Below, piece by piece: positions 1-64,000 of a stretch of DNA of 64,000 nucleotides. Origin of the DNA: an uncultured Nitrososphaerales archaeon (GTDB lineage: Archaea > Thermoproteota > Nitrososphaeria > Nitrososphaerales > Nitrososphaeraceae). The notes under the pieces are model-generated. The model was given only the letters and a program-made list of their open reading frames with translations. It was not told the DNA's origin and searched no databases. The stretch covers positions 256,001 through 320,000 of the forward strand of contig CAVOHZ010000003.1 of NCBI GenBank assembly GCA_963695855.1, in the 5' to 3' direction. Both the position numbers and the translations under genes were made by a program. Positions within the stretch are counted from its first letter, which is position 1; every line of letters begins with the position of its first letter.

Positions 1-279
1 TCGTTAACTTAACAGTTGTGTAATCATATTCATTAGTCCTATCTGTAAGATATCACTTATCCTTCTCCCATGTTTCTCATAGTATTATATACTCAGCTAA
101 AGCTCTATCTATCAGGAAATAATTATGAAAGAGGCAAATAGTAGTTTACTATAATTGTCAATCTCTGCATTTACATGACTCTTGATACAGCCCTATTTTA
201 GGATTGAAGGCAACCCAAATAAATATCTAAGAATGCATTTTCTTTTGATTTTAATCATGCTAGTGTGTCAAAAGTGGTA

Positions 280-481
280 GTTTCAAACCTATTTTAGTCA
301 AATTCAAACGGTGTCAAAATTACACAAATGTGTAGGTTTAGAAGGAAAGTAAACCTATTTTAGTCAAGTTCAAACGGTGTCAAAAAATTACACTATTTTA
401 GTCAAATTCAAACCTTGCTTTTACCAACGGAGATTATATACAATCCCTGGTGGTTCAACCCCTATTTTAGTCAAGTCAAAC
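280..481. CRISPR. Degenerate CRISPR-like mini-array (4 repeat copies, 30-bp consensus GTTTCAAACCTATTTTAGTCAAATTCAAAC)
   Basis: Copies at 280-309 (complete), 346-375 (5' end degenerate), 393-413 (truncated) and ~453-481 (degenerate). Intervening sequences are 36 bp, ~17 bp and ~39 bp. The reverse complement ends in GAAAC, as many 30-nt CRISPR repeats do. No cas gene in the window. Confidence 0.6.
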
Positions 482-541
482 TTTTCCGCTTTTTAATCCC
501 CAATATGTGAACTTCTAATATCCTTAGAACCTAACATTCAA

Positions 542-565
542 TGGAGAGGATGGGATTTGAACCCG
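542..565 (-). other. tRNA 3'-end fragment (T-arm, acceptor 3' strand, discriminator); possible att-site relic
   Basis: Minus strand reads CGGGTTCAAATCCCATCCTCTCCA. No matching 5' acceptor strand (GGAGAGG) at the expected distance, so it is not a full tRNA. Confidence 0.55.
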
Positions 566-650
566 TTACTGCTAGTCATGGGATTGCTCTGATGAAACAA
601 GATATTATATTAACTCTTACGAACTAACTAGCTGAAGTCATAAAGAGAAT

Positions 651-690
651 ATTCTCAGCTATAGCTTTTACTGCTTAACTTGACAGAGAC
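651..690 (-). mobile_element. Solo IS6-family terminal fragment
   Basis: attctcagctatagcttttactgcttaacttgacagagac closely matches the end of the IS6 element at 21304-21343 (attctcagctatatcttttgctgcttatctgcacagagcc). Confidence 0.65.
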
Positions 691-1105
691 GAATAATCTA
701 GTAGTTAATATCAGTAGACTATTCGAAATAAATAAAATTATTTTAATACCCTTTTTCTAGTTCTTTTTAAAATCTTTGTTTTTGTGTTCTCAAAAATGAG
801 AAAATAAAGCTGATTAATTTCCAAATTAATTAACATTATTCAACTTTAAAAAGATTTAATTTTAGAAGTAAAAGAAAATCCAACTACAATCTCGAATAAA
901 ATACTGTTATATCAAAAACAACCGATTGAAATTTTAAAGCCACAATACATAATATAAAGACATGGAGATACAATCAGATGAATTATCCCCTTATCTATAT
1001 TATAACTGCAACTTTTAACCATATACATAAACATAAAAATCTAGATACCTTGTTTTTCATCGCAGATGAAGGAGTAGGGCGATTTTACAAATAAATAATT
1101 GAGTT

Positions 1106-2056
1106 TCATTGAGACAACAATGAACGCATCAAAAGCAAAATATTTCTTTTCCTCTCTTTGAGTCTACGTATGGAATAGGGTAACCAGTTCTGACCATATG
1201 GAACATATTCATAAATTTGAAAACCTCTCCCTAATAACTCCATTTTTAGGTTATCTCGGATACCCTTCAAGAATTGAAATTGTAAATTTTCCTTGTTTAA
1301 TCTAGATTCATAAAATAGACATATCGTCTTTTCTATGAGCTTTGAATCGTGTGTTGCTATTGCAATAACACGATTTTCGAATTTTATTTCATTATCTTGC
1401 GAGAATAGTATCCTTACTAATTTCAAATAATTTTCATCTACTTGAAGTTTAGATTGATAGGCAATATCTTCTGATTCTTTATACGCACCTTTTACTATCC
1501 TTATATTAGAGTTATACTTGAGTACGTCAATTAAATCTGAATAACTCCTCTTAAGGTAGGATTGTAATACTATACCTACTCTATCATTTTGTTTTATTAT
1601 TTCTTTGTAGAGTGCTATGGTTGAGCCAACAAATTTGTAAGACTCCATGTCTAACCAAACAAATACTTTTGTTCGGCTGGCAACATCCAATAATTGTTGA
1701 AAATTCTTTAAGCAAAAATCATAACCTAATGTGAGCCCGATCTGAGTTGGTTTAACAGATATCGATGCTATTAATTTCTGTGTCTTTATTGCATTCAATA
1801 ATGAAATATATTCTTTAATGGTTTTCCTTACACTTTCAACTTCAGTGAGATCCTCTCCAAGGTAATTTAAAATACAATAAACACCACGATCGTTCGCTTT
1901 TTTTGCATAAGATAAAACTTGATCTATTGAATATCCTGCTATCCATTTTTTTGCAAGTATAAAGAGCAATTTTTCCAATAAAGCGGGGTCATAGTCATGA
2001 GAATAAGGATGATGTCCATAGGGATCTTTCCAAGAGGAATTGTTTGAAAATGACAT
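1106..2056 (-). CDS. putB: Proline dehydrogenase (monofunctional ProDH)
   Basis: Motifs WIAG, ISVKPTQIG, WLDME, RIVKGAYKE, AIATHD, YVPYG..W.PY..RRLKER. Confidence 0.92.
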   Translation of the reverse strand: MSFSNNSSWKDPYGHHPYSHDYDPALLEKLLFILAKKWIAGYSIDQVLSYAKKANDRGVYCILNYLGEDLTEVESVRKTIKEYISLLNAIKTQKLIASISVKPTQIGLTLGYDFCLKNFQQLLDVASRTKVFVWLDMESYKFVGSTIALYKEIIKQNDRVGIVLQSYLKRSYSDLIDVLKYNSNIRIVKGAYKESEDIAYQSKLQVDENYLKLVRILFSQDNEIKFENRVIAIATHDSKLIEKTICLFYESRLNKENLQFQFLKGIRDNLKMELLGRGFQIYEYVPYGQNWLPYSIRRLKERKRNILLLMRSLLSQ

Positions 2057-2849
2057 CTTTTCTAATAATGTTTGTTATTTCATTGTAATTTTTATTTTTT
2101 TCATCAGTATAAGCCTAAAAATTATAAACATAACCAATTAATCCCAATAATTTTAGTAAAAAAAATTTGAAACTTATTTACCATGGTATCGATGTTTCTA
2201 TTTTTAGACCATTATAAAAAGTATCAAAGAAAGGACTGAACTTTTTTTTAAATAAATTAAAATTCCCCTAGATTATATGCTATATGGGTTAGTAATTTCA
2301 AATTCTAAAAGATAATCATCTTGACATAAACATATTTGAAAATAGCTCGACTTAAATGGCCATTGGTAGGTTTTTTAAAGATTAAAGTCAAAGTTGTGAG
2401 TTTTATAGAAAAGCTACAAAATCTTCTTAGTATACAATATTTAAAAAATGCATTAAACAGGTTAATTGAAGATAAATTCCAATAATTACAAATAGCGAAA
2501 TCCATTAAAGTAGCTTATAACGGAAATCCCATAATAATATGCAAAGCATGGATTTTTCTAGGTTTCCAATAGAGCAAATTAGAAATTAATTGCAAATGGG
2601 AAATAGGAATAATTTTTAATTGTAAAAATGTAACTAACTCAAACTCGAATATTTATTTTGTTATTTTATTTTCATGACAAATAGGCCTTGTTTATTTGAG
2701 TATTATGTTTTGGTGAAAAATCACATGAGCCAATAAATTAGAACAAAAGAGATCTTAATCTATTTCAATTAGCATTTTATATTCGTTCAGGATGATTAGA
2801 TGTTCATGTAAAAATGATAAAAGAATACTAGGTAGACAATATTTTTATT

Positions 2850-3745
2850 CTACTGAGGTTATTTTGGGATGTTTTGTTGTACTTGGCTATGGTGGATACT
2901 TAGAAAGCATTATAAGAATATCTTGCAACGAATCTGGATATATCATATAACAAAAAGATAATTATAACATGTGGAATATCGACAGTACCAAATACAAGAA
3001 CACATAACACAGGTCTCGAATGCAGTATCTCAAGATACTAAAAGCGGGTATATCGCCATCTAAGAAACTTTTTGTTTATAGAAAATGGTTGATGTGAACA
3101 TTGCTTCGATACAAGGTACCATTATCAAAGGTAAAGAGTCTGTCTGGCAGAAATGTAATATGATTGAATGGATAGTATCAGGTTCTGGTATTGATATAAA
3201 TGCAAGATAGGGATTCAGCAATACCAGAAGTTGAATATTTGGGTATAAATTACGCTTCTTGTAAAGTACTGGTACCTTTATTGTACCTTTGGCAGCAAAT
3301 TTAACAACAGTAAATACAACTTACAATCAGATGTATAGTACAATAATATACGGTCTACCCGTTACAATAATTAGAAAAGCATCACTCTTGTCTGCAGATC
3401 GAGGATATGACGATCATAAACTCAATCAACTAAGCACGGATACGGAATTTCAGCTAATGTGTCCAGAACACGGATAAGCAAATATCCCTGCTGATAGGAT
3501 CAAATTTGTTGAGTTTTATGAATCTAATGGAAATTCTATCTATTCGCTGAGAAGGTAATCAACTAATGCATTGACAGAACATATCAATTCTCTTCTTAGG
3601 ATAGATCCGTTAGCTGTAAGAGCATATGATAAGACTTGTGCTTCGGTACTGTTATCAGTCTTGCTATACCAGATAGTTGTATATTATAACTATAAACCTA
3701 AAAAAGATAATTCCAGGGAAATCAAACACATGTTATGGACATAAC
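2850..3745 (+). pseudogene. Decayed DDE transposase (IS5/IS4-like, DDE_Tnp_1 type)
   Basis: Fragments across frames read GIDINAR*GFS..IFGYKL and SADRGYDDHKL, with many stops and frameshifts. Boundaries approximate. Confidence 0.7.
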
Positions 3746-3830
3746 TATAGATTAGATAGTATTGTCAGCATATGACGTTTGTTTACTGATTTACATACCC
3801 TCAACTGGCTAAAGTCAATATTAGACATTC

Positions 3831-3838
3831 TTTTATAT
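3831..3838 (+). promoter_or_regulatory. Candidate archaeal TATA box for thiC
   Basis: TTTTATAT about 30 nt upstream of the thiC ATG, consistent with a short or leaderless transcript. The AT-rich background weakens the call. Confidence 0.35.
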
Positions 3839-3867
3839 CCATATTGAGTATATTTATTTGAAAGAAA

Positions 3868-5208
3868 ATGAGTACTCAGATGAGTAGTGCAAGAAGGGGA
3901 ATTGCAACTAAAGAGATGATTCAAGTTGCGAAGGACGAGGATATCGATTTAAATTTTCTTATTCAAAAAGTTGCCAGTGGTTCTATAATTATTCCAAGAA
4001 ACAATGTAAGGAGACAGGATATAAAAGTTGTAGGCATAGGTAAAGGCCTTCGAACGAAAGTAAATGTAAACATTGGAACATCTACTCTTTATCAAAATAT
4101 AGATGAAGAGATTGCAAAAGCGAAGGTTGCAGTAAAGTATGGGGGAGACACCATAATGGATTTATCTGATGGAGGAGACTTGAATTTAATAAGAGAAAAA
4201 CTCTTAGAAGCTGCACCTATAACCTTTGGAACCGTTCCAATTTATCAAGCGTATGCATATGGAGTAGAAAAATACAAAAACCCACTGAATATAACTGAAG
4301 ATGATTTTCTCAATGCTTTCGAAAAACATGTAAAAGATGGAGTAGACTATACTACTATTCATTCAGGAATAACTAGAGAGCTTGCAAATAGGATATTAGA
4401 AGTAAAAAGACATGCAGGTATTGTTTCTAAAGGTGGGACAATTACAGCCGCATGGATGCTAAAATACGAAAGAGAAAATCCCTATTTCGAACATTTTGAT
4501 TATATGTGTGAAATTGCAAAAAAATATGATGTTACTTTCAGTCTTGGTGACGCATTAAGACCAGGGTCTATTTTGGATTCTCATGACGAGCTTCAGATTG
4601 CAGAGATGATAAATGTAGCGCGTCTAGCAAAACGCGCACATGAATATGAAGTTCAGGTAATGATTGAAGGACCTGGTCATGTACCGTTAGATCAGGTAGC
4701 AGCCAATGTTAGACTGGCAAAATCTCTCATAGGTGAGGTGCCTTATTATGTATTGGGACCTCTAGTTACTGACATAGCCGCTGGGTACAATCACATAGCC
4801 AGTGCAATAGGGGCCGCAATTTCAGCATCAGAGGGTGTAGACCTATTATGTTATTTAACCCCTGCGGAGCACCTCGCATTGCCCACGGTTGAGGATGTCA
4901 AAGAGGGTTTAATAGCTTACAGAATTGCTGCTCATGCTGGCGACCTGGTAAAAATAAGGGACAAGGCCATAAAATGGGACAAAGAAATAACAAAAGCAAG
5001 AAGGACACTTAATTGGCAGAAACAGATTGAACTTGCAATAAACCCAGAAGAAGCAGAAAGAATTCACAAAAGACAAGGTCAACATGAAGGTAATAATGTG
5101 CCATGTACAATGTGTGGCGGGGCATGTGTGTATATAATGTTGCCACAACAAAGGAAATATGAAGAGAAATCTGACGAAAATGAATACCAAAAAGCAACAA
5201 ATAACTGA
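3868..5208 (+). CDS. thiC: Phosphomethylpyrimidine synthase
   Basis: TKVNVNIGTS, DTIMDLS, GTVPIYQA, SLGDALRPG, MIEGPGH, YVLGPLVTD, and C-terminal CTMCG..C cluster motif. Confidence 0.97.
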   Translation: MSTQMSSARRGIATKEMIQVAKDEDIDLNFLIQKVASGSIIIPRNNVRRQDIKVVGIGKGLRTKVNVNIGTSTLYQNIDEEIAKAKVAVKYGGDTIMDLSDGGDLNLIREKLLEAAPITFGTVPIYQAYAYGVEKYKNPLNITEDDFLNAFEKHVKDGVDYTTIHSGITRELANRILEVKRHAGIVSKGGTITAAWMLKYERENPYFEHFDYMCEIAKKYDVTFSLGDALRPGSILDSHDELQIAEMINVARLAKRAHEYEVQVMIEGPGHVPLDQVAANVRLAKSLIGEVPYYVLGPLVTDIAAGYNHIASAIGAAISASEGVDLLCYLTPAEHLALPTVEDVKEGLIAYRIAAHAGDLVKIRDKAIKWDKEITKARRTLNWQKQIELAINPEEAERIHKRQGQHEGNNVPCTMCGGACVYIMLPQQRKYEEKSDENEYQKATNN

Positions 5209-5354
5209 TTGAATACACAAATTATTATAACAGTTATTTTTTGACTAAATCTACGGTATATAAAATTATTATTGATACTCGAAATGACTTCATAAGATAA
5301 CTGGAAGGATAACAAAAAAGTTAAGTAATGCTCAATGTTATTATTAAATCTAAA

Positions 5355-5498
5355 ATGTTTGGTAAAGCTGAATGTAGGTTATGTGGTGAAAATGTACGAT
5401 TTGCACTACGTCATTTGAAAACAAAACATAAAGAAGAATTTGAAAAAGTAACGCATCTTGAGATGTCAAAAATAATGAAAAAATATTTCAAGGAATAA
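5355..5498 (+). CDS. Small C2H2-type zinc-finger protein (47 aa; not in ORF track)
   Basis: Reads MFGKAECRLCGENVRFALRHLKTKHKEEFEKVTHLEMSKIMKKYFKE*, with CxxC...HxxxxH. An alternative in-frame ATG lies at 5328. Confidence 0.7.
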   Translation: MFGKAECRLCGENVRFALRHLKTKHKEEFEKVTHLEMSKIMKKYFKE

Positions 5499-6296
5499 TA
5501 CCAAACTCCAAACGGGCAGTTGATTCATTTATTCACCATAATTAATTGATCGTTTTGATATTTCAAAGAATATTTTGGTACACAATAAGAAGATTATTGC
5601 CAGTATTTTTGACCATATTCTTTATTATTCAGCGTTATCAGGTTTATATACTGCAAAATTCCAATTTAATATACTAAAAGACCTAATGATTTAATATTTT
5701 TGTTATTTTCACTTAAAATCTCATTGTCCTTTGGATGTTCTAGTAATTTCGCTTGCTCTGTGCAACATACCTAGGCTTCTAAATATAATTTTTATTTTCG
5801 CCAACACAGATTCAAATTTTAAGCCTTTGAAAATAAGCACAGAAGAAGGCAATAAGTGTGTAAAACTGCATCAGTGTTTTCGATCCTATGTGCAATAATA
5901 TTACCCATCCTCCGTTCTATGTTAGGTTTGATTTTCTCAATTATCCTTTTGCTTCTCAATTTTTTTTACTGGATTTTCTTGATTTAAAATATCAAATAAC
6001 GTCATAGACAAATACGAATTCATCGTTGGTTATATCAACATACAGGTTTTATAAAATTGGTGAAATTAATGCCATTAGATAGAAATTTTTTGTATGTTTG
6101 AGGAATTTCTCGTTATGATATCCTTTCGAATAAAAAACATATTTTAAAATGATTAAACCTTAACCCATTTATTATAAATACCAATGTAATTGATAAAAGA
6201 ATTTTCAAATTCAATGAATATTCCTGAAGGATATGATTATAATAAAGAAAATTAAAGATTTCTTTTTATTATGCCCCAGATAAATAGCAATTTTAG

Positions 6297-7586
6297 TTGA
6301 AAAAAGTATATCATGACGTTAATGATGGTCTCATAAATCTTTCCGAGATGAATTTTGAAGTTTCTAATAATCAAAAAAATTTTCTTGAAAGAGTAGACAA
6401 AGTATGTAAATCATTAAGATTAAATGAAGAAAAATCTTATCTAAGAGGATCAATAAACGAAAAACTGATTCCAGAATTTAGTAAAATAGGCATGTTGGGT
6501 TGTCCTATCTCGAAGAGATTTGGTGGATTAGGACATGATATTTTGACTTATTTACTTGCATTAGAGAGGATAGGTGAAGAAGGAAGCTCTATGAGAACTT
6601 TTTTTTCATGTCATACATCTATTGGACAGTTGGTCCTACAAATGTGGTCAAATAACGAACAAAAAAGAAGATATCTCCCAAATACCACAAATGGTAAAGC
6701 AGTTATGGCTTTTGCGCTAACAGAGCCAGAGGCAGGAAGTGATCCGTCTTTAATAAAAACCAGCTTTGAGAATAAAGGAGATCATTATTTGATTCATGGA
6801 AAAAAACATTGGATCGGAAATGGTACATTTGCTAAAATTATAACAACGTATGCAAAAGAAAAGGGAAACAGTAGCTCAAACATCTCTGCGTTCATTATAG
6901 ACATGGATTCTCCACATATTAAAAAAAGAGAGATCAAAAATAAAATGGGCTTATTGACTGTTAAAAATGCAATAATAGAATTTGATAAGTGTAAGATCCC
7001 TAAAGATAATCTATTGGGGGTTCAGGGTCAAGGGTTAAGCATAGCATTTAGCGCCCTGATAGATGGTCGGTTGAGTGTTGCTGCAGGAGCAATCGGAGTC
7101 ATGACTGATTGCCTAAAGCAAGTCGTAGAATATTCAAAAAAACGATATCAACACGGTTCTTATCTAGCAAACAAACAATTAATTCAACGACACATAGCCA
7201 AAATTGCGATTTCAATAGAAACTACTAAATGGGTTACCTACCGTGCAGCCATAGCCAAACAAAAACTCAATGATTATATCGAATCTCTAAAACAAAATGA
7301 TCAAAAATGGATAATTAAATTAAATAGGAATAACAAAATTTATTCAGATTTGAGAAGAGAAAGTGACAAATTGGCAGCTATTGCCAAACATTATGCAACA
7401 AACTCGTCTTTCGATGTTGCAAATAGATCTGTTCAAATTTTTGGTTCTGAAGGATATAAGAAAACTTCAAGAGTTGCCAGACATTTTCTAGATTCCAGAG
7501 CCACTACGATATATGAAGGCACAAATGAAGTGATAGAGTTAAAGATAGCATCTGAAATATTGGGAAGTAATTTCAACGCATATTAA
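6297..7586 (+). CDS. Acyl-CoA dehydrogenase family protein
   Basis: FALTEPEAGSD, GKKHWIGNG, GRLSVAAGAIG, VQIFGSEGY, IYEGTNEV. Confidence 0.92.
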   Translation: MKKVYHDVNDGLINLSEMNFEVSNNQKNFLERVDKVCKSLRLNEEKSYLRGSINEKLIPEFSKIGMLGCPISKRFGGLGHDILTYLLALERIGEEGSSMRTFFSCHTSIGQLVLQMWSNNEQKRRYLPNTTNGKAVMAFALTEPEAGSDPSLIKTSFENKGDHYLIHGKKHWIGNGTFAKIITTYAKEKGNSSSNISAFIIDMDSPHIKKREIKNKMGLLTVKNAIIEFDKCKIPKDNLLGVQGQGLSIAFSALIDGRLSVAAGAIGVMTDCLKQVVEYSKKRYQHGSYLANKQLIQRHIAKIAISIETTKWVTYRAAIAKQKLNDYIESLKQNDQKWIIKLNRNNKIYSDLRRESDKLAAIAKHYATNSSFDVANRSVQIFGSEGYKKTSRVARHFLDSRATTIYEGTNEVIELKIASEILGSNFNAY

Positions 7587-7712
7587 ATGAAAAGTAATCT
7601 GGTAATCAATAACCAAAAATAACATTCTTAATTTTATTAATAATTTCTGTATTTATGTTTGTTATTTATAGACATGTTATAAAAATTGAAATCTAAAGTT
7701 TAGAAAAAGAAA

Positions 7713-8576
7713 TTATTTCTTGATAGAGGCAAGTATTTCTTTTAACAATCTTGCTGAAAAATTTGCAGTAACATCGTTAACATCATAAGAAGGAGACAAT
7801 TCAACGATATCACAACCGATAACACTTTTCTTTTCAAGAATTTTCTTAACAAGATATGTTAATTCTAATGTAGATAATCCGCATGGAGTTGGAACAGATA
7901 TGCCTGGAGCAAATGCAGGATCTAAACAGTCAAGATCTATTGAGATATATATGTCGTTATCATCAGACTTATCGATACATGTATCAGAAATTTTTTTTAG
8001 TGTTTTTTTAATTCCTATTTCTTGGATTTCTAGTGGATTAATAATAACAGCTTTATGTTCCTTCAGATTACACATTTCTTCTGGTTCGCATGCCCTTGTT
8101 CCAATAAAAATACTTGACCTAATATTAATAAAATCAATCGAATCGCTCACAACTGATCCATAATAATCTTTTACCGAAGTAACGAAATCAGGATGAGCGT
8201 CAAAATATATTAAATTAATTTTTTTGTTAGTATATTTTCCTATTGCTTTTATCGTAGAAGTAGTTATGGAATGATCACCTCCAATGACAATTGGAATTTT
8301 ATTTTGTAATAAGACATCGGAAATAATGGCATAGAGTTGATCTCTTTTTATATTACCCAGATCAAATATTTTTTTATTATCTATTCGTCCTTTCATGGGA
8401 AGAATAGGAATTTTTTTTCCTGATCTTTTAAAATTTTCTGAGTTTTCAAATGCCTTACGCAAGGCATTAGGTCCATCACGGGCGCCCTTTCTTGGAGCTT
8501 TAGATTTTGATTCATCGGGAACCCCTATGACAACGATATCAGCATCAGAAAAAGATTTGACGTTTGAACAAGGCAT
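7713..8576 (-). CDS. Ureohydrolase (arginase/agmatinase family)
   Basis: GGDHSIT, FDAHPD, SIDLDCLDP..APG, DIVELSP. The His normally found before Gly after DAHxD is replaced (DYYGS). Confidence 0.9.
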   Translation of the reverse strand: MPCSNVKSFSDADIVVIGVPDESKSKAPRKGARDGPNALRKAFENSENFKRSGKKIPILPMKGRIDNKKIFDLGNIKRDQLYAIISDVLLQNKIPIVIGGDHSITTSTIKAIGKYTNKKINLIYFDAHPDFVTSVKDYYGSVVSDSIDFINIRSSIFIGTRACEPEEMCNLKEHKAVIINPLEIQEIGIKKTLKKISDTCIDKSDDNDIYISIDLDCLDPAFAPGISVPTPCGLSTLELTYLVKKILEKKSVIGCDIVELSPSYDVNDVTANFSARLLKEILASIKK

Positions 8577-8759
8577 ATAAATCAGATTCTAATAGAATAA
8601 TAAACTTTATTTCAATGTTTTTTTGCGAGTCAAAAAGTCTACGTACTAGTAATATTTTTTCTAAAATGCACAGATTTATTATAATCTAGGTTTATCAAAA
8701 TATTTTGAATTCATCATATAAAAAAGAATAAAAATACAAAAATAATTTTGACATTTAAG

Positions 8760-9000
8760 ATATTTACTAGCTTTGTACGCAACCAGAAGCGATATTGTTA
8801 AAGATTGTAAGACTGATGGTATTTGTCGGTATCAGTTCTCCGTTCTTTGCCAGTATTTTGTGTTATGACTATAGCAAAATCGTTCTAGCGAGACGTGGTA
8901 ATACTATCACCCAATAATTTTCATCAACAATAATGCTTGTAATTTGTGGCCCTAGTATACTTCGATAAACATGTCAGTTCATTTACTGGATCTAGAATTA
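8760..9000 (-). pseudogene. Possible heavily decayed DDE transposase fragment
   Basis: Minus-strand fragment GHKLQALL resembles the GYKLH motif of IS5-like transposases. Very degenerate. Confidence 0.25.
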
Positions 9001-9819
9001 TTTCTATTAATTCTTGAAATTCTTGAAATACAACAAGTACGTAGTTCAGAATAGTATATTCTTTTTTGAAAATCTAATCACCATTCAAAACGTTTAAGTC
9101 TTCTGAACGAAATATAATTTCCCATTCTGTTTTCGTTAATATCACTTTTAAACCTCCAAATAAGATGTTAAATATCATATTCTCGAGACATAAACCTCAA
9201 ATGGTTGTTTAAAATAAATGTACAATCGGAGTTAAATACAGGTCTTACTGATGGCTTGGTCATAAGACGTCATATGTCAGTAATAAAATCTCATCCTAAA
9301 TCCTAGGTTAAGGGTATTGTATCTTGTTATCAGAATATAAGGTAATTAATACAATATTTCTTCAGGATAACGCATGTAATAGTCTTTATAATGAATAACT
9401 GGATTTGTATACATATACAGATTTATTAAATTAACATTCGTTATCATAACTACGAAAAAAATAGATTAATGTTGTGCATATTTATTCTAAAATTATGGCG
9501 AAATCATATTTGAAAAATTACATGGTCTTTAGAAACTATACGACCTAACATAATTTCGTTTACAGATTACTCTTAACACAGTATGGTTTTTTGGTGGTTG
9601 AAGATGATGATTTTTTAAATTGTAAGGATTTAGAAAAGCTTCTCAAGCAGTATGTCATTAGATATTTGTATTTAGGAGGTAAAATATTTAACATACAAAA
9701 ATTACCTCAAATCTACACCAACAATCAATTGAGGCTTCTATAAAATGTCTATAGTGAGCAGCATTACTATTAGAAAAGTATATTTTATTTACAATGTTAT
9801 AATTTATTGATAACGCTCG

Positions 9820-10362
9820 ATGTCTAAAGAAAATGTCAACAAAGGACGAGAAAAAAGTATCAATAAAGATTATTTTCGGGGAGATGTAAAAATGATTGAG
9901 ATTTTACATAAAGAAAACTCATCTGAATATGAAATGTACCATGTTTTTTTCATAAATAATGCTATAACTACTATTCATTACCATGAAACCGAACAAATTC
10001 TTATTGGTACAAAAGGGAAAGGAATAGTATGTACTTTAAAAGAAAATTTTGTAGAAAATATTTCGAAACCTGAGAAGGTGTTTATAATAGAAGAAGGAGA
10101 TGTCGTTAGTATTCCTGCATACGTATTTCATTTCCATGGATCATTTTCTGAGAAAGAATTTTCACATATAGCGTTCAGAGGTAGAAGAATGTTAAATCCA
10201 GAGGGAAAAATAGTTGACGCTAAAAATGTGTGGGAGATAGATTATCTGGAAAAAACATTCGGACCAGATAAAACAAGTGTTAAAGAGATTACCAAACAAA
10301 TTGACAATGATATAGCAAATTTGATTAGAAATTTAAAGCAAAAATATGTATTTGAAATGTAA
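9820..10362 (+). CDS. Cupin-domain protein
   Basis: HYHETEQ motif 1 and GDVVSIPAYVFHFHG motif 2. Confidence 0.85.
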   Translation: MSKENVNKGREKSINKDYFRGDVKMIEILHKENSSEYEMYHVFFINNAITTIHYHETEQILIGTKGKGIVCTLKENFVENISKPEKVFIIEEGDVVSIPAYVFHFHGSFSEKEFSHIAFRGRRMLNPEGKIVDAKNVWEIDYLEKTFGPDKTSVKEITKQIDNDIANLIRNLKQKYVFEM

Positions 10363-10402
10363 TATAATAAAATTAAAGAAATTAAATACGATTTTTTTCA
10401 TC

Positions 10403-10969
10403 TTACCTTAGATCACTTAGAGATGAGAAAGAATCTGAAGAGAACTTGTTTTTGGAATAAATAAAAAAATTTTTAACTTCTTTTTTGTAAAGATAATATA
10501 TTATTAAACTGTTTATTATGATAGTAAAGATATTTCCTCCAAAAATAGCTAAGCTATCATCAATTACATTTACCATGTTTAAAACAGCAGAGGCTATTAA
10601 AATTATCATTACATTGATCAATATTCCCATGACAGCTATGATAATTGTCATTTTACGAGCCCATGATCTTGCTCTTAGTAATCCATATGCTATAAAGAAA
10701 TGAATAAATGAAAACACTACAAGTAATATGCCTACAAAATAAAGAAAATAATCAAAATTTTCCATAACTGTTTCAAAATCTTCTCTAGAAAATGAGGTAT
10801 TCGAGTTTTGAGTATCAAAACCACCTAAAGTAGAATTCAGTAGATCTGTTCTTGAATTAAAATTTGATGAAATGACAAAACTTGATAAACCACTAAGAAG
10901 AAGAAATGATCCATTAATTATCATCAGTATTGCGATAATGGTAACACCTAACGGTCTTTTGACATGCAT
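10403..10969 (-). CDS. Membrane protein (about 4 TM; RPLGVTIIAIL family)
   Basis: N-terminal RPLGVTIIAIL, YGLLRARSWAR and IIYYL..EVK..F patterns typical of a common archaeal membrane-protein family. Confidence 0.75.
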   Translation of the reverse strand: MHVKRPLGVTIIAILMIINGSFLLLSGLSSFVISSNFNSRTDLLNSTLGGFDTQNSNTSFSREDFETVMENFDYFLYFVGILLVVFSFIHFFIAYGLLRARSWARKMTIIIAVMGILINVMIILIASAVLNMVNVIDDSLAIFGGNIFTIIINSLIIYYLYKKEVKNFFIYSKNKFSSDSFSSLSDLR

Positions 10970-11032
10970 TTATCTTAAAATATTATTAACAGCCTAATAA
11001 GTATAAAAAAGTTCAAAAATCTAAAGAAAACA

Positions 11033-12631
11033 TCAAGAAACCATCGTCTGACTTTGTTCTCTCATAAATTGAGACAAATAATATCTTCCGCCAGTTCCCT
11101 TCCCCGAAGTCCCTGAATTCTTCCAGCCACCAAACGATTGTTGTCCGACCATGGCCCCGGTAGTAGCACCTTTTTCTCTATTAATATATACAACTCCAGA
11201 TTCGATCTTTCTTAAAAATACATCGACTTCATTCTTATTTTTTGAATATATCCCCGCGGTAAGTCCGTATTCAGAACTATTGGCTAGATCTATGGCTTGT
11301 TCAAAATTATTAAATTCGTTAATACACAAAATTGGTAAAAATAACTCTTTTTTGATAAGCATATTATTTTCAGATATTCCATCTACAATTGTAGGCTGTA
11401 CGTAATAACCATATTTTAGATCTCCTTCTTTAATTATTGACCCTCCATACAATATTTTTCCTTTTTTTGACGCATTTTTTATGTACCTCTTAAAATTTGA
11501 ATATGCTTCAGAATTAATTACTGGACCAATATCAGAATTCCTATCAACAGGATTTGACACCTGGATCTTTTCAACATGTTTTATTAACTTGTTAAGAAAT
11601 GCCTGTTTTACTTTTTTATGAACATAAACTCGCGAGCATGCACTACATTTTTGTCCTGAAAACGAAAAGGCTGCTTTAGCAATCCCGTTTACAGCTTTAT
11701 CTAAATCAGCACTTTCTGCAACAATAGATGGATTCTTTCCTCCAAGTTCTGCAATTATTGGACGGGATGCGATCTTTGATGATTCTTGAAGAATATGATT
11801 TCCGACATATTTGGAACCAGTAAATACAATTCCAGAAATCTTTTTATTGTCTATTATAAAATCACCAATTTCTCTTCCTTCTCCTGTTATAAAATTTAAA
11901 ACTCCCGGGGGCAATCCAGCGCTTAATAAGATTTCTACTATCTTGTACCCGATTATTGGAGTATTACTTGCTGGTTTGACTATCGCTGTATTTCCTGTAA
12001 TTATTGCACCAATAGTCATACCGACAAAAATAGCTGCTGGAAAATTAAAAGGAGAAATTATTCCCCAAACACCGTATGGTTTCATTACACTGATATTCTT
12101 TTCATTTTTTTTTGAAGCTAAATTTTTTGCTTTGAAACCATTATTCATTTTCATTTCAAAACAATAATAGTTTATGAAATCTATTGCCTCATCTACATCA
12201 GCAACTGCCTCATATCTATTCTTTCCATTTTCCAAAGTCAATAAGGCAGCCAATTCAAATTTCCTATGACTGATGTATGTAACTGCTTTCTTAAGAATCT
12301 CAATTCTTTCACGATAATCAACATTACTCCATTCTTCAAAAGATAAATATGAGGAATCAATAGCCTTATCGACTTCCACTGATGTTGTTCTTGATATATA
12401 TCCCAGAATCATCCTTGTGTCAACAGGAGACATGTGTTTATATTTCGACTTTGTAAATATTTTCTTGTTATCAATAATTATCGGAAAAACATTATTATCG
12501 CCAATTTCTTTTTTTATCATTTCAATGGCGTTATCAAATTTCTTGTGAAATTTATTTTCTTGGCCTTTGTAAAGAAAGGATTCATACGTTTGTTCATTGA
12601 CAAATTTCATACAATAGTATGTAATAGCCAA
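11033..12631 (-). CDS. Aldehyde dehydrogenase, 1-pyrroline-5-carboxylate dehydrogenase-like
   Basis: ISPFNFP, FTGS, AELGGKNP, GQKCSACSR, YGLTAG, TGAMVGQQSFGGWKNSG (P5CDH/RocA-like C-terminus). Confidence 0.88.
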   Translation of the reverse strand: MAITYYCMKFVNEQTYESFLYKGQENKFHKKFDNAIEMIKKEIGDNNVFPIIIDNKKIFTKSKYKHMSPVDTRMILGYISRTTSVEVDKAIDSSYLSFEEWSNVDYRERIEILKKAVTYISHRKFELAALLTLENGKNRYEAVADVDEAIDFINYYCFEMKMNNGFKAKNLASKKNEKNISVMKPYGVWGIISPFNFPAAIFVGMTIGAIITGNTAIVKPASNTPIIGYKIVEILLSAGLPPGVLNFITGEGREIGDFIIDNKKISGIVFTGSKYVGNHILQESSKIASRPIIAELGGKNPSIVAESADLDKAVNGIAKAAFSFSGQKCSACSRVYVHKKVKQAFLNKLIKHVEKIQVSNPVDRNSDIGPVINSEAYSNFKRYIKNASKKGKILYGGSIIKEGDLKYGYYVQPTIVDGISENNMLIKKELFLPILCINEFNNFEQAIDLANSSEYGLTAGIYSKNKNEVDVFLRKIESGVVYINREKGATTGAMVGQQSFGGWKNSGTSGKGTGGRYYLSQFMREQSQTMVS

Positions 12632-12700
12632 CTATTAAATAATTTAATAAATAAATAAACAATATTAACATAATAATAATATTTAATTATAATTATCTGA

Positions 12701-13918
12701 ATGAAAATGCAACATAAAGGGTCAGAATTAATTATTAGTAGGATTAAAAAACTTACCTACGATTCAACCTTTTTATATCCCCTGGTAATCAAAGGCGGAA
12801 AAGGATGTTTTCTGGAAGATATTGACGGAAAAAAATATTTAGATTTTGCCTCCAACATTGCTTCCTGTCCACTAGGATATGCACATCCAGAATTGACGAA
12901 TATTCTTAAAAAATATTTGAATGAAGGGGCTCACAAAATTGCTGGTCAGGATTTTTATTGTGAAGAACATCTAGAGATAGCTAAAAGATTAATTTCTATT
13001 TCTGGAAAGAATTTTAAAACTTTTCTTATTAATAGTGGAGCAGAGGCTGTTGAAAATGCTTTAAAGATAGCATATAGAAAAGCTGGACCACTTCCAGGAG
13101 TATGTTGCCTGAATAGTTTTCATGGCAGAACCCTGGGTGCACTTTCCTTTACAAACAGTAAAGAGGTACAAAAAATAAACTTCCCCGAATTCCCAGTGAA
13201 AAGAATAAAATTCTGTACTGTAGATGATGATTCAGAAATAAACCGGTTAGAACATCTATGTGAAGAAAATAAGATCGCCTTTGTAATTAGTGAAATAATC
13301 CAAGGTGAAGGTGGTATGAACGTTGCAAGTAGGAAATTCATAAACAATCTTTATGGTACAACTAGAAAATATCATGTGCCTTTAATTATCGATGAGGTTC
13401 AGACTGGTATTGGTAGGACAGGGAGATGGTGGGCATATGAACACTATGGTATTAAACCGGACATAGTAACAGTCGCTAAATCAATTCAGATAGGAGCTGT
13501 TCTATTTGATCGAATTTTAGAACCTAAACGTAAGGAAGTATTATCCAGTACTTGGGGTGGTGGAAGCAGAATAGATATGGCAATTGGTGCCAAAACTATA
13601 GAAATTATCCACAATGAAAGGCTACCTAAACACGCTGAGAAGATGGGTAGACTGATGATAAAGAGATTAGAAGAATTTATGGAAAAATTTGATTCAATTA
13701 CAGAAGTTAGAGGTTTAGGATTAATGATCGGTGTCGAATTTAAAAGTGCGAAGGAAAGAGATCGAATAATAATGAAATTATTTAAAGAAGGACTTTTAGT
13801 TCTACCGGCTGGACATAAAACTATTAGAATTTTACCACCGTTGATAATATCCAAAGAAGAGATAAATTTAGGATTAGAGCTGATTATAAAAGTTATTAAG
13901 GAAGGTACAAATAAATAA
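12701..13918 (+). CDS. Class III PLP aminotransferase (ornithine/4-aminobutyrate aminotransferase-like)
   Basis: NSGAEAVENALK, FHGRTLG, IQGEGG, DEVQTGIGRTG, PLP-lysine in TVAKS, VRGLGLMIG. Divergent from the P5CDH-like gene. Confidence 0.9.
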   Translation: MKMQHKGSELIISRIKKLTYDSTFLYPLVIKGGKGCFLEDIDGKKYLDFASNIASCPLGYAHPELTNILKKYLNEGAHKIAGQDFYCEEHLEIAKRLISISGKNFKTFLINSGAEAVENALKIAYRKAGPLPGVCCLNSFHGRTLGALSFTNSKEVQKINFPEFPVKRIKFCTVDDDSEINRLEHLCEENKIAFVISEIIQGEGGMNVASRKFINNLYGTTRKYHVPLIIDEVQTGIGRTGRWWAYEHYGIKPDIVTVAKSIQIGAVLFDRILEPKRKEVLSSTWGGGSRIDMAIGAKTIEIIHNERLPKHAEKMGRLMIKRLEEFMEKFDSITEVRGLGLMIGVEFKSAKERDRIIMKLFKEGLLVLPAGHKTIRILPPLIISKEEINLGLELIIKVIKEGTNK

Positions 13919-13943
13919 GGAATATTGAAAACAACAAAGCAAA

Positions 13944-14513
13944 CTAGGTTTTATTAATCCTTTCCTCGTGATATTCTATTGCTTTATACAACGCAACAAT
14001 CGATGCAGCATTTAATATTTTTCCTTCTCGCAAGAGTTGTTTGATTTTGTCTAAAGATAATGAATTTACCTCTATTTTTTCCATGACACCTAGTGATTGT
14101 TGATCTTTCTTTTGAATTCCGTATGCTACGAATATATAACCACGTTGATGAAACATAGAGTAATCCAGTGTATATTCACCTATTAACTTCAGTTCTGTCG
14201 CCACATATCCAGTTTCCTCTTTAAATTCTCTGACCGCGGCTTCTTTCGGTGTTTCACCAAGCTCTATATAACCTGAAGGAATTTCAATTTGAACCGAATC
14301 AACTAGATGTCTATAGCTCTTTATTATCAATATCTCTTCATTTGATATAAATGGAACAATGGTTGAATAATTTTTCCTAGTTCCTTGTATGTATATTTTT
14401 TTTATTCCGTTAATATTCAACTCGTCTTCATAAAGTGTAATATATTCACTTGAATATACCTGATTGTGAGAAACTAACTTCCAACTACTTGCTGTTTTTT
14501 CTAACACAAGCAA
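13944..14513 (-). CDS. NUDIX hydrolase (ADP-ribose pyrophosphatase-like)
   Basis: Nudix box GYIELGETPKEAAVREFKEETGY. Confidence 0.88.
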   Translation of the reverse strand: MLVLEKTASSWKLVSHNQVYSSEYITLYEDELNINGIKKIYIQGTRKNYSTIVPFISNEEILIIKSYRHLVDSVQIEIPSGYIELGETPKEAAVREFKEETGYVATELKLIGEYTLDYSMFHQRGYIFVAYGIQKKDQQSLGVMEKIEVNSLSLDKIKQLLREGKILNAASIVALYKAIEYHEERINKT

Positions 14514-14611
14514 GGATAATGAATTCTTAATTATTTAATATTTTTTCTATCATTAACTTGTAAATAGAATTAGAGCATTATCAATAACAACTTTTTAAAA
14601 AAAGAAAAATA

Positions 14612-16797
14612 TTATTTGACTATTCTGAATGAATCTTTCATTAAATAACTATCCTTTGATACCACCTTCTCTGAATGATCTTTATGAGTACCATGAAACT
14701 CTCCTATTACCTCGTTTTTGGTAACGTTGAGCCCCAGAAATCCAAAACCGTAATCATACGTTTTTGCTATATACTTTGGAACATTCAGTTCATCAATATT
14801 ATATAGTCGATGACCTCCAGTTCCCACAGTAACAAAAATAGGATGTTTCGGATCCTTATATGTGGAATTAACCTCATAATCAATTAGTGTTCCGTTTTTA
14901 CCCTCAAAGGCAATTTGATGAATGTAATTACTGGAAGTCGAATTTGGAATCACTACCCAGGGTGAAATAGGGTTGTTGTAATTGAATTTCAGTGGAAGTG
15001 ATCTTTCATACCAATGATTATGTCCTGAAAATACTATATCAACATTATATTTATCAAATAAAGGGTGATAAAGAAATGTATTCTGAATATCTGGCGGATG
15101 TTTTCCTGAAGATGTGTAGAGAGGTTTATGAATTACCACGAAGATCCATTTTATGTTAGGATTTTTTGATGTATCCTCGAGGTCCTGTTGCACAAAATAG
15201 AACTGGGCAGACATTTTCGATGGCGCTAATGACGAATCCATCATTAGAAAATGTATATTTCCCTGATTGAAAGAATAAAATGGACGAGTCAAGTTAAAGT
15301 GTTTCATATATTCATACCTTATTTCCTTGGTTTCATCTTCTTCATTATCATGATTTCCAAGAGCTACTTTCAATTTTGATGAAATTGGTTTCGTTATGTT
15401 GTAAAAACATTCTCCGGTTTCCTCATATGAAAGATCACCAGGAGTAACAACTAGTTCCGAATGGGAACTTTCAATATAGTTTACCACTAATCTTGTATTG
15501 TTATTGCAACCCCAATCCCCTGTCACTGCTATGTCGTATTTCTTATCAAAAATATTATAGTCGATTTTACTTATTTCAGTAGTTGCGTTTGTTGTTGGCA
15601 GTACTGTTGTTGCTGTCGTGTTTGCTGCCGTACTAGTTGCGTTTGTTGTTGGCAGTACCGTTGTTGCTGTCGTGTTTGCTGCCGTACTAGTTGCGTTTGT
15701 TGTTGGCAGTACCGTTGTTGCTGTCGTGTTTGCTGCCGTACTAGTTGCGTTTGTTGTTGGCAGGTACTGTTGTTGCTGTCGTGTTTGCTGCCGTACTAGT
15801 TGCGTTTGTTGTTGGCAGTACTGTTGTTGCTGTCGTGTTTGCTGCCGTACTAGTTGCGTTTGTTGTTGGCAGGTACTGTTGTTGCTGTCGTGTTTGCTGC
15901 CGTACTAGTTGCGTTTGTTGTTGGCAGTACTGTTGTTGCTGTCGTGTTTGCTGCCGTACTAGTTGCGTTTGAAAGTTTATTGGATAACGAATATTTTGTT
16001 AAATCCAACAAATTTTCACCTTTAGTTCCTTCTTCATCTTTTATACCATCTAAATTAGAACTTTGGTCAGAGTCAGTTCCGTTACCTCCAAAATTCAAAT
16101 ATATTATTTGTCCATTGGAATCATACTTATTATGCTTATATATATCGTTAATCTCTTCATTTGTTAACCCTCGGGACCATACTCTTACTTCATCTATTTT
16201 TCCGTCAAAGAATTTGTCTTGATTCAAAGAATTGGCACCAATTCTTAGTGGTTGGTCACCATTAATATCAGGTTCCTCACTTATAATCAAAGAATTAATA
16301 TCTTTCCCGTCAACATTTGACAGTAAAACTGAGCCATCGTATCCCAGGATAACGAAATGCCATTTGCCATCATTATATTTTTCATCTGAAACTACTTGAA
16401 AATCATCACCAGATTCAGTCTCGAATCCGCCAGTTAAGGTACCCTCTGGTGAAAGCCATATCCCATAATTCATATTTTCCCCTTTATTATCACTATTGAA
16501 ACCACCTTTATTCACAATGTGGGCAGGATTATCAAAATCCGTTTGATCGGTATTAAACCAAGAAGATAAGGTAAATTCTTTTAGTAAAAGTTTATCCTCA
16601 TGATCAACATCATAAAATTCTCCTTCATCGGTATCAAATGATGGTCCAAATTTGTATAAATAATGGTTATCATCACCAATTTCAGATATAGTAATATTTT
16701 TTTGTTGAGCATATATAGTAATAAATAAAGATGAAAATAGGAATAAAGCCAATAAGTAATAATTAATTTTATTAAATATATCACTTGTATTAAACAT
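14612..16797 (-). pseudogene. Secreted LamG-domain + repeat linker + metallophosphoesterase (purple acid phosphatase-like), frameshifted in the linker
   Basis: ORF 15850-16797 has a signal peptide and LamG motifs (DGKWHFV, LRIGAN, FDGKIDEVRVW). ORF 14612-15526 has GDWG, GDLSY, GNHD, GHNHWYER. Removing two extra G bases gives one open frame of 2184 nt (727 aa). Confidence 0.85.
15580..15970. repeat. 54-bp tandem repeat x7 (encodes NATSTAANTTATTVLPTT on minus strand)
   Basis: Units start at 15580, 15634, 15688, 15742, 15797, 15851, 15906. Units 4 and 6 are 55 bp (ggcaggtact instead of ggcagtact). Confidence 0.95.
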
Positions 16798-17068
16798 GAA
16801 CAGGTAAACTATTACTTGAATATACTAAATAAAAATATTGCTGCTATTCTCATACTTTAACTATATCGGCCTATTAAATATTATTTTAAGATAATACAAA
16901 AAAATGATTCCAAAAACATCATATAAAAACTTGACAGTATATTTTTATATAATTAACTTTCTAAAAAAGATCTAGAAAACAACTCAATTCAAATTTAATT
17001 TTACTAATATTAAAAAATAAAATGTGTTCTTTTTTTTACAGTTAAAATAAATAAATATTTTCTTCATC

Positions 17069-17880
17069 TTAAACTGTAGTATACTCTTTCAACAAAATCA
17101 TTATGTGTAATAAACTTCGTCCATAAATTAAGTCATATTTTTTGGTAGGCTTAGAATCTATTATTTCTGTAAGAGAAAATCCTGAATTAATCATTGAGAA
17201 GATATTCCTTCTAACGTCTTCCAACATGAAAAGATAATTCTTAATATCATTACTGTTTGAAATATTCCCATGTCCTGGAATAATTTCTGTTTTATCGTTA
17301 GGTAAAGGAATTACTCGTTTTACAGCATCAATTATACCCTCAATCGAACCATTACTTGAAATATCAATAAATGGATATCTATTATATACATGAACATCTC
17401 CCATATGTATTACATTTTTTTTGATAAAATGAATTATAGAATCTCCATCTCTATGCGTATTTGGTACGTGAAAAATATTTACTATTTCGTAGTTAATGTG
17501 AAGAGTAATCGTATCATTCATTGTAAGTAATTATAGGTAAATCTTCATTCGGATAAGGATCAATTTTCTTATCAAGAAATTTTATGAATTGTCTAGATGT
17601 TAAGCGTTCTCTTACTTTTTCTTGTGCCACTATTATAAACCCTAATTTTCCAAAGTTTATATTCCCATCTGTGTCATCAGGATGCCAATGTGTATTAACT
17701 ACAAATTTTTCAGAATCTTTTGTTAATTTTTTTAGGGAATATAAAATTTTATCAGTAAGTGAAGAAAACTGATCATCGATCAATAGACCACCATCCGATC
17801 CTAATAAAAGTCCAGCATAAAAATATGACACTGAAAAACCATATAAGTTTGTTTGATTGGATTTAGTTTTATTTTTTGTA
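17069..17880 (-). pseudogene. MBL-fold metallo-hydrolase (cyclase-like), split into two ORFs
   Basis: LLIDDQF and NTHWHPDDTDGN (degenerate HxHxDH) in 17514-17831; HRDGDS, HMGD, IPGHG in 17069-17521. Frameshift near 17520. Confidence 0.8.
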
Positions 17881-17899
17881 ACTTCCTGCCAAAAAATAA

Positions 17900-18394
17900 T
17901 TATTTTAGCTTATTTTTAAGGTTTAGTATTTCGGAGTTATGATTTTTGAAAATAAATTTCTTGTTGAAGATATAATTAATCAAAGAAGCTATTATTATAG
18001 CAAAAATGATTGTCCGACCATAATCCATTCCTACTGTTCCAAATCCATAGACTATTAATAATTGCAGAAGTATGCCTACAGAATTAAAAAGGAAATATTT
18101 TAGATATTGTTTTGTAATAATTTGAATTTCTATACTATTATCTTGAAATGTCCAAAATTTATTTAACAGAAAATTTGAAGATAGAGAAACTAAAATTCCA
18201 AATATACTTGAATAAAGGTGCGTAAATCCAAATACTGTAAACATGCAATATGAAATCAAATAATTAATTACCAGCCCAGTAGCTCCTACTAGATAAAATT
18301 TGAAAAACTCGTTTTTATGATCATATATTATTTTAGATAAATTGAATAAGAACCTGCTAGAAGATTTTTCCTTTAATTTTTTATGATTTTTCAA
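17900..18394 (-). CDS. GtrA-family membrane protein
   Basis: KFYLVGATG...SNFLLNKFWTF...INYIFNKKFIF, about 4 TM. Confidence 0.88.
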   Translation of the reverse strand: MKNHKKLKEKSSSRFLFNLSKIIYDHKNEFFKFYLVGATGLVINYLISYCMFTVFGFTHLYSSIFGILVSLSSNFLLNKFWTFQDNSIEIQIITKQYLKYFLFNSVGILLQLLIVYGFGTVGMDYGRTIIFAIIIASLINYIFNKKFIFKNHNSEILNLKNKLK

Positions 18395-19060
18395 TTAAAA
18401 TATATTGTTTTTCATTTTGTAACATTTATACTTTTTCTAGATACTGCAGATTATCTATAATATATGGTGTCGTATTAGCTCATGTAACGTTGTACAGCAT
18501 TATTAGAATAAAAATTTTCACCGTAATTCAATAAATCCAAATTAAATATATATACTGGTAGCTTCTTTATCCCTATCACTCAGACTTTTTTTCGTTAACT
18601 GACAAAAATCTATAATGCATAGTTCATAAATAAGAATAATGATTTTGGTCTGTCTTGGATATCCAAGGTTATTATAACCTAGAATACAAAATTGTAATAA
18701 ATAGCGTGGAGAAATTTCTTTAATGTTGATACCATACTATGTTTAAAATGTTTTTGATTATCATAAGATTGCAATATCGTTGTAGTCAACCTCTTTTTTT
18801 AATTCAATTAAAATTTCTCAATAGAATTTGGTATTATTCACAAATTGAACCAAAAATAATACACAATGATTAACCTATATTTCTGATAATGCATCATAAG
18901 AGAAATTTGCAGGTATAGTCTGATTTCTATTATTTTTCTTGAACTATTTTATTCCATTTTTTTATTTCTTATAAATATTTGGATAAACCGCCTATAAATT
19001 TATAGTCTTTTCAAAAATAGTTTAATTTTAATATTAGTTTACATAAAATATCGTATAAGC

Positions 19061-19279
19061 ATGAAATTCTTCTCACTGAAGAAAAATAATTGTAACGATT
19101 GTAACGAGAAATTTAATAGCGAAGATGAGCTTGCGAGACACGTTAAAGAAGTTCATAAACACAATGTTAGGAAATGTCAAAAGTGTGGCAAAATATTTTT
19201 AAACGAGAAAGAAAGACTTCACCACATAAAAGAAGAAAAACAAAAAGAGATAGAGTACAGGAGACATAAACATTTGTAA
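19061..19279 (+). CDS. Tandem C2H2 zinc-finger protein
   Basis: CNDCNEKFNSEDELARHVKEVH and CQKCGKIFLNEKERLHH. Confidence 0.85.
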   Translation: MKFFSLKKNNCNDCNEKFNSEDELARHVKEVHKHNVRKCQKCGKIFLNEKERLHHIKEEKQKEIEYRRHKHL

Positions 19280-19736
19280 TATTCTATCTAATTATCTTTT
19301 GCACAGAAAAATTGTTTAGTCTAAGAGTAGGAACTAAAGTTTTAAAACATAATTAAAATAATAAAATGAGTACAGGTAGCAGCAAGTTTAATTGAGGTTT
19401 TATTAGAAATAGCTTAGGGATAATTTCACACTAAGAAAAATACAAGGTAGAGAAAACTAAGTATTTAAAAATTGTTTGAAAGTAAATAGTACGGTCTAAT
19501 TGATTTTATAATAATGAACACTCATATATTTCCTTATGATTCATTGGTAAATCGATCTAAAAAATTACAAGTCGGAAAAGCAGATAGAAACAGAATTATT
19601 TAGATACAATATAGACTAATCACCCATAGTATTAAAGAAAGATAAATTAGTATCAAAAGAATTATTCTTAGGAGAGATTTTTATGTTATTCTCGATATAG
19701 AGTTAATTCATATTATCAAATCTCTATGTTAACCCT

Positions 19737-19979
19737 GTGAAAAAAATATTAATTACCGGTCCAAAAAAATTATTACATCAATTAGAAAATAAATTAAGAA
19801 GAAATTTTGAGATAGAATTATTTTTTGAGGATAACACTATTTGCAAAATAGAGGCTAAAAAAAATAATCAATTGATAGTAATTTGTAGTTTTTCGCCTGA
19901 TGAAAAAATCAATAATATTCTAACAATGTTTGAAGTTAATTATCAGATAAAAATCGGACAAAAACGATTGAGAATATAG
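19737..19979 (+). CDS. Hypothetical protein
   Basis: 80-aa ORF with plausible composition; no recognised motif. Confidence 0.55.
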   Translation: MKKILITGPKKLLHQLENKLRRNFEIELFFEDNTICKIEAKKNNQLIVICSFSPDEKINNILTMFEVNYQIKIGQKRLRI

Positions 19980-20619
19980 AAAATTTTAGTATTGTTGACA
20001 ATTTCAATGAATTAGCTACTGAACAATATTTTTGGAAAATCATTTCTACTATAAATATTTAGATAGATTTTGACGTAATTCTTTCAGGAATAACTAAATC
20101 AAGGATAGTTTTTCACATATTATCAAACAAATTATAAAAACTTCATTTATTTTTTTCTTTGTTTACCTGAGAAAAGAGAATCTAACGTCGAACATTCTAT
20201 TACGAAACTTATGCTATTGAAATTTATCAAAAATATAATACCAAAGATTCTAATTATGTGTCGTTACTTAAATTTCGTTAGTCTCAGTTTCCGCAATACA
20301 GTAAAATATTATAACCCTATAAAGAAAGTGAGAGGTATTATATTTGGTATAAATCTATGCTAAAAGTTGTAAAAATCTTATATCTTTTGAATGAAAAAAA
20401 TTTCTCCTTTAAGCATACACAAATCAATAATCTATACAAATCATAATTTTCAAGTAAAGAACTATTGACCTTTATTAAACCAATTCATAATAGGTACTGT
20501 GTGACTAAATGTTAGGAACGCCAAACACGTTATAAGAACAATTTTATTCCTTCTCTTCTCCAAGACAGAGGAAATATATTGTAAAGATCTTAAATCATAC
20601 CATAAGCAGCATTTTTTTA

Positions 20620-21343
20620 GGCTGTATTAATTTAAGTTAATATTCACCTCCTTTAACCAAAAATAATTCTTATTATTTGCTATAGTATCATTATACATCA
20701 AAACAAAGAATTGTATCCAGTTATGTACATGAAATAAATTACATTCCCCTTTTTGCCTACAAGGATAGTAGTCATCAAAACTTTCTATTCTGTCTTTCAA
20801 ATACTGATTGACTCTTTCCATCAAACTTTTCTGAAATGGTGAGTGTAGATAATGTTTTAATTAAATTATGTTACATGCTTTATCATACCATGTACCACCA
20901 TTATCTGTATACACGAAATGTTTTCCATATTTTGATACAAGAGATCCAATGAACTTTTCAGCAACTATCATGTTTCTCTCTTCTGTGAGAAGGATTCCAA
21001 GCACAGAACTGTGGACTGGTTCAATACAAAACTATAACCAGAAGTGCTGGTTAGCAATCTTAATAATGGTCTCATCTATAATAAAAGCAGTTACTCTTTT
21101 TCTTTTATAGATGTGGCAGGATCCAGATCTCTGAATCCAATTCCAAACAGAAACATAGCTTCTCTTCTGATCTCTAAATATAGTTAATTCTTTAGAAGTA
21201 TTTCTTAAACTTAAACCAAGAAAGTATAGATAAAGTGAATACATTACAATAAAAGAAGATGTTTTATTTCTTTCAAATTTGATTTTCATGGTATATTTAG
21301 AAGATTCTCAGCTATATCTTTTGCTGCTTATCTGCACAGAGCC
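20620..21343 (-). mobile_element. IS6-family element with frameshifted transposase
   Basis: Fragments SLYLYFLGLSLRNTS, VWNWIQR, FIIDETIIKI and ERVNQYLKDRIESFDDYYPC; terminal ...cacagagcc. Confidence 0.85.
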
Positions 21344-21359
21344 TTTTCAGCTAAAAAAG

Positions 21360-21500
21360 ACCTTTAGTGGTCCTCACTGTGGTACATGGTATCTACAAGC
21401 CTGTATGGTTCGCACCTAAAACAAAAATTGTGGCGGCATTTTGAAATGTACTTCGAAAACGAGAAAAATGCAAAATTTCAAAGATAGAATCCAGTTCTGA
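21360..21500 (+). pseudogene. Second IS6 transposase remnant
   Basis: Fragments GTWYLQAC and MQNFKDRI match the GGTWY..AC and KDRIE motifs of the neighbouring IS6. Confidence 0.55.
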
Positions 21501-21655
21501 TAATCAGGATTTTCTAGAGAAAAAAGAGAAGAATTGATATATATATTTTACAGATTAACTGCAGGATTAAACTGTTTACCTATTAATACATTTTAAGTTA
21601 AATTATATACATACGTCCACTAAAGCAGTCGATTTGTTTAATAATAGAACTTTCG

Positions 21656-22162
21656 TCACAATTTACACAATGAACTTTGTAAAATCTCTATTTGTTGGTG
21701 AATTTTGTTTGCATGGTTCGATTTCAAAATATTTATCTTTTCATACAATGCAAGATCGGATATAAACTTAGGAATTATATTTTCACAGATGACATTATTA
21801 TTATCTGAATCATCATCGTTTAAAATAAGTTCAGCGCTATTCAAATGTCCAAGTAATATCCTTTTAATAGTATCTGCACTATTATGCATCATTTTCATAT
21901 TTAATATATAATCACTTATCTGTTTGATAATTACATTTGGATCCATTTTTAGTTCCATTATTCCTTTATCATTTTTTGAAAAACTTAAACCACTCGCTAT
22001 AAATTCTGAAGTTTTTTCTTCCTTTAATTCGCCCAAATAATGAGTTACTGAAAAATATTTTTGCTGTGAGTCTTGATCCGCCTGCGTTGAAGGTTTTGGA
22101 AAAGAAGATACAAAGCTAAATATAATAATAACTATTAGGCAAATTATGAAGCTCTTGTTCAA
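21656..22162 (-). CDS. Hypothetical secreted protein
   Basis: N-terminal signal-like hydrophobic segment; helical body with two Cys. Confidence 0.65.
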   Translation of the reverse strand: MNKSFIICLIVIIIFSFVSSFPKPSTQADQDSQQKYFSVTHYLGELKEEKTSEFIASGLSFSKNDKGIMELKMDPNVIIKQISDYILNMKMMHNSADTIKRILLGHLNSAELILNDDDSDNNNVICENIIPKFISDLALYEKINILKSNHANKIHQQIEILQSSLCKL

Positions 22163-22375
22163 ACATAATAATTAATAATGAACCCAGATAAAAATCTAAT
22201 AATGATTTATCATTTAAAATAACGTAACCAATTCCTATTCTATTATTAAAATTAAAACGGATTTAAAATCTATTTAAATTAAAGATGAGAAAAGTGAACA
22301 GTGGCTAGTTATTATATTTTATATAGAAATTAGTGTTTTTATTCTTGATGATTTCAATTGACGATTAATTGCAAA

Positions 22376-22822
22376 TTAAAACCATTGACTTATGAAAATC
22401 ATTATTCCAAGGGTAATGGAGAGTAAGGCAAAAAGAAAATATGGAAGAAAATGCAAATTATTAACAAATTGCCTTTTGTTCATTTTTAAGACAATATTTC
22501 TCTTCCTACTTCGAAATACTACTATGACATAAACAGGAATCGAAAATGTTCCTCCTATTAGTATCGTTTGGCCACGAGACGAACTAAATAAATTAAAAAA
22601 ATCGAAATTAAAAGTTATAAGAATTAAAAAAATTCCAGAAATTATTGTAATTGTAGAAATAAATATCACAAATCTATGTACCCTAGGCAAAAGGGAAGAA
22701 AATATTCCCTTCTTATTTACTGGACTCAATATAAAGACAACAAAAAAAGTAATTCCCCACCATAATATACCTGAAAGAAAATGAATAAAGGATATCATAA
22801 AATTGAATGTATCTCCAATCAT
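22376..22822 (-). CDS. Membrane protein (CopD-like N-terminal HxxxxxxWxG pattern)
   Basis: IHFLSGILWWG followed by about 4 TM segments. Family assignment tentative. Confidence 0.65.
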   Translation of the reverse strand: MIGDTFNFMISFIHFLSGILWWGITFFVVFILSPVNKKGIFSSLLPRVHRFVIFISTITIISGIFLILITFNFDFFNLFSSSRGQTILIGGTFSIPVYVIVVFRSRKRNIVLKMNKRQFVNNLHFLPYFLFALLSITLGIMIFISQWF

Positions 22823-23092
22823 TTAGAAAATTTAAAGAATCTTCAATTTATTCTTAAAGGTTTAATGATTAGTGAAAAATTTTAAAATAAGCAAAAATAA
22901 TGAGAGTTAACCAGAAATATTTAAGCAAAGAATACTTACCTAGAGATAAATTTTGACTGATATAAGAATTTATCAAAATGCATCTTTGGAGTATCGTCGA
23001 AGAAATATTCTATTTTAGTAAATGATGATATATATTTCAAAATATCTTTTTTTTCTAAAGTATTCAAATAGTACTTTTCACATTTAATAAAT

Positions 23093-23575
23093 ATGGAAGA
23101 GAAAGAAATAGAAAAAAAATTAGACAACCAGAATGATAAAAATAATGATAATAATGATTCTGATACAAATTCTGTTAAGAATAAAATTACATATAAATCT
23201 GCGAAATTAGAGATCAATGATAAAGGCTCCTTCATAACTGGTAAAAAATTTAAACCTATTAAAAAATTTAATCAAAAATCAAACAAAAGTTCAATAATTG
23301 TACTTGAAAAAATTATCGATTTTTCTGAATTCTTCATGGGGAAAAAAACATATTTTTGTGGAAATCCAGATTGTGGAGTATTGATCCAGTTTCAAAAAAA
23401 ATCTAACCGTCCTGTAGTATGCCAAATGTGTGGCGAAGGTATAGACTGGGAAGGAGAATTTATTAGAAGAATCAAACTTTGTCCTAAATGCAACGAAGAG
23501 TATTATGGAAATGTAAAGTTTTGTAGTTTTCATTATCCACGTGAAGAATTAATTGAAAAAGAAATACCCAAATGA
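23093..23575 (+). CDS. Multi-zinc-ribbon protein
   Basis: CGNPDCG, CQMCG, CPKCN, CSFH motifs. Confidence 0.75.
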   Translation: MEEKEIEKKLDNQNDKNNDNNDSDTNSVKNKITYKSAKLEINDKGSFITGKKFKPIKKFNQKSNKSSIIVLEKIIDFSEFFMGKKTYFCGNPDCGVLIQFQKKSNRPVVCQMCGEGIDWEGEFIRRIKLCPKCNEEYYGNVKFCSFHYPREELIEKEIPK

Positions 23576-23704
23576 ACAAAAAATAGAGTCATTAAAATAA
23601 TTTCAATTTTTTTATTTGAAAACTAGATTTTATACATTATATTCGATTTTTTGTTTTATCTCATCTAAGATAAATTTAATTGTGATAAGCATTGGAAATA
23701 AAAT

Positions 23705-24148
23705 ATGTCTTACAAATTAATTATAGGCAATAATTTTATATTTAATAGTCCAAAAAGAATATTTTTTATGGATAAAGAAATCTTTTCTATAGGTGAGGAT
23801 AGTAATGGAGCTTATGTAGATTCAGAAATTGTAGATAAAAACGGAAAGAATATTCTAAGTATAAAAAAGAATAAATTAGTTTTTTGTATTGAGGATTTTA
23901 AGATAAAAAAAGATAAAAGAGATCACACATTAGTATTAAATAGTCATGGTGAAATAGTTTTAGAATCCAGAGTTTGTGATAAAAAAACTCTGATTGTTAG
24001 TGGGATATTTACATTAGATGAATTTACTTGTACGATAACCCAAAATTACATTTTATTATCGAATGGAAAAAGAATAATGTACAGCAGAGTTGATTCAGAG
24101 AATAAGAACATATGTGTTGGGGATGACGGAATTAAGGTAATTCAGTAA
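23705..24148 (+). CDS. Hypothetical beta-rich protein
   Basis: 147-aa clean ORF; no recognised motif. Confidence 0.65.
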   Translation: MSYKLIIGNNFIFNSPKRIFFMDKEIFSIGEDSNGAYVDSEIVDKNGKNILSIKKNKLVFCIEDFKIKKDKRDHTLVLNSHGEIVLESRVCDKKTLIVSGIFTLDEFTCTITQNYILLSNGKRIMYSRVDSENKNICVGDDGIKVIQ

Positions 24149-24593
24149 AATTTCTTAGAATAAAGAGTCTCTTATAGTAAAATCTCATAGGATTATATTG
24201 TTATTTAAACACAAATTTTACCAATAATATATGTAAATTTCTTATTATATTCAATCAGATTAGAAATAGTGATATCAAATATCATCTATTAAGAATTGAT
24301 AAATGATTGTCCTAATTCAATCACTGGTAATCTAATAATCTGTCGTTATTACGAAATAAATGAGCGCATAATACTCTAAGAATATTTCCTCTTTACTCAA
24401 GACTTTGCAGATGGCTATAGGATCTTTTAAGACATATCAAGACGATTTAACAAATCAAATTAAAAAACGACATGATCACAGATTACGATAATAAGGAATC
24501 TGTTTCTTCTTCGTTAGTTTGGAATTACTAATCGAAAGATATTATTCCTTTAGCTCGAGGTTGGTTTAAGATATCGAAAACATATGGTATTAT

Positions 24594-26126
24594 TCAAAAA
24601 GGTGAAATTTTTTTGCCAGGATTCATAATATTTGTGGGATCAAATAATGTTTTTACACTTTTAAATATGTTGGTAACTTCTTGTCCATACATTCTGCTTA
24701 TATAATCTACTCGCCCAAATCCGTCACCATGCTCACCTGAAATAGTTCCTGAAAGAGAAAATACACGACTGAAAACTTCATTAGCTATCTTCCTCATTTT
24801 TTCTGCTTGGACAGCATCACTAATATCGATCAATGGCCTCGTATGAATATTGCCATTTCCCGCATGACCATAAAGCACATAATCCATTTTGTATTTTCTA
24901 TAAAGCAGGATTAAGAATTGAAGGAAGTCAAAGAGATCATTTGGGTTAACAACAGTATCCTCTATTAATCCAATAGGTTTTCGACTGCCAACAGTAATTT
25001 TCATTATATTATTGAGGGCCCTCCTTCTAGAATTCCATATACGTTCTGTACTAGTGCTATCAAATGAAGTTTCTATTATTTCTCCATATTTACACAATTC
25101 ATTTTTGCAATTTGAAAAGTTTGTATCCACATCCCCTTGAATATCTCCACTAAACTCTATTATCAATAATGATCCACCCTTATAATAATCAGCTACAAAT
25201 TGAGTATTTTTCAGGAATCTATTTTCGTAATCTATTACAGAACTGTCTAGTAATTCTAATGCAGATGGAGAATATTTTAAAATTCTTGGAACATGTTTAA
25301 CAGCCTTTAAGACATCATCAAATCCGATTACTACAATATATTTATAGATCGGTATATCTAGGATCCTAAATCGTGCTTGTGAAATCAATCCCAATGTTGA
25401 CTCAGAAGCAGCAAATATTTTTTGAGGATTAAAAATATTATCTTCAATGACAGAATCCAGCCTATAACCGCATGAATTTTTTGTCACCTTAGGATATTTT
25501 AATTTTACAAGATGTAAAACATCCTTAGAAAGTAATTCCAGTAATTTTCTTATTTTATAGTAATTATTATTATATTTTCTGAAAGAACTTATTTTAGATG
25601 AACCTAGTAAATTAACCTCTCCATCAGAATATACAACCTGGACCTGTTCCAAAAAGTCGATTGTACTTCCATTCCCTAATGCATGAATTCCACTTGAATT
25701 GTTTGCAATCATTCCACCTAATGTACAATAATTACTGCTTGATGGGTCTACGGGAAGAATTTTGTTAATTTTTTTTAGTTCTTTATCTAGGACTGCTTTT
25801 ACAATTCCTGGCTGTAATATGACATGGTCTTCTTCTACTTCTATTATTTTATTCATATATTTTGTAAAATCCAATAGGATTCCACTAGTAAGCGATTGAC
25901 CTAAAAGACCTGTACCTGCGCCTCTTGCAGTTATTGGTATATCTTTTGAATAGACTTTTTTAACTATTTCAGATATATCCTGAACATCTTTAACACAAAT
26001 TATTGCTTCTGGCGATAATGAATAATGACTTGCATCAACTGAATAAATTTTTCTACTCCAATCGTCTGATAACACTTCTCCTTTTGCTATTTGTCTTAGT
26101 TCATGTGAAATGTTTAGGTTGTGCAA
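24594..26126 (-). CDS. FAD-linked oxidase (GlcD/D-lactate dehydrogenase-like)
   Basis: ARGAGTGLLG, CTLGGMIANNSSG, GHAGNGNIH, GEHGDG, FDPTNIMNPGK. Confidence 0.9.
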   Translation of the reverse strand: MHNLNISHELRQIAKGEVLSDDWSRKIYSVDASHYSLSPEAIICVKDVQDISEIVKKVYSKDIPITARGAGTGLLGQSLTSGILLDFTKYMNKIIEVEEDHVILQPGIVKAVLDKELKKINKILPVDPSSSNYCTLGGMIANNSSGIHALGNGSTIDFLEQVQVVYSDGEVNLLGSSKISSFRKYNNNYYKIRKLLELLSKDVLHLVKLKYPKVTKNSCGYRLDSVIEDNIFNPQKIFAASESTLGLISQARFRILDIPIYKYIVVIGFDDVLKAVKHVPRILKYSPSALELLDSSVIDYENRFLKNTQFVADYYKGGSLLIIEFSGDIQGDVDTNFSNCKNELCKYGEIIETSFDSTSTERIWNSRRRALNNIMKITVGSRKPIGLIEDTVVNPNDLFDFLQFLILLYRKYKMDYVLYGHAGNGNIHTRPLIDISDAVQAEKMRKIANEVFSRVFSLSGTISGEHGDGFGRVDYISRMYGQEVTNIFKSVKTLFDPTNIMNPGKKISPF

Positions 26127-26687
26127 TCTAGTATAGATATAGAACGATCTAATCTATAAATTATGTTAAAAACTTTCATAAATCTAATCAAATCTGGATT
26201 TTATATAAAGAACAAAATGAAAAATAGCCATATTTCAATTAAATATTCTTAAAAATAGACAAATTTAATGCATTGTTATTTAGTAATTAAAGATTATTTT
26301 AATCCAATAATTGTGGTATTATTTAACATGTAATGAATATAAGGATGTAAAACAGATCCACTAATATACTTGTAAATTGAATGATCGATAACTTTTTAAA
26401 AATTATATAAGTTTTGAAATTTTATATACAGACAGTACATATAAGTATCTTTTAGATTTCTTTACTTGTTGGTACGATATAAAATCGTTAGATTGAGTCT
26501 GATATTAATTAACAGTAAAATAATAATAATTTAATGAATTAGATTCAAATTGAGATCTATTGTTAATCGTATAGTATATTTTTCTATTACACCTTAACAA
26601 TCAAATATAACTATCAATATTATCCTAAAAAAGTATTCTAAAAGAAAACCCGAATATTCAATCATACGGTTTAAGTTTGAAATTAAT

Positions 26688-26909
26688 ATGATTTATTTAA
26701 TGAGGATTAAATACAATAAAAACAAACGAAAGGTTTTTGACAAATATTTGTATGGCTGTCCTTGTTGTCATTTATCTAGATATGTAGTATTAAGTCAAGA
26801 AATACAAGATCCCGCCTATCACAAATATGAATTATATTGTCATGGCTGCAATGTAGTTTTTTCGCCCATGCACGCAGTTTTACCATTTGAGTTCAACAAA
26901 GACAATTAA
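26688..26909 (+). CDS. Small putative metal-binding protein
   Basis: GCPCCH and CHGC motifs in a 73-aa ORF. Confidence 0.55.
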   Translation: MIYLMRIKYNKNKRKVFDKYLYGCPCCHLSRYVVLSQEIQDPAYHKYELYCHGCNVVFSPMHAVLPFEFNKDN

Positions 26910-26978
26910 TCCATATTTTTTTAAGAGCTTATTGCTCTAAATTTTAGTAAAATAAATATTTTATAGTTTTAACTTATA

Positions 26979-27137
26979 TCATTTATTTTTCTTTCTTTTG
27001 TTCAACTGAAGTACCAAATAAGCAGCTCCTCCCCAAAGTAGAAGCGCAAAGAGATGTTGTTGAAAAAACCATGCTACACCTCCAACTACAGCTAATACCA
27101 TTCCCGTAATACCCATGATTTTCTTATTTTTTATCAA
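26979..27137 (-). CDS. Small 2-TM membrane protein (52 aa; not in ORF track)
   Basis: Reads (M)IKNKKIMGITGMVLAVVGGVAWFFQQHLFALLLWGGAAYLVLQLNKRKKNK*, with a TTG start and positive-inside ends. Confidence 0.65.
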   Translation of the reverse strand: MIKNKKIMGITGMVLAVVGGVAWFFQQHLFALLLWGGAAYLVLQLNKRKKNK

Positions 27138-27233
27138 TTCAATTCTAATAGCATATATTAAATATTAATATACATTTCAAAGTAGTACAAATAGACTGGA
27201 TAATGAATGAAATCATATTAAATAAAAAGAGAG

Positions 27234-28682
27234 TTATATAATAGAATCACTATAAAACCACATGGGGAATCGGTTTCCAAATGTATCACTTTTTTCAATA
27301 TAGTGTCCAAATGACAAGAGTTTTAGATCATCCAAGGGTCTACCTATTAATTGCAAACCTATAGGCATTTTGGTATACCTATTAAAATATAATGGAAGGC
27401 TTAGCGCAGGAAAACCCAAACTATTAAACAGAAATGTATTTCTAAGTAAAGCGTCTCTAATTTCTATTATATTATTTTCAATTCTAACTGTTGTATTATC
27501 TATTTTAGGGGCAGAAATTGTTGTTGTTGGAGTAATCAAAAAATCTAATTTGTTAAAAAAATTTAAAAAATAACGCCTAATTTTGATAACTGTATTAAGT
27601 GATTGATAATATTTTTTCCTTGAAATTACTTTTCCTCTTAACAACATATCCCTAACTTCTGGACTATATGACATTAAAAAATCATTCATTAATTTGGCGT
27701 GAACTCGTGATGATTCGTAGAGTCTAATTGTCTTCCAGCTTTCATAAAATGAATTCATTATTTCATTCATATCAACTTCACAAATTTTTATATTAGAAGA
27801 AGCCAATCCTTTGATAAATTTGGTAAATGTTCTTTTAACCTCCGATTCTAAAAATTCTGTAAAATATTTTTTTGCAACTCCTAGAATAATTATTTTTTTT
27901 GTAAAATTAAAGTCACGATTATGATAGATGTGACCAAATGAAGCAGAAATATTTTTATTATATCCTGTAAATTTTTTATTTCTTAAAACATCAAATATAA
28001 AAAATGAATCCAATGAACTTCTGGTAATGATTCCAACGTGATCAAGTGAAGGAGCTGAGATCAAAAATTCCTCTCATGCTTATCACGCCATACGTAGGTT
28101 TAAATCCAACGACACTACAAAGAGACGCTGGTACTCGCACAGACCCGCCAGTATCTGTGCCTATTGAAAATGGCACAAGACCTGCCGAAACTGCTACGGC
28201 AGACCCACCGCTTGAACCACCAGAGATTCTACTAACGTCCCATGGATTTTTTGTATTTCCAAAAAAAATATTTTTACCGTCAATACCGGAAGCAAATTCA
28301 TTTAAATTGTTTGTCCCCAACAGGATGGCTCCAGCTTTTCTTAGTCTCTTAACCACTGTAGAATCACTGGTGGAAATATTATTTGAAAATATTAGTGATC
28401 CTTTGGTTGATCTTATATCTTTCGCAGAAATATTATCTTTTATTGAAAATGGAATCCCATGTAATGGTCCCAAATAATTCCCTTTTCTAAGTTCATTTTC
28501 CATAACATAAGCATCCTCTAATGCTTGTTCTTTTCTGATCGTAATAAAAGAATTTAATATCGGATTAAATTTTTCAATCCTAGCAACATAATATTTTACT
28601 AATTCTACTACTGATATATTTCCAAATTTGATCGCTTCAGCGAGGTTTTCGATAGTTGAGATCGCGTTAAATTTTTATTCAT
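27234..28682 (-). pseudogene. Amidase-signature family enzyme with two single-base frameshifts
   Basis: GPLHGIPFSIKD, GGSSGGSA, GTDTGGSVRVPA, then SLDHVG...PALSLP...PIGLQLIG in another frame. Breaks in an A5 run near 28675 and a T5 run near 28066 (coding strand). Confidence 0.85.
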
Positions 28683-28771
28683 CTCTGATTATCTAGAGAT
28701 AAATTATAACTTTACTGTTGTTTCAAAATTAAGTAAAAAAAGAGAGGTAGTAAAATAAGAGAATGAAGTGG

Positions 28772-31237
28772 TCAGGATGTTTTTAGTACTGATGAGATTG
28801 CCAAACTATTTCCTAAACTGAAATCAATTGTCTTTTTTGATTTATTATATAGAGCAATCGCATTTATAGCACTTATTGTCTCATCGTTGCCGGTAATTGG
28901 ATCTTGGCCATCCATGGTATCATCAAAGTTTACAACATATAATGCGTTATCTTTGCTCAAACTCTGTATTTTATTCATCTCTACTAATATGCCCGAATGA
29001 TGACCGCCAGATTTAGATATATGCATCATTACAAATTCTAGGTTAGGATTATCTGGTAGATTCAATGTGGCGCGACCATCCTTTACTTCACATGGATAGA
29101 AATCACCTAATAGAACAGGCGTTTTTGGTCCTATCTTTCCAGTCAATGGAATGGAACTTGTCTGTGTTAAGCATTTACTACTTTTGTATTTGATTATTTT
29201 TTTAGTATGATAATGGTGATGGTCATCATCATGGTCATCATCATGATCATCATCATGATCATCATAATAATAATAATTCTTGTCTCCATCATGGTCATCA
29301 TAATAATAATGCCTGTCTCCATGATCATCGTAATTCTTAATATCATTGAATATTATATCATCAAATTTCTTACCTGCCAGCTGAATAATTGTTGGAGCAA
29401 AGATTTGTTTTACATTTTTTCCTTGGGCAATTTGAGTATTAAATGTTTGTGCAATTTGTTGTATTGTTTTATCGTCTATTTCGCCCGTTGCTTTCATACC
29501 GGCGAGGGCTTCTAGTGACTGACTTACCTCGCCTCCAGGATTAGTTAATATCTCTTTATTCAGTAAATCTTTCAGCTCGTTTGCTTCTCCACCCAATGCC
29601 GCTTGTCCGGAGATTTCTTGTGCTACCTGCTCAACTTTTCCCTCGTTAACTTCAGCTTCTTGTATAATTTCTTGTCCAGACTTTTGTTCTGCTTCTTGAA
29701 CACCAGGGCCTGCAAATTGAGATGAGTCTTGACCGGATAGTTGAGTGGATTCTCCATCATTAACGTCAGACTCTTGGGTAGTTTCTTGTCCAGACTTTTG
29801 TTCTGCTTCTTGAACACCAGGGCCTGCAAATTGAGATGAGTCTTGACCGGATAGTTGAGTGGATTCTCCATCATTAACGTCAGACTCTTGGGTAGTTTCT
29901 TGTCCAGACTTTTGTTCTGCTTCTTGAACACCAGGGCCTGCAAATTGAGATGAGTCTTGACCGGATAGTTGAGTGGATTCTCCATCATTAACGTCAGACT
30001 CTTGATCTGACTTCTGTTTGGATTTTACGTCAGCGTCACCATCTTCGGTAGAAGCTTCTTGTTGAGATCCTTGAAAGACGTCTTGGAAGGATTCTCCATC
30101 ATTAACGTCAGACTCTTGATCTGACTTCTGTTTGGATTTTACGTCAGCGTCACCATCTTCGGTAGAAGCTTCTTGTTGAGATCCTTGAAAGACGTCTTGG
30201 AAGGATTCTCCATCATTAACGTCAGACTCTTGATCTGACTTCTGTTTGGATTTTACGTCAGCGTCACCATCTTCGGTAGAAGCTTCTTGTTGAGATCCTT
30301 GAAAGACGTCTTGGAAGGATTCTCCATCATTAACGTCAGACTCTTGATCTGACTTCTGTTTGGATTTTAAGTCAGCGTCACCATCTTCGGTAGAAGCTTC
30401 TTGTTGAGATCCTTGAAAGACGTCTTGGAAAGATTCTCCATCCTTAACGTCAGACTCTTGATCTGATTTCTGTTTGGATTTTACGTCAGTCTCACCGTCT
30501 TTGCTAGAAGCAAGGTTAAAAATTTCACTAAGAGCCGATCCCGACTCACTTTTTTGTTCTGATTTGAAATCTGATTTTAGAAATTCGTTATTATCCTTTG
30601 AATCTTTTGCTTTATCCGAGTCAGAATCCTGTCCTAGTTCTTGGCCTTCAAACCCAGAACTAAATTGTTCGTCAGATTGAAACCCTTGTCCCTCATCATC
30701 GAAATTAGAATTTCTGTTGTCAGAATCAGAACCAAATCCACTATTAGGTTGAAAATCATTAGAAATCTCGATTCCAGAGTTGGAACCTGAATCGTCGCTG
30801 CCAAAGTCAAAATTTGAATGTGCGCTGCCACCATCGCTGCCACCATCGCTGCCACCATCGCTGCCACCATCGCTGCCACCATCGCTGCCACCATCGCTGC
30901 CACCATCGCTGCCACCATCGCTGCCACCATCGCTGCCACCATCGCTGCCACCATCGCTGCCACCATCGCTGCCACCATCGCTGCCACCATCGCTGCCACC
31001 ATCGCTGCCACCATCGCTGCCACCAGAGTCAGAAGCTGAATCACCATCAGACTCGGCATTAGCTGCCTCAATTAGGGAATTATCCTTGTTAATTGAATAC
31101 AATTCTAATCCAAATTGCATCTGTGAAGGGTATGCTGTAATCATCATGATACAAAGTATACCAAAGAAAATTGTCATTCCATTCTTTTTGGATATTTCAT
31201 AGTTAAGCGTCATTATTAAAAAAATAGTATAAAACAT
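28772..31237 (-). CDS. Large secreted repeat protein (SDGG repeats, 38-aa Gln/Ser-rich repeats, His/Asp tract, C-terminal globular domain)
   Basis: N-terminal hydrophobic segment, (SDGG)16, two classes of 38-aa repeats, HDDD tract, and a C-terminal domain with two Cys. Confidence 0.88.
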   Translation of the reverse strand: MFYTIFLIMTLNYEISKKNGMTIFFGILCIMMITAYPSQMQFGLELYSINKDNSLIEAANAESDGDSASDSGGSDGGSDGGSDGGSDGGSDGGSDGGSDGGSDGGSDGGSDGGSDGGSDGGSDGGSDGGSDGGSDGGSAHSNFDFGSDDSGSNSGIEISNDFQPNSGFGSDSDNRNSNFDDEGQGFQSDEQFSSGFEGQELGQDSDSDKAKDSKDNNEFLKSDFKSEQKSESGSALSEIFNLASSKDGETDVKSKQKSDQESDVKDGESFQDVFQGSQQEASTEDGDADLKSKQKSDQESDVNDGESFQDVFQGSQQEASTEDGDADVKSKQKSDQESDVNDGESFQDVFQGSQQEASTEDGDADVKSKQKSDQESDVNDGESFQDVFQGSQQEASTEDGDADVKSKQKSDQESDVNDGESTQLSGQDSSQFAGPGVQEAEQKSGQETTQESDVNDGESTQLSGQDSSQFAGPGVQEAEQKSGQETTQESDVNDGESTQLSGQDSSQFAGPGVQEAEQKSGQEIIQEAEVNEGKVEQVAQEISGQAALGGEANELKDLLNKEILTNPGGEVSQSLEALAGMKATGEIDDKTIQQIAQTFNTQIAQGKNVKQIFAPTIIQLAGKKFDDIIFNDIKNYDDHGDRHYYYDDHDGDKNYYYYDDHDDDHDDDHDDDHHHYHTKKIIKYKSSKCLTQTSSIPLTGKIGPKTPVLLGDFYPCEVKDGRATLNLPDNPNLEFVMMHISKSGGHHSGILVEMNKIQSLSKDNALYVVNFDDTMDGQDPITGNDETISAINAIALYNKSKKTIDFSLGNSLAISSVLKTS
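29660..30490. repeat. 114-bp tandem repeats of two related types (4 + 3 copies)
   Basis: Encode KSKQKSDQESDVNDGESFQDVFQGSQQEASTEDGDADV and QESDVNDGESTQLSGQDSSQFAGPGVQEAEQKSGQETT. Boundaries approximate. Confidence 0.92.
30824..31025. repeat. 12-bp perfect tandem repeat x16 (gctgccaccatc; SDGG)
   Basis: 16 full units plus a partial unit, counted directly. Confidence 0.97.
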
Positions 31238-31457
31238 CTATTAAATACCTTTTAGATATTATTTTAGGGAATAATATTCTAATCAAAATATATATAACAT
31301 TACTTTAAATGATTATCACTAAAAATCTCCAGAAATTTATTCCTATGAAAATAGATAAACTCAATTATAGTTTAAAAATAACTCTGGTTTTCCTATTTCA
31401 ATATTTTTAATGTAAATCAATATGATGGTATTTTTAAGTACATTCAATTTTCCATCA

Positions 31458-32360
31458 TTAAACATTTTCGTATTTTATTAAATTATAGTTATACGAAGCG
31501 TTTTGTTCTATATGTTTATATAAAGGTATTTTCTCAGTTCCATTCTTATTTGTCTTTAGAGATGCCATCAATGCGCCTACACCGAAACTCAAAGCCCATA
31601 AGTAATCATTTTCTTTGACATAAGAACAAGTAAATGCAGAAGATAAAATATCACCTGCACCAGTGGAGTCTTTAGTCCTGACATTATCAATACTAAGCCA
31701 ATAATGTTTATCATTATGTAACATATGAACAGTTTTATTCTCGGTGAAAATTAGAAAATTTATTTTATTTTTTAATTTCCATTTTTGTGCTTCAATAAAA
31801 TCTGTAGTTCCAGAAATACACTCAAGCTCATGTGGATCTAATTTTATTGCATCGATATCTTGAAGAGAAAAATCTAATCCTTTTCTGGTTAAAATCCTTC
31901 CCCCACTACCAATATAACGTGTGTATCCTTGAGGGTCTAGCATTACAAAATTATCATCTTTATGAATGATGTAATTCAAAACTTCTTCTGGAACTTCATC
32001 CAATATTGGACTTACAAGCCAACAATCCGTTTTGATATTTTCAACATCAGATAATGAAATAGAATCACCTTTTGCATATAAGGATATTTCTCTACCTTTT
32101 TCAATAATTTTTATAGTGAATCTAGTGGTAGGTTTTTCAGAAAAAATATTTTTATGCATGTCAAGATCATTTTCTTTAAAAAATGATAGATGTTTGCCTT
32201 TGAGGTCTTTTCCGAACTTAGTAACTAGTTCAACTTTAAACCCAAATTGTTTGGCTGTAAGGCCACAATAGCATGGAGGTCCTCCCAGACTGTCAATAAT
32301 TTGTCCATCTTGATTAATTATCCTATCCAAGGCAATATTTGAGATTATTGTTATCTTCAT
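31458..32360 (-). CDS. PfkB-family carbohydrate/nucleoside kinase
   Basis: LGGPPCY, MLDPQGY.R, DSTGAGD signature. Confidence 0.88.
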   Translation of the reverse strand: MKITIISNIALDRIINQDGQIIDSLGGPPCYCGLTAKQFGFKVELVTKFGKDLKGKHLSFFKENDLDMHKNIFSEKPTTRFTIKIIEKGREISLYAKGDSISLSDVENIKTDCWLVSPILDEVPEEVLNYIIHKDDNFVMLDPQGYTRYIGSGGRILTRKGLDFSLQDIDAIKLDPHELECISGTTDFIEAQKWKLKNKINFLIFTENKTVHMLHNDKHYWLSIDNVRTKDSTGAGDILSSAFTCSYVKENDYLWALSFGVGALMASLKTNKNGTEKIPLYKHIEQNASYNYNLIKYENV

Positions 32361-32630
32361 AATTACAATTTCCTAATATTCTTTTAATGTTAATATTAAC
32401 CTATATTATTAGCATGGTAGTAAAAATAGTAATTACAAGATTCATAGATATAATCAATATGAATGATATCCAATTTAGAAGGTAGAGAATTTAAATTTTA
32501 TAATTATTTAGACACATTTAAAAGAATAGATATAACGTAAATTACTCAAAATAATGTTCAATAAATAAATAGATATTTGATTTATAAATAATAAATAAAT
32601 ACAATGAATCATTATATATAAACAGATTAA

Positions 32631-33023
32631 ATGGTGGATAATATTTTTGAAGAATTTTATGATAAAAAATATATTAATTTACAAACCTTTAAAAAGAATG
32701 GAAAAATAGTTTCTACTCCCGTCTGGTTTGTATTAATAAACAATGAAATACTTTTTAGATCTGATAGAAATTCTGGAAAGGTCAAGAGAATTAGGAACAA
32801 TAACAATGTAAAGTTATCGATTTGCGACATTAGGGGAAATATCAAAGGACAAACATATACAGGAATAGCGAATTTTCAAGATAAATCTAGATATAAAGAG
32901 ATCAATTCTTTATTTGACAAAAAATATAGTTTAATGTCACCAATACTAAAAATTGTCTACAAGTTGAGAAAAATTAATCTTGTAATATTGTCCATAACCT
33001 TGGATATTAATCTCAGTAAATAA
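32631..33023 (+). CDS. PPOX-class F420-dependent oxidoreductase
   Basis: YINLQTFKKNG..VSTPVWF...SGKVKRIRNN..V...CDIRG. Confidence 0.88.
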   Translation: MVDNIFEEFYDKKYINLQTFKKNGKIVSTPVWFVLINNEILFRSDRNSGKVKRIRNNNNVKLSICDIRGNIKGQTYTGIANFQDKSRYKEINSLFDKKYSLMSPILKIVYKLRKINLVILSITLDINLSK

Positions 33024-33190
33024 TTCATTTTAAAACTATTTGACATACGGAATTAATTGCTAAATCATTAAATGAATAGGACTGGTGTTATTATATTACA
33101 AATTAATTAAAGAGAAATTGGGTACGTCTCATACATTAAAGAGAAAGGATGTCTATTAAATTTTATATCCTAAATTTATGTATTTATTAA

Positions 33191-34141
33191 CTATAGTCTG
33201 GTTAGACTTCTATCATCTTGAAGTTCGACATATATTTTAGATGGATTAACATAAGGAATAACTTCTATTACCTTCTGTTCAATCTTGTCAATTAGAATTT
33301 CAATATTATCAGTTAGCAGGTTATCCACTATGCTTACTTCTATAGCGACTATAACATCTTCAGGACCTAGATGCATAGTACGCATAGTAATAACTCTATT
33401 TACCTCAGATAAAGTCAAGATCGATTTTATAATTCTGTTAGAGTCCTTTTTTGAGATGGCTTCTCCAATAAGTAAGGCTTTATTCTCTTTTGCAAGAAAG
33501 AACGCGAAGCCCATCAATACGAAACCAATTATTAATGAACTAATTGAGTCATATAATACGTTTCCTGTTAAATGAGATAGTGAAATTCCTATTGCGGCAA
33601 TAGCAATACCTAACAACGCTGCAGAATCTTCCACTAAAACAGTAAGGATGGTAGGATCCTTACTTTCGCGAAATTCATTCAGAATTGTTTTAATCGTTAA
33701 TTTTTGTCCACGGGCATGTATATTTTTACTAAAAATAACAAAGGCTATTCTTAGAGCGTTTGATTCAAAAATAGCTGAAATGGCCAAAATGATATAATTA
33801 ATTTCTATATTTTCTATTATGTGAGGTTTACCTAGTAAACTCTCTAATCCTTGTTGAAGAGATAAAACGCCAGATATACCAAAGATCATTGTGGACACAA
33901 GAAATGACCAAAAAAATTGTTCTTTACCATATCCAAAAGGATGTCGTTCGCTTGCTGGTCTAGAACTGCTCTTAATGCCAATTAAGAGCAAGACTTGATT
34001 AATTGTATCTGAGAAGGAATGATAAGTCTCCGCCCACATGGCACTGCTTCCAGTAAAAAGTGCTGCTAGGAGTTTTGCTATGGCGATGCCGAGGTTGCCT
34101 AATAATGCAGCATATACAGCCTTCTTAGATTTTACAACCAA
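33191..34141 (-). CDS. Cation diffusion facilitator (H..D / ED type)
   Basis: AETYHSFSDT, HPFGYGKE, VLVEDSAAL, C-terminal dimerisation domain. Confidence 0.92.
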   Translation of the reverse strand: MVVKSKKAVYAALLGNLGIAIAKLLAALFTGSSAMWAETYHSFSDTINQVLLLIGIKSSSRPASERHPFGYGKEQFFWSFLVSTMIFGISGVLSLQQGLESLLGKPHIIENIEINYIILAISAIFESNALRIAFVIFSKNIHARGQKLTIKTILNEFRESKDPTILTVLVEDSAALLGIAIAAIGISLSHLTGNVLYDSISSLIIGFVLMGFAFFLAKENKALLIGEAISKKDSNRIIKSILTLSEVNRVITMRTMHLGPEDVIVAIEVSIVDNLLTDNIEILIDKIEQKVIEVIPYVNPSKIYVELQDDRSLTRL

Positions 34142-34314
34142 TTATTAAATTAAATAATATTAACTAAACTAGATAATTAACGTTTTTGAATATTCAATTA
34201 AAGTAGATTTTTAAGAACAGATAATGAATTTAATCTATTGTAAAAATTATTTGTATCAAATAAAAGGCGCGATATGTACAGAATCTACATATCTAGTAAA
34301 ATCTCTTCTAGTGT

Positions 34315-35877
34315 TCAAAGTGGCTCTGTATGAACAACTACTCTAGTCGCGTTTGTTTCTTTTATTATCCTTTCTTGAACACTTGTTGCTATTTCGTGAG
34401 CTTCCTGTAAAGATATCTTCGAGGTTTTGGAAAATTTAATGAGTATAGTTAGCGTGACGTGTTGATTTCCGTTCATATCTACTATACCTACATCTTTGCA
34501 ATCTACTACGCCTTGTACTTCAAGACATAATTTTTTTATTTTCTCTATATAAGATTCAGCAACCCTTTTTTCAACTCCCATAGTTTTAATGTCTTCACTA
34601 GTATCAATTTCTATGTGCGATGTGATATTTTCAATTTCTTGTATTTCCTTCTTCACCATTTTTTCAAAAGACTCAACGATATCGTGTGCAGTTTTGAGAT
34701 CAAGACGGTTATCAACCTGAACATCCAGATACAAGTGAAGTGATGATTTAGTTGTTTTATTTGGCGTTTCTACGTGAGACTTGTTTGACGCATCATCATT
34801 ATAGTCAGAAGTGCCACTATTTTTTTTAACTTCACCTGAATCTCTTGAGAGTTTGGATAAGTATATTGAATGAATATTCTTAATTCCTTCAGTCTCGGCT
34901 GCAATCAATCTTATCCTGTCAGAAATTGTTTCAGACTCTGATTCTGTAGCATCTACATGAACGAGAACATCTGCATTTGGGATAGCCTGTCTAATCTTTT
35001 GTTCCACGTTTGTAGCTATCTTATGTGCTTTATCATGGGTACTAATCCTTGGAACTTCTATATGTAGGTCAATAAACATAGTTGAGCCTACACTTCGTAT
35101 CCGTAAATCATGTGCCATATTAACACCCTCTAGTCCAGAAATAGATTCCATGACAACGTGATTGAATCCTTTTGGCGCTTTATCTAAAAGAACATCAAGA
35201 GTTCGCTTTCCTAGTCCAAGTGAGGTATACAATATCATTCCAGCAATAATTATTGCAGCATAGGCATCAGCATTTGGGATATGTAAAAATAATACACTTG
35301 CTAATCCTACAATAATTATGGCAGATGAGATCATGTCTGCTTTAAAATGTAGGGCATCAGCTTCTATTGCTTGACTACCATATTTTCTCGCTACTCGGAA
35401 TAATGCCCTTGATCTGCCATAATCTACTGCTATGGAGATAAGCATTATTAAGAAGGAAAAAATTGTAATTTCTGGTTCTATATTCGTGAAGAATGCCCTC
35501 TCTATTCCTTCGTAGAATATCCAGCCAGCTACAAGTAATAGAAGCAGGATTTCAGTCAAACTGGAAATACTCTCGATTTTAGCATAACCGTACGTAAACT
35601 TTAGATCTGGTGGTTTGATCACTGCTCTAATTGCATATAGAGTCATGAACGCAGCAAAGACATCCAATCCCGAATGCAGTGCTTCGGATAGTATTCCAAG
35701 ACTGTTTGTGGAAAAGCCGATAACGAATTTTATAATTGCTAAACAAGAAGAAGCTATTATAGAAGTAATTACTATACGATTTTTTTCCCTATAAGATTGT
35801 TCTCGTTTCTTATTTTTAATATAATAATCTTGTTGTTTCTTATCTTCATTGGTGCCTCCAAGATTATTATCAGTCAC
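34315..35877 (-). CDS. Cation diffusion facilitator with three cytosolic C-terminal domains
   Basis: EALHSGLD, YGYAKIE, ADALHFKAD, and three repeats of the AH.IA...E......(V/S)H(V/I/T)(D/E) CTD pattern. Confidence 0.92.
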   Translation of the reverse strand: MTDNNLGGTNEDKKQQDYYIKNKKREQSYREKNRIVITSIIASSCLAIIKFVIGFSTNSLGILSEALHSGLDVFAAFMTLYAIRAVIKPPDLKFTYGYAKIESISSLTEILLLLLVAGWIFYEGIERAFFTNIEPEITIFSFLIMLISIAVDYGRSRALFRVARKYGSQAIEADALHFKADMISSAIIIVGLASVLFLHIPNADAYAAIIIAGMILYTSLGLGKRTLDVLLDKAPKGFNHVVMESISGLEGVNMAHDLRIRSVGSTMFIDLHIEVPRISTHDKAHKIATNVEQKIRQAIPNADVLVHVDATESESETISDRIRLIAAETEGIKNIHSIYLSKLSRDSGEVKKNSGTSDYNDDASNKSHVETPNKTTKSSLHLYLDVQVDNRLDLKTAHDIVESFEKMVKKEIQEIENITSHIEIDTSEDIKTMGVEKRVAESYIEKIKKLCLEVQGVVDCKDVGIVDMNGNQHVTLTILIKFSKTSKISLQEAHEIATSVQERIIKETNATRVVVHTEPL

Positions 35878-36339
35878 AACTGAGTAAATAGCTATATCAA
35901 TTGTTATATATAGTAACCAAGGTTTGATAGTTGATATTATTTAATATTTTAGGGGGAAACATCTTTTAATTTGATTCTATTTAATTGTGTTTGTTAAGAA
36001 TTAGAATTTAGTAGTCATATCAGTTTAAGAATATTTTTTTGTTTTACCTATTTGTTAAATGATAAAAAAAGTAAATTGATCCTAAGCATTAGATATAAAC
36101 ATTAGAAGTGCTGATTGCCATTTTTGTCGCTGTATTAAGATCTGTTTAATGTGAATGCATACCACCTCAATAAAATAATACGCTAAAATTAACATATGTC
36201 CCTATTATAAAACCTAGTTATCAGATCGTCAAATAAAAAAATGATTATACGATATAGTGTCTAGTTGTGTGGATCATAATTCCTAAAATATTTAGCTAAC
36301 CCATTATAGTCATAATGCGTTATAATAGAAAGAAATACA

Positions 36340-36826
36340 AAGAATCTCTTGAAAACAGAGCAGAAATGCTACTTGCTTATTGTATTACTGACAACAGGAA
36401 TACAGAATTAGAAGATGGTAATGAAGATGAGAAGTTTGTATATCGAGATTCATTTACCTAGAAATTGGGTTATATGATAGCCTATTTTCATCTGCCGTAT
36501 AGACAGAATCTATTTGGAGTACGATCTCATCCTGCAAATACGGGATGATCAATCCCTGATATAGCAATATAAACAGACGAATAAACAGATTGAATGTCAA
36601 AATCAATGGAGGTATTAAAATATACGATGATGATTTTGTAATAGCAATTGATTCTACTGGAATGAACCAACCAACCGATGAGAATAGATACGTCAAAGAT
36701 GAAATATCAAGAAAGGATATCCAAAAATGTAGATATCATTTGACATAAAAAAAGAAGAGAATCCTATCGTTTCGAGCAACCAATGAATGGTTCATGATGG
36801 AAAGTACTATCTGAGCTCGTGGATGA
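36340..36826 (+). pseudogene. Decayed IS5-family transposase
   Basis: DDFVIAIDSTG, KKKRILS and VHDG/KVLSELVDE fragments across frames. Confidence 0.7.
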
Positions 36827-37673
36827 ACATGTTTGAAAAATGAAAATCGAGATCGTGCAAGCGAGTGAGAAAATTTGTTAAGTCATTAAATTCAAGCCCG
36901 TAATGTGTCTTTAATGCAGTATTAATTCTTTCATCTGAATGTACATTTATTGAAAGATCAGCTTTCAAAAACGCAGGAATATCATTTTCCGAATCTCCCA
37001 AGTATAGAATTTTTTCATTTTTATCGAAATTTAATATCTGTCTAATTTTATCTAAAGCCTTACCTTTGTCGAATTTAGTAGAGTATATATCAATAAAAGG
37101 GTGACTGGTATATGTCTTCACATTAATGTCGTTTAAATATAATGAATTATTCTTGATATATTCATTAATTCTGTTTAATATAATAGGTTCAATATTACTT
37201 TTATAATTTTGCCATTTTAACAGATGTCTATAGTCGAATGTTAGACCAGCTAGAACTTTTTCTTTATATGTATATTTCTTTTCAATCCTAATATCACTAA
37301 ATCTATCCATTATACGAACCGAAAGATCTTCGAGAATCGGAGAATTTGATAATAATTTTTCTTTATCGTAAATATAAAAACTTGTGTAGTCATCTAAAAA
37401 ATGACTAGTTGGATACTCGTTTTTTTTTAGATCACTTTTTTCTGAAAAAACAATTGTCTCTATTCCAAGAATACAAGAGATAATTTTAGCAAAAGTACAG
37501 CTAGTTACTAATAAATCAAAAGATTTACTTGAAAGAATGCAAACAGGAATTTTGCTTGAAATTTTTAAGAGGATCGAATAAAGGTCTTCAGGTATAGGAT
37601 TAACTTTTGAATAAATTGAACTAGTAGGGCAGATAGTTCCATCGTAATCTGAAATGATAGCAGATATCTTCAA
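36807..37673 (-). CDS. HAD-IIB family phosphatase (trehalose-phosphatase/MPGP-like)
   Basis: DYDGT motif I, ILSS motif II, DKG motif III, GDSEND motif IV. Confidence 0.85.
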   Translation of the reverse strand: MKISAIISDYDGTICPTSSIYSKVNPIPEDLYSILLKISSKIPVCILSSKSFDLLVTSCTFAKIISCILGIETIVFSEKSDLKKNEYPTSHFLDDYTSFYIYDKEKLLSNSPILEDLSVRIMDRFSDIRIEKKYTYKEKVLAGLTFDYRHLLKWQNYKSNIEPIILNRINEYIKNNSLYLNDINVKTYTSHPFIDIYSTKFDKGKALDKIRQILNFDKNEKILYLGDSENDIPAFLKADLSINVHSDERINTALKTHYGLEFNDLTNFLTRLHDLDFHFSNMFIHELR

Positions 37674-38690
37674 CTATATTATTATTAGAAACTAGAGATA
37701 TTTATTTCTCTAAACTCTTAAATACAAAGATATCACAAAAATCTATTTTTTTTAATAGGAAGAAATTTCAAGTCATAAACTTACGATTGTACTTGATTTA
37801 ATTTCCAAATTCGCTTAGAGGCTATCTCGAAATTGATAGCAATATGACTATTTGGTTCCTTTATTACCAGAGTAATAATTGAATAACAATAATCAGCGAA
37901 GACATTATTTTACAACAATGAAACACATTCTAGATCATCTGAGTAATGCGATTAGAAAAATTTACCAAATACATGCATATAACAGGATTAGATAATCGAG
38001 AACTTTTAAAAAGGATCGTATATAATTAGCTAGTAAAAAAAGATTGTAGTACTAAAAGCAAATGTGATGGTAAAATTTTCTTTCAACGAGTTGGTTAACG
38101 TGTAGTTAGATATGATATTTGATAACTAAAATATATTTTACCAACCCCATCATATGCAGGTATATTTTATGCTCGTTTTAAACAGATCTATAGTTATTTT
38201 TTGACAAAAATGAGTTTTCTTACCTTTTTACTAACAATTAAAATTATACATTTTATGTCGAAGTTAGAATATTTTTTAAAACTACTTTTGCGCCTACATA
38301 AGAACGACTATAAACTTAATAATTGGAATTCCTTGAGTTTTGATGATTACACTCGTTACGGGTTCAACAATTCTTTTCTTTACTAGTGCTAAAACACAAG
38401 CACAGTTGGACGACTGCGATTCTTCATATCCAGATATGTATATGCTATATACATCACCACACTTGAATTGTGATGATACTTCAGATAAAATTTTATAATT
38501 TTGTTCCCAGATCCGCACGGGAAACCAATCTTTTAATCTATCTAAACGATTCGGTCATATTTATAAAAGGTCTAGCGTAAAAAAGCAATTCTAGGTAATC
38601 TATTCGTCTTGGCATCAAGATTTGATCTAATTGCTATTTTTTTTAAACGAATCAAAAAAAAATAAAGTATTTCGTGTTCTCACAAAAACA

Positions 38691-39013
38691 TTATTGTCTT
38701 TGTTTCTGTATTTTATTCTGTACATCTTCATATCTTTTTAAAGCAACAATTTTTACGGTATTAAAAGATGTAATTCCTGCATCTATACATAGACTCTCTA
38801 TATCATGAGCACTTTCTGCTTCGCAAATTATCATCCATTCATGCTCGAGTACTGACATGTAAAAAGATTCTATCTCTTTTACTCCATACTTTGACTTGTT
38901 TTTTTTGCCAGTTTATCTTTGATTTCAAGAAATAGCCTTTTATTTTCCAAATTGTTGATAGAGCCGCATTCGGGACTATGTATCGCGAAGGCACCGAATA
39001 GACTTTGGTCCAT
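38691..39013 (-). pseudogene. Small protein (about 107 aa, HSPE motif) frameshifted at an A8 run; not in ORF track
   Basis: Adding one A at 38899-38906 gives MDQSLFGAFAIHSPECGSINNLENKRLFLEIKDKLAKKNKSKYGVKEIESFYMSVLEHEWMIICEAESAHDIESLCIDAGITSFNTVKIVALKRYEDVQNKIQKQRQ*. Confidence 0.7.
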
Positions 39014-39810
39014 TGTAATAATTTTTACGAATTTGAGATATTAACTATATGATCAGTAATTGCATTACTGCGTATGGAATCAATTTTTTCTAATGATTAT
39101 AAATATATATTTGGCCGAAGAGAACCATGAATATCCCAAGAAAAACTGTATATGGAAAGTGCCCAAAATGTAGGGCTAAAAGTCAACTCGAGATCACTTC
39201 AAATAATCCCGGAAAGGAGAAGTTTAAATGCAATATTTGTTTTCAGGTCTTTGGAATGGATGACCTTTGAGTTTTGAAAAAGATCATGTCATTATCCGTA
39301 TAAATCTTGAATAATGAATAATACTGAAAACAAAGTTTGAAGTATAATATCTATAAACAAATATTTATATATGTCTAAATCTTTTTTGCAAAAAAATAAA
39401 ATGCTTTTGATTTTATTCTTTATAAATTATTAGTAAATAGTTACCATCTTTACAAAAAATAATTTGTATAGTTTACATATTGTTCTCTTATAAAAATTTG
39501 AAATGGGTTTCAATTAGAAACATATCCCGAAAAAATATAATAAATAAAAAAATTAATTGACTTGGATTTCATTATGATTTATTGTAAAATATATAATAAA
39601 TCTATAAATAAATCTATTGAGCCAAAAACAATCTGATTAAATTTCAAGATTCGAAAAAAAAATAAATCAAAATCTCTATCCTATCCTGTACACAGATTAT
39701 TTAATTAATACCTTTCATTGAAAGTTATACGATAAGAAAGTAGGATAAGATTCACCAATAATACTTTTGAAATAAATTTAAATCCTAAATGATCTAAAAA
39801 AATTTTAGTT

Positions 39811-40497
39811 ATGAATAATAAATCTTTTGTGATGATTTATGGTTTACTCTTAGTCAGTATACTTTCTTTTCCTAATGTCTTTGCGCAAATTAATGCTAAT
39901 TTTACAGTTAATAACGAGATTCCCCAACCTCCAGTTCTTAAACCTAAAGTAGATGTTTCGATAGACGGAACCTCTGCTGATGATAAAATTCGAGGAGGGG
40001 AAGGAGATGATAAAATATCTGGTAAAAAGGGTGATGACATATTAAGCGGACATGAAGGAAATGATGAGCTTGATGGAGGATCTGGAGATGATCAGCTTGA
40101 TGGAGGATCTGGAGATGATCAGATTGATGGAGGATCTGGAGATGATCAGCTTGATGGAGGCGTAGGGGTTGATGAACTAAAGGGAGGAAAAGGAGAAGAC
40201 CTCTTTATTTGTGATGAACAAGATATAGTAATTGATTTTAATTCTTTAGAAAATGATGAAAAACAAGGTAATTGTGAAATTATTGATAGAGCATTAGCGG
40301 AAAAACCCCCATTTTCAGGATTTGAAAATAATGAAAGAGAGGGTTTCAATGATGGTTTCAATGATGGTTTCAATGATGGTTTCAATGATGGTTTCAATGA
40401 TGGTTTCAATGATGGTTTCAATGATGATTTCAATGATGGTTTCAATGGTGATCAGTACAATCCTTATCACGGAAATCCTTATGACCGCTTATATTGA
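39811..40497 (+). CDS. Secreted RTX/hemolysin-type Ca-binding repeat protein with (GFND)n tail
   Basis: Signal peptide, GGxGxDxUx nonapeptides, DLFICD motif, C-terminal GFND repeats. Confidence 0.9.
   Translation: MNNKSFVMIYGLLLVSILSFPNVFAQINANFTVNNEIPQPPVLKPKVDVSIDGTSADDKIRGGEGDDKISGKKGDDILSGHEGNDELDGGSGDDQLDGGSGDDQIDGGSGDDQLDGGVGVDELKGGKGEDLFICDEQDIVIDFNSLENDEKQGNCEIIDRALAEKPPFSGFENNEREGFNDGFNDGFNDGFNDGFNDGFNDGFNDDFNDGFNGDQYNPYHGNPYDRLY
40342..40446. repeat. 12-bp tandem repeat, about 9 copies (ggtttcaatgat)
   Basis: Directly visible; one copy carries a G>A change (DFND). Confidence 0.93.
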
Positions 40498-40680
40498 GAT
40501 TATGATGTGGAAATAGCTTTTATTTGAAAGTAATTTGAAGAAACTAAAAAAGACATATATAATATTTCATAGAGAAAATGATTAAAATTTCATCATTAAA
40601 GTTTTAATCATTAGGCCATTTTCTTAATAAAAATATACTCAAAATATAAATTAGAAGAATATGAAGGAAAATTATTAGAT

Positions 40681-41472
40681 TTGAATAAAATTTTATTTAT
40701 TTTTGTATTAGGTGTATTAATTTCGATGATATTTTCCTTAAATTTTGGCAATGCGCAAACAAATGCAACTACACTTGTAGAAAACCAGGCTGAGGATGTT
40801 AATAATTCATATATATCCACTCCAAAAATAGATGTTTTCATTGAAGGAACATCTGTTAATGATAATCTCAAAGGAGGATCAGGCAATGATGGCATATCCG
40901 GAGAAACTGGAGATGACAAACTTCTAGGAAATAATGGAGATGACGATATTGATGGTGGAGAAGGAGATGACATACTCGATGGTGGACCGGGTAAAGATAA
41001 ACTAAGAGGTGGAGCAGGGTATGATCTTTTCATCTGTGATAAAGACGATCAGCCTATAGATTTTGATTCAGACGACAAAAAACAAGGCCCCTGTAAGGCG
41101 ATAAAGAAAGATGATGACAACGATGACAAGAAGAAGAAGAAAGATGATGACAACGATGACAAGAAGAAGAAGAAAGATGATGACAACGATGACAAGAAGA
41201 AGAAGAAAGATGATGACAACGATGACAAGAAGAAGAAGAAAGATGATGACAACGATGACAAGAAGAAGAAGAAAGATGATGACAACGATGACAAGAAGAA
41301 GAAGAAAGATGATGACAACGATGACAAGAAGAAGAAGAAAGATGATGGCGAGATGGCGGAGATGGCGGAGATGGCGGAGATGGCGGAGATGGCGGAGATG
41401 GCGGAGATGGCGGAGATGGCGGAGATGGCGGAGATGGCGGAGATGGCGGAGATGATTAATATTTTTTCTTAA
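40681..41472 (+). CDS. Secreted RTX-type Ca-binding repeat protein (paralog) with D/K block repeats
   Basis: Signal peptide, PKIDVFIEGT, GGxGxD nonapeptides, DLFICD, then (DDDNDDKKKKK)7 and a 9-bp repeat tail. Confidence 0.88.
   Translation: MNKILFIFVLGVLISMIFSLNFGNAQTNATTLVENQAEDVNNSYISTPKIDVFIEGTSVNDNLKGGSGNDGISGETGDDKLLGNNGDDDIDGGEGDDILDGGPGKDKLRGGAGYDLFICDKDDQPIDFDSDDKKQGPCKAIKKDDDNDDKKKKKDDDNDDKKKKKDDDNDDKKKKKDDDNDDKKKKKDDDNDDKKKKKDDDNDDKKKKKDDDNDDKKKKKDDGEMAEMAEMAEMAEMAEMAEMAEMAEMAEMAEMAEMINIFS
41110..41454. repeat. 33-bp repeat x7 (41110-41340) followed by 9-bp repeat x11 (gagatggcg, from 41350)
   Basis: Counted directly. Confidence 0.95.
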
Positions 41473-41738
41473 AAATAAAGTATTTTTTACGACGTACAAT
41501 GTGTAATTAAAAATAATAATTAGCGTATGTCATTTAATTTTCAGACATTATGACTCATCTTCTTTAATTTAATTTAAATTCATGAATAAATTGTTGTTTT
41601 TATGTACTGTTAAATATGTCTATAACTTGAGTACTGCTTAAAAGTATTAGACAAAACAAGAAATTATTGTATCTAAAAATAAAAAAGTTCTCATATTCTT
41701 GCATCCAATACTCAAATGGGTTCAAATCTGCAACAGTA

Positions 41739-41945
41739 TCATATCTTTTGCCATAACAAAATATCTATATCTTCACCACTAGTAATAATGTCATTGCCAA
41801 CTATTGCCTGGATGAGCTTATTATTCATAATTTCATTAAATTGATTTGAACTGTATGTTCCTTGATATATGTTCCCAGAAGCTATTTCCATTAAATTAAC
41901 AATACCAGCCAACGATATTGATGAAATTATCAATATTATACCCAT
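41739..41945 (-). pseudogene. Probable decayed secreted RTX-like gene fragment
   Basis: Signal-like N-terminus, then YQGT...GNDIITSGEDIDIL resembling eroded nonapeptides. Confidence 0.45.
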
Positions 41946-43145
41946 ATATTTTAAAAAAAATTTTTTATCGATATTATATAACTAAAAGGATTAATAATAT
42001 TTCGAAACATCAATACGTACTTAAAATCTGAAAAATTTAACGGATTTTCTTTCTGAATTAAAAACAGAAAATAATTTTGTATAAGTCAGTTCTAATGTAA
42101 AATTTGAAGATATGTACTAATATGTAGTAAGTAATTGGACAACCACATTTTTAAATATTAGTATAAATTTTCAAAACCATTTCCGACTTAATAGACAGGA
42201 ATTCCGAATATAAAATCTAGAAAAGAGACCGAAAAGATTTCCAATTTAATTAATGTATGACTAAAATTTTCATTGTCAAAATATCCCCTCATTCAATTTA
42301 TACTTTTATACATATTATAACCGCCAAATTCGGCAAGTTATATGAGATGATCAAAAATCATTCCGATAAATAAGTAAAGAGCAAATCCTAACGAGATCAA
42401 GGAAAAACCAAAAGGAATTATCTTATTTTTAAATAAAGAATAGTTAAATCTTTTTAATTTATCTGTAGTCTTTGTCTGCACATAAAAATATAGCTCTTTA
42501 AACTCTTTTTCTTTTCGAATATATTTTTAAGAACACTCTTAGAATAAAATTTTAGATTAAAATCTAGCAAGTGATAGCAGTTGTTTTTACACACCTAGAA
42601 TAAAATATATTTTTCCTTAGAAATGAAATGTTATTGGGTTTAGGATGGAATTTGAATATAATATGTTAATTTAACATATGATGAAAAAATCCTGACTAAC
42701 AAAAATTCATTTACATATTCTTTTCAAAAAAAATGTTTATTAGAATTGAAAATGATATTTTCGATATTTATAGAATATAAGAAATTTAGCCGGTGCTGTT
42801 AAGTTAACAAAAGAACTAACTATATGTTAACAAGTCCAGTAAATCCAAATCAGACAGTAAGTTATGCTCTAACAGTAGTATGATGTATGTGGGAATGGAT
42901 CTACATAAGAACTACTTACAGATTGCAGTAATGGATGAGAAAAAAAAAGTAATCAGCAATAGCAAAATAGATAATGATATACAAAAGATACGGAGATTTT
43001 TTGACCAGATCAAGAATAAAAAGAAAGATGATGATGATAGGAACTACTACAATCATCATCAAAAGGTAGTAATGGAATCATCATGTGTATGGTATAACAT
43101 ATACGAATACTTGTCTGAAGAAAGAAATCTTGATGTAATACTACC

Positions 43146-44198
43146 TGTTGTACTTACTAACATAGGTTACAATTTCATTTACTGACATGGGTAACACTTT
43201 CTAGTTCTGCTAGGAAGTGTATAAAAAATAGAAATACAAACAAGATATAATTTAATTCATGAAAAAGAATGGACTGGAGATACGGTAACTGATATTTGTA
43301 CTAGATATCAAATATCCAGAAAGATATACTACAAGTGGAGGAACAGGTACCTAAAGTATGGAATAAATGGTCTACATGATAGAAGTAGAAAACCACACAA
43401 TATACAACCTGCAAAAATAACAAAAGAGATAGAAGAAGAAATATTGGATTTACGTATAACAAAAAGATTTGGATGTAACCGGATCAGATTCAGGTTAAAA
43501 AGACTAGAGGAGATGTCACTAAGTACAAGAATCATATACAAGATATTGAAAAGACATGGTCTGAATATCCTGGAATGCAAGATAAGGAATAAAAGAAAAT
43601 GGAATAGGTTTGCAATGAAAAAACCCAATCAAATGGTACAGATGGATATTTTAGGTCCTTTTTATCTAGAAAATTGTGCTCAAAAGAACTATTTTATCAG
43701 TTGTGAAGATGATTGTTCAAGAAAGGTATCAAGTGACTGGTCTGAAAGAAAAAGAAGCATAGATGTATTGCATGTACTAGAAGACTATATTGTAGAGAAT
43801 GGGAAACCAGAAAAGGTAATGCATGATAATGGTAAACAGTTTACATCCAGAATATTTAGACGTTTTCTACAACGTAATAACATTAAAGATAAATCCATAC
43901 CTGCCAGATATCCGCAACTACAGGGAAAGATAGAAGCATATAACAAGATAGTAAAAAACGAATTTTTAGCAGTAGAAAATATTCCTAATGTAGAAGATGG
44001 AAAGAGAATGTATTCCATGTTTGTAAAAGCATACAATGAAGAAAGAGAACATGGTGGCATCAATGGTCACACACCATCTGAAATGTTTCTTAGGAAAGGA
44101 AGATTAAATAATCATAATGGTAACAAGAAAATCAAGCAGCTAAAAAGTGTTACCCATGTTGGTAAGTGAATCTGTTACCGATCTATGTAAGTACAACA
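43146..44198 (+). mobile_element. IS481-family element
   Basis: Terminal IRs TGTTGTACTTAC / GTAAGTACAACA, 6-bp target duplication ACTACC/ACTATC, and repeated subterminal motifs (TACTGACATGGGTAACACT / AGTGTTACCCATGTTGGTA). Confidence 0.93.
43217..44169 (+). CDS. IS481-family DDE transposase (HTH + rve integrase core); start is out of frame by one base in an A-run
   Basis: HTH (ICTRYQISRKIYYKWRNRY) lies in frame upstream of the listed 43444 start. Core motifs QMDI, DDCSR, HDNGKQF, QGKIE, YNEEREHGGING.TPSE. Confidence 0.88.
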
Positions 44199-45075
44199 AC
44201 TATCAAATCCAATTAAAACAAGAGCAATTGCATCAGCAAAAATAAAGACAGACAAAATAGATGCAGTAAAACTGGCAGGTTTACTGAGAGGAGGATTCAT
44301 ATCAGAATGTTATGTATCTAAAAAAACTATGGAAGTACGTGAGATGATAAGACATAGGATTGCATTAGTAAGAATGAGAACCAGATTGAAGAACAAGATC
44401 CATGGGATAATGCTTATGAAAGGAATGTGAATTAATAGTAACAATAATAGTACTGCTCGCTTCATAATAGAGTATATCAATAAACTACAAGCATTGAACG
44501 ATTATAGAATTGATGCTTACATTCATCTGATAGACTCATTTGATTATGAGATTAAACATGTATCCAAGCAGATTGCTGTATATGCAAAAGAAAAGAAGAT
44601 ATTGCAAGATTATTGTTGGTGACAGTACCTGGTATCGGATACTATTCTGCTCTTCTTCTTCTAATAAGTGAAATTGGCGATATTAACAGATTTACAGATT
44701 CAAACCATCTTTGTTCTTATGCGGGATTGATACCATCAACTCATAGTTCTGGTGGAATAACATATCATGGTAAAATAAATAAAACAGGCAGTAAATATTT
44801 GAGATGGATAATGGTTGAATGTGTAGGTTCTCATATCAGAACTCAACCTGACAGTAACATAACAAAATTCTATTATAGACTGGCAAAAAAGAAGGGAAGT
44901 GCTAAAGCAACAGTTGCAGCATCATCCAAAATGTTAAAGATAGTTTACTGGATAATGAAAGAGAAGAGAGAATATACATATACAAATAACAACAACAATA
45001 ACAATAACAATGATAAAATTGAAAAAAAGAATTAAAATTATTATTTTAGTTAAGGTGATAACAAATTATTATTAC

Positions 45076-45193
45076 AGCCACAAGACAGCTATTGAGGGAA
45101 AGCCTCGTCGATCTAACTGTGCTAACTCCTTAACAAATGGATAAAGAAGGTAATAATGAGGGAGAGCCTCGGATGGATAAGAAGTATCCGTTT
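45076..45193 (+). ncRNA. Candidate IS110/IS1111-type bridge RNA (two stem-internal loop-hairpin modules)
   Basis: Module 1 (45076-45123): agc-caca...GAGG-gaaag-CCTC...tgtg-ct. Module 2 (45135-45193): aaatggata...GAGG-gagag-CCTC...tatccgttt. Both lie in the long non-coding end downstream of the IS110 ORF. Confidence 0.65.
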
Positions 45194-45496
45194 CTACAAA
45201 TAAACAGATAATGTGGAGATGAATGAATAAAAAAAATAACAATTATGAATTAAGATAAATATTTAATAATACTTCACATGGACATGGATATCGTATGTGT
45301 ACGATTGGATCAAATTATTCATATATCTATATAACACCAAAATCAGGAATACAATAATATTCAGTATATGAGGTGAACTAGTCTTAACTTAACAGACCAT
45401 TTAATTAGTTACTATATATGCATTCAATATATTCTTAAATTTCAACGCCTAACTTGTTATAAGTATTTATTTCCACCCTGATTTAATTTTATTAGA

Positions 45497-46297
45497 TTGA
45501 AATTTCTGCTTACAGAAACGCAATTAAATATCCTAATTATTAAAATCAATCGACCTGAGGTTTTAAATGCCTTGAATTTTGAGGTAGTTTCTGAAATATC
45601 TGAAACTCTAGATTCTATTCCAGCAGATGAAGAAATAAAAGCAATTATTATCACTGGCGAAGGAGATAAATCATTTTGTGTAGGGGGAGATCTGAAATAT
45701 GTATCTAATTTAACCCCTAATGAAGCCGAATTATATGCAATTCATGTACATAAACTATTGAACAAAATTGAAAATTTTGATACCCCAGTGATAGCAGCGA
45801 TAAATGGGTATGCTCTAGGAGGTGGATGTCAATTAGCCTTAGCGTGTGATCTAAGATTTGCTTCAAATAACGCCAGAATTGGACAAACAGAGGTAACAAT
45901 TGGCATTCCTCCGGGCTGGGGTGGAACTCAGAGATTGGCTAGAATTGTTGGAGTCTCAAAAGCTAAAGAATTAATTTATACTGGCAGAATAATCTCAGCA
46001 CATGAAGCAAAAGATATCGGATTAGTAAATGAAATAATTAAATTCGAAATGAATCAATCAAATAATAATAAAATTAATCATAAAAAAAAATTAAAACAAG
46101 AATCATTTATCTCTAGATGCATTTCTTTATGTGAATTAATAACCAGGAACAATTCTTTTGCACTTAAGATAAGTAAAACCTTGATCAATAAAGCAAGAGA
46201 TGTAAATATAGAAGGTGGTCTTTTGATGGAGAGATATGGTTGTAGTCTTTGCTTTACAAATCTGAATACGGAGAAGATTAAAGATTTATTATCTTAA
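45497..46297 (+). CDS. Enoyl-CoA hydratase/crotonase family protein
   Basis: INRPEVLNALN, FCVGGDL, AAINGYALGGGCQL, GQTEVTIGIPPGWGGTQRL. Confidence 0.92.
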   Translation: MKFLLTETQLNILIIKINRPEVLNALNFEVVSEISETLDSIPADEEIKAIIITGEGDKSFCVGGDLKYVSNLTPNEAELYAIHVHKLLNKIENFDTPVIAAINGYALGGGCQLALACDLRFASNNARIGQTEVTIGIPPGWGGTQRLARIVGVSKAKELIYTGRIISAHEAKDIGLVNEIIKFEMNQSNNNKINHKKKLKQESFISRCISLCELITRNNSFALKISKTLINKARDVNIEGGLLMERYGCSLCFTNLNTEKIKDLLS

Positions 46298-47284
46298 TAC
46301 TAGCGAAACATAACATTCGATTCTTATGATGTAGCGATTTAAGAAATAATTAAACGCTTGATAAATTCATTATTTCTTCTAAATAAATTAAATTAAATTA
46401 AATTAAATTTAAATATCTTTTAGCGACCAGATATGTCCAAATTAAGTTGTTTACTTCGTTTCACATTATTTCTTCCGAATTATTTCGATATTTTCCTTCG
46501 TTATAATCTGATACATTTCTGGATCATCATGGGATGATTCATAGTGAGGCGATTCGTAGTACTATTGTTCCTCTTCCTGTTCAACGTCAGCAGCTGTTGT
46601 TCTTTCGCCTGTTGTTGATCCTGATAACCTTCATGTTTCAGAAATCTTTTCTAAAAGTATCTCTTGAATGAATTTTACGTTATTTTATAAAGTTCATTGA
46701 ATATTCAATTTCATGTAGTTCTAGATTCAAATTAATGACTGGATATGTGGAAGACCTATTTTGGGATTTTGGTTCAGAAAATTTTATTGAAACATCTTGA
46801 TATTTTCAGGTTTAATATTAACCTTTTTTTCGTTGATACTAGAATTTTCTCTAAGTTTTAAATCATAATAACTCGAATAAATTCATTCCAAGAATACATA
46901 TATTTCAAAAATATTATTATATTTTTCAACTTTATGTTAAACTATATTTAAGAAAAGTCATATAGACCAATAAGATATAATAGGTGAGATACAAATAAGA
47001 TATTGTTATTTACAACTTGTCAAACACATCTTACTTTTTTTAACTCAAAAATAAAATATAGAGTACAAACAATAGCATAAAACTTGATTTTCAACCTATA
47101 TGTTTAACGGTAACAAAAAACATAAGACAATAATAAAAATAGAATTTTAATTTAAAACAACTATAATAAATACGACCTAGGATTCCTAATTCTATAAGGC
47201 TTAGATTTATTTGACTGTTGACAGCAATTTTTTATTTTATTTTTTTCCGAATAAATAATTTTTAAAACAAATTATAAATTGGAT

Positions 47285-48250
47285 TTAATTGTTATCCCCT
47301 GTCATTTCAAGATTTTCTATTTTATCTATCAATTCGTTCATCTTGGCCGTGAAAGGGTGTTTTGGATGTTTCAATACAGTCATAAATTCGCTACTATCAA
47401 ATTGAATATCACAATAACACGGCACGCTACTCATTACGTCCATAGCAAGATCTTTTTTCAATTTCTCTATGGTTTGAGATTGTTCATTTAGAACTACAGC
47501 ATAATTGATTTCTGGCGTATACGAATAATCTTGAAGATTTGGAGGAAGACAATAGCCTGCAACTCTATTCAAAAGAAGATATGATTTAACTCCTAATTTC
47601 ATAAATGAAGAATAAATTTCACTAGCCATTCTTCTAGTTCCCTCTATATCAATACCATCCATTTTTAAAGAGAGTAAAATCATATCTGCAATAGCCAAAG
47701 AATTTATTGACCAATATCTTATTCCTGGGCTTGTATCAATTATGATATAGTCAATATTCTTTTTTGATGCCATTTCTTCTTTAATATGAATAAATTTTCT
47801 CAATAATTCTATTTTTGATGAGTCGCTACGTATCGCACCATCAAGTTTTGCTATCTCGTTTTTTGAAGAGTTAGAAAAGGAAACAAAAAGTTTACCCATT
47901 TTTAAATTTTCATTATGATCGGATTCCTCAGAGAATTTCTCTACCTTGTTGGTAAGGTCGTATACAACCTCATCAAAATCAGCTACTTCAAAAAGAAAGT
48001 CATTGATCCATTTATCTGGAGATGTGTTAAAATAAGTTTGCAGGCTTGGTGCATAAACATCCATATCCAAAAGCAAAACATTCAGTCCTCTACGGGTTAG
48101 CAGAGCTGCGATATTTGAACTCATAGTAGACTTACCTGTACCACCCTTGTAGGAATGGAAGGCAATACATTTTTTCAATAAAATTGTAAATAAGTCGTGT
48201 TTATTAAAATTTTCATATATTGGGGAATTCAGTAATAAATTTAATTCCAA
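47285..48250 (-). CDS. MinD/ParA-family ATPase
   Basis: Deviant Walker A SYKGGTGKS, LLDMDVYAPSL, IIIDTSPG. True start may be downstream of the listed one. Confidence 0.9.
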   Translation of the reverse strand: MELNLLLNSPIYENFNKHDLFTILLKKCIAFHSYKGGTGKSTMSSNIAALLTRRGLNVLLLDMDVYAPSLQTYFNTSPDKWINDFLFEVADFDEVVYDLTNKVEKFSEESDHNENLKMGKLFVSFSNSSKNEIAKLDGAIRSDSSKIELLRKFIHIKEEMASKKNIDYIIIDTSPGIRYWSINSLAIADMILLSLKMDGIDIEGTRRMASEIYSSFMKLGVKSYLLLNRVAGYCLPPNLQDYSYTPEINYAVVLNEQSQTIEKLKKDLAMDVMSSVPCYCDIQFDSSEFMTVLKHPKHPFTAKMNELIDKIENLEMTGDNN

Positions 48251-48399
48251 AATAGATTAGACATTTGAAAAAAAATATTAAACTTTTATTTATTTTTGGT
48301 TGGTCTTGTTTTTCGATTTGAAAACTGGTTGTGAAACCTGTTGGGTATAGCCTGCCGCATTTTCTTTCGATAAAGATAATCAAATATGGGCTTCACCCT

Positions 48400-49700
48400 A
48401 TTTTTTAGGAAAATGTTTCCCATTATTTTATGGATACTATTTTTCATTACCAATATTCATCATCTTCTCCTCCTCAATATGTGGTGGCATCTTCCAATTT
48501 GAAATGAATTCATAATATCAGATATTATAGTGCGGAATGTATTCTGTTCTGCTTGTAGTCTAAAAATGCATCTCTGATTGCTAGTTCTGCTTGCTGATAG
48601 TTCTGAAAAACATTTGATCAGGTGTACTCCTTCTTTAGTGTTTTATGGAATGATTCGATGTGTCAGTTTTGTTCCTGGGTATTGTAGTAGATATGTTCTA
48701 ATTTCAATCCCAGTACCGATATGGATTTTCTAAATCCTCTGTTTGTATACTCATCCGTTGTCTGTTCCTATTACCAGATCTTGTGGTATTATTTTCTTGT
48801 GTATTAAACAAGATTTTCTACCAATATTATAGCGTTCTCTTTTACTGCGGATAGATCAAAACAGTAATAGATCCATTCCCTTGTCAATAAATTAAATACA
48901 TTGAATAGGTAACCCCATCTATCAATACCACAGTGTAGGTAGGTGAGATCTGCTTCCAATACCTGGTTTGGTCTACCTACTCTTACATTGAATCCTTTTG
49001 ACCGTATAATTTTCTTCTTATTTTTAGATGATGTAATATAACCCATCTTTCTGAAGATTCTCTGTATCTGCTTTCTATTGATTGGTCTACCTAATAGTCT
49101 TGTCAACATTGAATTGTAGCCATTCTTCTTGAACCAAAAGTTGGTCTTCGAGAAATTTGCTGAATCTCTTTTTCTATTGTTTATGATTATCGAGGTGGTA
49201 GTGCTGCAGTTACTGCAGTCACTGCAGCAATATGATTTGTATGATATTCCTTCTGTTCGCTGTGCCGATTGTTGTACTAGTACATATTTTACTACAACTA
49301 GAATATGTCGGTGTCTATCTAATACCCTTAGTATCGATGTTTAGTATTGTTTTGACCACTGCTAACCTTTTCTTCCTGTTTTTAACGTTTTTTAAATGGA
49401 TCTATTGCTGTTGTCTGTTCACCAATGATCTTCTTTAGTCTCTCAATCTCTGGTTATTTGTTCTTGTTTATCGTATTGTGTTTACTGCAACCTGAACGTG
49501 TCATCCTGTCACCATCGATGAATTTGTGTTTCCAGTTGTAGACCACGTCTGCATTGAGATTGTATTTTTTATACGATTGAGCTACTTTGATATTCGTAGT
49601 CAATGATTTCATTACAATCCTTGTCTTGTCTTCTGGTCTCTACGTTCTAATATTATTCTCATTCTTTATCTTTAACATCCTGCATCAGTATGAAATCCTA
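48400..49700 (-). mobile_element. Decayed IS3-family element (orfA/orfB remnants)
   Basis: orfA fragments VYNWKHKF and LKKIIGEQT; orfB fragments FGSRRM, INRKQIQRIFRKMG, RPNQVLEADLTY, HIESFHKTLK. Many stops; boundaries approximate. Confidence 0.8.
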
Positions 49701-50161
49701 TACTTGTCGTAATGATAGGAGTAAAAAAGTCTGCATTACAAGATGTTCTCATTTTCAATGGATCCAGACCAAATCCTGTCTTTTATTTAAGAAATTCTTC
49801 TGCTCTGTTATCAATATCCTTTGAATCTTTAACTGCGTTTCACAGATCGGTATCTAGCTCTGCTTTGGACATACTTCCAAATAGTTAACAATCTGTTGTT
49901 GTAATATATCTGGTTATTTGTATCAAAATTTTATCAGGCTTGAAAATACATATTTTCCAGTTTTTCAGAATATAGGAAATTTAGTTAGTAACTATAGTTT
50001 GGCATCATACACAAACTCGATGGCAGATCGCTTTTCCTATGTTAGATATGATAATTATCAAATATGATTTGAAAAAATAGGCTTATTGATATAAGTAATC
50101 TTATTTATTAGTTATAATCTTCTTTTAACATTATGATATTTGTTTTATAATCATTTTTAAA

Positions 50162-51748
50162 TTAAAATGTTATTTTTTTTGTCAAAGACTGGAACTTTAG
50201 AGGTAATTCAGAATTTCCAAAATTTTTGTCATCATATGCAGAATACATTTTTATCACCTGACCATGTTTTATCTGATGGTCTCCGATATAATGAATGATC
50301 TCTTTATATTTATCATCTAGTAGTATCAAATTTTCTGCCAGTGCTCCTTCTAACAAAATATGCCATCCATCACCTATATCCATCACTCTTCTTGCAAATA
50401 TAATACCAGGACCCCAAATATTCTGATTATTGTTAATATCGTTGACAATAAAAACTGACCCAGATGCCAATCCAATTCTGATACCAAGTTTGGAATCATC
50501 ATCAAAAGCATTTTCGTTGTGCTTGCGTATTTCATGATGCAACTGGATACTTAGTTCAAGAGGAGCTTCAGGGTTTGAGATGAATCCTATCGCCATACCA
50601 TCACCCGTTGCCAACACTTTTTTTTCAGTATTTTTTCGAAAAGCAGGACAGACAGATATCAAATTGTTTAGTAATTCTATCTTCTGTATCTGCTTTCTTA
50701 CAGATAACAACGGATTTGAAAGTCCTACTATATCTATAAAGAAAAAGTTTGCATCCAGAACTGTGGACTGTCCTATGTTAGTCATTCCAGAGTCTCCATA
50801 AATTCCATGCAATTTAATATAGACTTCTAAATGATTTTTATGAAAAGCCATATCTTGGTGAAAAACTGGATTTTCAGCAATTGGTATCTTACACACGCTA
50901 CAGATTAAGGATACTTTCTTTGATGAAGATGGTTCTTGAAAAAGCAATCTTCCAGTGCCGTTAGTATGGATATTGACCCATTTTGAAGGTATTTTTTCTC
51001 CTGTGAAAGAGGCTATTCGGATCATTCTTTTACTATCTTCAGCGTTTTTACCTTCCTCTATTTTCATTTCTAGTATTGTATCAAATAAGGTACTCACTTT
51101 TTCAATGATGTTCTCATCAAGTGTTAGATTATTTACCGTAAATATGGATTTGATTCCTTTGCTTTTTAGAAAGAGAGATAATAGATTAATAAAACGTAAT
51201 ACGTCTTTTTCCTCAAAAATTGTACATAGATGTGAAATTGAATCTAGTACTAAAACAGTATTATTACTATAACTATCTTTACTTGTTGAACCATCAATAG
51301 AAGCGAGATTCTCCTTATCTTTTGATGTTTCCAGACGATCAGGTCTATGCGAGTTTTGTTCTTTATTATTTTTACTATCTTTATCTATTTCTAAAAATCT
51401 TTGCTCGACTTCTTTAAGAGTTGAGAATAATTTATTATCTATGTTTAATTTATTGTGAATCTTTAAATCATCTGTATCCTCTTTTAGAAAAGGATTGACA
51501 AAAAGAGAATTAGAAAGAATTGTATCTGATATAACATTAGGAAAGAAATTTCGAAATTGTTTTAACATAATATTGGAACTTATGTAAATCACATGGTTAT
51601 TATTAGCCAGGGATTCAGCCAAAAAAGTTTTACAATAAGTTGTCTTGCCTACAGCCCTTGGGCCTATCAATAAGAAAAGATTATTGTCCTCTATCTCTTT
51701 ATATGATATTTTTCTTCCCAATAAGACATCAATACCAGGAATAGGCAT
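50162..51748 (-). CDS. KaiC/RAD55-like ATPase fused to CxxC..H..H linker and class III nucleotidyl cyclase domain
   Basis: GPRAVGKTT Walker A, VLVLDSIS Walker B, CSVCK...FHKNH, FFFIDIVG, TGDGM, IRIGLASG, NIWGPGIIFARRVMD. Confidence 0.85.
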   Translation of the reverse strand: MPIPGIDVLLGRKISYKEIEDNNLFLLIGPRAVGKTTYCKTFLAESLANNNHVIYISSNIMLKQFRNFFPNVISDTILSNSLFVNPFLKEDTDDLKIHNKLNIDNKLFSTLKEVEQRFLEIDKDSKNNKEQNSHRPDRLETSKDKENLASIDGSTSKDSYSNNTVLVLDSISHLCTIFEEKDVLRFINLLSLFLKSKGIKSIFTVNNLTLDENIIEKVSTLFDTILEMKIEEGKNAEDSKRMIRIASFTGEKIPSKWVNIHTNGTGRLLFQEPSSSKKVSLICSVCKIPIAENPVFHQDMAFHKNHLEVYIKLHGIYGDSGMTNIGQSTVLDANFFFIDIVGLSNPLLSVRKQIQKIELLNNLISVCPAFRKNTEKKVLATGDGMAIGFISNPEAPLELSIQLHHEIRKHNENAFDDDSKLGIRIGLASGSVFIVNDINNNQNIWGPGIIFARRVMDIGDGWHILLEGALAENLILLDDKYKEIIHYIGDHQIKHGQVIKMYSAYDDKNFGNSELPLKFQSLTKKITF

Positions 51749-51999
51749 GTTTATCAGAGATTGACCTGAATATTTATAGTTAAGTTATTAGTTTAAGAAT
51801 ATAATTTTGAAATAAAATTATGGTTGCTATATTTTTTACAGGTTTACTGGTAGTAAAATAATGACTTTATTAGATATAACCTTCTCGATCAAAAATATAA
51901 TACCAGTACATCTTTTTGCAATTAGATAAAATACACACTTTATTTTCAATGTAATTAACTACGGTCATCTCCTGGTATTTTATTCAATAATTTATTATC

Positions 52000-52400
52000 T
52001 TTAAATCCTGGAAAGCAATCTCTACCTTCTCTATCTAAAGTTCCTAATCTTCTAGTAAGATGGTATAACTTTTGAGGTAGCGGAACATAACTTTTTACTA
52101 GGTTCATATATCATACATCTCTATATATGTTCCTATGATTTAGATCAAACAAAAATTATGATAATGAATTAGTTACTTGTGTATGATTTGTAATATACAA
52201 GAAGTATTAGAAATCTGTCCTTTACTGAATTTTTGAAAAGTCTTCCTACTGCATGAATACATCTGATTCTCTTCTTTTGGATAAATGTTTTACCTAATAT
52301 TTTGGATATTTTCATTCTAATGGCTTGTATATTGAATCAATTTCAATAATTGCAATCCAGTAAAGCACCTGAACAATAACGGCTTTTCAGATATATGTCG
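52000..52400 (-). pseudogene. IS6-like transposase remnant
   Basis: Minus-strand fragments LYWIAII and HLSKRRES resemble the W.WIAIEP...SKERNM region of IS6 transposases. Confidence 0.4.
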
Positions 52401-52544
52401 TAATTTAGCAAATGAATAACGAATTGTCCTAGATGGCCTCTTAAATTTTCTTTTAATATTGTCTTCGACAAAAGAAATAATTCTAAGATTTTAGCAGTAT
52501 TTTTGATCTACTTGTTTTAAATTTCTTAAAAAAAGAATTAAATC

Positions 52545-52925
52545 TTGGATGTCTATAATATTTTGACATATAGAGAGATGGCCGCTAAAACTAAAAAAAA
52601 TGATAAAAAAAATGAGGAACAGTCAATAGACAGTAATCTTCCTAATCCTTTTACCTCCATGATAGAATTTTGGCAAAAATATTCAACAGATTGGATGGAA
52701 CAATATGGAGAATTTATAAAAGACATCCAACGGATTGGGGAGTTACAGAAAGAATCTCTGAAAAATACTCAAAGGATGAGTGAATTATATAAAGAATTAG
52801 TAGGTACTGTGGAAAATATGAATCTATTATACAAAGAATCTGTGAAAATTACAGAAAGGATGACAAGATATTGGGTAGATTATTCAAAATCTTTCTTTCA
52901 TGAAGAAAAAAAAGGCTCCGGCTAA
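52545..52925 (+). CDS. Helical protein, possibly phasin-like
   Basis: Amphipathic helices with NPF...FWQ...W and YW motifs. Likely start is the ATG at 52578. Confidence 0.6.
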   Translation: MDVYNILTYREMAAKTKKNDKKNEEQSIDSNLPNPFTSMIEFWQKYSTDWMEQYGEFIKDIQRIGELQKESLKNTQRMSELYKELVGTVENMNLLYKESVKITERMTRYWVDYSKSFFHEEKKGSG

Positions 52926-53355
52926 AATAAATTATATTTTACAAAGTCCTACAAAATGCATGAAAAATACAAAATAAATTTTATATTCATAAGGACATCT
53001 GTTTTGTAGCTTCTTTATTTATGTAGATGTGAATATACCGAAAAAATTGTAACGTAAAATGGATAGAAATATTCATTAGATAACATTTAGGAAAGCTATT
53101 TACGTATGGTAAAATTTATCTTTTGACCATCCTAAATATTATCTGAAAACTAAAAAATGGAATGGTGAAGTATTATACTAAAAATGGAGTCTTTTTTATA
53201 CGAAAAGTCAACGCAAATTATTTTTAATAGATTTTATTTTGTAGATCAATTATCGCTTCACAAACGAATCTCTACAACAAGATAAGTTTATTATAGAGAT
53301 CACTATTGAATTTCTTTTAGCAATACAAGACAGACAAAAAATTACCATAGATCTT

Positions 53356-53604
53356 TTAGTCAAAGCCTTCATGTTCATTCAGCATACCAAAACTGTTGTA
53401 AAATCTACATTCTGGTATACAACCAGTAAATTGGTTACATCCAATTCCATCATAACCACCCTGTCCATTATTTCTTCTGTACCATGAGCTTTTGTGAAAA
53501 TACCATTGTGATTTATATTCCTGATATTTAGCTTCTGGACTAATCTTTTTCAATACTTGGTTGTCTTCTGATAAGAATAACCTGTTCGCCACAAAGAATA
53601 ACAA
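53356..53604 (-). CDS. Hypothetical protein (Cys/aromatic-rich C-terminus)
   Basis: GYDGIGCNQFTGCIPECRFY; start uncertain. Confidence 0.5.
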   Translation of the reverse strand: MLFFVANRLFLSEDNQVLKKISPEAKYQEYKSQWYFHKSSWYRRNNGQGGYDGIGCNQFTGCIPECRFYNSFGMLNEHEGFD

Positions 53605-53879
53605 CAGTTTAACATTTATATGAATACAGTAAGATTAATCTGTAAAAAAATTCTCTATAAATATTCAGATATTTTAAAAATTTAGTAAATATATTACATT
53701 TCTATCTATCCCTAGGAAAGTTTATCAAATATTTCTAGATATTAAATCCAAAAAATAATCTGAAAATAAATCAATAATTGATTCTTTAATTTTCTTTAAT
53801 AATAAACTCACAATATTTGTATGTTCATTTAAAAAGGACACTTATGGATAAATATATATCGTGTTTTTAATTTGTTGAA

Positions 53880-54614
53880 CTATCGAGCATTATTCACACT
53901 ATTATATCTTTTTTCTTGTCCTATTGTTATTTCTTTTGATAATGATATAAGTATGACAGAAGCCAAAATTAATGCTATATTTGTTATAATGTTAGAAATT
54001 GTTTGTGGAAACAAGGATCCGCCTATGAGAGGAAAAACTATCGAAAAAAGAAACAAAACCCACCAGCGTTTAACATTAGAGTTCGAATCACTTAATGAGA
54101 ATTCTTTTGAAAGACCAGTAGCTTGGCTAAAAGTCCAAATTTCTTTCATAATATAATAAGGTTTCCAGAGATTAATAATAGGAAGGATACAATATGCTAC
54201 GGCCTTTATTGGTGAAGATTTCAGACCATGTACTTCTAATGAATAAAGATTGTTGTAAGATCTATAGAACCAATATAGAAAGATAATAGATATCGTTAGA
54301 AATACCATTGAATATAAGGCTCCGTACAAGTAGGTAAAATCTGAAGAAAAAATTGATACATGACCAGAGCCATTGGTCGTATGTGAATTTAGGCCAAGAT
54401 TGCCGTCTCCTGAAGTAGTCAATAAAATAATGCTCATTCCTATAGAAATCAGATTAAATAGTATACCAATACAAAGAACAATAGTTAAAAATAGAGAAAG
54501 TCTAGTAAGTGGAACATAGGAATGTAGTCTATCTGGATAGCTCATATTTATTCTTAAAAAAAACGGTAGATAAAAGCTTTTTAGAGTGAATGATGTTTGA
54601 AAAATAGCCAACAT
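53880..54614 (-). CDS. DUF4328-like membrane protein
   Basis: FLYWFYRSYNNL, PIINLWKPYYIMKEIW, VKRWW. Probable start is the MSYP ATG near 54545. Confidence 0.8.
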   Translation of the reverse strand: MLAIFQTSFTLKSFYLPFFLRINMSYPDRLHSYVPLTRLSLFLTIVLCIGILFNLISIGMSIILLTTSGDGNLGLNSHTTNGSGHVSIFSSDFTYLYGALYSMVFLTISIIFLYWFYRSYNNLYSLEVHGLKSSPIKAVAYCILPIINLWKPYYIMKEIWTFSQATGLSKEFSLSDSNSNVKRWWVLFLFSIVFPLIGGSLFPQTISNIITNIALILASVILISLSKEITIGQEKRYNSVNNAR

Positions 54615-55246
54615 ATCCTAAGTATTCCTACTAAATTTATTTTTTCAACAATACTGAATTATTTTAATCGGATTAAAATAGTTAAATTTTATATTTTCAA
54701 ACCTTTAATAAAATGTGTGACCTATATGAAATTTGTAAAGTGTGAATGAATTTATAACTTTTCAAAGACTTAAACTGGCAAACGCATATATTAAAAACAA
54801 AATATGTTCTAAAGAAATATTTATAGACTTCATATCATCTGAAGGAATTTAAAAATGGTGTCTGCGATTTTTTTATTATATTTTCTACCTAAATGGATAT
54901 TTGAGTTGAACAATAAAAAAAATGACATAGAAATTGTCAAAAATATGAGATACTGCCGTGTGGGGGAGGTAAAAAAAACCGTAGATCTAATCCACCTAAA
55001 TCAAAGGATGGGAATAGAACTAATATCATCTAATTTCATATCTATAAGATAGAAACTAAATGAAATATTCGTTTCGAGTCTCATTTAGTATTAGAATAGT
55101 TCTAGTATGAGGAAAATCTAAACTTAATTTTTGAAAGCAAATGATGATCTGTTTATTTGAAATATAACGATGGTATAATATTCAACAATAGAATAGATCA
55201 AATTAAATAAGATGTATCTTAAATATCAATACAGAGTTCAGATAAT

Positions 55247-55507
55247 ATGAATAAAGCCGATAAATGTAAAATTCATAATACTGCATATAGAAATGGCAAA
55301 ACATTCGAGCAATGCAAACAGGATGCGGTTTCTTTTACTGAGCATTTATCTAAAGAAATTGAAACCAATCAGGAGATCTCATGGTCTAAAGTACTTGAAT
55401 ATGTAGATCATGATGAACTCATTTACAAATTAACTCTAAAATATCTTAGGCAGAAAGGGTATGACATTGGTAATAACAAAACACCCATAATAAAAAAGAG
55501 CAAGTAA
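55247..55507 (+). CDS. Hypothetical protein
   Basis: 86-aa clean ORF with protein-like composition. Confidence 0.7.
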   Translation: MNKADKCKIHNTAYRNGKTFEQCKQDAVSFTEHLSKEIETNQEISWSKVLEYVDHDELIYKLTLKYLRQKGYDIGNNKTPIIKKSK

Positions 55508-55614
55508 AAAACGAATGGAAAAATCATAAAAGATGAATTACATCGTAGCAACAATAAAATAATAAAAGAAGTTGCTGGCTTGGTAACATTTTTATTCACC
55601 GGACATGAAAAATA

Positions 55615-55998
55615 TTAACGACCGCTTCCAGGTAAACCTATACCTTTAAAGGGTGATCGATATTCACTCTCTTTTATTATACCCTCTTTAGTAGTTACTT
55701 TAACGTCATCGATTTGGGTATCTGGTCTTGGGTAGAAAAAGAAAAATTCTCCTGGTTCGAGAATATTCATTTTCTGGATATCATTCTTTCCTAATATCAC
55801 CTCAATACCTGTTAATGGCTGCATACCAGTATTAGAAACCTTAACTCTGTAAAAAGTTCCTGAAATGTCAGTTTGATCTTTAATCGCATCTATTTCTAAC
55901 GCATAAGGGGGTTTATTTTGTTCCTTGTAAATAAGCAACAGAATGATTAAACAGGCTAATAAAATTGCCGATATAATGAGGTAATTGATTATTTTCAA
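55615..55998 (-). CDS. Membrane-anchored hypothetical protein (Ig/CARDB-like beta domain)
   Basis: N-terminal TM, then RVKVSNTG..PLTG and LEPGE patterns. Confidence 0.7.
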   Translation of the reverse strand: MKIINYLIISAILLACLIILLLIYKEQNKPPYALEIDAIKDQTDISGTFYRVKVSNTGMQPLTGIEVILGKNDIQKMNILEPGEFFFFYPRPDTQIDDVKVTTKEGIIKESEYRSPFKGIGLPGSGR

Positions 55999-56200
55999 AT
56001 CCTAGAAAATATTAATTCCTAAAGAATATTTGAATTATTGCATTAGGCTCGGTAACAAGAAGAAATATTTTTACAAAATTCGAATTTAATATTCGTATCT
56101 TTTGCTTTTGTTCTATATATTATTTCTAATTAAATCATTTATTACATAGATAAAGAGAAGTTTATCAAATTATTTTTTTATTCGCAAGCATATATAATGT

Positions 56201-56386
56201 GTGGCAATGCAAGAATGCACGTGTAATAATTCTCATATCAATAAAGTAATGGAAGTTTTCAAAGTATCAAGCCACTTGACTATATTAAAATGTACCAAGT
56301 GTGGGGGAGGTATTGGCGAATGGATAGATAAAGTTTCCCTATCCAAAAGATCATATGACGAAGATACTCGACAATTATTAAGATGA
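56201..56386 (+). CDS. Small zinc-ribbon protein
   Basis: CTC...CTKCGG motifs. Confidence 0.6.
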   Translation: MAMQECTCNNSHINKVMEVFKVSSHLTILKCTKCGGGIGEWIDKVSLSKRSYDEDTRQLLR

Positions 56387-56663
56387 TCGTTTTTGAAAAT
56401 TAATAAATAATATCAAATTATAAATATGAGATTTTAAATAAAATTAAAAATTAGAACAAATTAGTCTATTTATAGAATAATTGAATACAATATACGGAAT
56501 AGTTTTTGAAACAGTTTAAATTTCCCTATCGATAATTGCTTACCACTACCAACTCAAATATTATCATATCATGGGTTTGAATGAATTGCTTTGCATAAAT
56601 TCTGTATTTCTAAAAAAAATGGTTATAAAAATAAGTGAAAGAAAATAGCGGAAAAGATTTTTG

Positions 56664-56972
56664 TCAAGTTATTCCTGTAAAACGTTCCTCTATCTCATTT
56701 AAACGAAAAGAATATCCATCTATTTTTCGGAGATCAGAAAAATCAGAATCTGTTTTTACCTTGTCAAAAAAAGAGAAAACTTCTTCATTCTTTACTCCAT
56801 GTTTCAAATCATATCTGATTCGATTACATACTTTGTTCACTCCACCGTATCTTTTGTGCAACATCCTCTGATATCGGGTTGGATTTTCAGGAAGGCCGGT
56901 TAAATATTTTACAATAGTATTTTGCATGTTTTTGACATGCCAATCACTCATTGGATATCGGTTTGGATTCAA
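56664..56972 (-). CDS. Hypothetical protein
   Basis: 102-aa ORF with protein-like composition. Confidence 0.7.
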   Translation of the reverse strand: MNPNRYPMSDWHVKNMQNTIVKYLTGLPENPTRYQRMLHKRYGGVNKVCNRIRYDLKHGVKNEEVFSFFDKVKTDSDFSDLRKIDGYSFRLNEIEERFTGIT

Positions 56973-57218
56973 AATGATCGTATTACTATATGATTAGGGC
57001 ATATATAATGAGACCTTTTTTCGTTTTATACGCCAAAAAAGATTTTGGAACAGATTCAGGCAAATAATCAATAAAAGAATTAACGTAAGTTGATAAAAAG
57101 CTAATTTTTTTCAAAAAATGTAATAGCTTTGAAGAAAATAGGAGTAGATTATTAATAACAGATATGGCATAATATTATCTATTTCCAGAGAGTAACCGGT
57201 TTTTTTAAAAAGTGAAGG

Positions 57219-57668
57219 TTGAAATATCTCAAATATTTATTATCATTAACTTTGAAAAATCTAAGTTTGAGAACAGAGTTCTTTGTTAGAAGTAATGAAG
57301 GATCATATGGCGGAGGAGGTTCCAACCGTAGTTATGGTAACCGCAGTTTTTCTCCATATAGAAGATATCCCCCTGCTCCAGTTGAAATAGATCAAGAGTA
57401 CGACGTAAAAATTGAAGCAATGAGTAGACAAGGCAATGCAGGCATTGCAAGAATCCAAGGTTTAGTTATTTTTGTAGATGGAACTAAAGTCGACGATAGT
57501 GTAAGAATAAAAATTAAAAAGATAGGTAGAGGACATGCTATAGGAGAAATAGTAAGTCCAGCATCAGAACAGAATACAGAAAGTCCAGCATCAGAACAGA
57601 ATACAGAAAGTCCAGCATCAGAACAGAATACAGAAAGTCCAGCATCAGAACAGAATACAGAACAATAA
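57219..57668 (+). CDS. TRAM-domain protein (archaeal RNA chaperone type) with repeat tail
   Basis: Gly-rich N-terminus; PAPVE...YDVKIE..SRQGNAGIARIQGLVIFVDGTKVDD.V.IKI. True start probably later than listed. Confidence 0.9.
   Translation: MKYLKYLLSLTLKNLSLRTEFFVRSNEGSYGGGGSNRSYGNRSFSPYRRYPPAPVEIDQEYDVKIEAMSRQGNAGIARIQGLVIFVDGTKVDDSVRIKIKKIGRGHAIGEIVSPASEQNTESPASEQNTESPASEQNTESPASEQNTEQ
57555..57662. repeat. 27-bp tandem repeat x4 (SPASEQNTE)
   Basis: agtccagcatcagaacagaatacagaa repeated four times. Confidence 0.95.
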
Positions 57669-57910
57669 GAAGGGTAAGATTTTTTCCTTTTATCCTATTA
57701 ATTCAATTTTTATTTTATTAGAAATATAAAGTGGAGAAACAAATAATAGATATCTAAATATCATGTGGTAACCATTCGAACATTCTTATTTCACAAATTA
57801 ATTAGTCTAGGGTACCTTCTAGAATTGGTTACCAGTTATAAGTACGATCGAATGTATTAAAAAGATGATATTTGGATTCTATACTTTCAATTTGCAGACA
57901 AGTGTAGATT

Positions 57911-57955
57911 ATATTGAAATATTGAAATATTGAAATATTGAAATATTGAAATATT
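57911..57955. repeat. Intergenic 8-bp tandem repeat x5 (atattgaa)
   Basis: Five perfect units plus a partial unit. Confidence 0.9.
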
Positions 57956-58104
57956 ATATTATTTAAATGCCATATTTAATCACACAAATACAAATTTAAA
58001 TTATTAAAATTTTACTTTTGACAAAGGTATATTCTATAAATATATGAGAATTTCAGAAGCTATCAAAGAGATGAGTTATATATGTTATTGTAGGTCTAGC
58101 AATC

Positions 58105-58344
58105 TTGGGTATGTTGGCAATAATATTATGGTTTACAAATATGCCTGAGACAATTGAAGATACCGATATTCAGATAATTATTGCATTAGGAATTGGATTA
58201 TTAATAATGGTACTAGACAAACGGCAAGATCTTCACTTTCATGAAATTATTCAAAACCAAAATAAAATGATATCAGAAATCCACGTCACAATGATGCAAG
58301 AAAAAGTAGTAGTCGAAGAAATTAGAAAAATTCTGGACAAATAA
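58105..58344 (+). CDS. Small membrane protein with C-terminal coiled coil
   Basis: Two hydrophobic segments. The probable N-terminus from the ATG at 58044 is out of frame across an AT dinucleotide run. Confidence 0.55.
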   Translation: MGMLAIILWFTNMPETIEDTDIQIIIALGIGLLIMVLDKRQDLHFHEIIQNQNKMISEIHVTMMQEKVVVEEIRKILDK

Positions 58345-58850
58345 AATCCTTCATGAGCTAGGAAAATAAAATAGTTCTATTGGATGCATTGATTTTTTAT
58401 AAATTGTTCCAATATCTTATCTTTTTTAATCCAAGTTTTCTTTTTGCTCTTTTTGTACATAGATTATATTCTTTTTTAGAAATAAAATTTATGCAACATA
58501 TAAATAAATGTCGTAAAATTCTACGTTTCTAATCATAATCAACATAAAGAAAACTAATTTGTTAGAATATCCAATGATCTGAATTGTATGTGCTGTTTTG
58601 TCTTTGAAATCTCTTTCAGATTGCTTGCAAAAGAACTGTTGGTATGACTGGCAGTTACTATCCTATTCTGCGTTATAAGACTGACAACTTCGACATATTA
58701 TATTCTTCCCTCTAACCTCTCGAACTATGCATGAACACCATCTTTCATCAGAAACAGATTAGGTTAAAATAAACATATCTAGAACGTGTCTAATATACCT
58801 TTAAGCATGACCGAAACATTCGTAAATAAGAGCGGGCACCATTTATTTAT

Positions 58851-59354
58851 TCATTCATATTGTTGCTGATTTTTTAGAGACGTTTGTAGCTTTGAGAGTG
58901 ATTTTCTACATTCTTTTTCCATTTCCTCTGGAGACATATCTATTTTATGAGTAGCTATCGACCAAATATGACCATAGGGGTCTTTTAGCTGTCCACATCT
59001 GTCCCCCCAAGGTGCGTCCATTACATGTACGATCTCCTGTGCACCTGCTAATAATGCCTGACTAAATACTTTATCTGCATCAAGAACGTAAACATATAAA
59101 GATACAGCACTTCCACCAATAGATAACGGAGAGTAACAGCCCATGTCAGGAAATTCGTCAGACAATATAATTATAGAATCACCAAGTTTTAACTCTGCAT
59201 ACATTATTCTTTTTCCATCCGGTGCATAATTTCTAAAGCTTTCAACCATATTGAACGCTCGTTTGTAGAATTCTATAGCTTCATTCCCATTTTTTACGAC
59301 CAAACATGGAGTTACTGTATGATAACCCTCTCGGATAGGGCTAACCTCTATCAT
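58851..59354 (-). CDS. VOC-family (PhnB/glyoxalase-like) protein
   Basis: GYHTVTPCLVV...AIEFYKRAF, AELKLGDS.I.LSDEFP, WGDR.GQLKDPYGH.W. Confidence 0.92.
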   Translation of the reverse strand: MIEVSPIREGYHTVTPCLVVKNGNEAIEFYKRAFNMVESFRNYAPDGKRIMYAELKLGDSIIILSDEFPDMGCYSPLSIGGSAVSLYVYVLDADKVFSQALLAGAQEIVHVMDAPWGDRCGQLKDPYGHIWSIATHKIDMSPEEMEKECRKSLSKLQTSLKNQQQYE

Positions 59355-60781
59355 CTTATAATATATAATAGCTAAAGTAATATTTAAGAGAATATACGAA
59401 TTGAAAGATAATTGTAATTAATAGTCGAGAGAGAGTATTACTGCTACACCCAAATAATAGAAATAATTTGTACCAACATAGCACTACATAGTTATAAAAA
59501 CAGGCAGAAGTGCGCGTTAAGTTTTATTCATCTTCTTATTGAAAATCTTTTTTTGGGACAACCTGAAAAAAATATTACTCAGATTACATTGAGATGTACT
59601 ATTTCTTAAATTGAGTGTCATTTATAAGAGATCTACTTAGTAGTTATTTCGGAAGTCAGATGATATTAATTATATTGATCTTCCTTAATATTTAGTAATT
59701 TTTATATTTGAACAACAAACTACAAATACAATTATGTTATTAAAACAAAGTTTCCATCAAAATATATTCAAAATCCCTTCAAATTAATCGTACCCATTAA
59801 AACTTAACCTTTCACTTGATGTTCAGATTATTGCAATAATTTACCTGTTATTGTATTATTAAAGGTAGCATCTTTCTATTACTGATTATCTTTCTGAGCA
59901 TCACTAAAAGTGATCGTGTGTCCATGAGTCGATCTGTGTAAAGTTGTTAAAACCAATAGATAAAAGTTATTTTGATTGATCTGTTTAACTATTAGTTCAT
60001 CGATATTACCTGTTCTGAATTTATATGAGAATTTGTTTTTACATTCCGAATCCTCACACTTCTTTATTTTCCGTTCTCCTTTTCACATCTTCTTTAACTT
60101 TCAAAGTTTTACCTTCAATTTCTAATGTTTTATTTTCATCATCTAAGGATACATTTTCAGATTTTCCTGAATCTCCTGATAAACGTAAAAAGACAATTCT
60201 GCTCCTCTGAAAGAGAAAGAGATATTGCAAAGTTAACTGCTTTGCAACATCCTTTCCATCATTAGTAATTAATGGTTTTTAAAGATGAAATACTAGCTCT
60301 TGAAATTGAACAACTTTTCAATTCATTAAAATCATCTACTTATTCTATTTCGGTGGTAACTCTCCCATCTGGATTTATAATAATACATCACCATACCTTA
60401 TATGTATAAAAAGAATAATGTAAAATTTATAATTAGTAATCCTGTGCATAAACAAATATATGCTTTTTCTAAAAAAAATAATGATTTAAAATTATTCAAC
60501 AAGGAACGATCCAAATATTCACATATGTCAATTATACAAAGTAATTGGATAATTCTGAAATCCTGATAAGACATATCACTAAAAGGAAGTGGAACATAAA
60601 ATAATTAAAGGCGATCGGCTTTTCAGTATCTTTTATTTTATAATCATTTTCTCGTTTTATATTTTATATTTATTTATAATTGTATTTTAATCTATATGTT
60701 ATTTTGTAACAAATAGTTGTCGTTACATATTAAAATCTTAAATGCTAAAAAAAGTATCTTGTTTGAAATTTTCAAAAAAAA

Positions 60782-62809
60782 TTATCCTGTGGTCGTTTCA
60801 ACATTATATTGATCAAATGTGAATTTTCTTTTTCGACCAAAAGGCTTGAAAGGATTTCCGTTACCATGATAAAATTTTGAAAAGAATTCAACATAAATCA
60901 ACCTAGCCCCCTGAATGCCTGGTTCGAATACACCAAGGATGATATTAAAAATGTGACCTATAAAGAAGATTGATATTCCTAGAATAACATGGGGAAGTGG
61001 GTTATCTATGGTTCTAAGAAAAATATGATCAATTACGTCAGCGAGTATAATTGACGCAAGCATTATTCCTACAATTCTAGTATAGGAAAGTATATGACTA
61101 ATTATGGAAGGTAATTCCATCAGAGCCCGAACACCTTCACCGTAAAACATCAATCCTAACCCCCCAAGTATCAGCGCAAAATAAACAGCTCCCGTGATAC
61201 TACCTGTTGGGCTTATATTTTGATGTGCTATGAGTGCCAATCCTAAAAGAGATATTCCCCAGCCAAACGCAAGCCATCCAATTTTGCCGATTGCATGTTT
61301 TTTCTGTCCTTCCCTTAGAGCATTTAGTATTCCCAGTACAAGCCCAAATGAAACCATACCCAGACCTATATACCCACTTATTAGCAATAATTTACGTAGT
61401 CCAAATGTACTAATCGGGTCGAGCAGCGCACCGTCAGGTGGCAAACTGAATCCAAATGTTTCATTTAGAAATGAGAACAGGTATTGATTTAAGTGAAATC
61501 CAAAATAAAGATTGAAACAGAATCCAAGTATAATTGTAAAAATACATCCAGGAATTATTGCCTTGGCTAGCTTCACCATTTGTGTAGGTCTTAAGATTGT
61601 CATTGCAAATTTCCGTAAAAATTTTGGCATTATAGTAAGATTACGCTTACCACCTTCTACCCTTCTTATGACCCATTTAGAGACAAGTAATATAACTATA
61701 CCGTATCCTACGTCACCTATCATCATACCATAAAAAAATGGAAAAATGAAGGCGAACATCACCGTTGGATCGAACTCTTTACCAGAAGGCAAAGAGTAAA
61801 ACCTAATAAATGATTGATAAACTTTCAATTTTTTTGGGGTGGCCTGAAGAGTTGGAGGATTCTCTTTACTCTCCAAATCACACAAAATTGTTCCCTCAGT
61901 ATGTTTTTTAAAAGCTGTTTTTAGGTTTTCTATTTTTGGCTTTGGGACCCATCCTTCCAACGCAAAAGCATCTTCTGTTACTCCTAGATGATCAATGATC
62001 TCTAGTTTTCTATTTTCTATCTCAAGTTGTTCTTCTGCACCCTTCAGAAATTTGTAATGCATTCTGGAAATTTCAGTCATCTGATTATCAATTTGATTTA
62101 ATTTTGATGATAGAGTATTGCTAATATTTTTCTGATTTTGAATAATAATTTCTGGTTTGCCTTTAAGTTTTGGAACGGCCTCTAAATTTACATTATGTGA
62201 ATTAACCGCTGATGCCAAGGAAGCCGATCTAAAGGTTGGAGTAGTAATAAGAACAAAATGTGTTATTTTGCCAGCCTCTTTAGGAATTATAATGATGTCC
62301 GGACTTTCAGATTGTAATTCCTTCCTAAATTCTGGAAATTTATCAGAGGCAACACGTCCAAAGTACGAACGGGCGAAGGATAGATTTAAAATATCGAAAT
62401 CTTCATGAAAGAAAGAAAACTCTTCAACCAGTTTGATATTGTTCTCTGCCTCTCTTTTCTGTGTAGTCAGATTATCCTTTTCCCTTTGCAGAGACGCAAT
62501 TTTACTATCAATATCAAGAGACTTTAATGTCGAAATCAATTCATTTAATGACAAAAATCCAGATTTCCCGACTATTTTTGTTGGTGGAAGAGAGCCAAGT
62601 AATCCTTTAATCCTCAGTAGTTGATCAGAAATTTCATTATGAAATTCACTTTCACGTTCTCTAGCAAGAAAGGATTCTGTTGTTTTTGAAAGAGGTTCGA
62701 GGTGTATTACATTCATTTCATGTAAGATTGTAAGAATTTGTTGTCTAAATTTTTTTAGCCCTACTATAGCTACTCGAACCATAGGAACTGGTTTAAGTAT
62801 CGTAGACAT
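60782..62809 (-). CDS. atpI: V/A-type ATP synthase subunit I
   Basis: PPT...YSLP...EFDPT, GMMIGDVGYG, SHILSYTRI (essential Arg), ARLIYVEFFSKFY.G.G.PFKPFG. Confidence 0.96.
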   Translation of the reverse strand: MSTILKPVPMVRVAIVGLKKFRQQILTILHEMNVIHLEPLSKTTESFLARERESEFHNEISDQLLRIKGLLGSLPPTKIVGKSGFLSLNELISTLKSLDIDSKIASLQREKDNLTTQKREAENNIKLVEEFSFFHEDFDILNLSFARSYFGRVASDKFPEFRKELQSESPDIIIIPKEAGKITHFVLITTPTFRSASLASAVNSHNVNLEAVPKLKGKPEIIIQNQKNISNTLSSKLNQIDNQMTEISRMHYKFLKGAEEQLEIENRKLEIIDHLGVTEDAFALEGWVPKPKIENLKTAFKKHTEGTILCDLESKENPPTLQATPKKLKVYQSFIRFYSLPSGKEFDPTVMFAFIFPFFYGMMIGDVGYGIVILLVSKWVIRRVEGGKRNLTIMPKFLRKFAMTILRPTQMVKLAKAIIPGCIFTIILGFCFNLYFGFHLNQYLFSFLNETFGFSLPPDGALLDPISTFGLRKLLLISGYIGLGMVSFGLVLGILNALREGQKKHAIGKIGWLAFGWGISLLGLALIAHQNISPTGSITGAVYFALILGGLGLMFYGEGVRALMELPSIISHILSYTRIVGIMLASIILADVIDHIFLRTIDNPLPHVILGISIFFIGHIFNIILGVFEPGIQGARLIYVEFFSKFYHGNGNPFKPFGRKRKFTFDQYNVETTTG

Positions 62810-62827
62810 GTTATTCTCTCATCCTAT

Positions 62828-63154
62828 TCACATCTTAGAAAGCAGGATTTCTATTATATTCATTATATTTTGTTTGTCAGAATTGAAAGAGATGGATTTG
62901 GATTTTTTTTCTGCATCCGCAAGAATCTGCTCAGCCTCTTTAGAAGCTTCCTGCTTAGCATGTTTAACACTTTCTTCAACCATTTTTTTTCCTTCTATTT
63001 TTGTTTCAGAGATAACGTTTTCTAGCTCGTCTTGTAAATTTTTAACATCTTGCTCAATAGAAACCCTATGTTTTTCAATTTCTACCTGTACTTGATCTTC
63101 CTTTTCTTTAATTCGCTTTAGTATAGATATATAATCTTGCGGAGAATCTGACAT
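62828..63154 (-). CDS. atpH: V/A-type ATP synthase subunit H (G-like peripheral stalk)
   Basis: Charged coiled coil (LKRIKEKE...EAEQILADAEK) located between subunits D and I. Confidence 0.8.
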   Translation of the reverse strand: MSDSPQDYISILKRIKEKEDQVQVEIEKHRVSIEQDVKNLQDELENVISETKIEGKKMVEESVKHAKQEASKEAEQILADAEKKSKSISFNSDKQNIMNIIEILLSKM

Positions 63155-63330
63155 ATTTTTAAGCTCCTAAAAATTGTTTACCTATAAAGAATAACAAAAC
63201 TGTTGTTCCTATGATATTTCCAATCTTAAAGGCTCTTCCAATGATATAAAATTTTTTTTGCTTGTCGTTTGCAAAATTTCCTTTAGTGTTATTATTTTTA
63301 TTATTGTCTTTATCCTTATTATTATAACTA

Positions 63331-63996
63331 TTATGCATGAATCTCTATTTCCTCCTTCTTTCGAATCATTTCTTCTCTTTCTCCCATTTTCCTCTTTACA
63401 GTTTTCAACATAATGAATGTATCCCGTTCGATCTCATCAAGTCTAAAAGTAATGAATTTCACTGCAGCTAACAGTCTAGGAATCAAGATATTTTCTATTG
63501 CATTATATTTGCGCTTTGTTCTCTCTATTTCATAAAGCAATTTCCTCAATGCAGTTTCTTTCTCTGCTACCTCTAAAACTATTTTATGAACCTTTTGGTA
63601 GGTTCTTAATGCTTCGTTGATAGATGCCGGGAGTTCAAGTAAATGTTCAGCAAGTAATTCTCTTTCCCCACCAGTAATTTTGGGGATGTGAACGCCCATT
63701 ATACTCTTTGATTCTATCTGTAAATTTCTCATTTGCGATATTTTCATCGCCTCATTTTCGAGTTGCATTGTACCAGCCAGCATCTCAGCCATTCTGATAC
63801 TTTCATAGCCTTTTATCAGTTCAGACTGTAAACTACCTCTTAAAGCCGCTGCAGTCTTGCTTGTATTAAAGAATTCAAGAATTAAAGCTTGACGTTTTAG
63901 TTTTAGGAGATTCAAGCCTTTCTTTGCAATCAAAATTCGACGTTTTGTACGTATATATTCAAGGCGAGTTGGTCTAATATCACTAGCGACGGCCAT
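63331..63996 (-). CDS. atpD: V/A-type ATP synthase subunit D
   Basis: RPTRLEY...KKGLNLLKLKRQAL, EIERTKRKYNAIENILIP, LDEIERD.F..LK. Confidence 0.96.
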   Translation of the reverse strand: MAVASDIRPTRLEYIRTKRRILIAKKGLNLLKLKRQALILEFFNTSKTAAALRGSLQSELIKGYESIRMAEMLAGTMQLENEAMKISQMRNLQIESKSIMGVHIPKITGGERELLAEHLLELPASINEALRTYQKVHKIVLEVAEKETALRKLLYEIERTKRKYNAIENILIPRLLAAVKFITFRLDEIERDTFIMLKTVKRKMGEREEMIRKKEEIEIHA

Positions 63997-64000
63997 TATT

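Follow-up and report, generated by a model that had tools for sequence, protein, structure and literature searches.

Two open reading frames on the forward strand of the window (the whole 64,000-nucleotide stretch of DNA analyzed here), 42880-43185 and 44613-45035, are the two ends of one IS110-family transposase gene (PF01548 and PF02371). The host genome is 3.55 Mb in size with 31% G+C, and its SSU and LSU rRNAs obtain their top scores with archaeal Rfam models, which bears out the archaeal host proposed by a first-pass annotation of this DNA. The gene ends in a stop codon at 45033-45035 and is followed by a non-coding end of 247 nt that reaches the right tip of the element at 45282, while only 63 nt separate the left tip at 42817 from the ATG at 42880; the annotation had given about 250 and about 50 nt for these regions. 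The gene, the element's two ends and its left flank comprise the following features.

42793-42816, + strand: left flank, which is the left target half and the end of an IS6-like element (GTGCTGTTAAGTTAACAAAAGAAC); it flanks all 5 left ends in the genome and is also found uninterrupted elsewhere.
42817-42823, + strand: core TA (42817-42818) and ACTAT, together forming the left terminal extension of 7 bp, as delimited by comparing empty with occupied sites in the genomes G010 and G000.
42824-42830, + strand: left subterminal inverted repeat, ATGTTAA (ATGTGAA in intact relatives), paired as an inverted repeat with TTCACAT at 45273-45279; from alignments.
42880-43143, + strand: N-terminal part of the transposase with the DEDD domain, about residues 1-82 (PF01548; tblastn comparison with the intact relative P0001).
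43144-44199, + strand: foreign 1056-bp insertion sequence within the transposase gene, with an rve integrase ORF at 43444-44169; CTA is duplicated at 43141-43143 and 44200-44202.
44200-44589, + strand: middle part of the transposase, with an in-frame TGA at 44428-44430 (tblastn against P0001).
44613-45035, + strand: C-terminal part of the transposase, in another frame, with PF02371 and the motif GLIPSTHSSG (tblastn against P0001).
45260-45271, + strand: conserved A/T-rich box (TATTTAATAATA) just 5' of the right inverted repeat, seen by eye in right-junction strings.
45273-45284, + strand: right end, consisting of the repeat TTCACAT (45273-45279) and the GGA extension (45280-45282), followed by CA where relatives have the core TA.

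Relative to P0001, an intact relative transposase from the locus L018 (343 residues read), the gene is broken three times, by the foreign insertion sequence, by the TGA and by a frameshift between 44589 and 44613, so that the recombinase copy is dead, as had been annotated. Copies of the foreign insertion sequence found elsewhere in the genome are 99.5-99.7% identical to it. PF01548 and PF02371 score 88.1 and 88.5 bits in P0001, compared with 24.4 bits (below the cut-off of 29) and 75.3 bits in the window fragments. The intact relative also scores 242 bits against NCBIfam NF033542, 'IS110 family RNA-guided transposase' (cut-off 140), and this score together with the two Pfam domains confirms the assignment to the IS110 family. 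PDB matches are solely to IS621 (8wt6, E 1.9e-9) and ISCro4 (9t56, E 2.5e-9) and fall in the C-terminal half. The motif GL-P----SG is described as a mark of IS1111-type transposases (PMC11187229), and the form GL-P----S(T)G is present as GLVPSTHSSG in P0001 and as GLIPSTHSSG in the window. The IS1111 type is further confirmed by the location of the RNA described below, which lies 3' of the transposase gene.

Two RNA-bearing copies of this element are found in the genome, and both have broken genes: the window copy and L002, which is also decayed and is 89% identical over the right end. Three further left-end remnants of the subfamily are present, and the remaining IS110-family genes of the genome are at most 47% identical; the nearest plasmid-borne transposase is 38% identical. 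No intact gene of the subfamily is found in the window's genome, where the subfamily looks extinct. Because its gene is broken three times, one of its subterminal repeats is mutated and the genome holds no intact subfamily gene, the window copy is immobile on its own. For this genome, it is an ordinary, fossil insertion sequence nested among other insertion sequences.

The boundaries of the element are given by related copies. In G010, a genome of the same genus, an element is located inside a repeat with more than 40 copies. Four uninterrupted copies of this repeat read AGCGTTAGC-TA-TGGTCAG, whereas the occupied copy reads AGCGTTAGC-TA/ACTATATGTGAAC ... TTCACATGGA/TA-TGGTCAG, in which TA/ is followed by ACTATATGTGAA. 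The recombination core is therefore TA, and the anatomy of the element is TAACTAT + ATGTGAA ... TTCACAT + GGA, with a length of 1355 bp in an intact copy. The terminal extensions delimited by empty versus occupied sites are 7 bp on the left (TAACTAT) and 3 bp on the right (GGA), and the same extension lengths, without any duplication being generated, are described for IS1111 elements (PMC11187229). The right extension of the lineage of L101, L102 and L104 is seemingly 4 bp, as judged by eye. The subterminal inverted repeat ATGTGAA/TTCACAT is 7 bp long, which is at the low end of the range reported for IS1111 elements (7-17 bp, PMC11208160; usually 11-13 bp, PMC11187229). In the window, comparison with relatives identifies the right tip as TTCACATGGA at 45273-45282, and the conserved A/T-rich box at 45260-45271 is a candidate for a possible outward-reading archaeal TATA box.

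The downstream non-coding end contains two near-identical hairpins, TGAGG-GAAAG-CCTCG at 45093-45107 and TGAGG-GAGAG-CCTCG at 45157-45171, both read directly from the sequence and both already noticed in the first-pass annotation (there as 45094-45106 and 45158-45170). The pattern TGAGGNNNNNCCTCG occurs 2 times in the 64-kb window, both times in this RNA, and 0 of 100 shuffles contain any match. The outer stems that had been suggested for both loops also stand: P1 pairs CCACA (45078-45082) with TGTGC (45118-45122), with one pair lost in the window by a G>C change at 45122, and P3 pairs TGGATA (45138-45143) with TATCCG (45185-45190). An extra closing helix that had been missed, P0, pairs GTTAAGG (45049-45055) with CCTTAAC (45128-45134). 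The helices P0 to P4 therefore define a conserved two-domain RNA, P0-P1-(loop 1)-P2 and P3-(loop 2)-P4, spanning 45049-45190, in which each domain is an internal loop capped by one common hairpin, UGAGG-NNNNN-CCUCG. Domain 1 is about 70-86 nt long and domains 1 and 2 together are about 142 nt. The parts of the RNA, and the site inside the left end to which one of them corresponds, are as follows.

45049-45134, + strand: RNA domain 1, comprising P0, P1, loop 1 and the P2 hairpin at 45093-45107 (RNAalifold on a MAFFT alignment; pair counts; fold).
45083-45092, + strand: 5' side of loop 1, the right-target guide; ACAGCTAT at 45085-45092 is the reverse complement of ATAGCTGT (core A and right flank).
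45108-45118, + strand: 3' side of loop 1, the left-target guide GATCTA at 45110-45115 (left flank and core), followed by AC(T) of the left end.
45138-45190, + strand: RNA domain 2, comprising P3, loop 2 and the P4 hairpin at 45157-45171 (alignment and pair counts).
45144-45156, + strand: 5' side of loop 2 (AAGAAGGTAATAA; AAGACGGTAAT in relatives), same-strand twin of the left-end motif.
45172-45184, + strand: 3' side of loop 2, the left-donor guide ATGGATA at 45173-45179, the same sequence as in the right tip CATGGA followed by the core TA.
42852-42861, + strand: left-end internal motif AGACAGTAAG, whose same-strand twin is the 5' loop 2 side; the two covary in relatives.

One explanation for such a structure is a chance resemblance in a decayed element, with which the folding energies would agree, since their z-scores are not significant: -0.53 for 265 nt (62 of 200 shuffles fold as well) and -1.30 for 146 nt (22 of 200 shuffles). 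The minimum-energy fold of the 146 nt reproduces P0-P4, and the evidence against chance structure is comparative, not energetic. Relatives that are about 72% identical retain both hairpins. In two alignments fitted to the covariance model and hence biased towards structure (A5 and A7), 93.0% of cells are paired among 29 distinct sequences (34-50% in slid controls), with 9 of 20 pairs changing on both sides versus 3.5±1.2 in shuffles (0/500), and 98.2% are paired in a second set from another family (11 distinct rows), with 6 two-sided changes versus 2.0±0.8. P0-P4 are also returned by RNAalifold from an independent, plain MAFFT alignment of 16 sequences. All helices display compensatory changes, such as the replacement of the last G-C pair of P0 (GUUAAGG/CCUUAAC) by U-A in the G010 type; the covariation of stems among homologues that the first-pass annotation had proposed to look for with a covariance model is thus present. 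Against chance stand this compensatory covariation, the conservation of the RNA across five families of the class and the permutations reported below (0/10000), which make it extremely improbable. A local hairpin GGAU...AUCC was also considered in place of P3 and rejected, as it pairs in 123 of 145 cells compared with 141 for P3, and GC/AU exchanges are found in P3 alone.

Throughout the alignment, invariant stems enclose the two hypervariable sides of loop 1. The 5' side is the reverse complement of the core and right-flank DNA, and the 3' side is identical to the left flank, the core and the first bases of the element. Four loci illustrate the match between loop and flank.

L103: loop ATTTTGGGAT, flank ATCCCAAAAT, match of 10 nt.
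L115: loop TGACCATAT, flank ATATGGTCA, match of 9 nt.
L101: loop TGTCTGTA, flank TACAGACA, match of 8 nt.
L104: loop TCTGTGTA, flank TACACAGA, match of 8 nt.

Left guides are likewise equal to left flank plus core, for instance GATCTA in L100, TAGCTA in L099, GAGCCTA in L106 and L107, and GTACTA in L104. Across 17 loci, the mean longest match between the right guide and the right junction is 5.65 for self and 3.28 for non-self comparisons (0/10000 permutations), and across the 11 loci for which the left end was found, the variable part of the left guide gives 3.55 versus 1.17 (0/10000 permutations). High non-self values stem from lineages with a common target (L103 with L106 and L107). These sets contain one representative per guide and junction class, which for the right side is 17 of the 30 aligned matches. 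Those dropped were class duplicates or had no right end found (L098, L124, L034, L118, L125 and L126), represented the window copy itself (L116), had no right inverted repeat found (L119, L120 and L112) or were poorly aligned (L111, L114 and L127). Matches to the flanks are weak or absent in some low-scoring or solitary RNAs (L108, L122, L110 and L123). By eye, the four guide types of the distant genome G276 also match their flanks, which replicates the result: in four copies, located at three sites, the type 4 guide TTGTAATTAT matches the flank ATAATTACAA over 10, 9, 7 and 9 nt, and the type 3 guide AAACATAT matches ATATGTTT at four different sites, two of them over 8 and 7 nt and the other two with a mismatch or gap.

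Both sides of loop 1 therefore match and covary with the two halves of the insertion site, empty sites confirm the junctions, and loop 1 is the target-binding loop that the first-pass annotation had supposed it to be; the comparison of loop-1 guides with insertion sites that it had called for gives covariation on both sides. The same result bears on whether the structure instead lacks any guide function and acts in cis on the transposase mRNA, as a 3' UTR element or a transcription terminator. A position directly after the stop codon and two G+C-rich hairpins in an A+T-rich genome are what such an element would have, but a terminator would not carry hypervariable loop sides that track the flanks of each copy between invariant stems, and we consider this explanation very unlikely. 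Wherever a left end is recognizable, the core in loop 1 is followed by AC, the dinucleotide with which the left end begins. As both partners are nearly invariant, this is a match and not covariation. In the IS621 bridge RNA, extra bases beside the target guide match the donor (handshake guides, PMC11208158), and the AC is placed alike. We conclude with high confidence that 42817-45282 is a decayed IS1111-type insertion sequence of the IS110 family in an archaeal chromosome, and that its right end is a gene for a guide RNA (seekRNA or bridge RNA).

The guides of the window copy, GATCTA (45110-45115) and ACAGCTAT (45085-45092), predict the uninterrupted site GATC-TA-TAGCTGT. This 13-mer occurs exactly once in the genome, uninterrupted and in the end of an IS6-like element, where 0.13 occurrences are expected from composition; loop 1 of the window RNA still matches a live target site perfectly. 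Domain 2 of the same RNA has drifted, with two 3-nt insertions and a C>A change in the shared motif. One-mismatch forms of the 13-mer, mostly GAGCTATAGCTGT, number 14 in the genome, and at least 7 of the 12 listed are found in the common context GGTGCTGTTAACTTAAGGAAA...GTGAAGGTTCTATTC, which forms the left end of a repeat of roughly 720 bp that contains a DDE_Tnp_IS240 (IS6-type) ORF. The sister copy L002 splits the target site, GATCTA/ACTAT ... CATGGA/TATAGCTGT, and all five left ends in the genome adjoin the left target half. The left flank of the window copy has one mismatch to its guide. On the right, TTCACATGGA is followed by CA-TGGATATCG and then by a repeat of about 100 nt with at least 20 copies, and this flank has no match to the right-target guide, the longest being 4 nt. 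The expected right target half (TAGCTGTGAATGTTCT) is matched at 3 places in the window when up to 3 mismatches are allowed, not one of them near the element, a number within chance. Either the right flank was rearranged after insertion or the copy was placed by the RNA of another copy. CA in place of TA at the right junction is also found in L109 and L121, and judging from these junction sequences it would fit a target core that differs from the donor core.

The 3' side of loop 2 follows the right tip of the element. It reads ATGGATA in the window type, ATGGATTAC in L101 and L102, ATAGATTAC in L104 and ATAGATAT in type 3 of G276, and the variant ATGGGTA(T) in L103 and L105-L108 matches the tip as well. 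Over 17 loci, the match between the 3' side of loop 2 and the right tip averages 6.94 for self and 4.76 for non-self comparisons (0/10000 permutations). The first-pass annotation had suggested a donor-guide identity from the recurrence of ATGGATA at 45284-45290. The loop 2 copy at 45173-45179 does match the right tip plus core and covaries with it, whereas the copy at 45284-45290 lies across or beyond the element boundary, because the right tip is at 45273-45282. Another ATGGATA (45137-45143) belongs to the 5' strand of P3 and does not track the tip. In loop 2, a guide complementary to TAACTAT (core plus left tip) is absent, and AAGACGGTAAT is not complementary to it. Of the two bridge-RNA guide loops originally proposed, the target loop and the tip guide in loop 2 thus hold by covariation, while the second donor guide was not found. 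We also considered the one candidate for a right-donor guide, TATAGTTA located upstream of loop 1, and rejected it as a free guide, since its GTTA is part of the covarying P0 and it ignores the change ACT>ACC in the left tip.

These observations have to be weighed against a seekRNA that reads the target only, in which domain 1 alone guides and domain 2 is a scaffold for processing or protein binding whose match to the tip is a by-product. The short seekRNA of 70-100 nt is reported to be enough for transposition of ISEc11, and the long form to have no known role (PMC11187229); the missing right-donor guide in loop 2 would be expected of such an RNA. The GGAUA of the 3' side of loop 2 could moreover pair locally with UAUCC, in 123 of 145 cells. 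However, P3 pairs in 141 of these cells, with compensatory GC/AU changes, and the G>A changes (ATAGAT) in L104 and in type 3 of G276 follow the tip and break the local hairpin. The covariation of the 3' side of loop 2 with the right tip also argues against a scaffold, as do, by eye, two bases after the core in loop 2 that match the right target half fully in L131, L132, L134 and L143-146 (4 of about 17 lineages, none of them in the family f1), which is expected for cross-talk between a donor loop and the target. A target-only RNA is accordingly an unlikely explanation, and we favor a guide RNA in which the 3' side of loop 2 reads the right tip and core.

The 5' side of loop 2 has a different counterpart: 36 nt inside the left end lies a same-strand site to which 9-11 nt of this loop side are identical. 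The two covary among relatives, reading AGACGGTAA in L115 and L105, AGACGGTAG in L101 and L106, and AGACAGTAG in L104, while in G276 they read ATGGTACTG in type 3 and AGATAGCAT in type 4. The mean match between the 5' side of loop 2 and the left end over 14 loci is 7.50 for self and 5.52 for non-self comparisons (0/10000 permutations), and that to the reverse complement of the left end is 4.07. The shared 9-mer occurs exactly twice per element in 6 of 6 elements. Within these six elements its complement is absent, and there are two matches with one mismatch, one of them outside the element. The left-end motif starts 30 nt after the start of ATATGTGAA, or ATATGT(G/T)AA, in 4 of 4 f1 elements and in the window, with offsets of 23-27 nt in the two types of G276, while the start codon lies, by eye, 5 to 19 nt away from it depending on the element. 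The steady offset to the end and the variable distance to the start codon point to a motif tied to the element end and not to translation.

We tentatively propose that loop 2, in place of a donor loop of the IS621 kind, may be an end-synapsing loop, the 3' side of which reads the right tip and core while the 5' side reads the same-strand site 36 nt inside the left end; we regard this as possible but as clearly less than an even chance. Alternatively, the shared 9-11 nt could be a common binding site on the guide RNA and on the leader of the transposase mRNA, serving autoregulation, or the left-end motif and loop 2 could both pair with an antisense RNA, by analogy with Ssr9/Asr9 of ISPpu9, an IS110-family element of Pseudomonas putida (PMC12288879). 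The latter is a precedent for the identity between left end and loop 2. This one feature may be a variant within a known kind. In contrast to the RNA described here, Ssr9 is not a guide RNA and is dispensable for transposition, and the guide RNA of ISPpu9 is located upstream of the gene (PMC12288879). The end recognition and excision of IS1111-type elements are stated to be unknown by Siddiquee et al. (PMC11187229), and an end-synapsing loop, if true, would be an RNA-based answer to both.

In the mechanism that we propose, the guide RNA would be transcribed from the right end and bound by the DEDD/Ser recombinase. The element would be excised as a circle with the junction TTCACATGGA-TA-ACTATATGTGAA, and the recombinase would then catalyze, at TA, recombination of this circle with a target that loop 1 selects. 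For the guide type of the window, the target would be GATC-TA-TAGCTGT in the terminal region of the IS6-like element.

RNA guides of IS110 and IS1111 elements were published in 2024 (PMC11187229, PMC11208160, PMC11208158). For 93% of the IS1111 members in ISfinder a bridge RNA is predicted, located in the right end, and donor-binding bases frequently lie in a multi-loop (PMC11208160). IS1111 elements are stated to abound in both bacteria and archaea (PMC11187229), and 662 archaeal IS110 recombinases have been catalogued (bioRxiv 10.1101/2024.06.21.599552). The kind of element described here is therefore known, and an archaeal host is not itself new. We found no paper devoted to an archaeal bridge RNA or seekRNA; the supplements of two of the 2024 papers may list archaeal members or donor matches. 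With the IS1111 seekRNAs of ISEc11, ISPa11, ISKpn4 and ISPst6 (PMC11187229), the RNA shares the downstream non-coding region, the subterminal repeats, the 7- and 3-bp extensions and the absence of a target duplication beyond the shared core. It also shares their order of guides, in which the complement of the top strand lies 5' of the complement of the bottom strand, with both segments overlapping where the element inserts, the reverse of the order in IS110 types. Short and long seekRNAs of 70-100 and 145-170 nt (PMC11187229) agree with the sizes of domain 1 and of domains 1 and 2. The RNA described here differs from these seekRNAs in its archaeal host, in its shorter inverted repeat, in a second domain that matches both element ends, and in being known from sequence alone; no tool detects similarity between the RNA sequences. 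Rfam, searched over 42500-45800 with E up to 10, gives no match except an unrelated weak one outside the element.

The IS621 bridge RNA (PMC11208160; PMC11208158) similarly has a target loop and a donor loop, with target guides that cover the core dinucleotide, and the recombinases have in common a DEDD domain and a Tnp domain with a Ser-Gly motif. The RNA of IS621 is found in the left end and that described here in the right end, the order of strand matches is reversed, and the core is TA here and CT there. Furthermore, the 5' side of the donor loop is here not complementary to the donor beside the core, being identical instead to the site 36 nt inside the left end. Like IS4321, elements of this clade are inserted into the ends of other mobile elements: their targets include one end each of an IS6-like and an IS4/5-like element, the G010 repeat that is present more than 40 times and the left end of sister elements (in G276). 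One copy of IS4321, a bacterial IS1111 member, was compared; it also has a non-coding segment complementary to the right flank, its inverted repeat is 12 bp versus 7 bp here, and it has no direct repeat of at least 8 nt between the 5' leader and the non-coding region.

RNA-guided recombinases from the IS110 group and the IS1111 group are under development as genome-writing tools. The clade offers many natural guide variants with occupied and empty sites and intact-looking copies, and combines a clear target loop and a covarying tip guide with an unexpected covarying match between loop 2 and the left end, which makes end recognition by IS1111 elements approachable by compensatory mutation.

A covariance model built from 7 sequences matches RNAs in 17 of the 151 sampled genomes of the archaeal family, a tally that includes one unpublished genome (G081, used for this count alone), and in 7 of its 18 genera. 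In the class, matches are found in 20 of 151 sampled genomes and in 5 of the 12 families sampled (1/3 genomes in f1, 8/80 in f13, 1/9 in f21, 1/8 in f25 and 8/17 in f26), and the 33 genomes of the 7 other families have no match to the model. Of 5 soil runs with small shares, 4 were examined for expression and yielded only transposase fragments of relatives and a repeat right of the element, with no cover of 44978-45274, which speaks neither for nor against transcription. An IS110-family ORF or remnant lies directly upstream, on the same strand, of 41 of the 53 RNA matches inspected; of the other 12, 3 offered less than 300 nt upstream for the search, and the remaining ones are low-scoring or solitary copies. 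The relatives include apparently intact copies (full-length single-frame matches), and two complete genomes contain 24 and 20 copies of the RNA.

A repeat that carries a DDE_Tnp_IS240 (IS6-type) open reading frame provides, in its left terminal region, the target of the element, and a second, shorter repeat adjoins the element. The features are located as follows:

Window 42793-42818: target of the element, in the left terminal region of the IS6-like repeat
G000:C8:280423-281140 (the window's own genome): the IS6-like repeat of about 720 bp (L128)
Window 45295-45395: shorter repeat, about 100 nt long, immediately to the right of the element

The repeat of about 100 nt has at least 20 genomic copies that are 74-81% identical, and it terminates in a CTGTTAAGTTAA-type motif, the same as that of the IS6-like end. 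A second IS1111-like paralogue, that of group B (359 aa), is inserted in the same IS6-like end about 22 nt upstream, at GGCTC-TG-TTAAGTTAAC, and consequently a group-B right-end remnant precedes L002, the second decayed copy of the element in this genome, by 22 nt. At the right junction, the window copy (45283-45284) and two unrelated relatives (L109 and L121) have CA instead of the core dinucleotide TA, which is retained at the left junctions of all three; the CA could be the footprint of recombination with a target of differing core.

The target predicted from the guides of another lineage of the RNA (L103, L106 and L107), GAGCC-TA-TCCCAAAA, is present uninterrupted in the window's genome, where it forms part of the end of an element of IS4/5 type with a DUF4096 open reading frame:

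L002, positions 1790-2100; right of the group B copy at G000:C8:375729: GAGCC-TA-TCCCAAAA site

The loop-1 guide UUUUCGGAU is common to four relatives from three genomes (L105, L106, L107 and L118). It is opposite ATCCCAAAA in L106 and L107 and opposite ATCCTAAAA in L118, so that a central mismatch is conserved in these three, whereas the guide of L103 pairs perfectly, without this mismatch, and the flank of L105 has the matching G.

The complete 2.0-Mb genome of a distant archaeon of another family (G276:C1; loci L134-L142 and L148-L151) contains 24 RNA matches. Nine copies of one guide type were examined. Its target is AACTA-TA-TGTGAATAA, a sequence that belongs to sister elements as their left subterminal repeat, which explains the pairs of RNA matches 1325 nt apart. 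In eight of the nine copies, the transposase reading frame changes at the same point near residue 113, which could reflect either a programmed frameshift or mobilization of the copies in trans.

A conserved A/T box precedes the right inverted repeat by 1-6 nt:

Window 45260-45271, and the corresponding position in relatives: A/T box TTTAATA, TTAAAA or TATAAAAA

This box is possibly an archaeal TATA box, from which the transcription start would fall a few bases beyond the tip of the element. In a circular form, transcription from such a candidate box would run through the junction and enter first the left end and then the transposase gene, an arrangement that, by analogy, would resemble the junction promoter of bacterial relatives. 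In L035 of a same-genus genome (G010:C160), a tandem duplication within the RNA has produced three UGAGG...CCUCG hairpins, which suggests a possible route to a two-domain RNA with identical hairpins.

Three more groups of IS110-family paralogues with intact open reading frames are found on contigs C10 and C8 of the window's genome (L005-L013). Their products are 362 aa (three identical copies), 359 aa and 378 aa long and share 37-47% identity with the C-terminal part of the window transposase. The gene of the latter is interrupted by a foreign element:

Window 43144-44199: 1056-bp insertion sequence with an rve integrase open reading frame

Its termini are TGTTGTACTTAC-type inverted repeats, and a 3-bp CTA duplication is found at the insertion. 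Because three other copies in the genome are 99.5-99.7% identical, this insertion sequence looks, from sequence comparison, to have been recently active.
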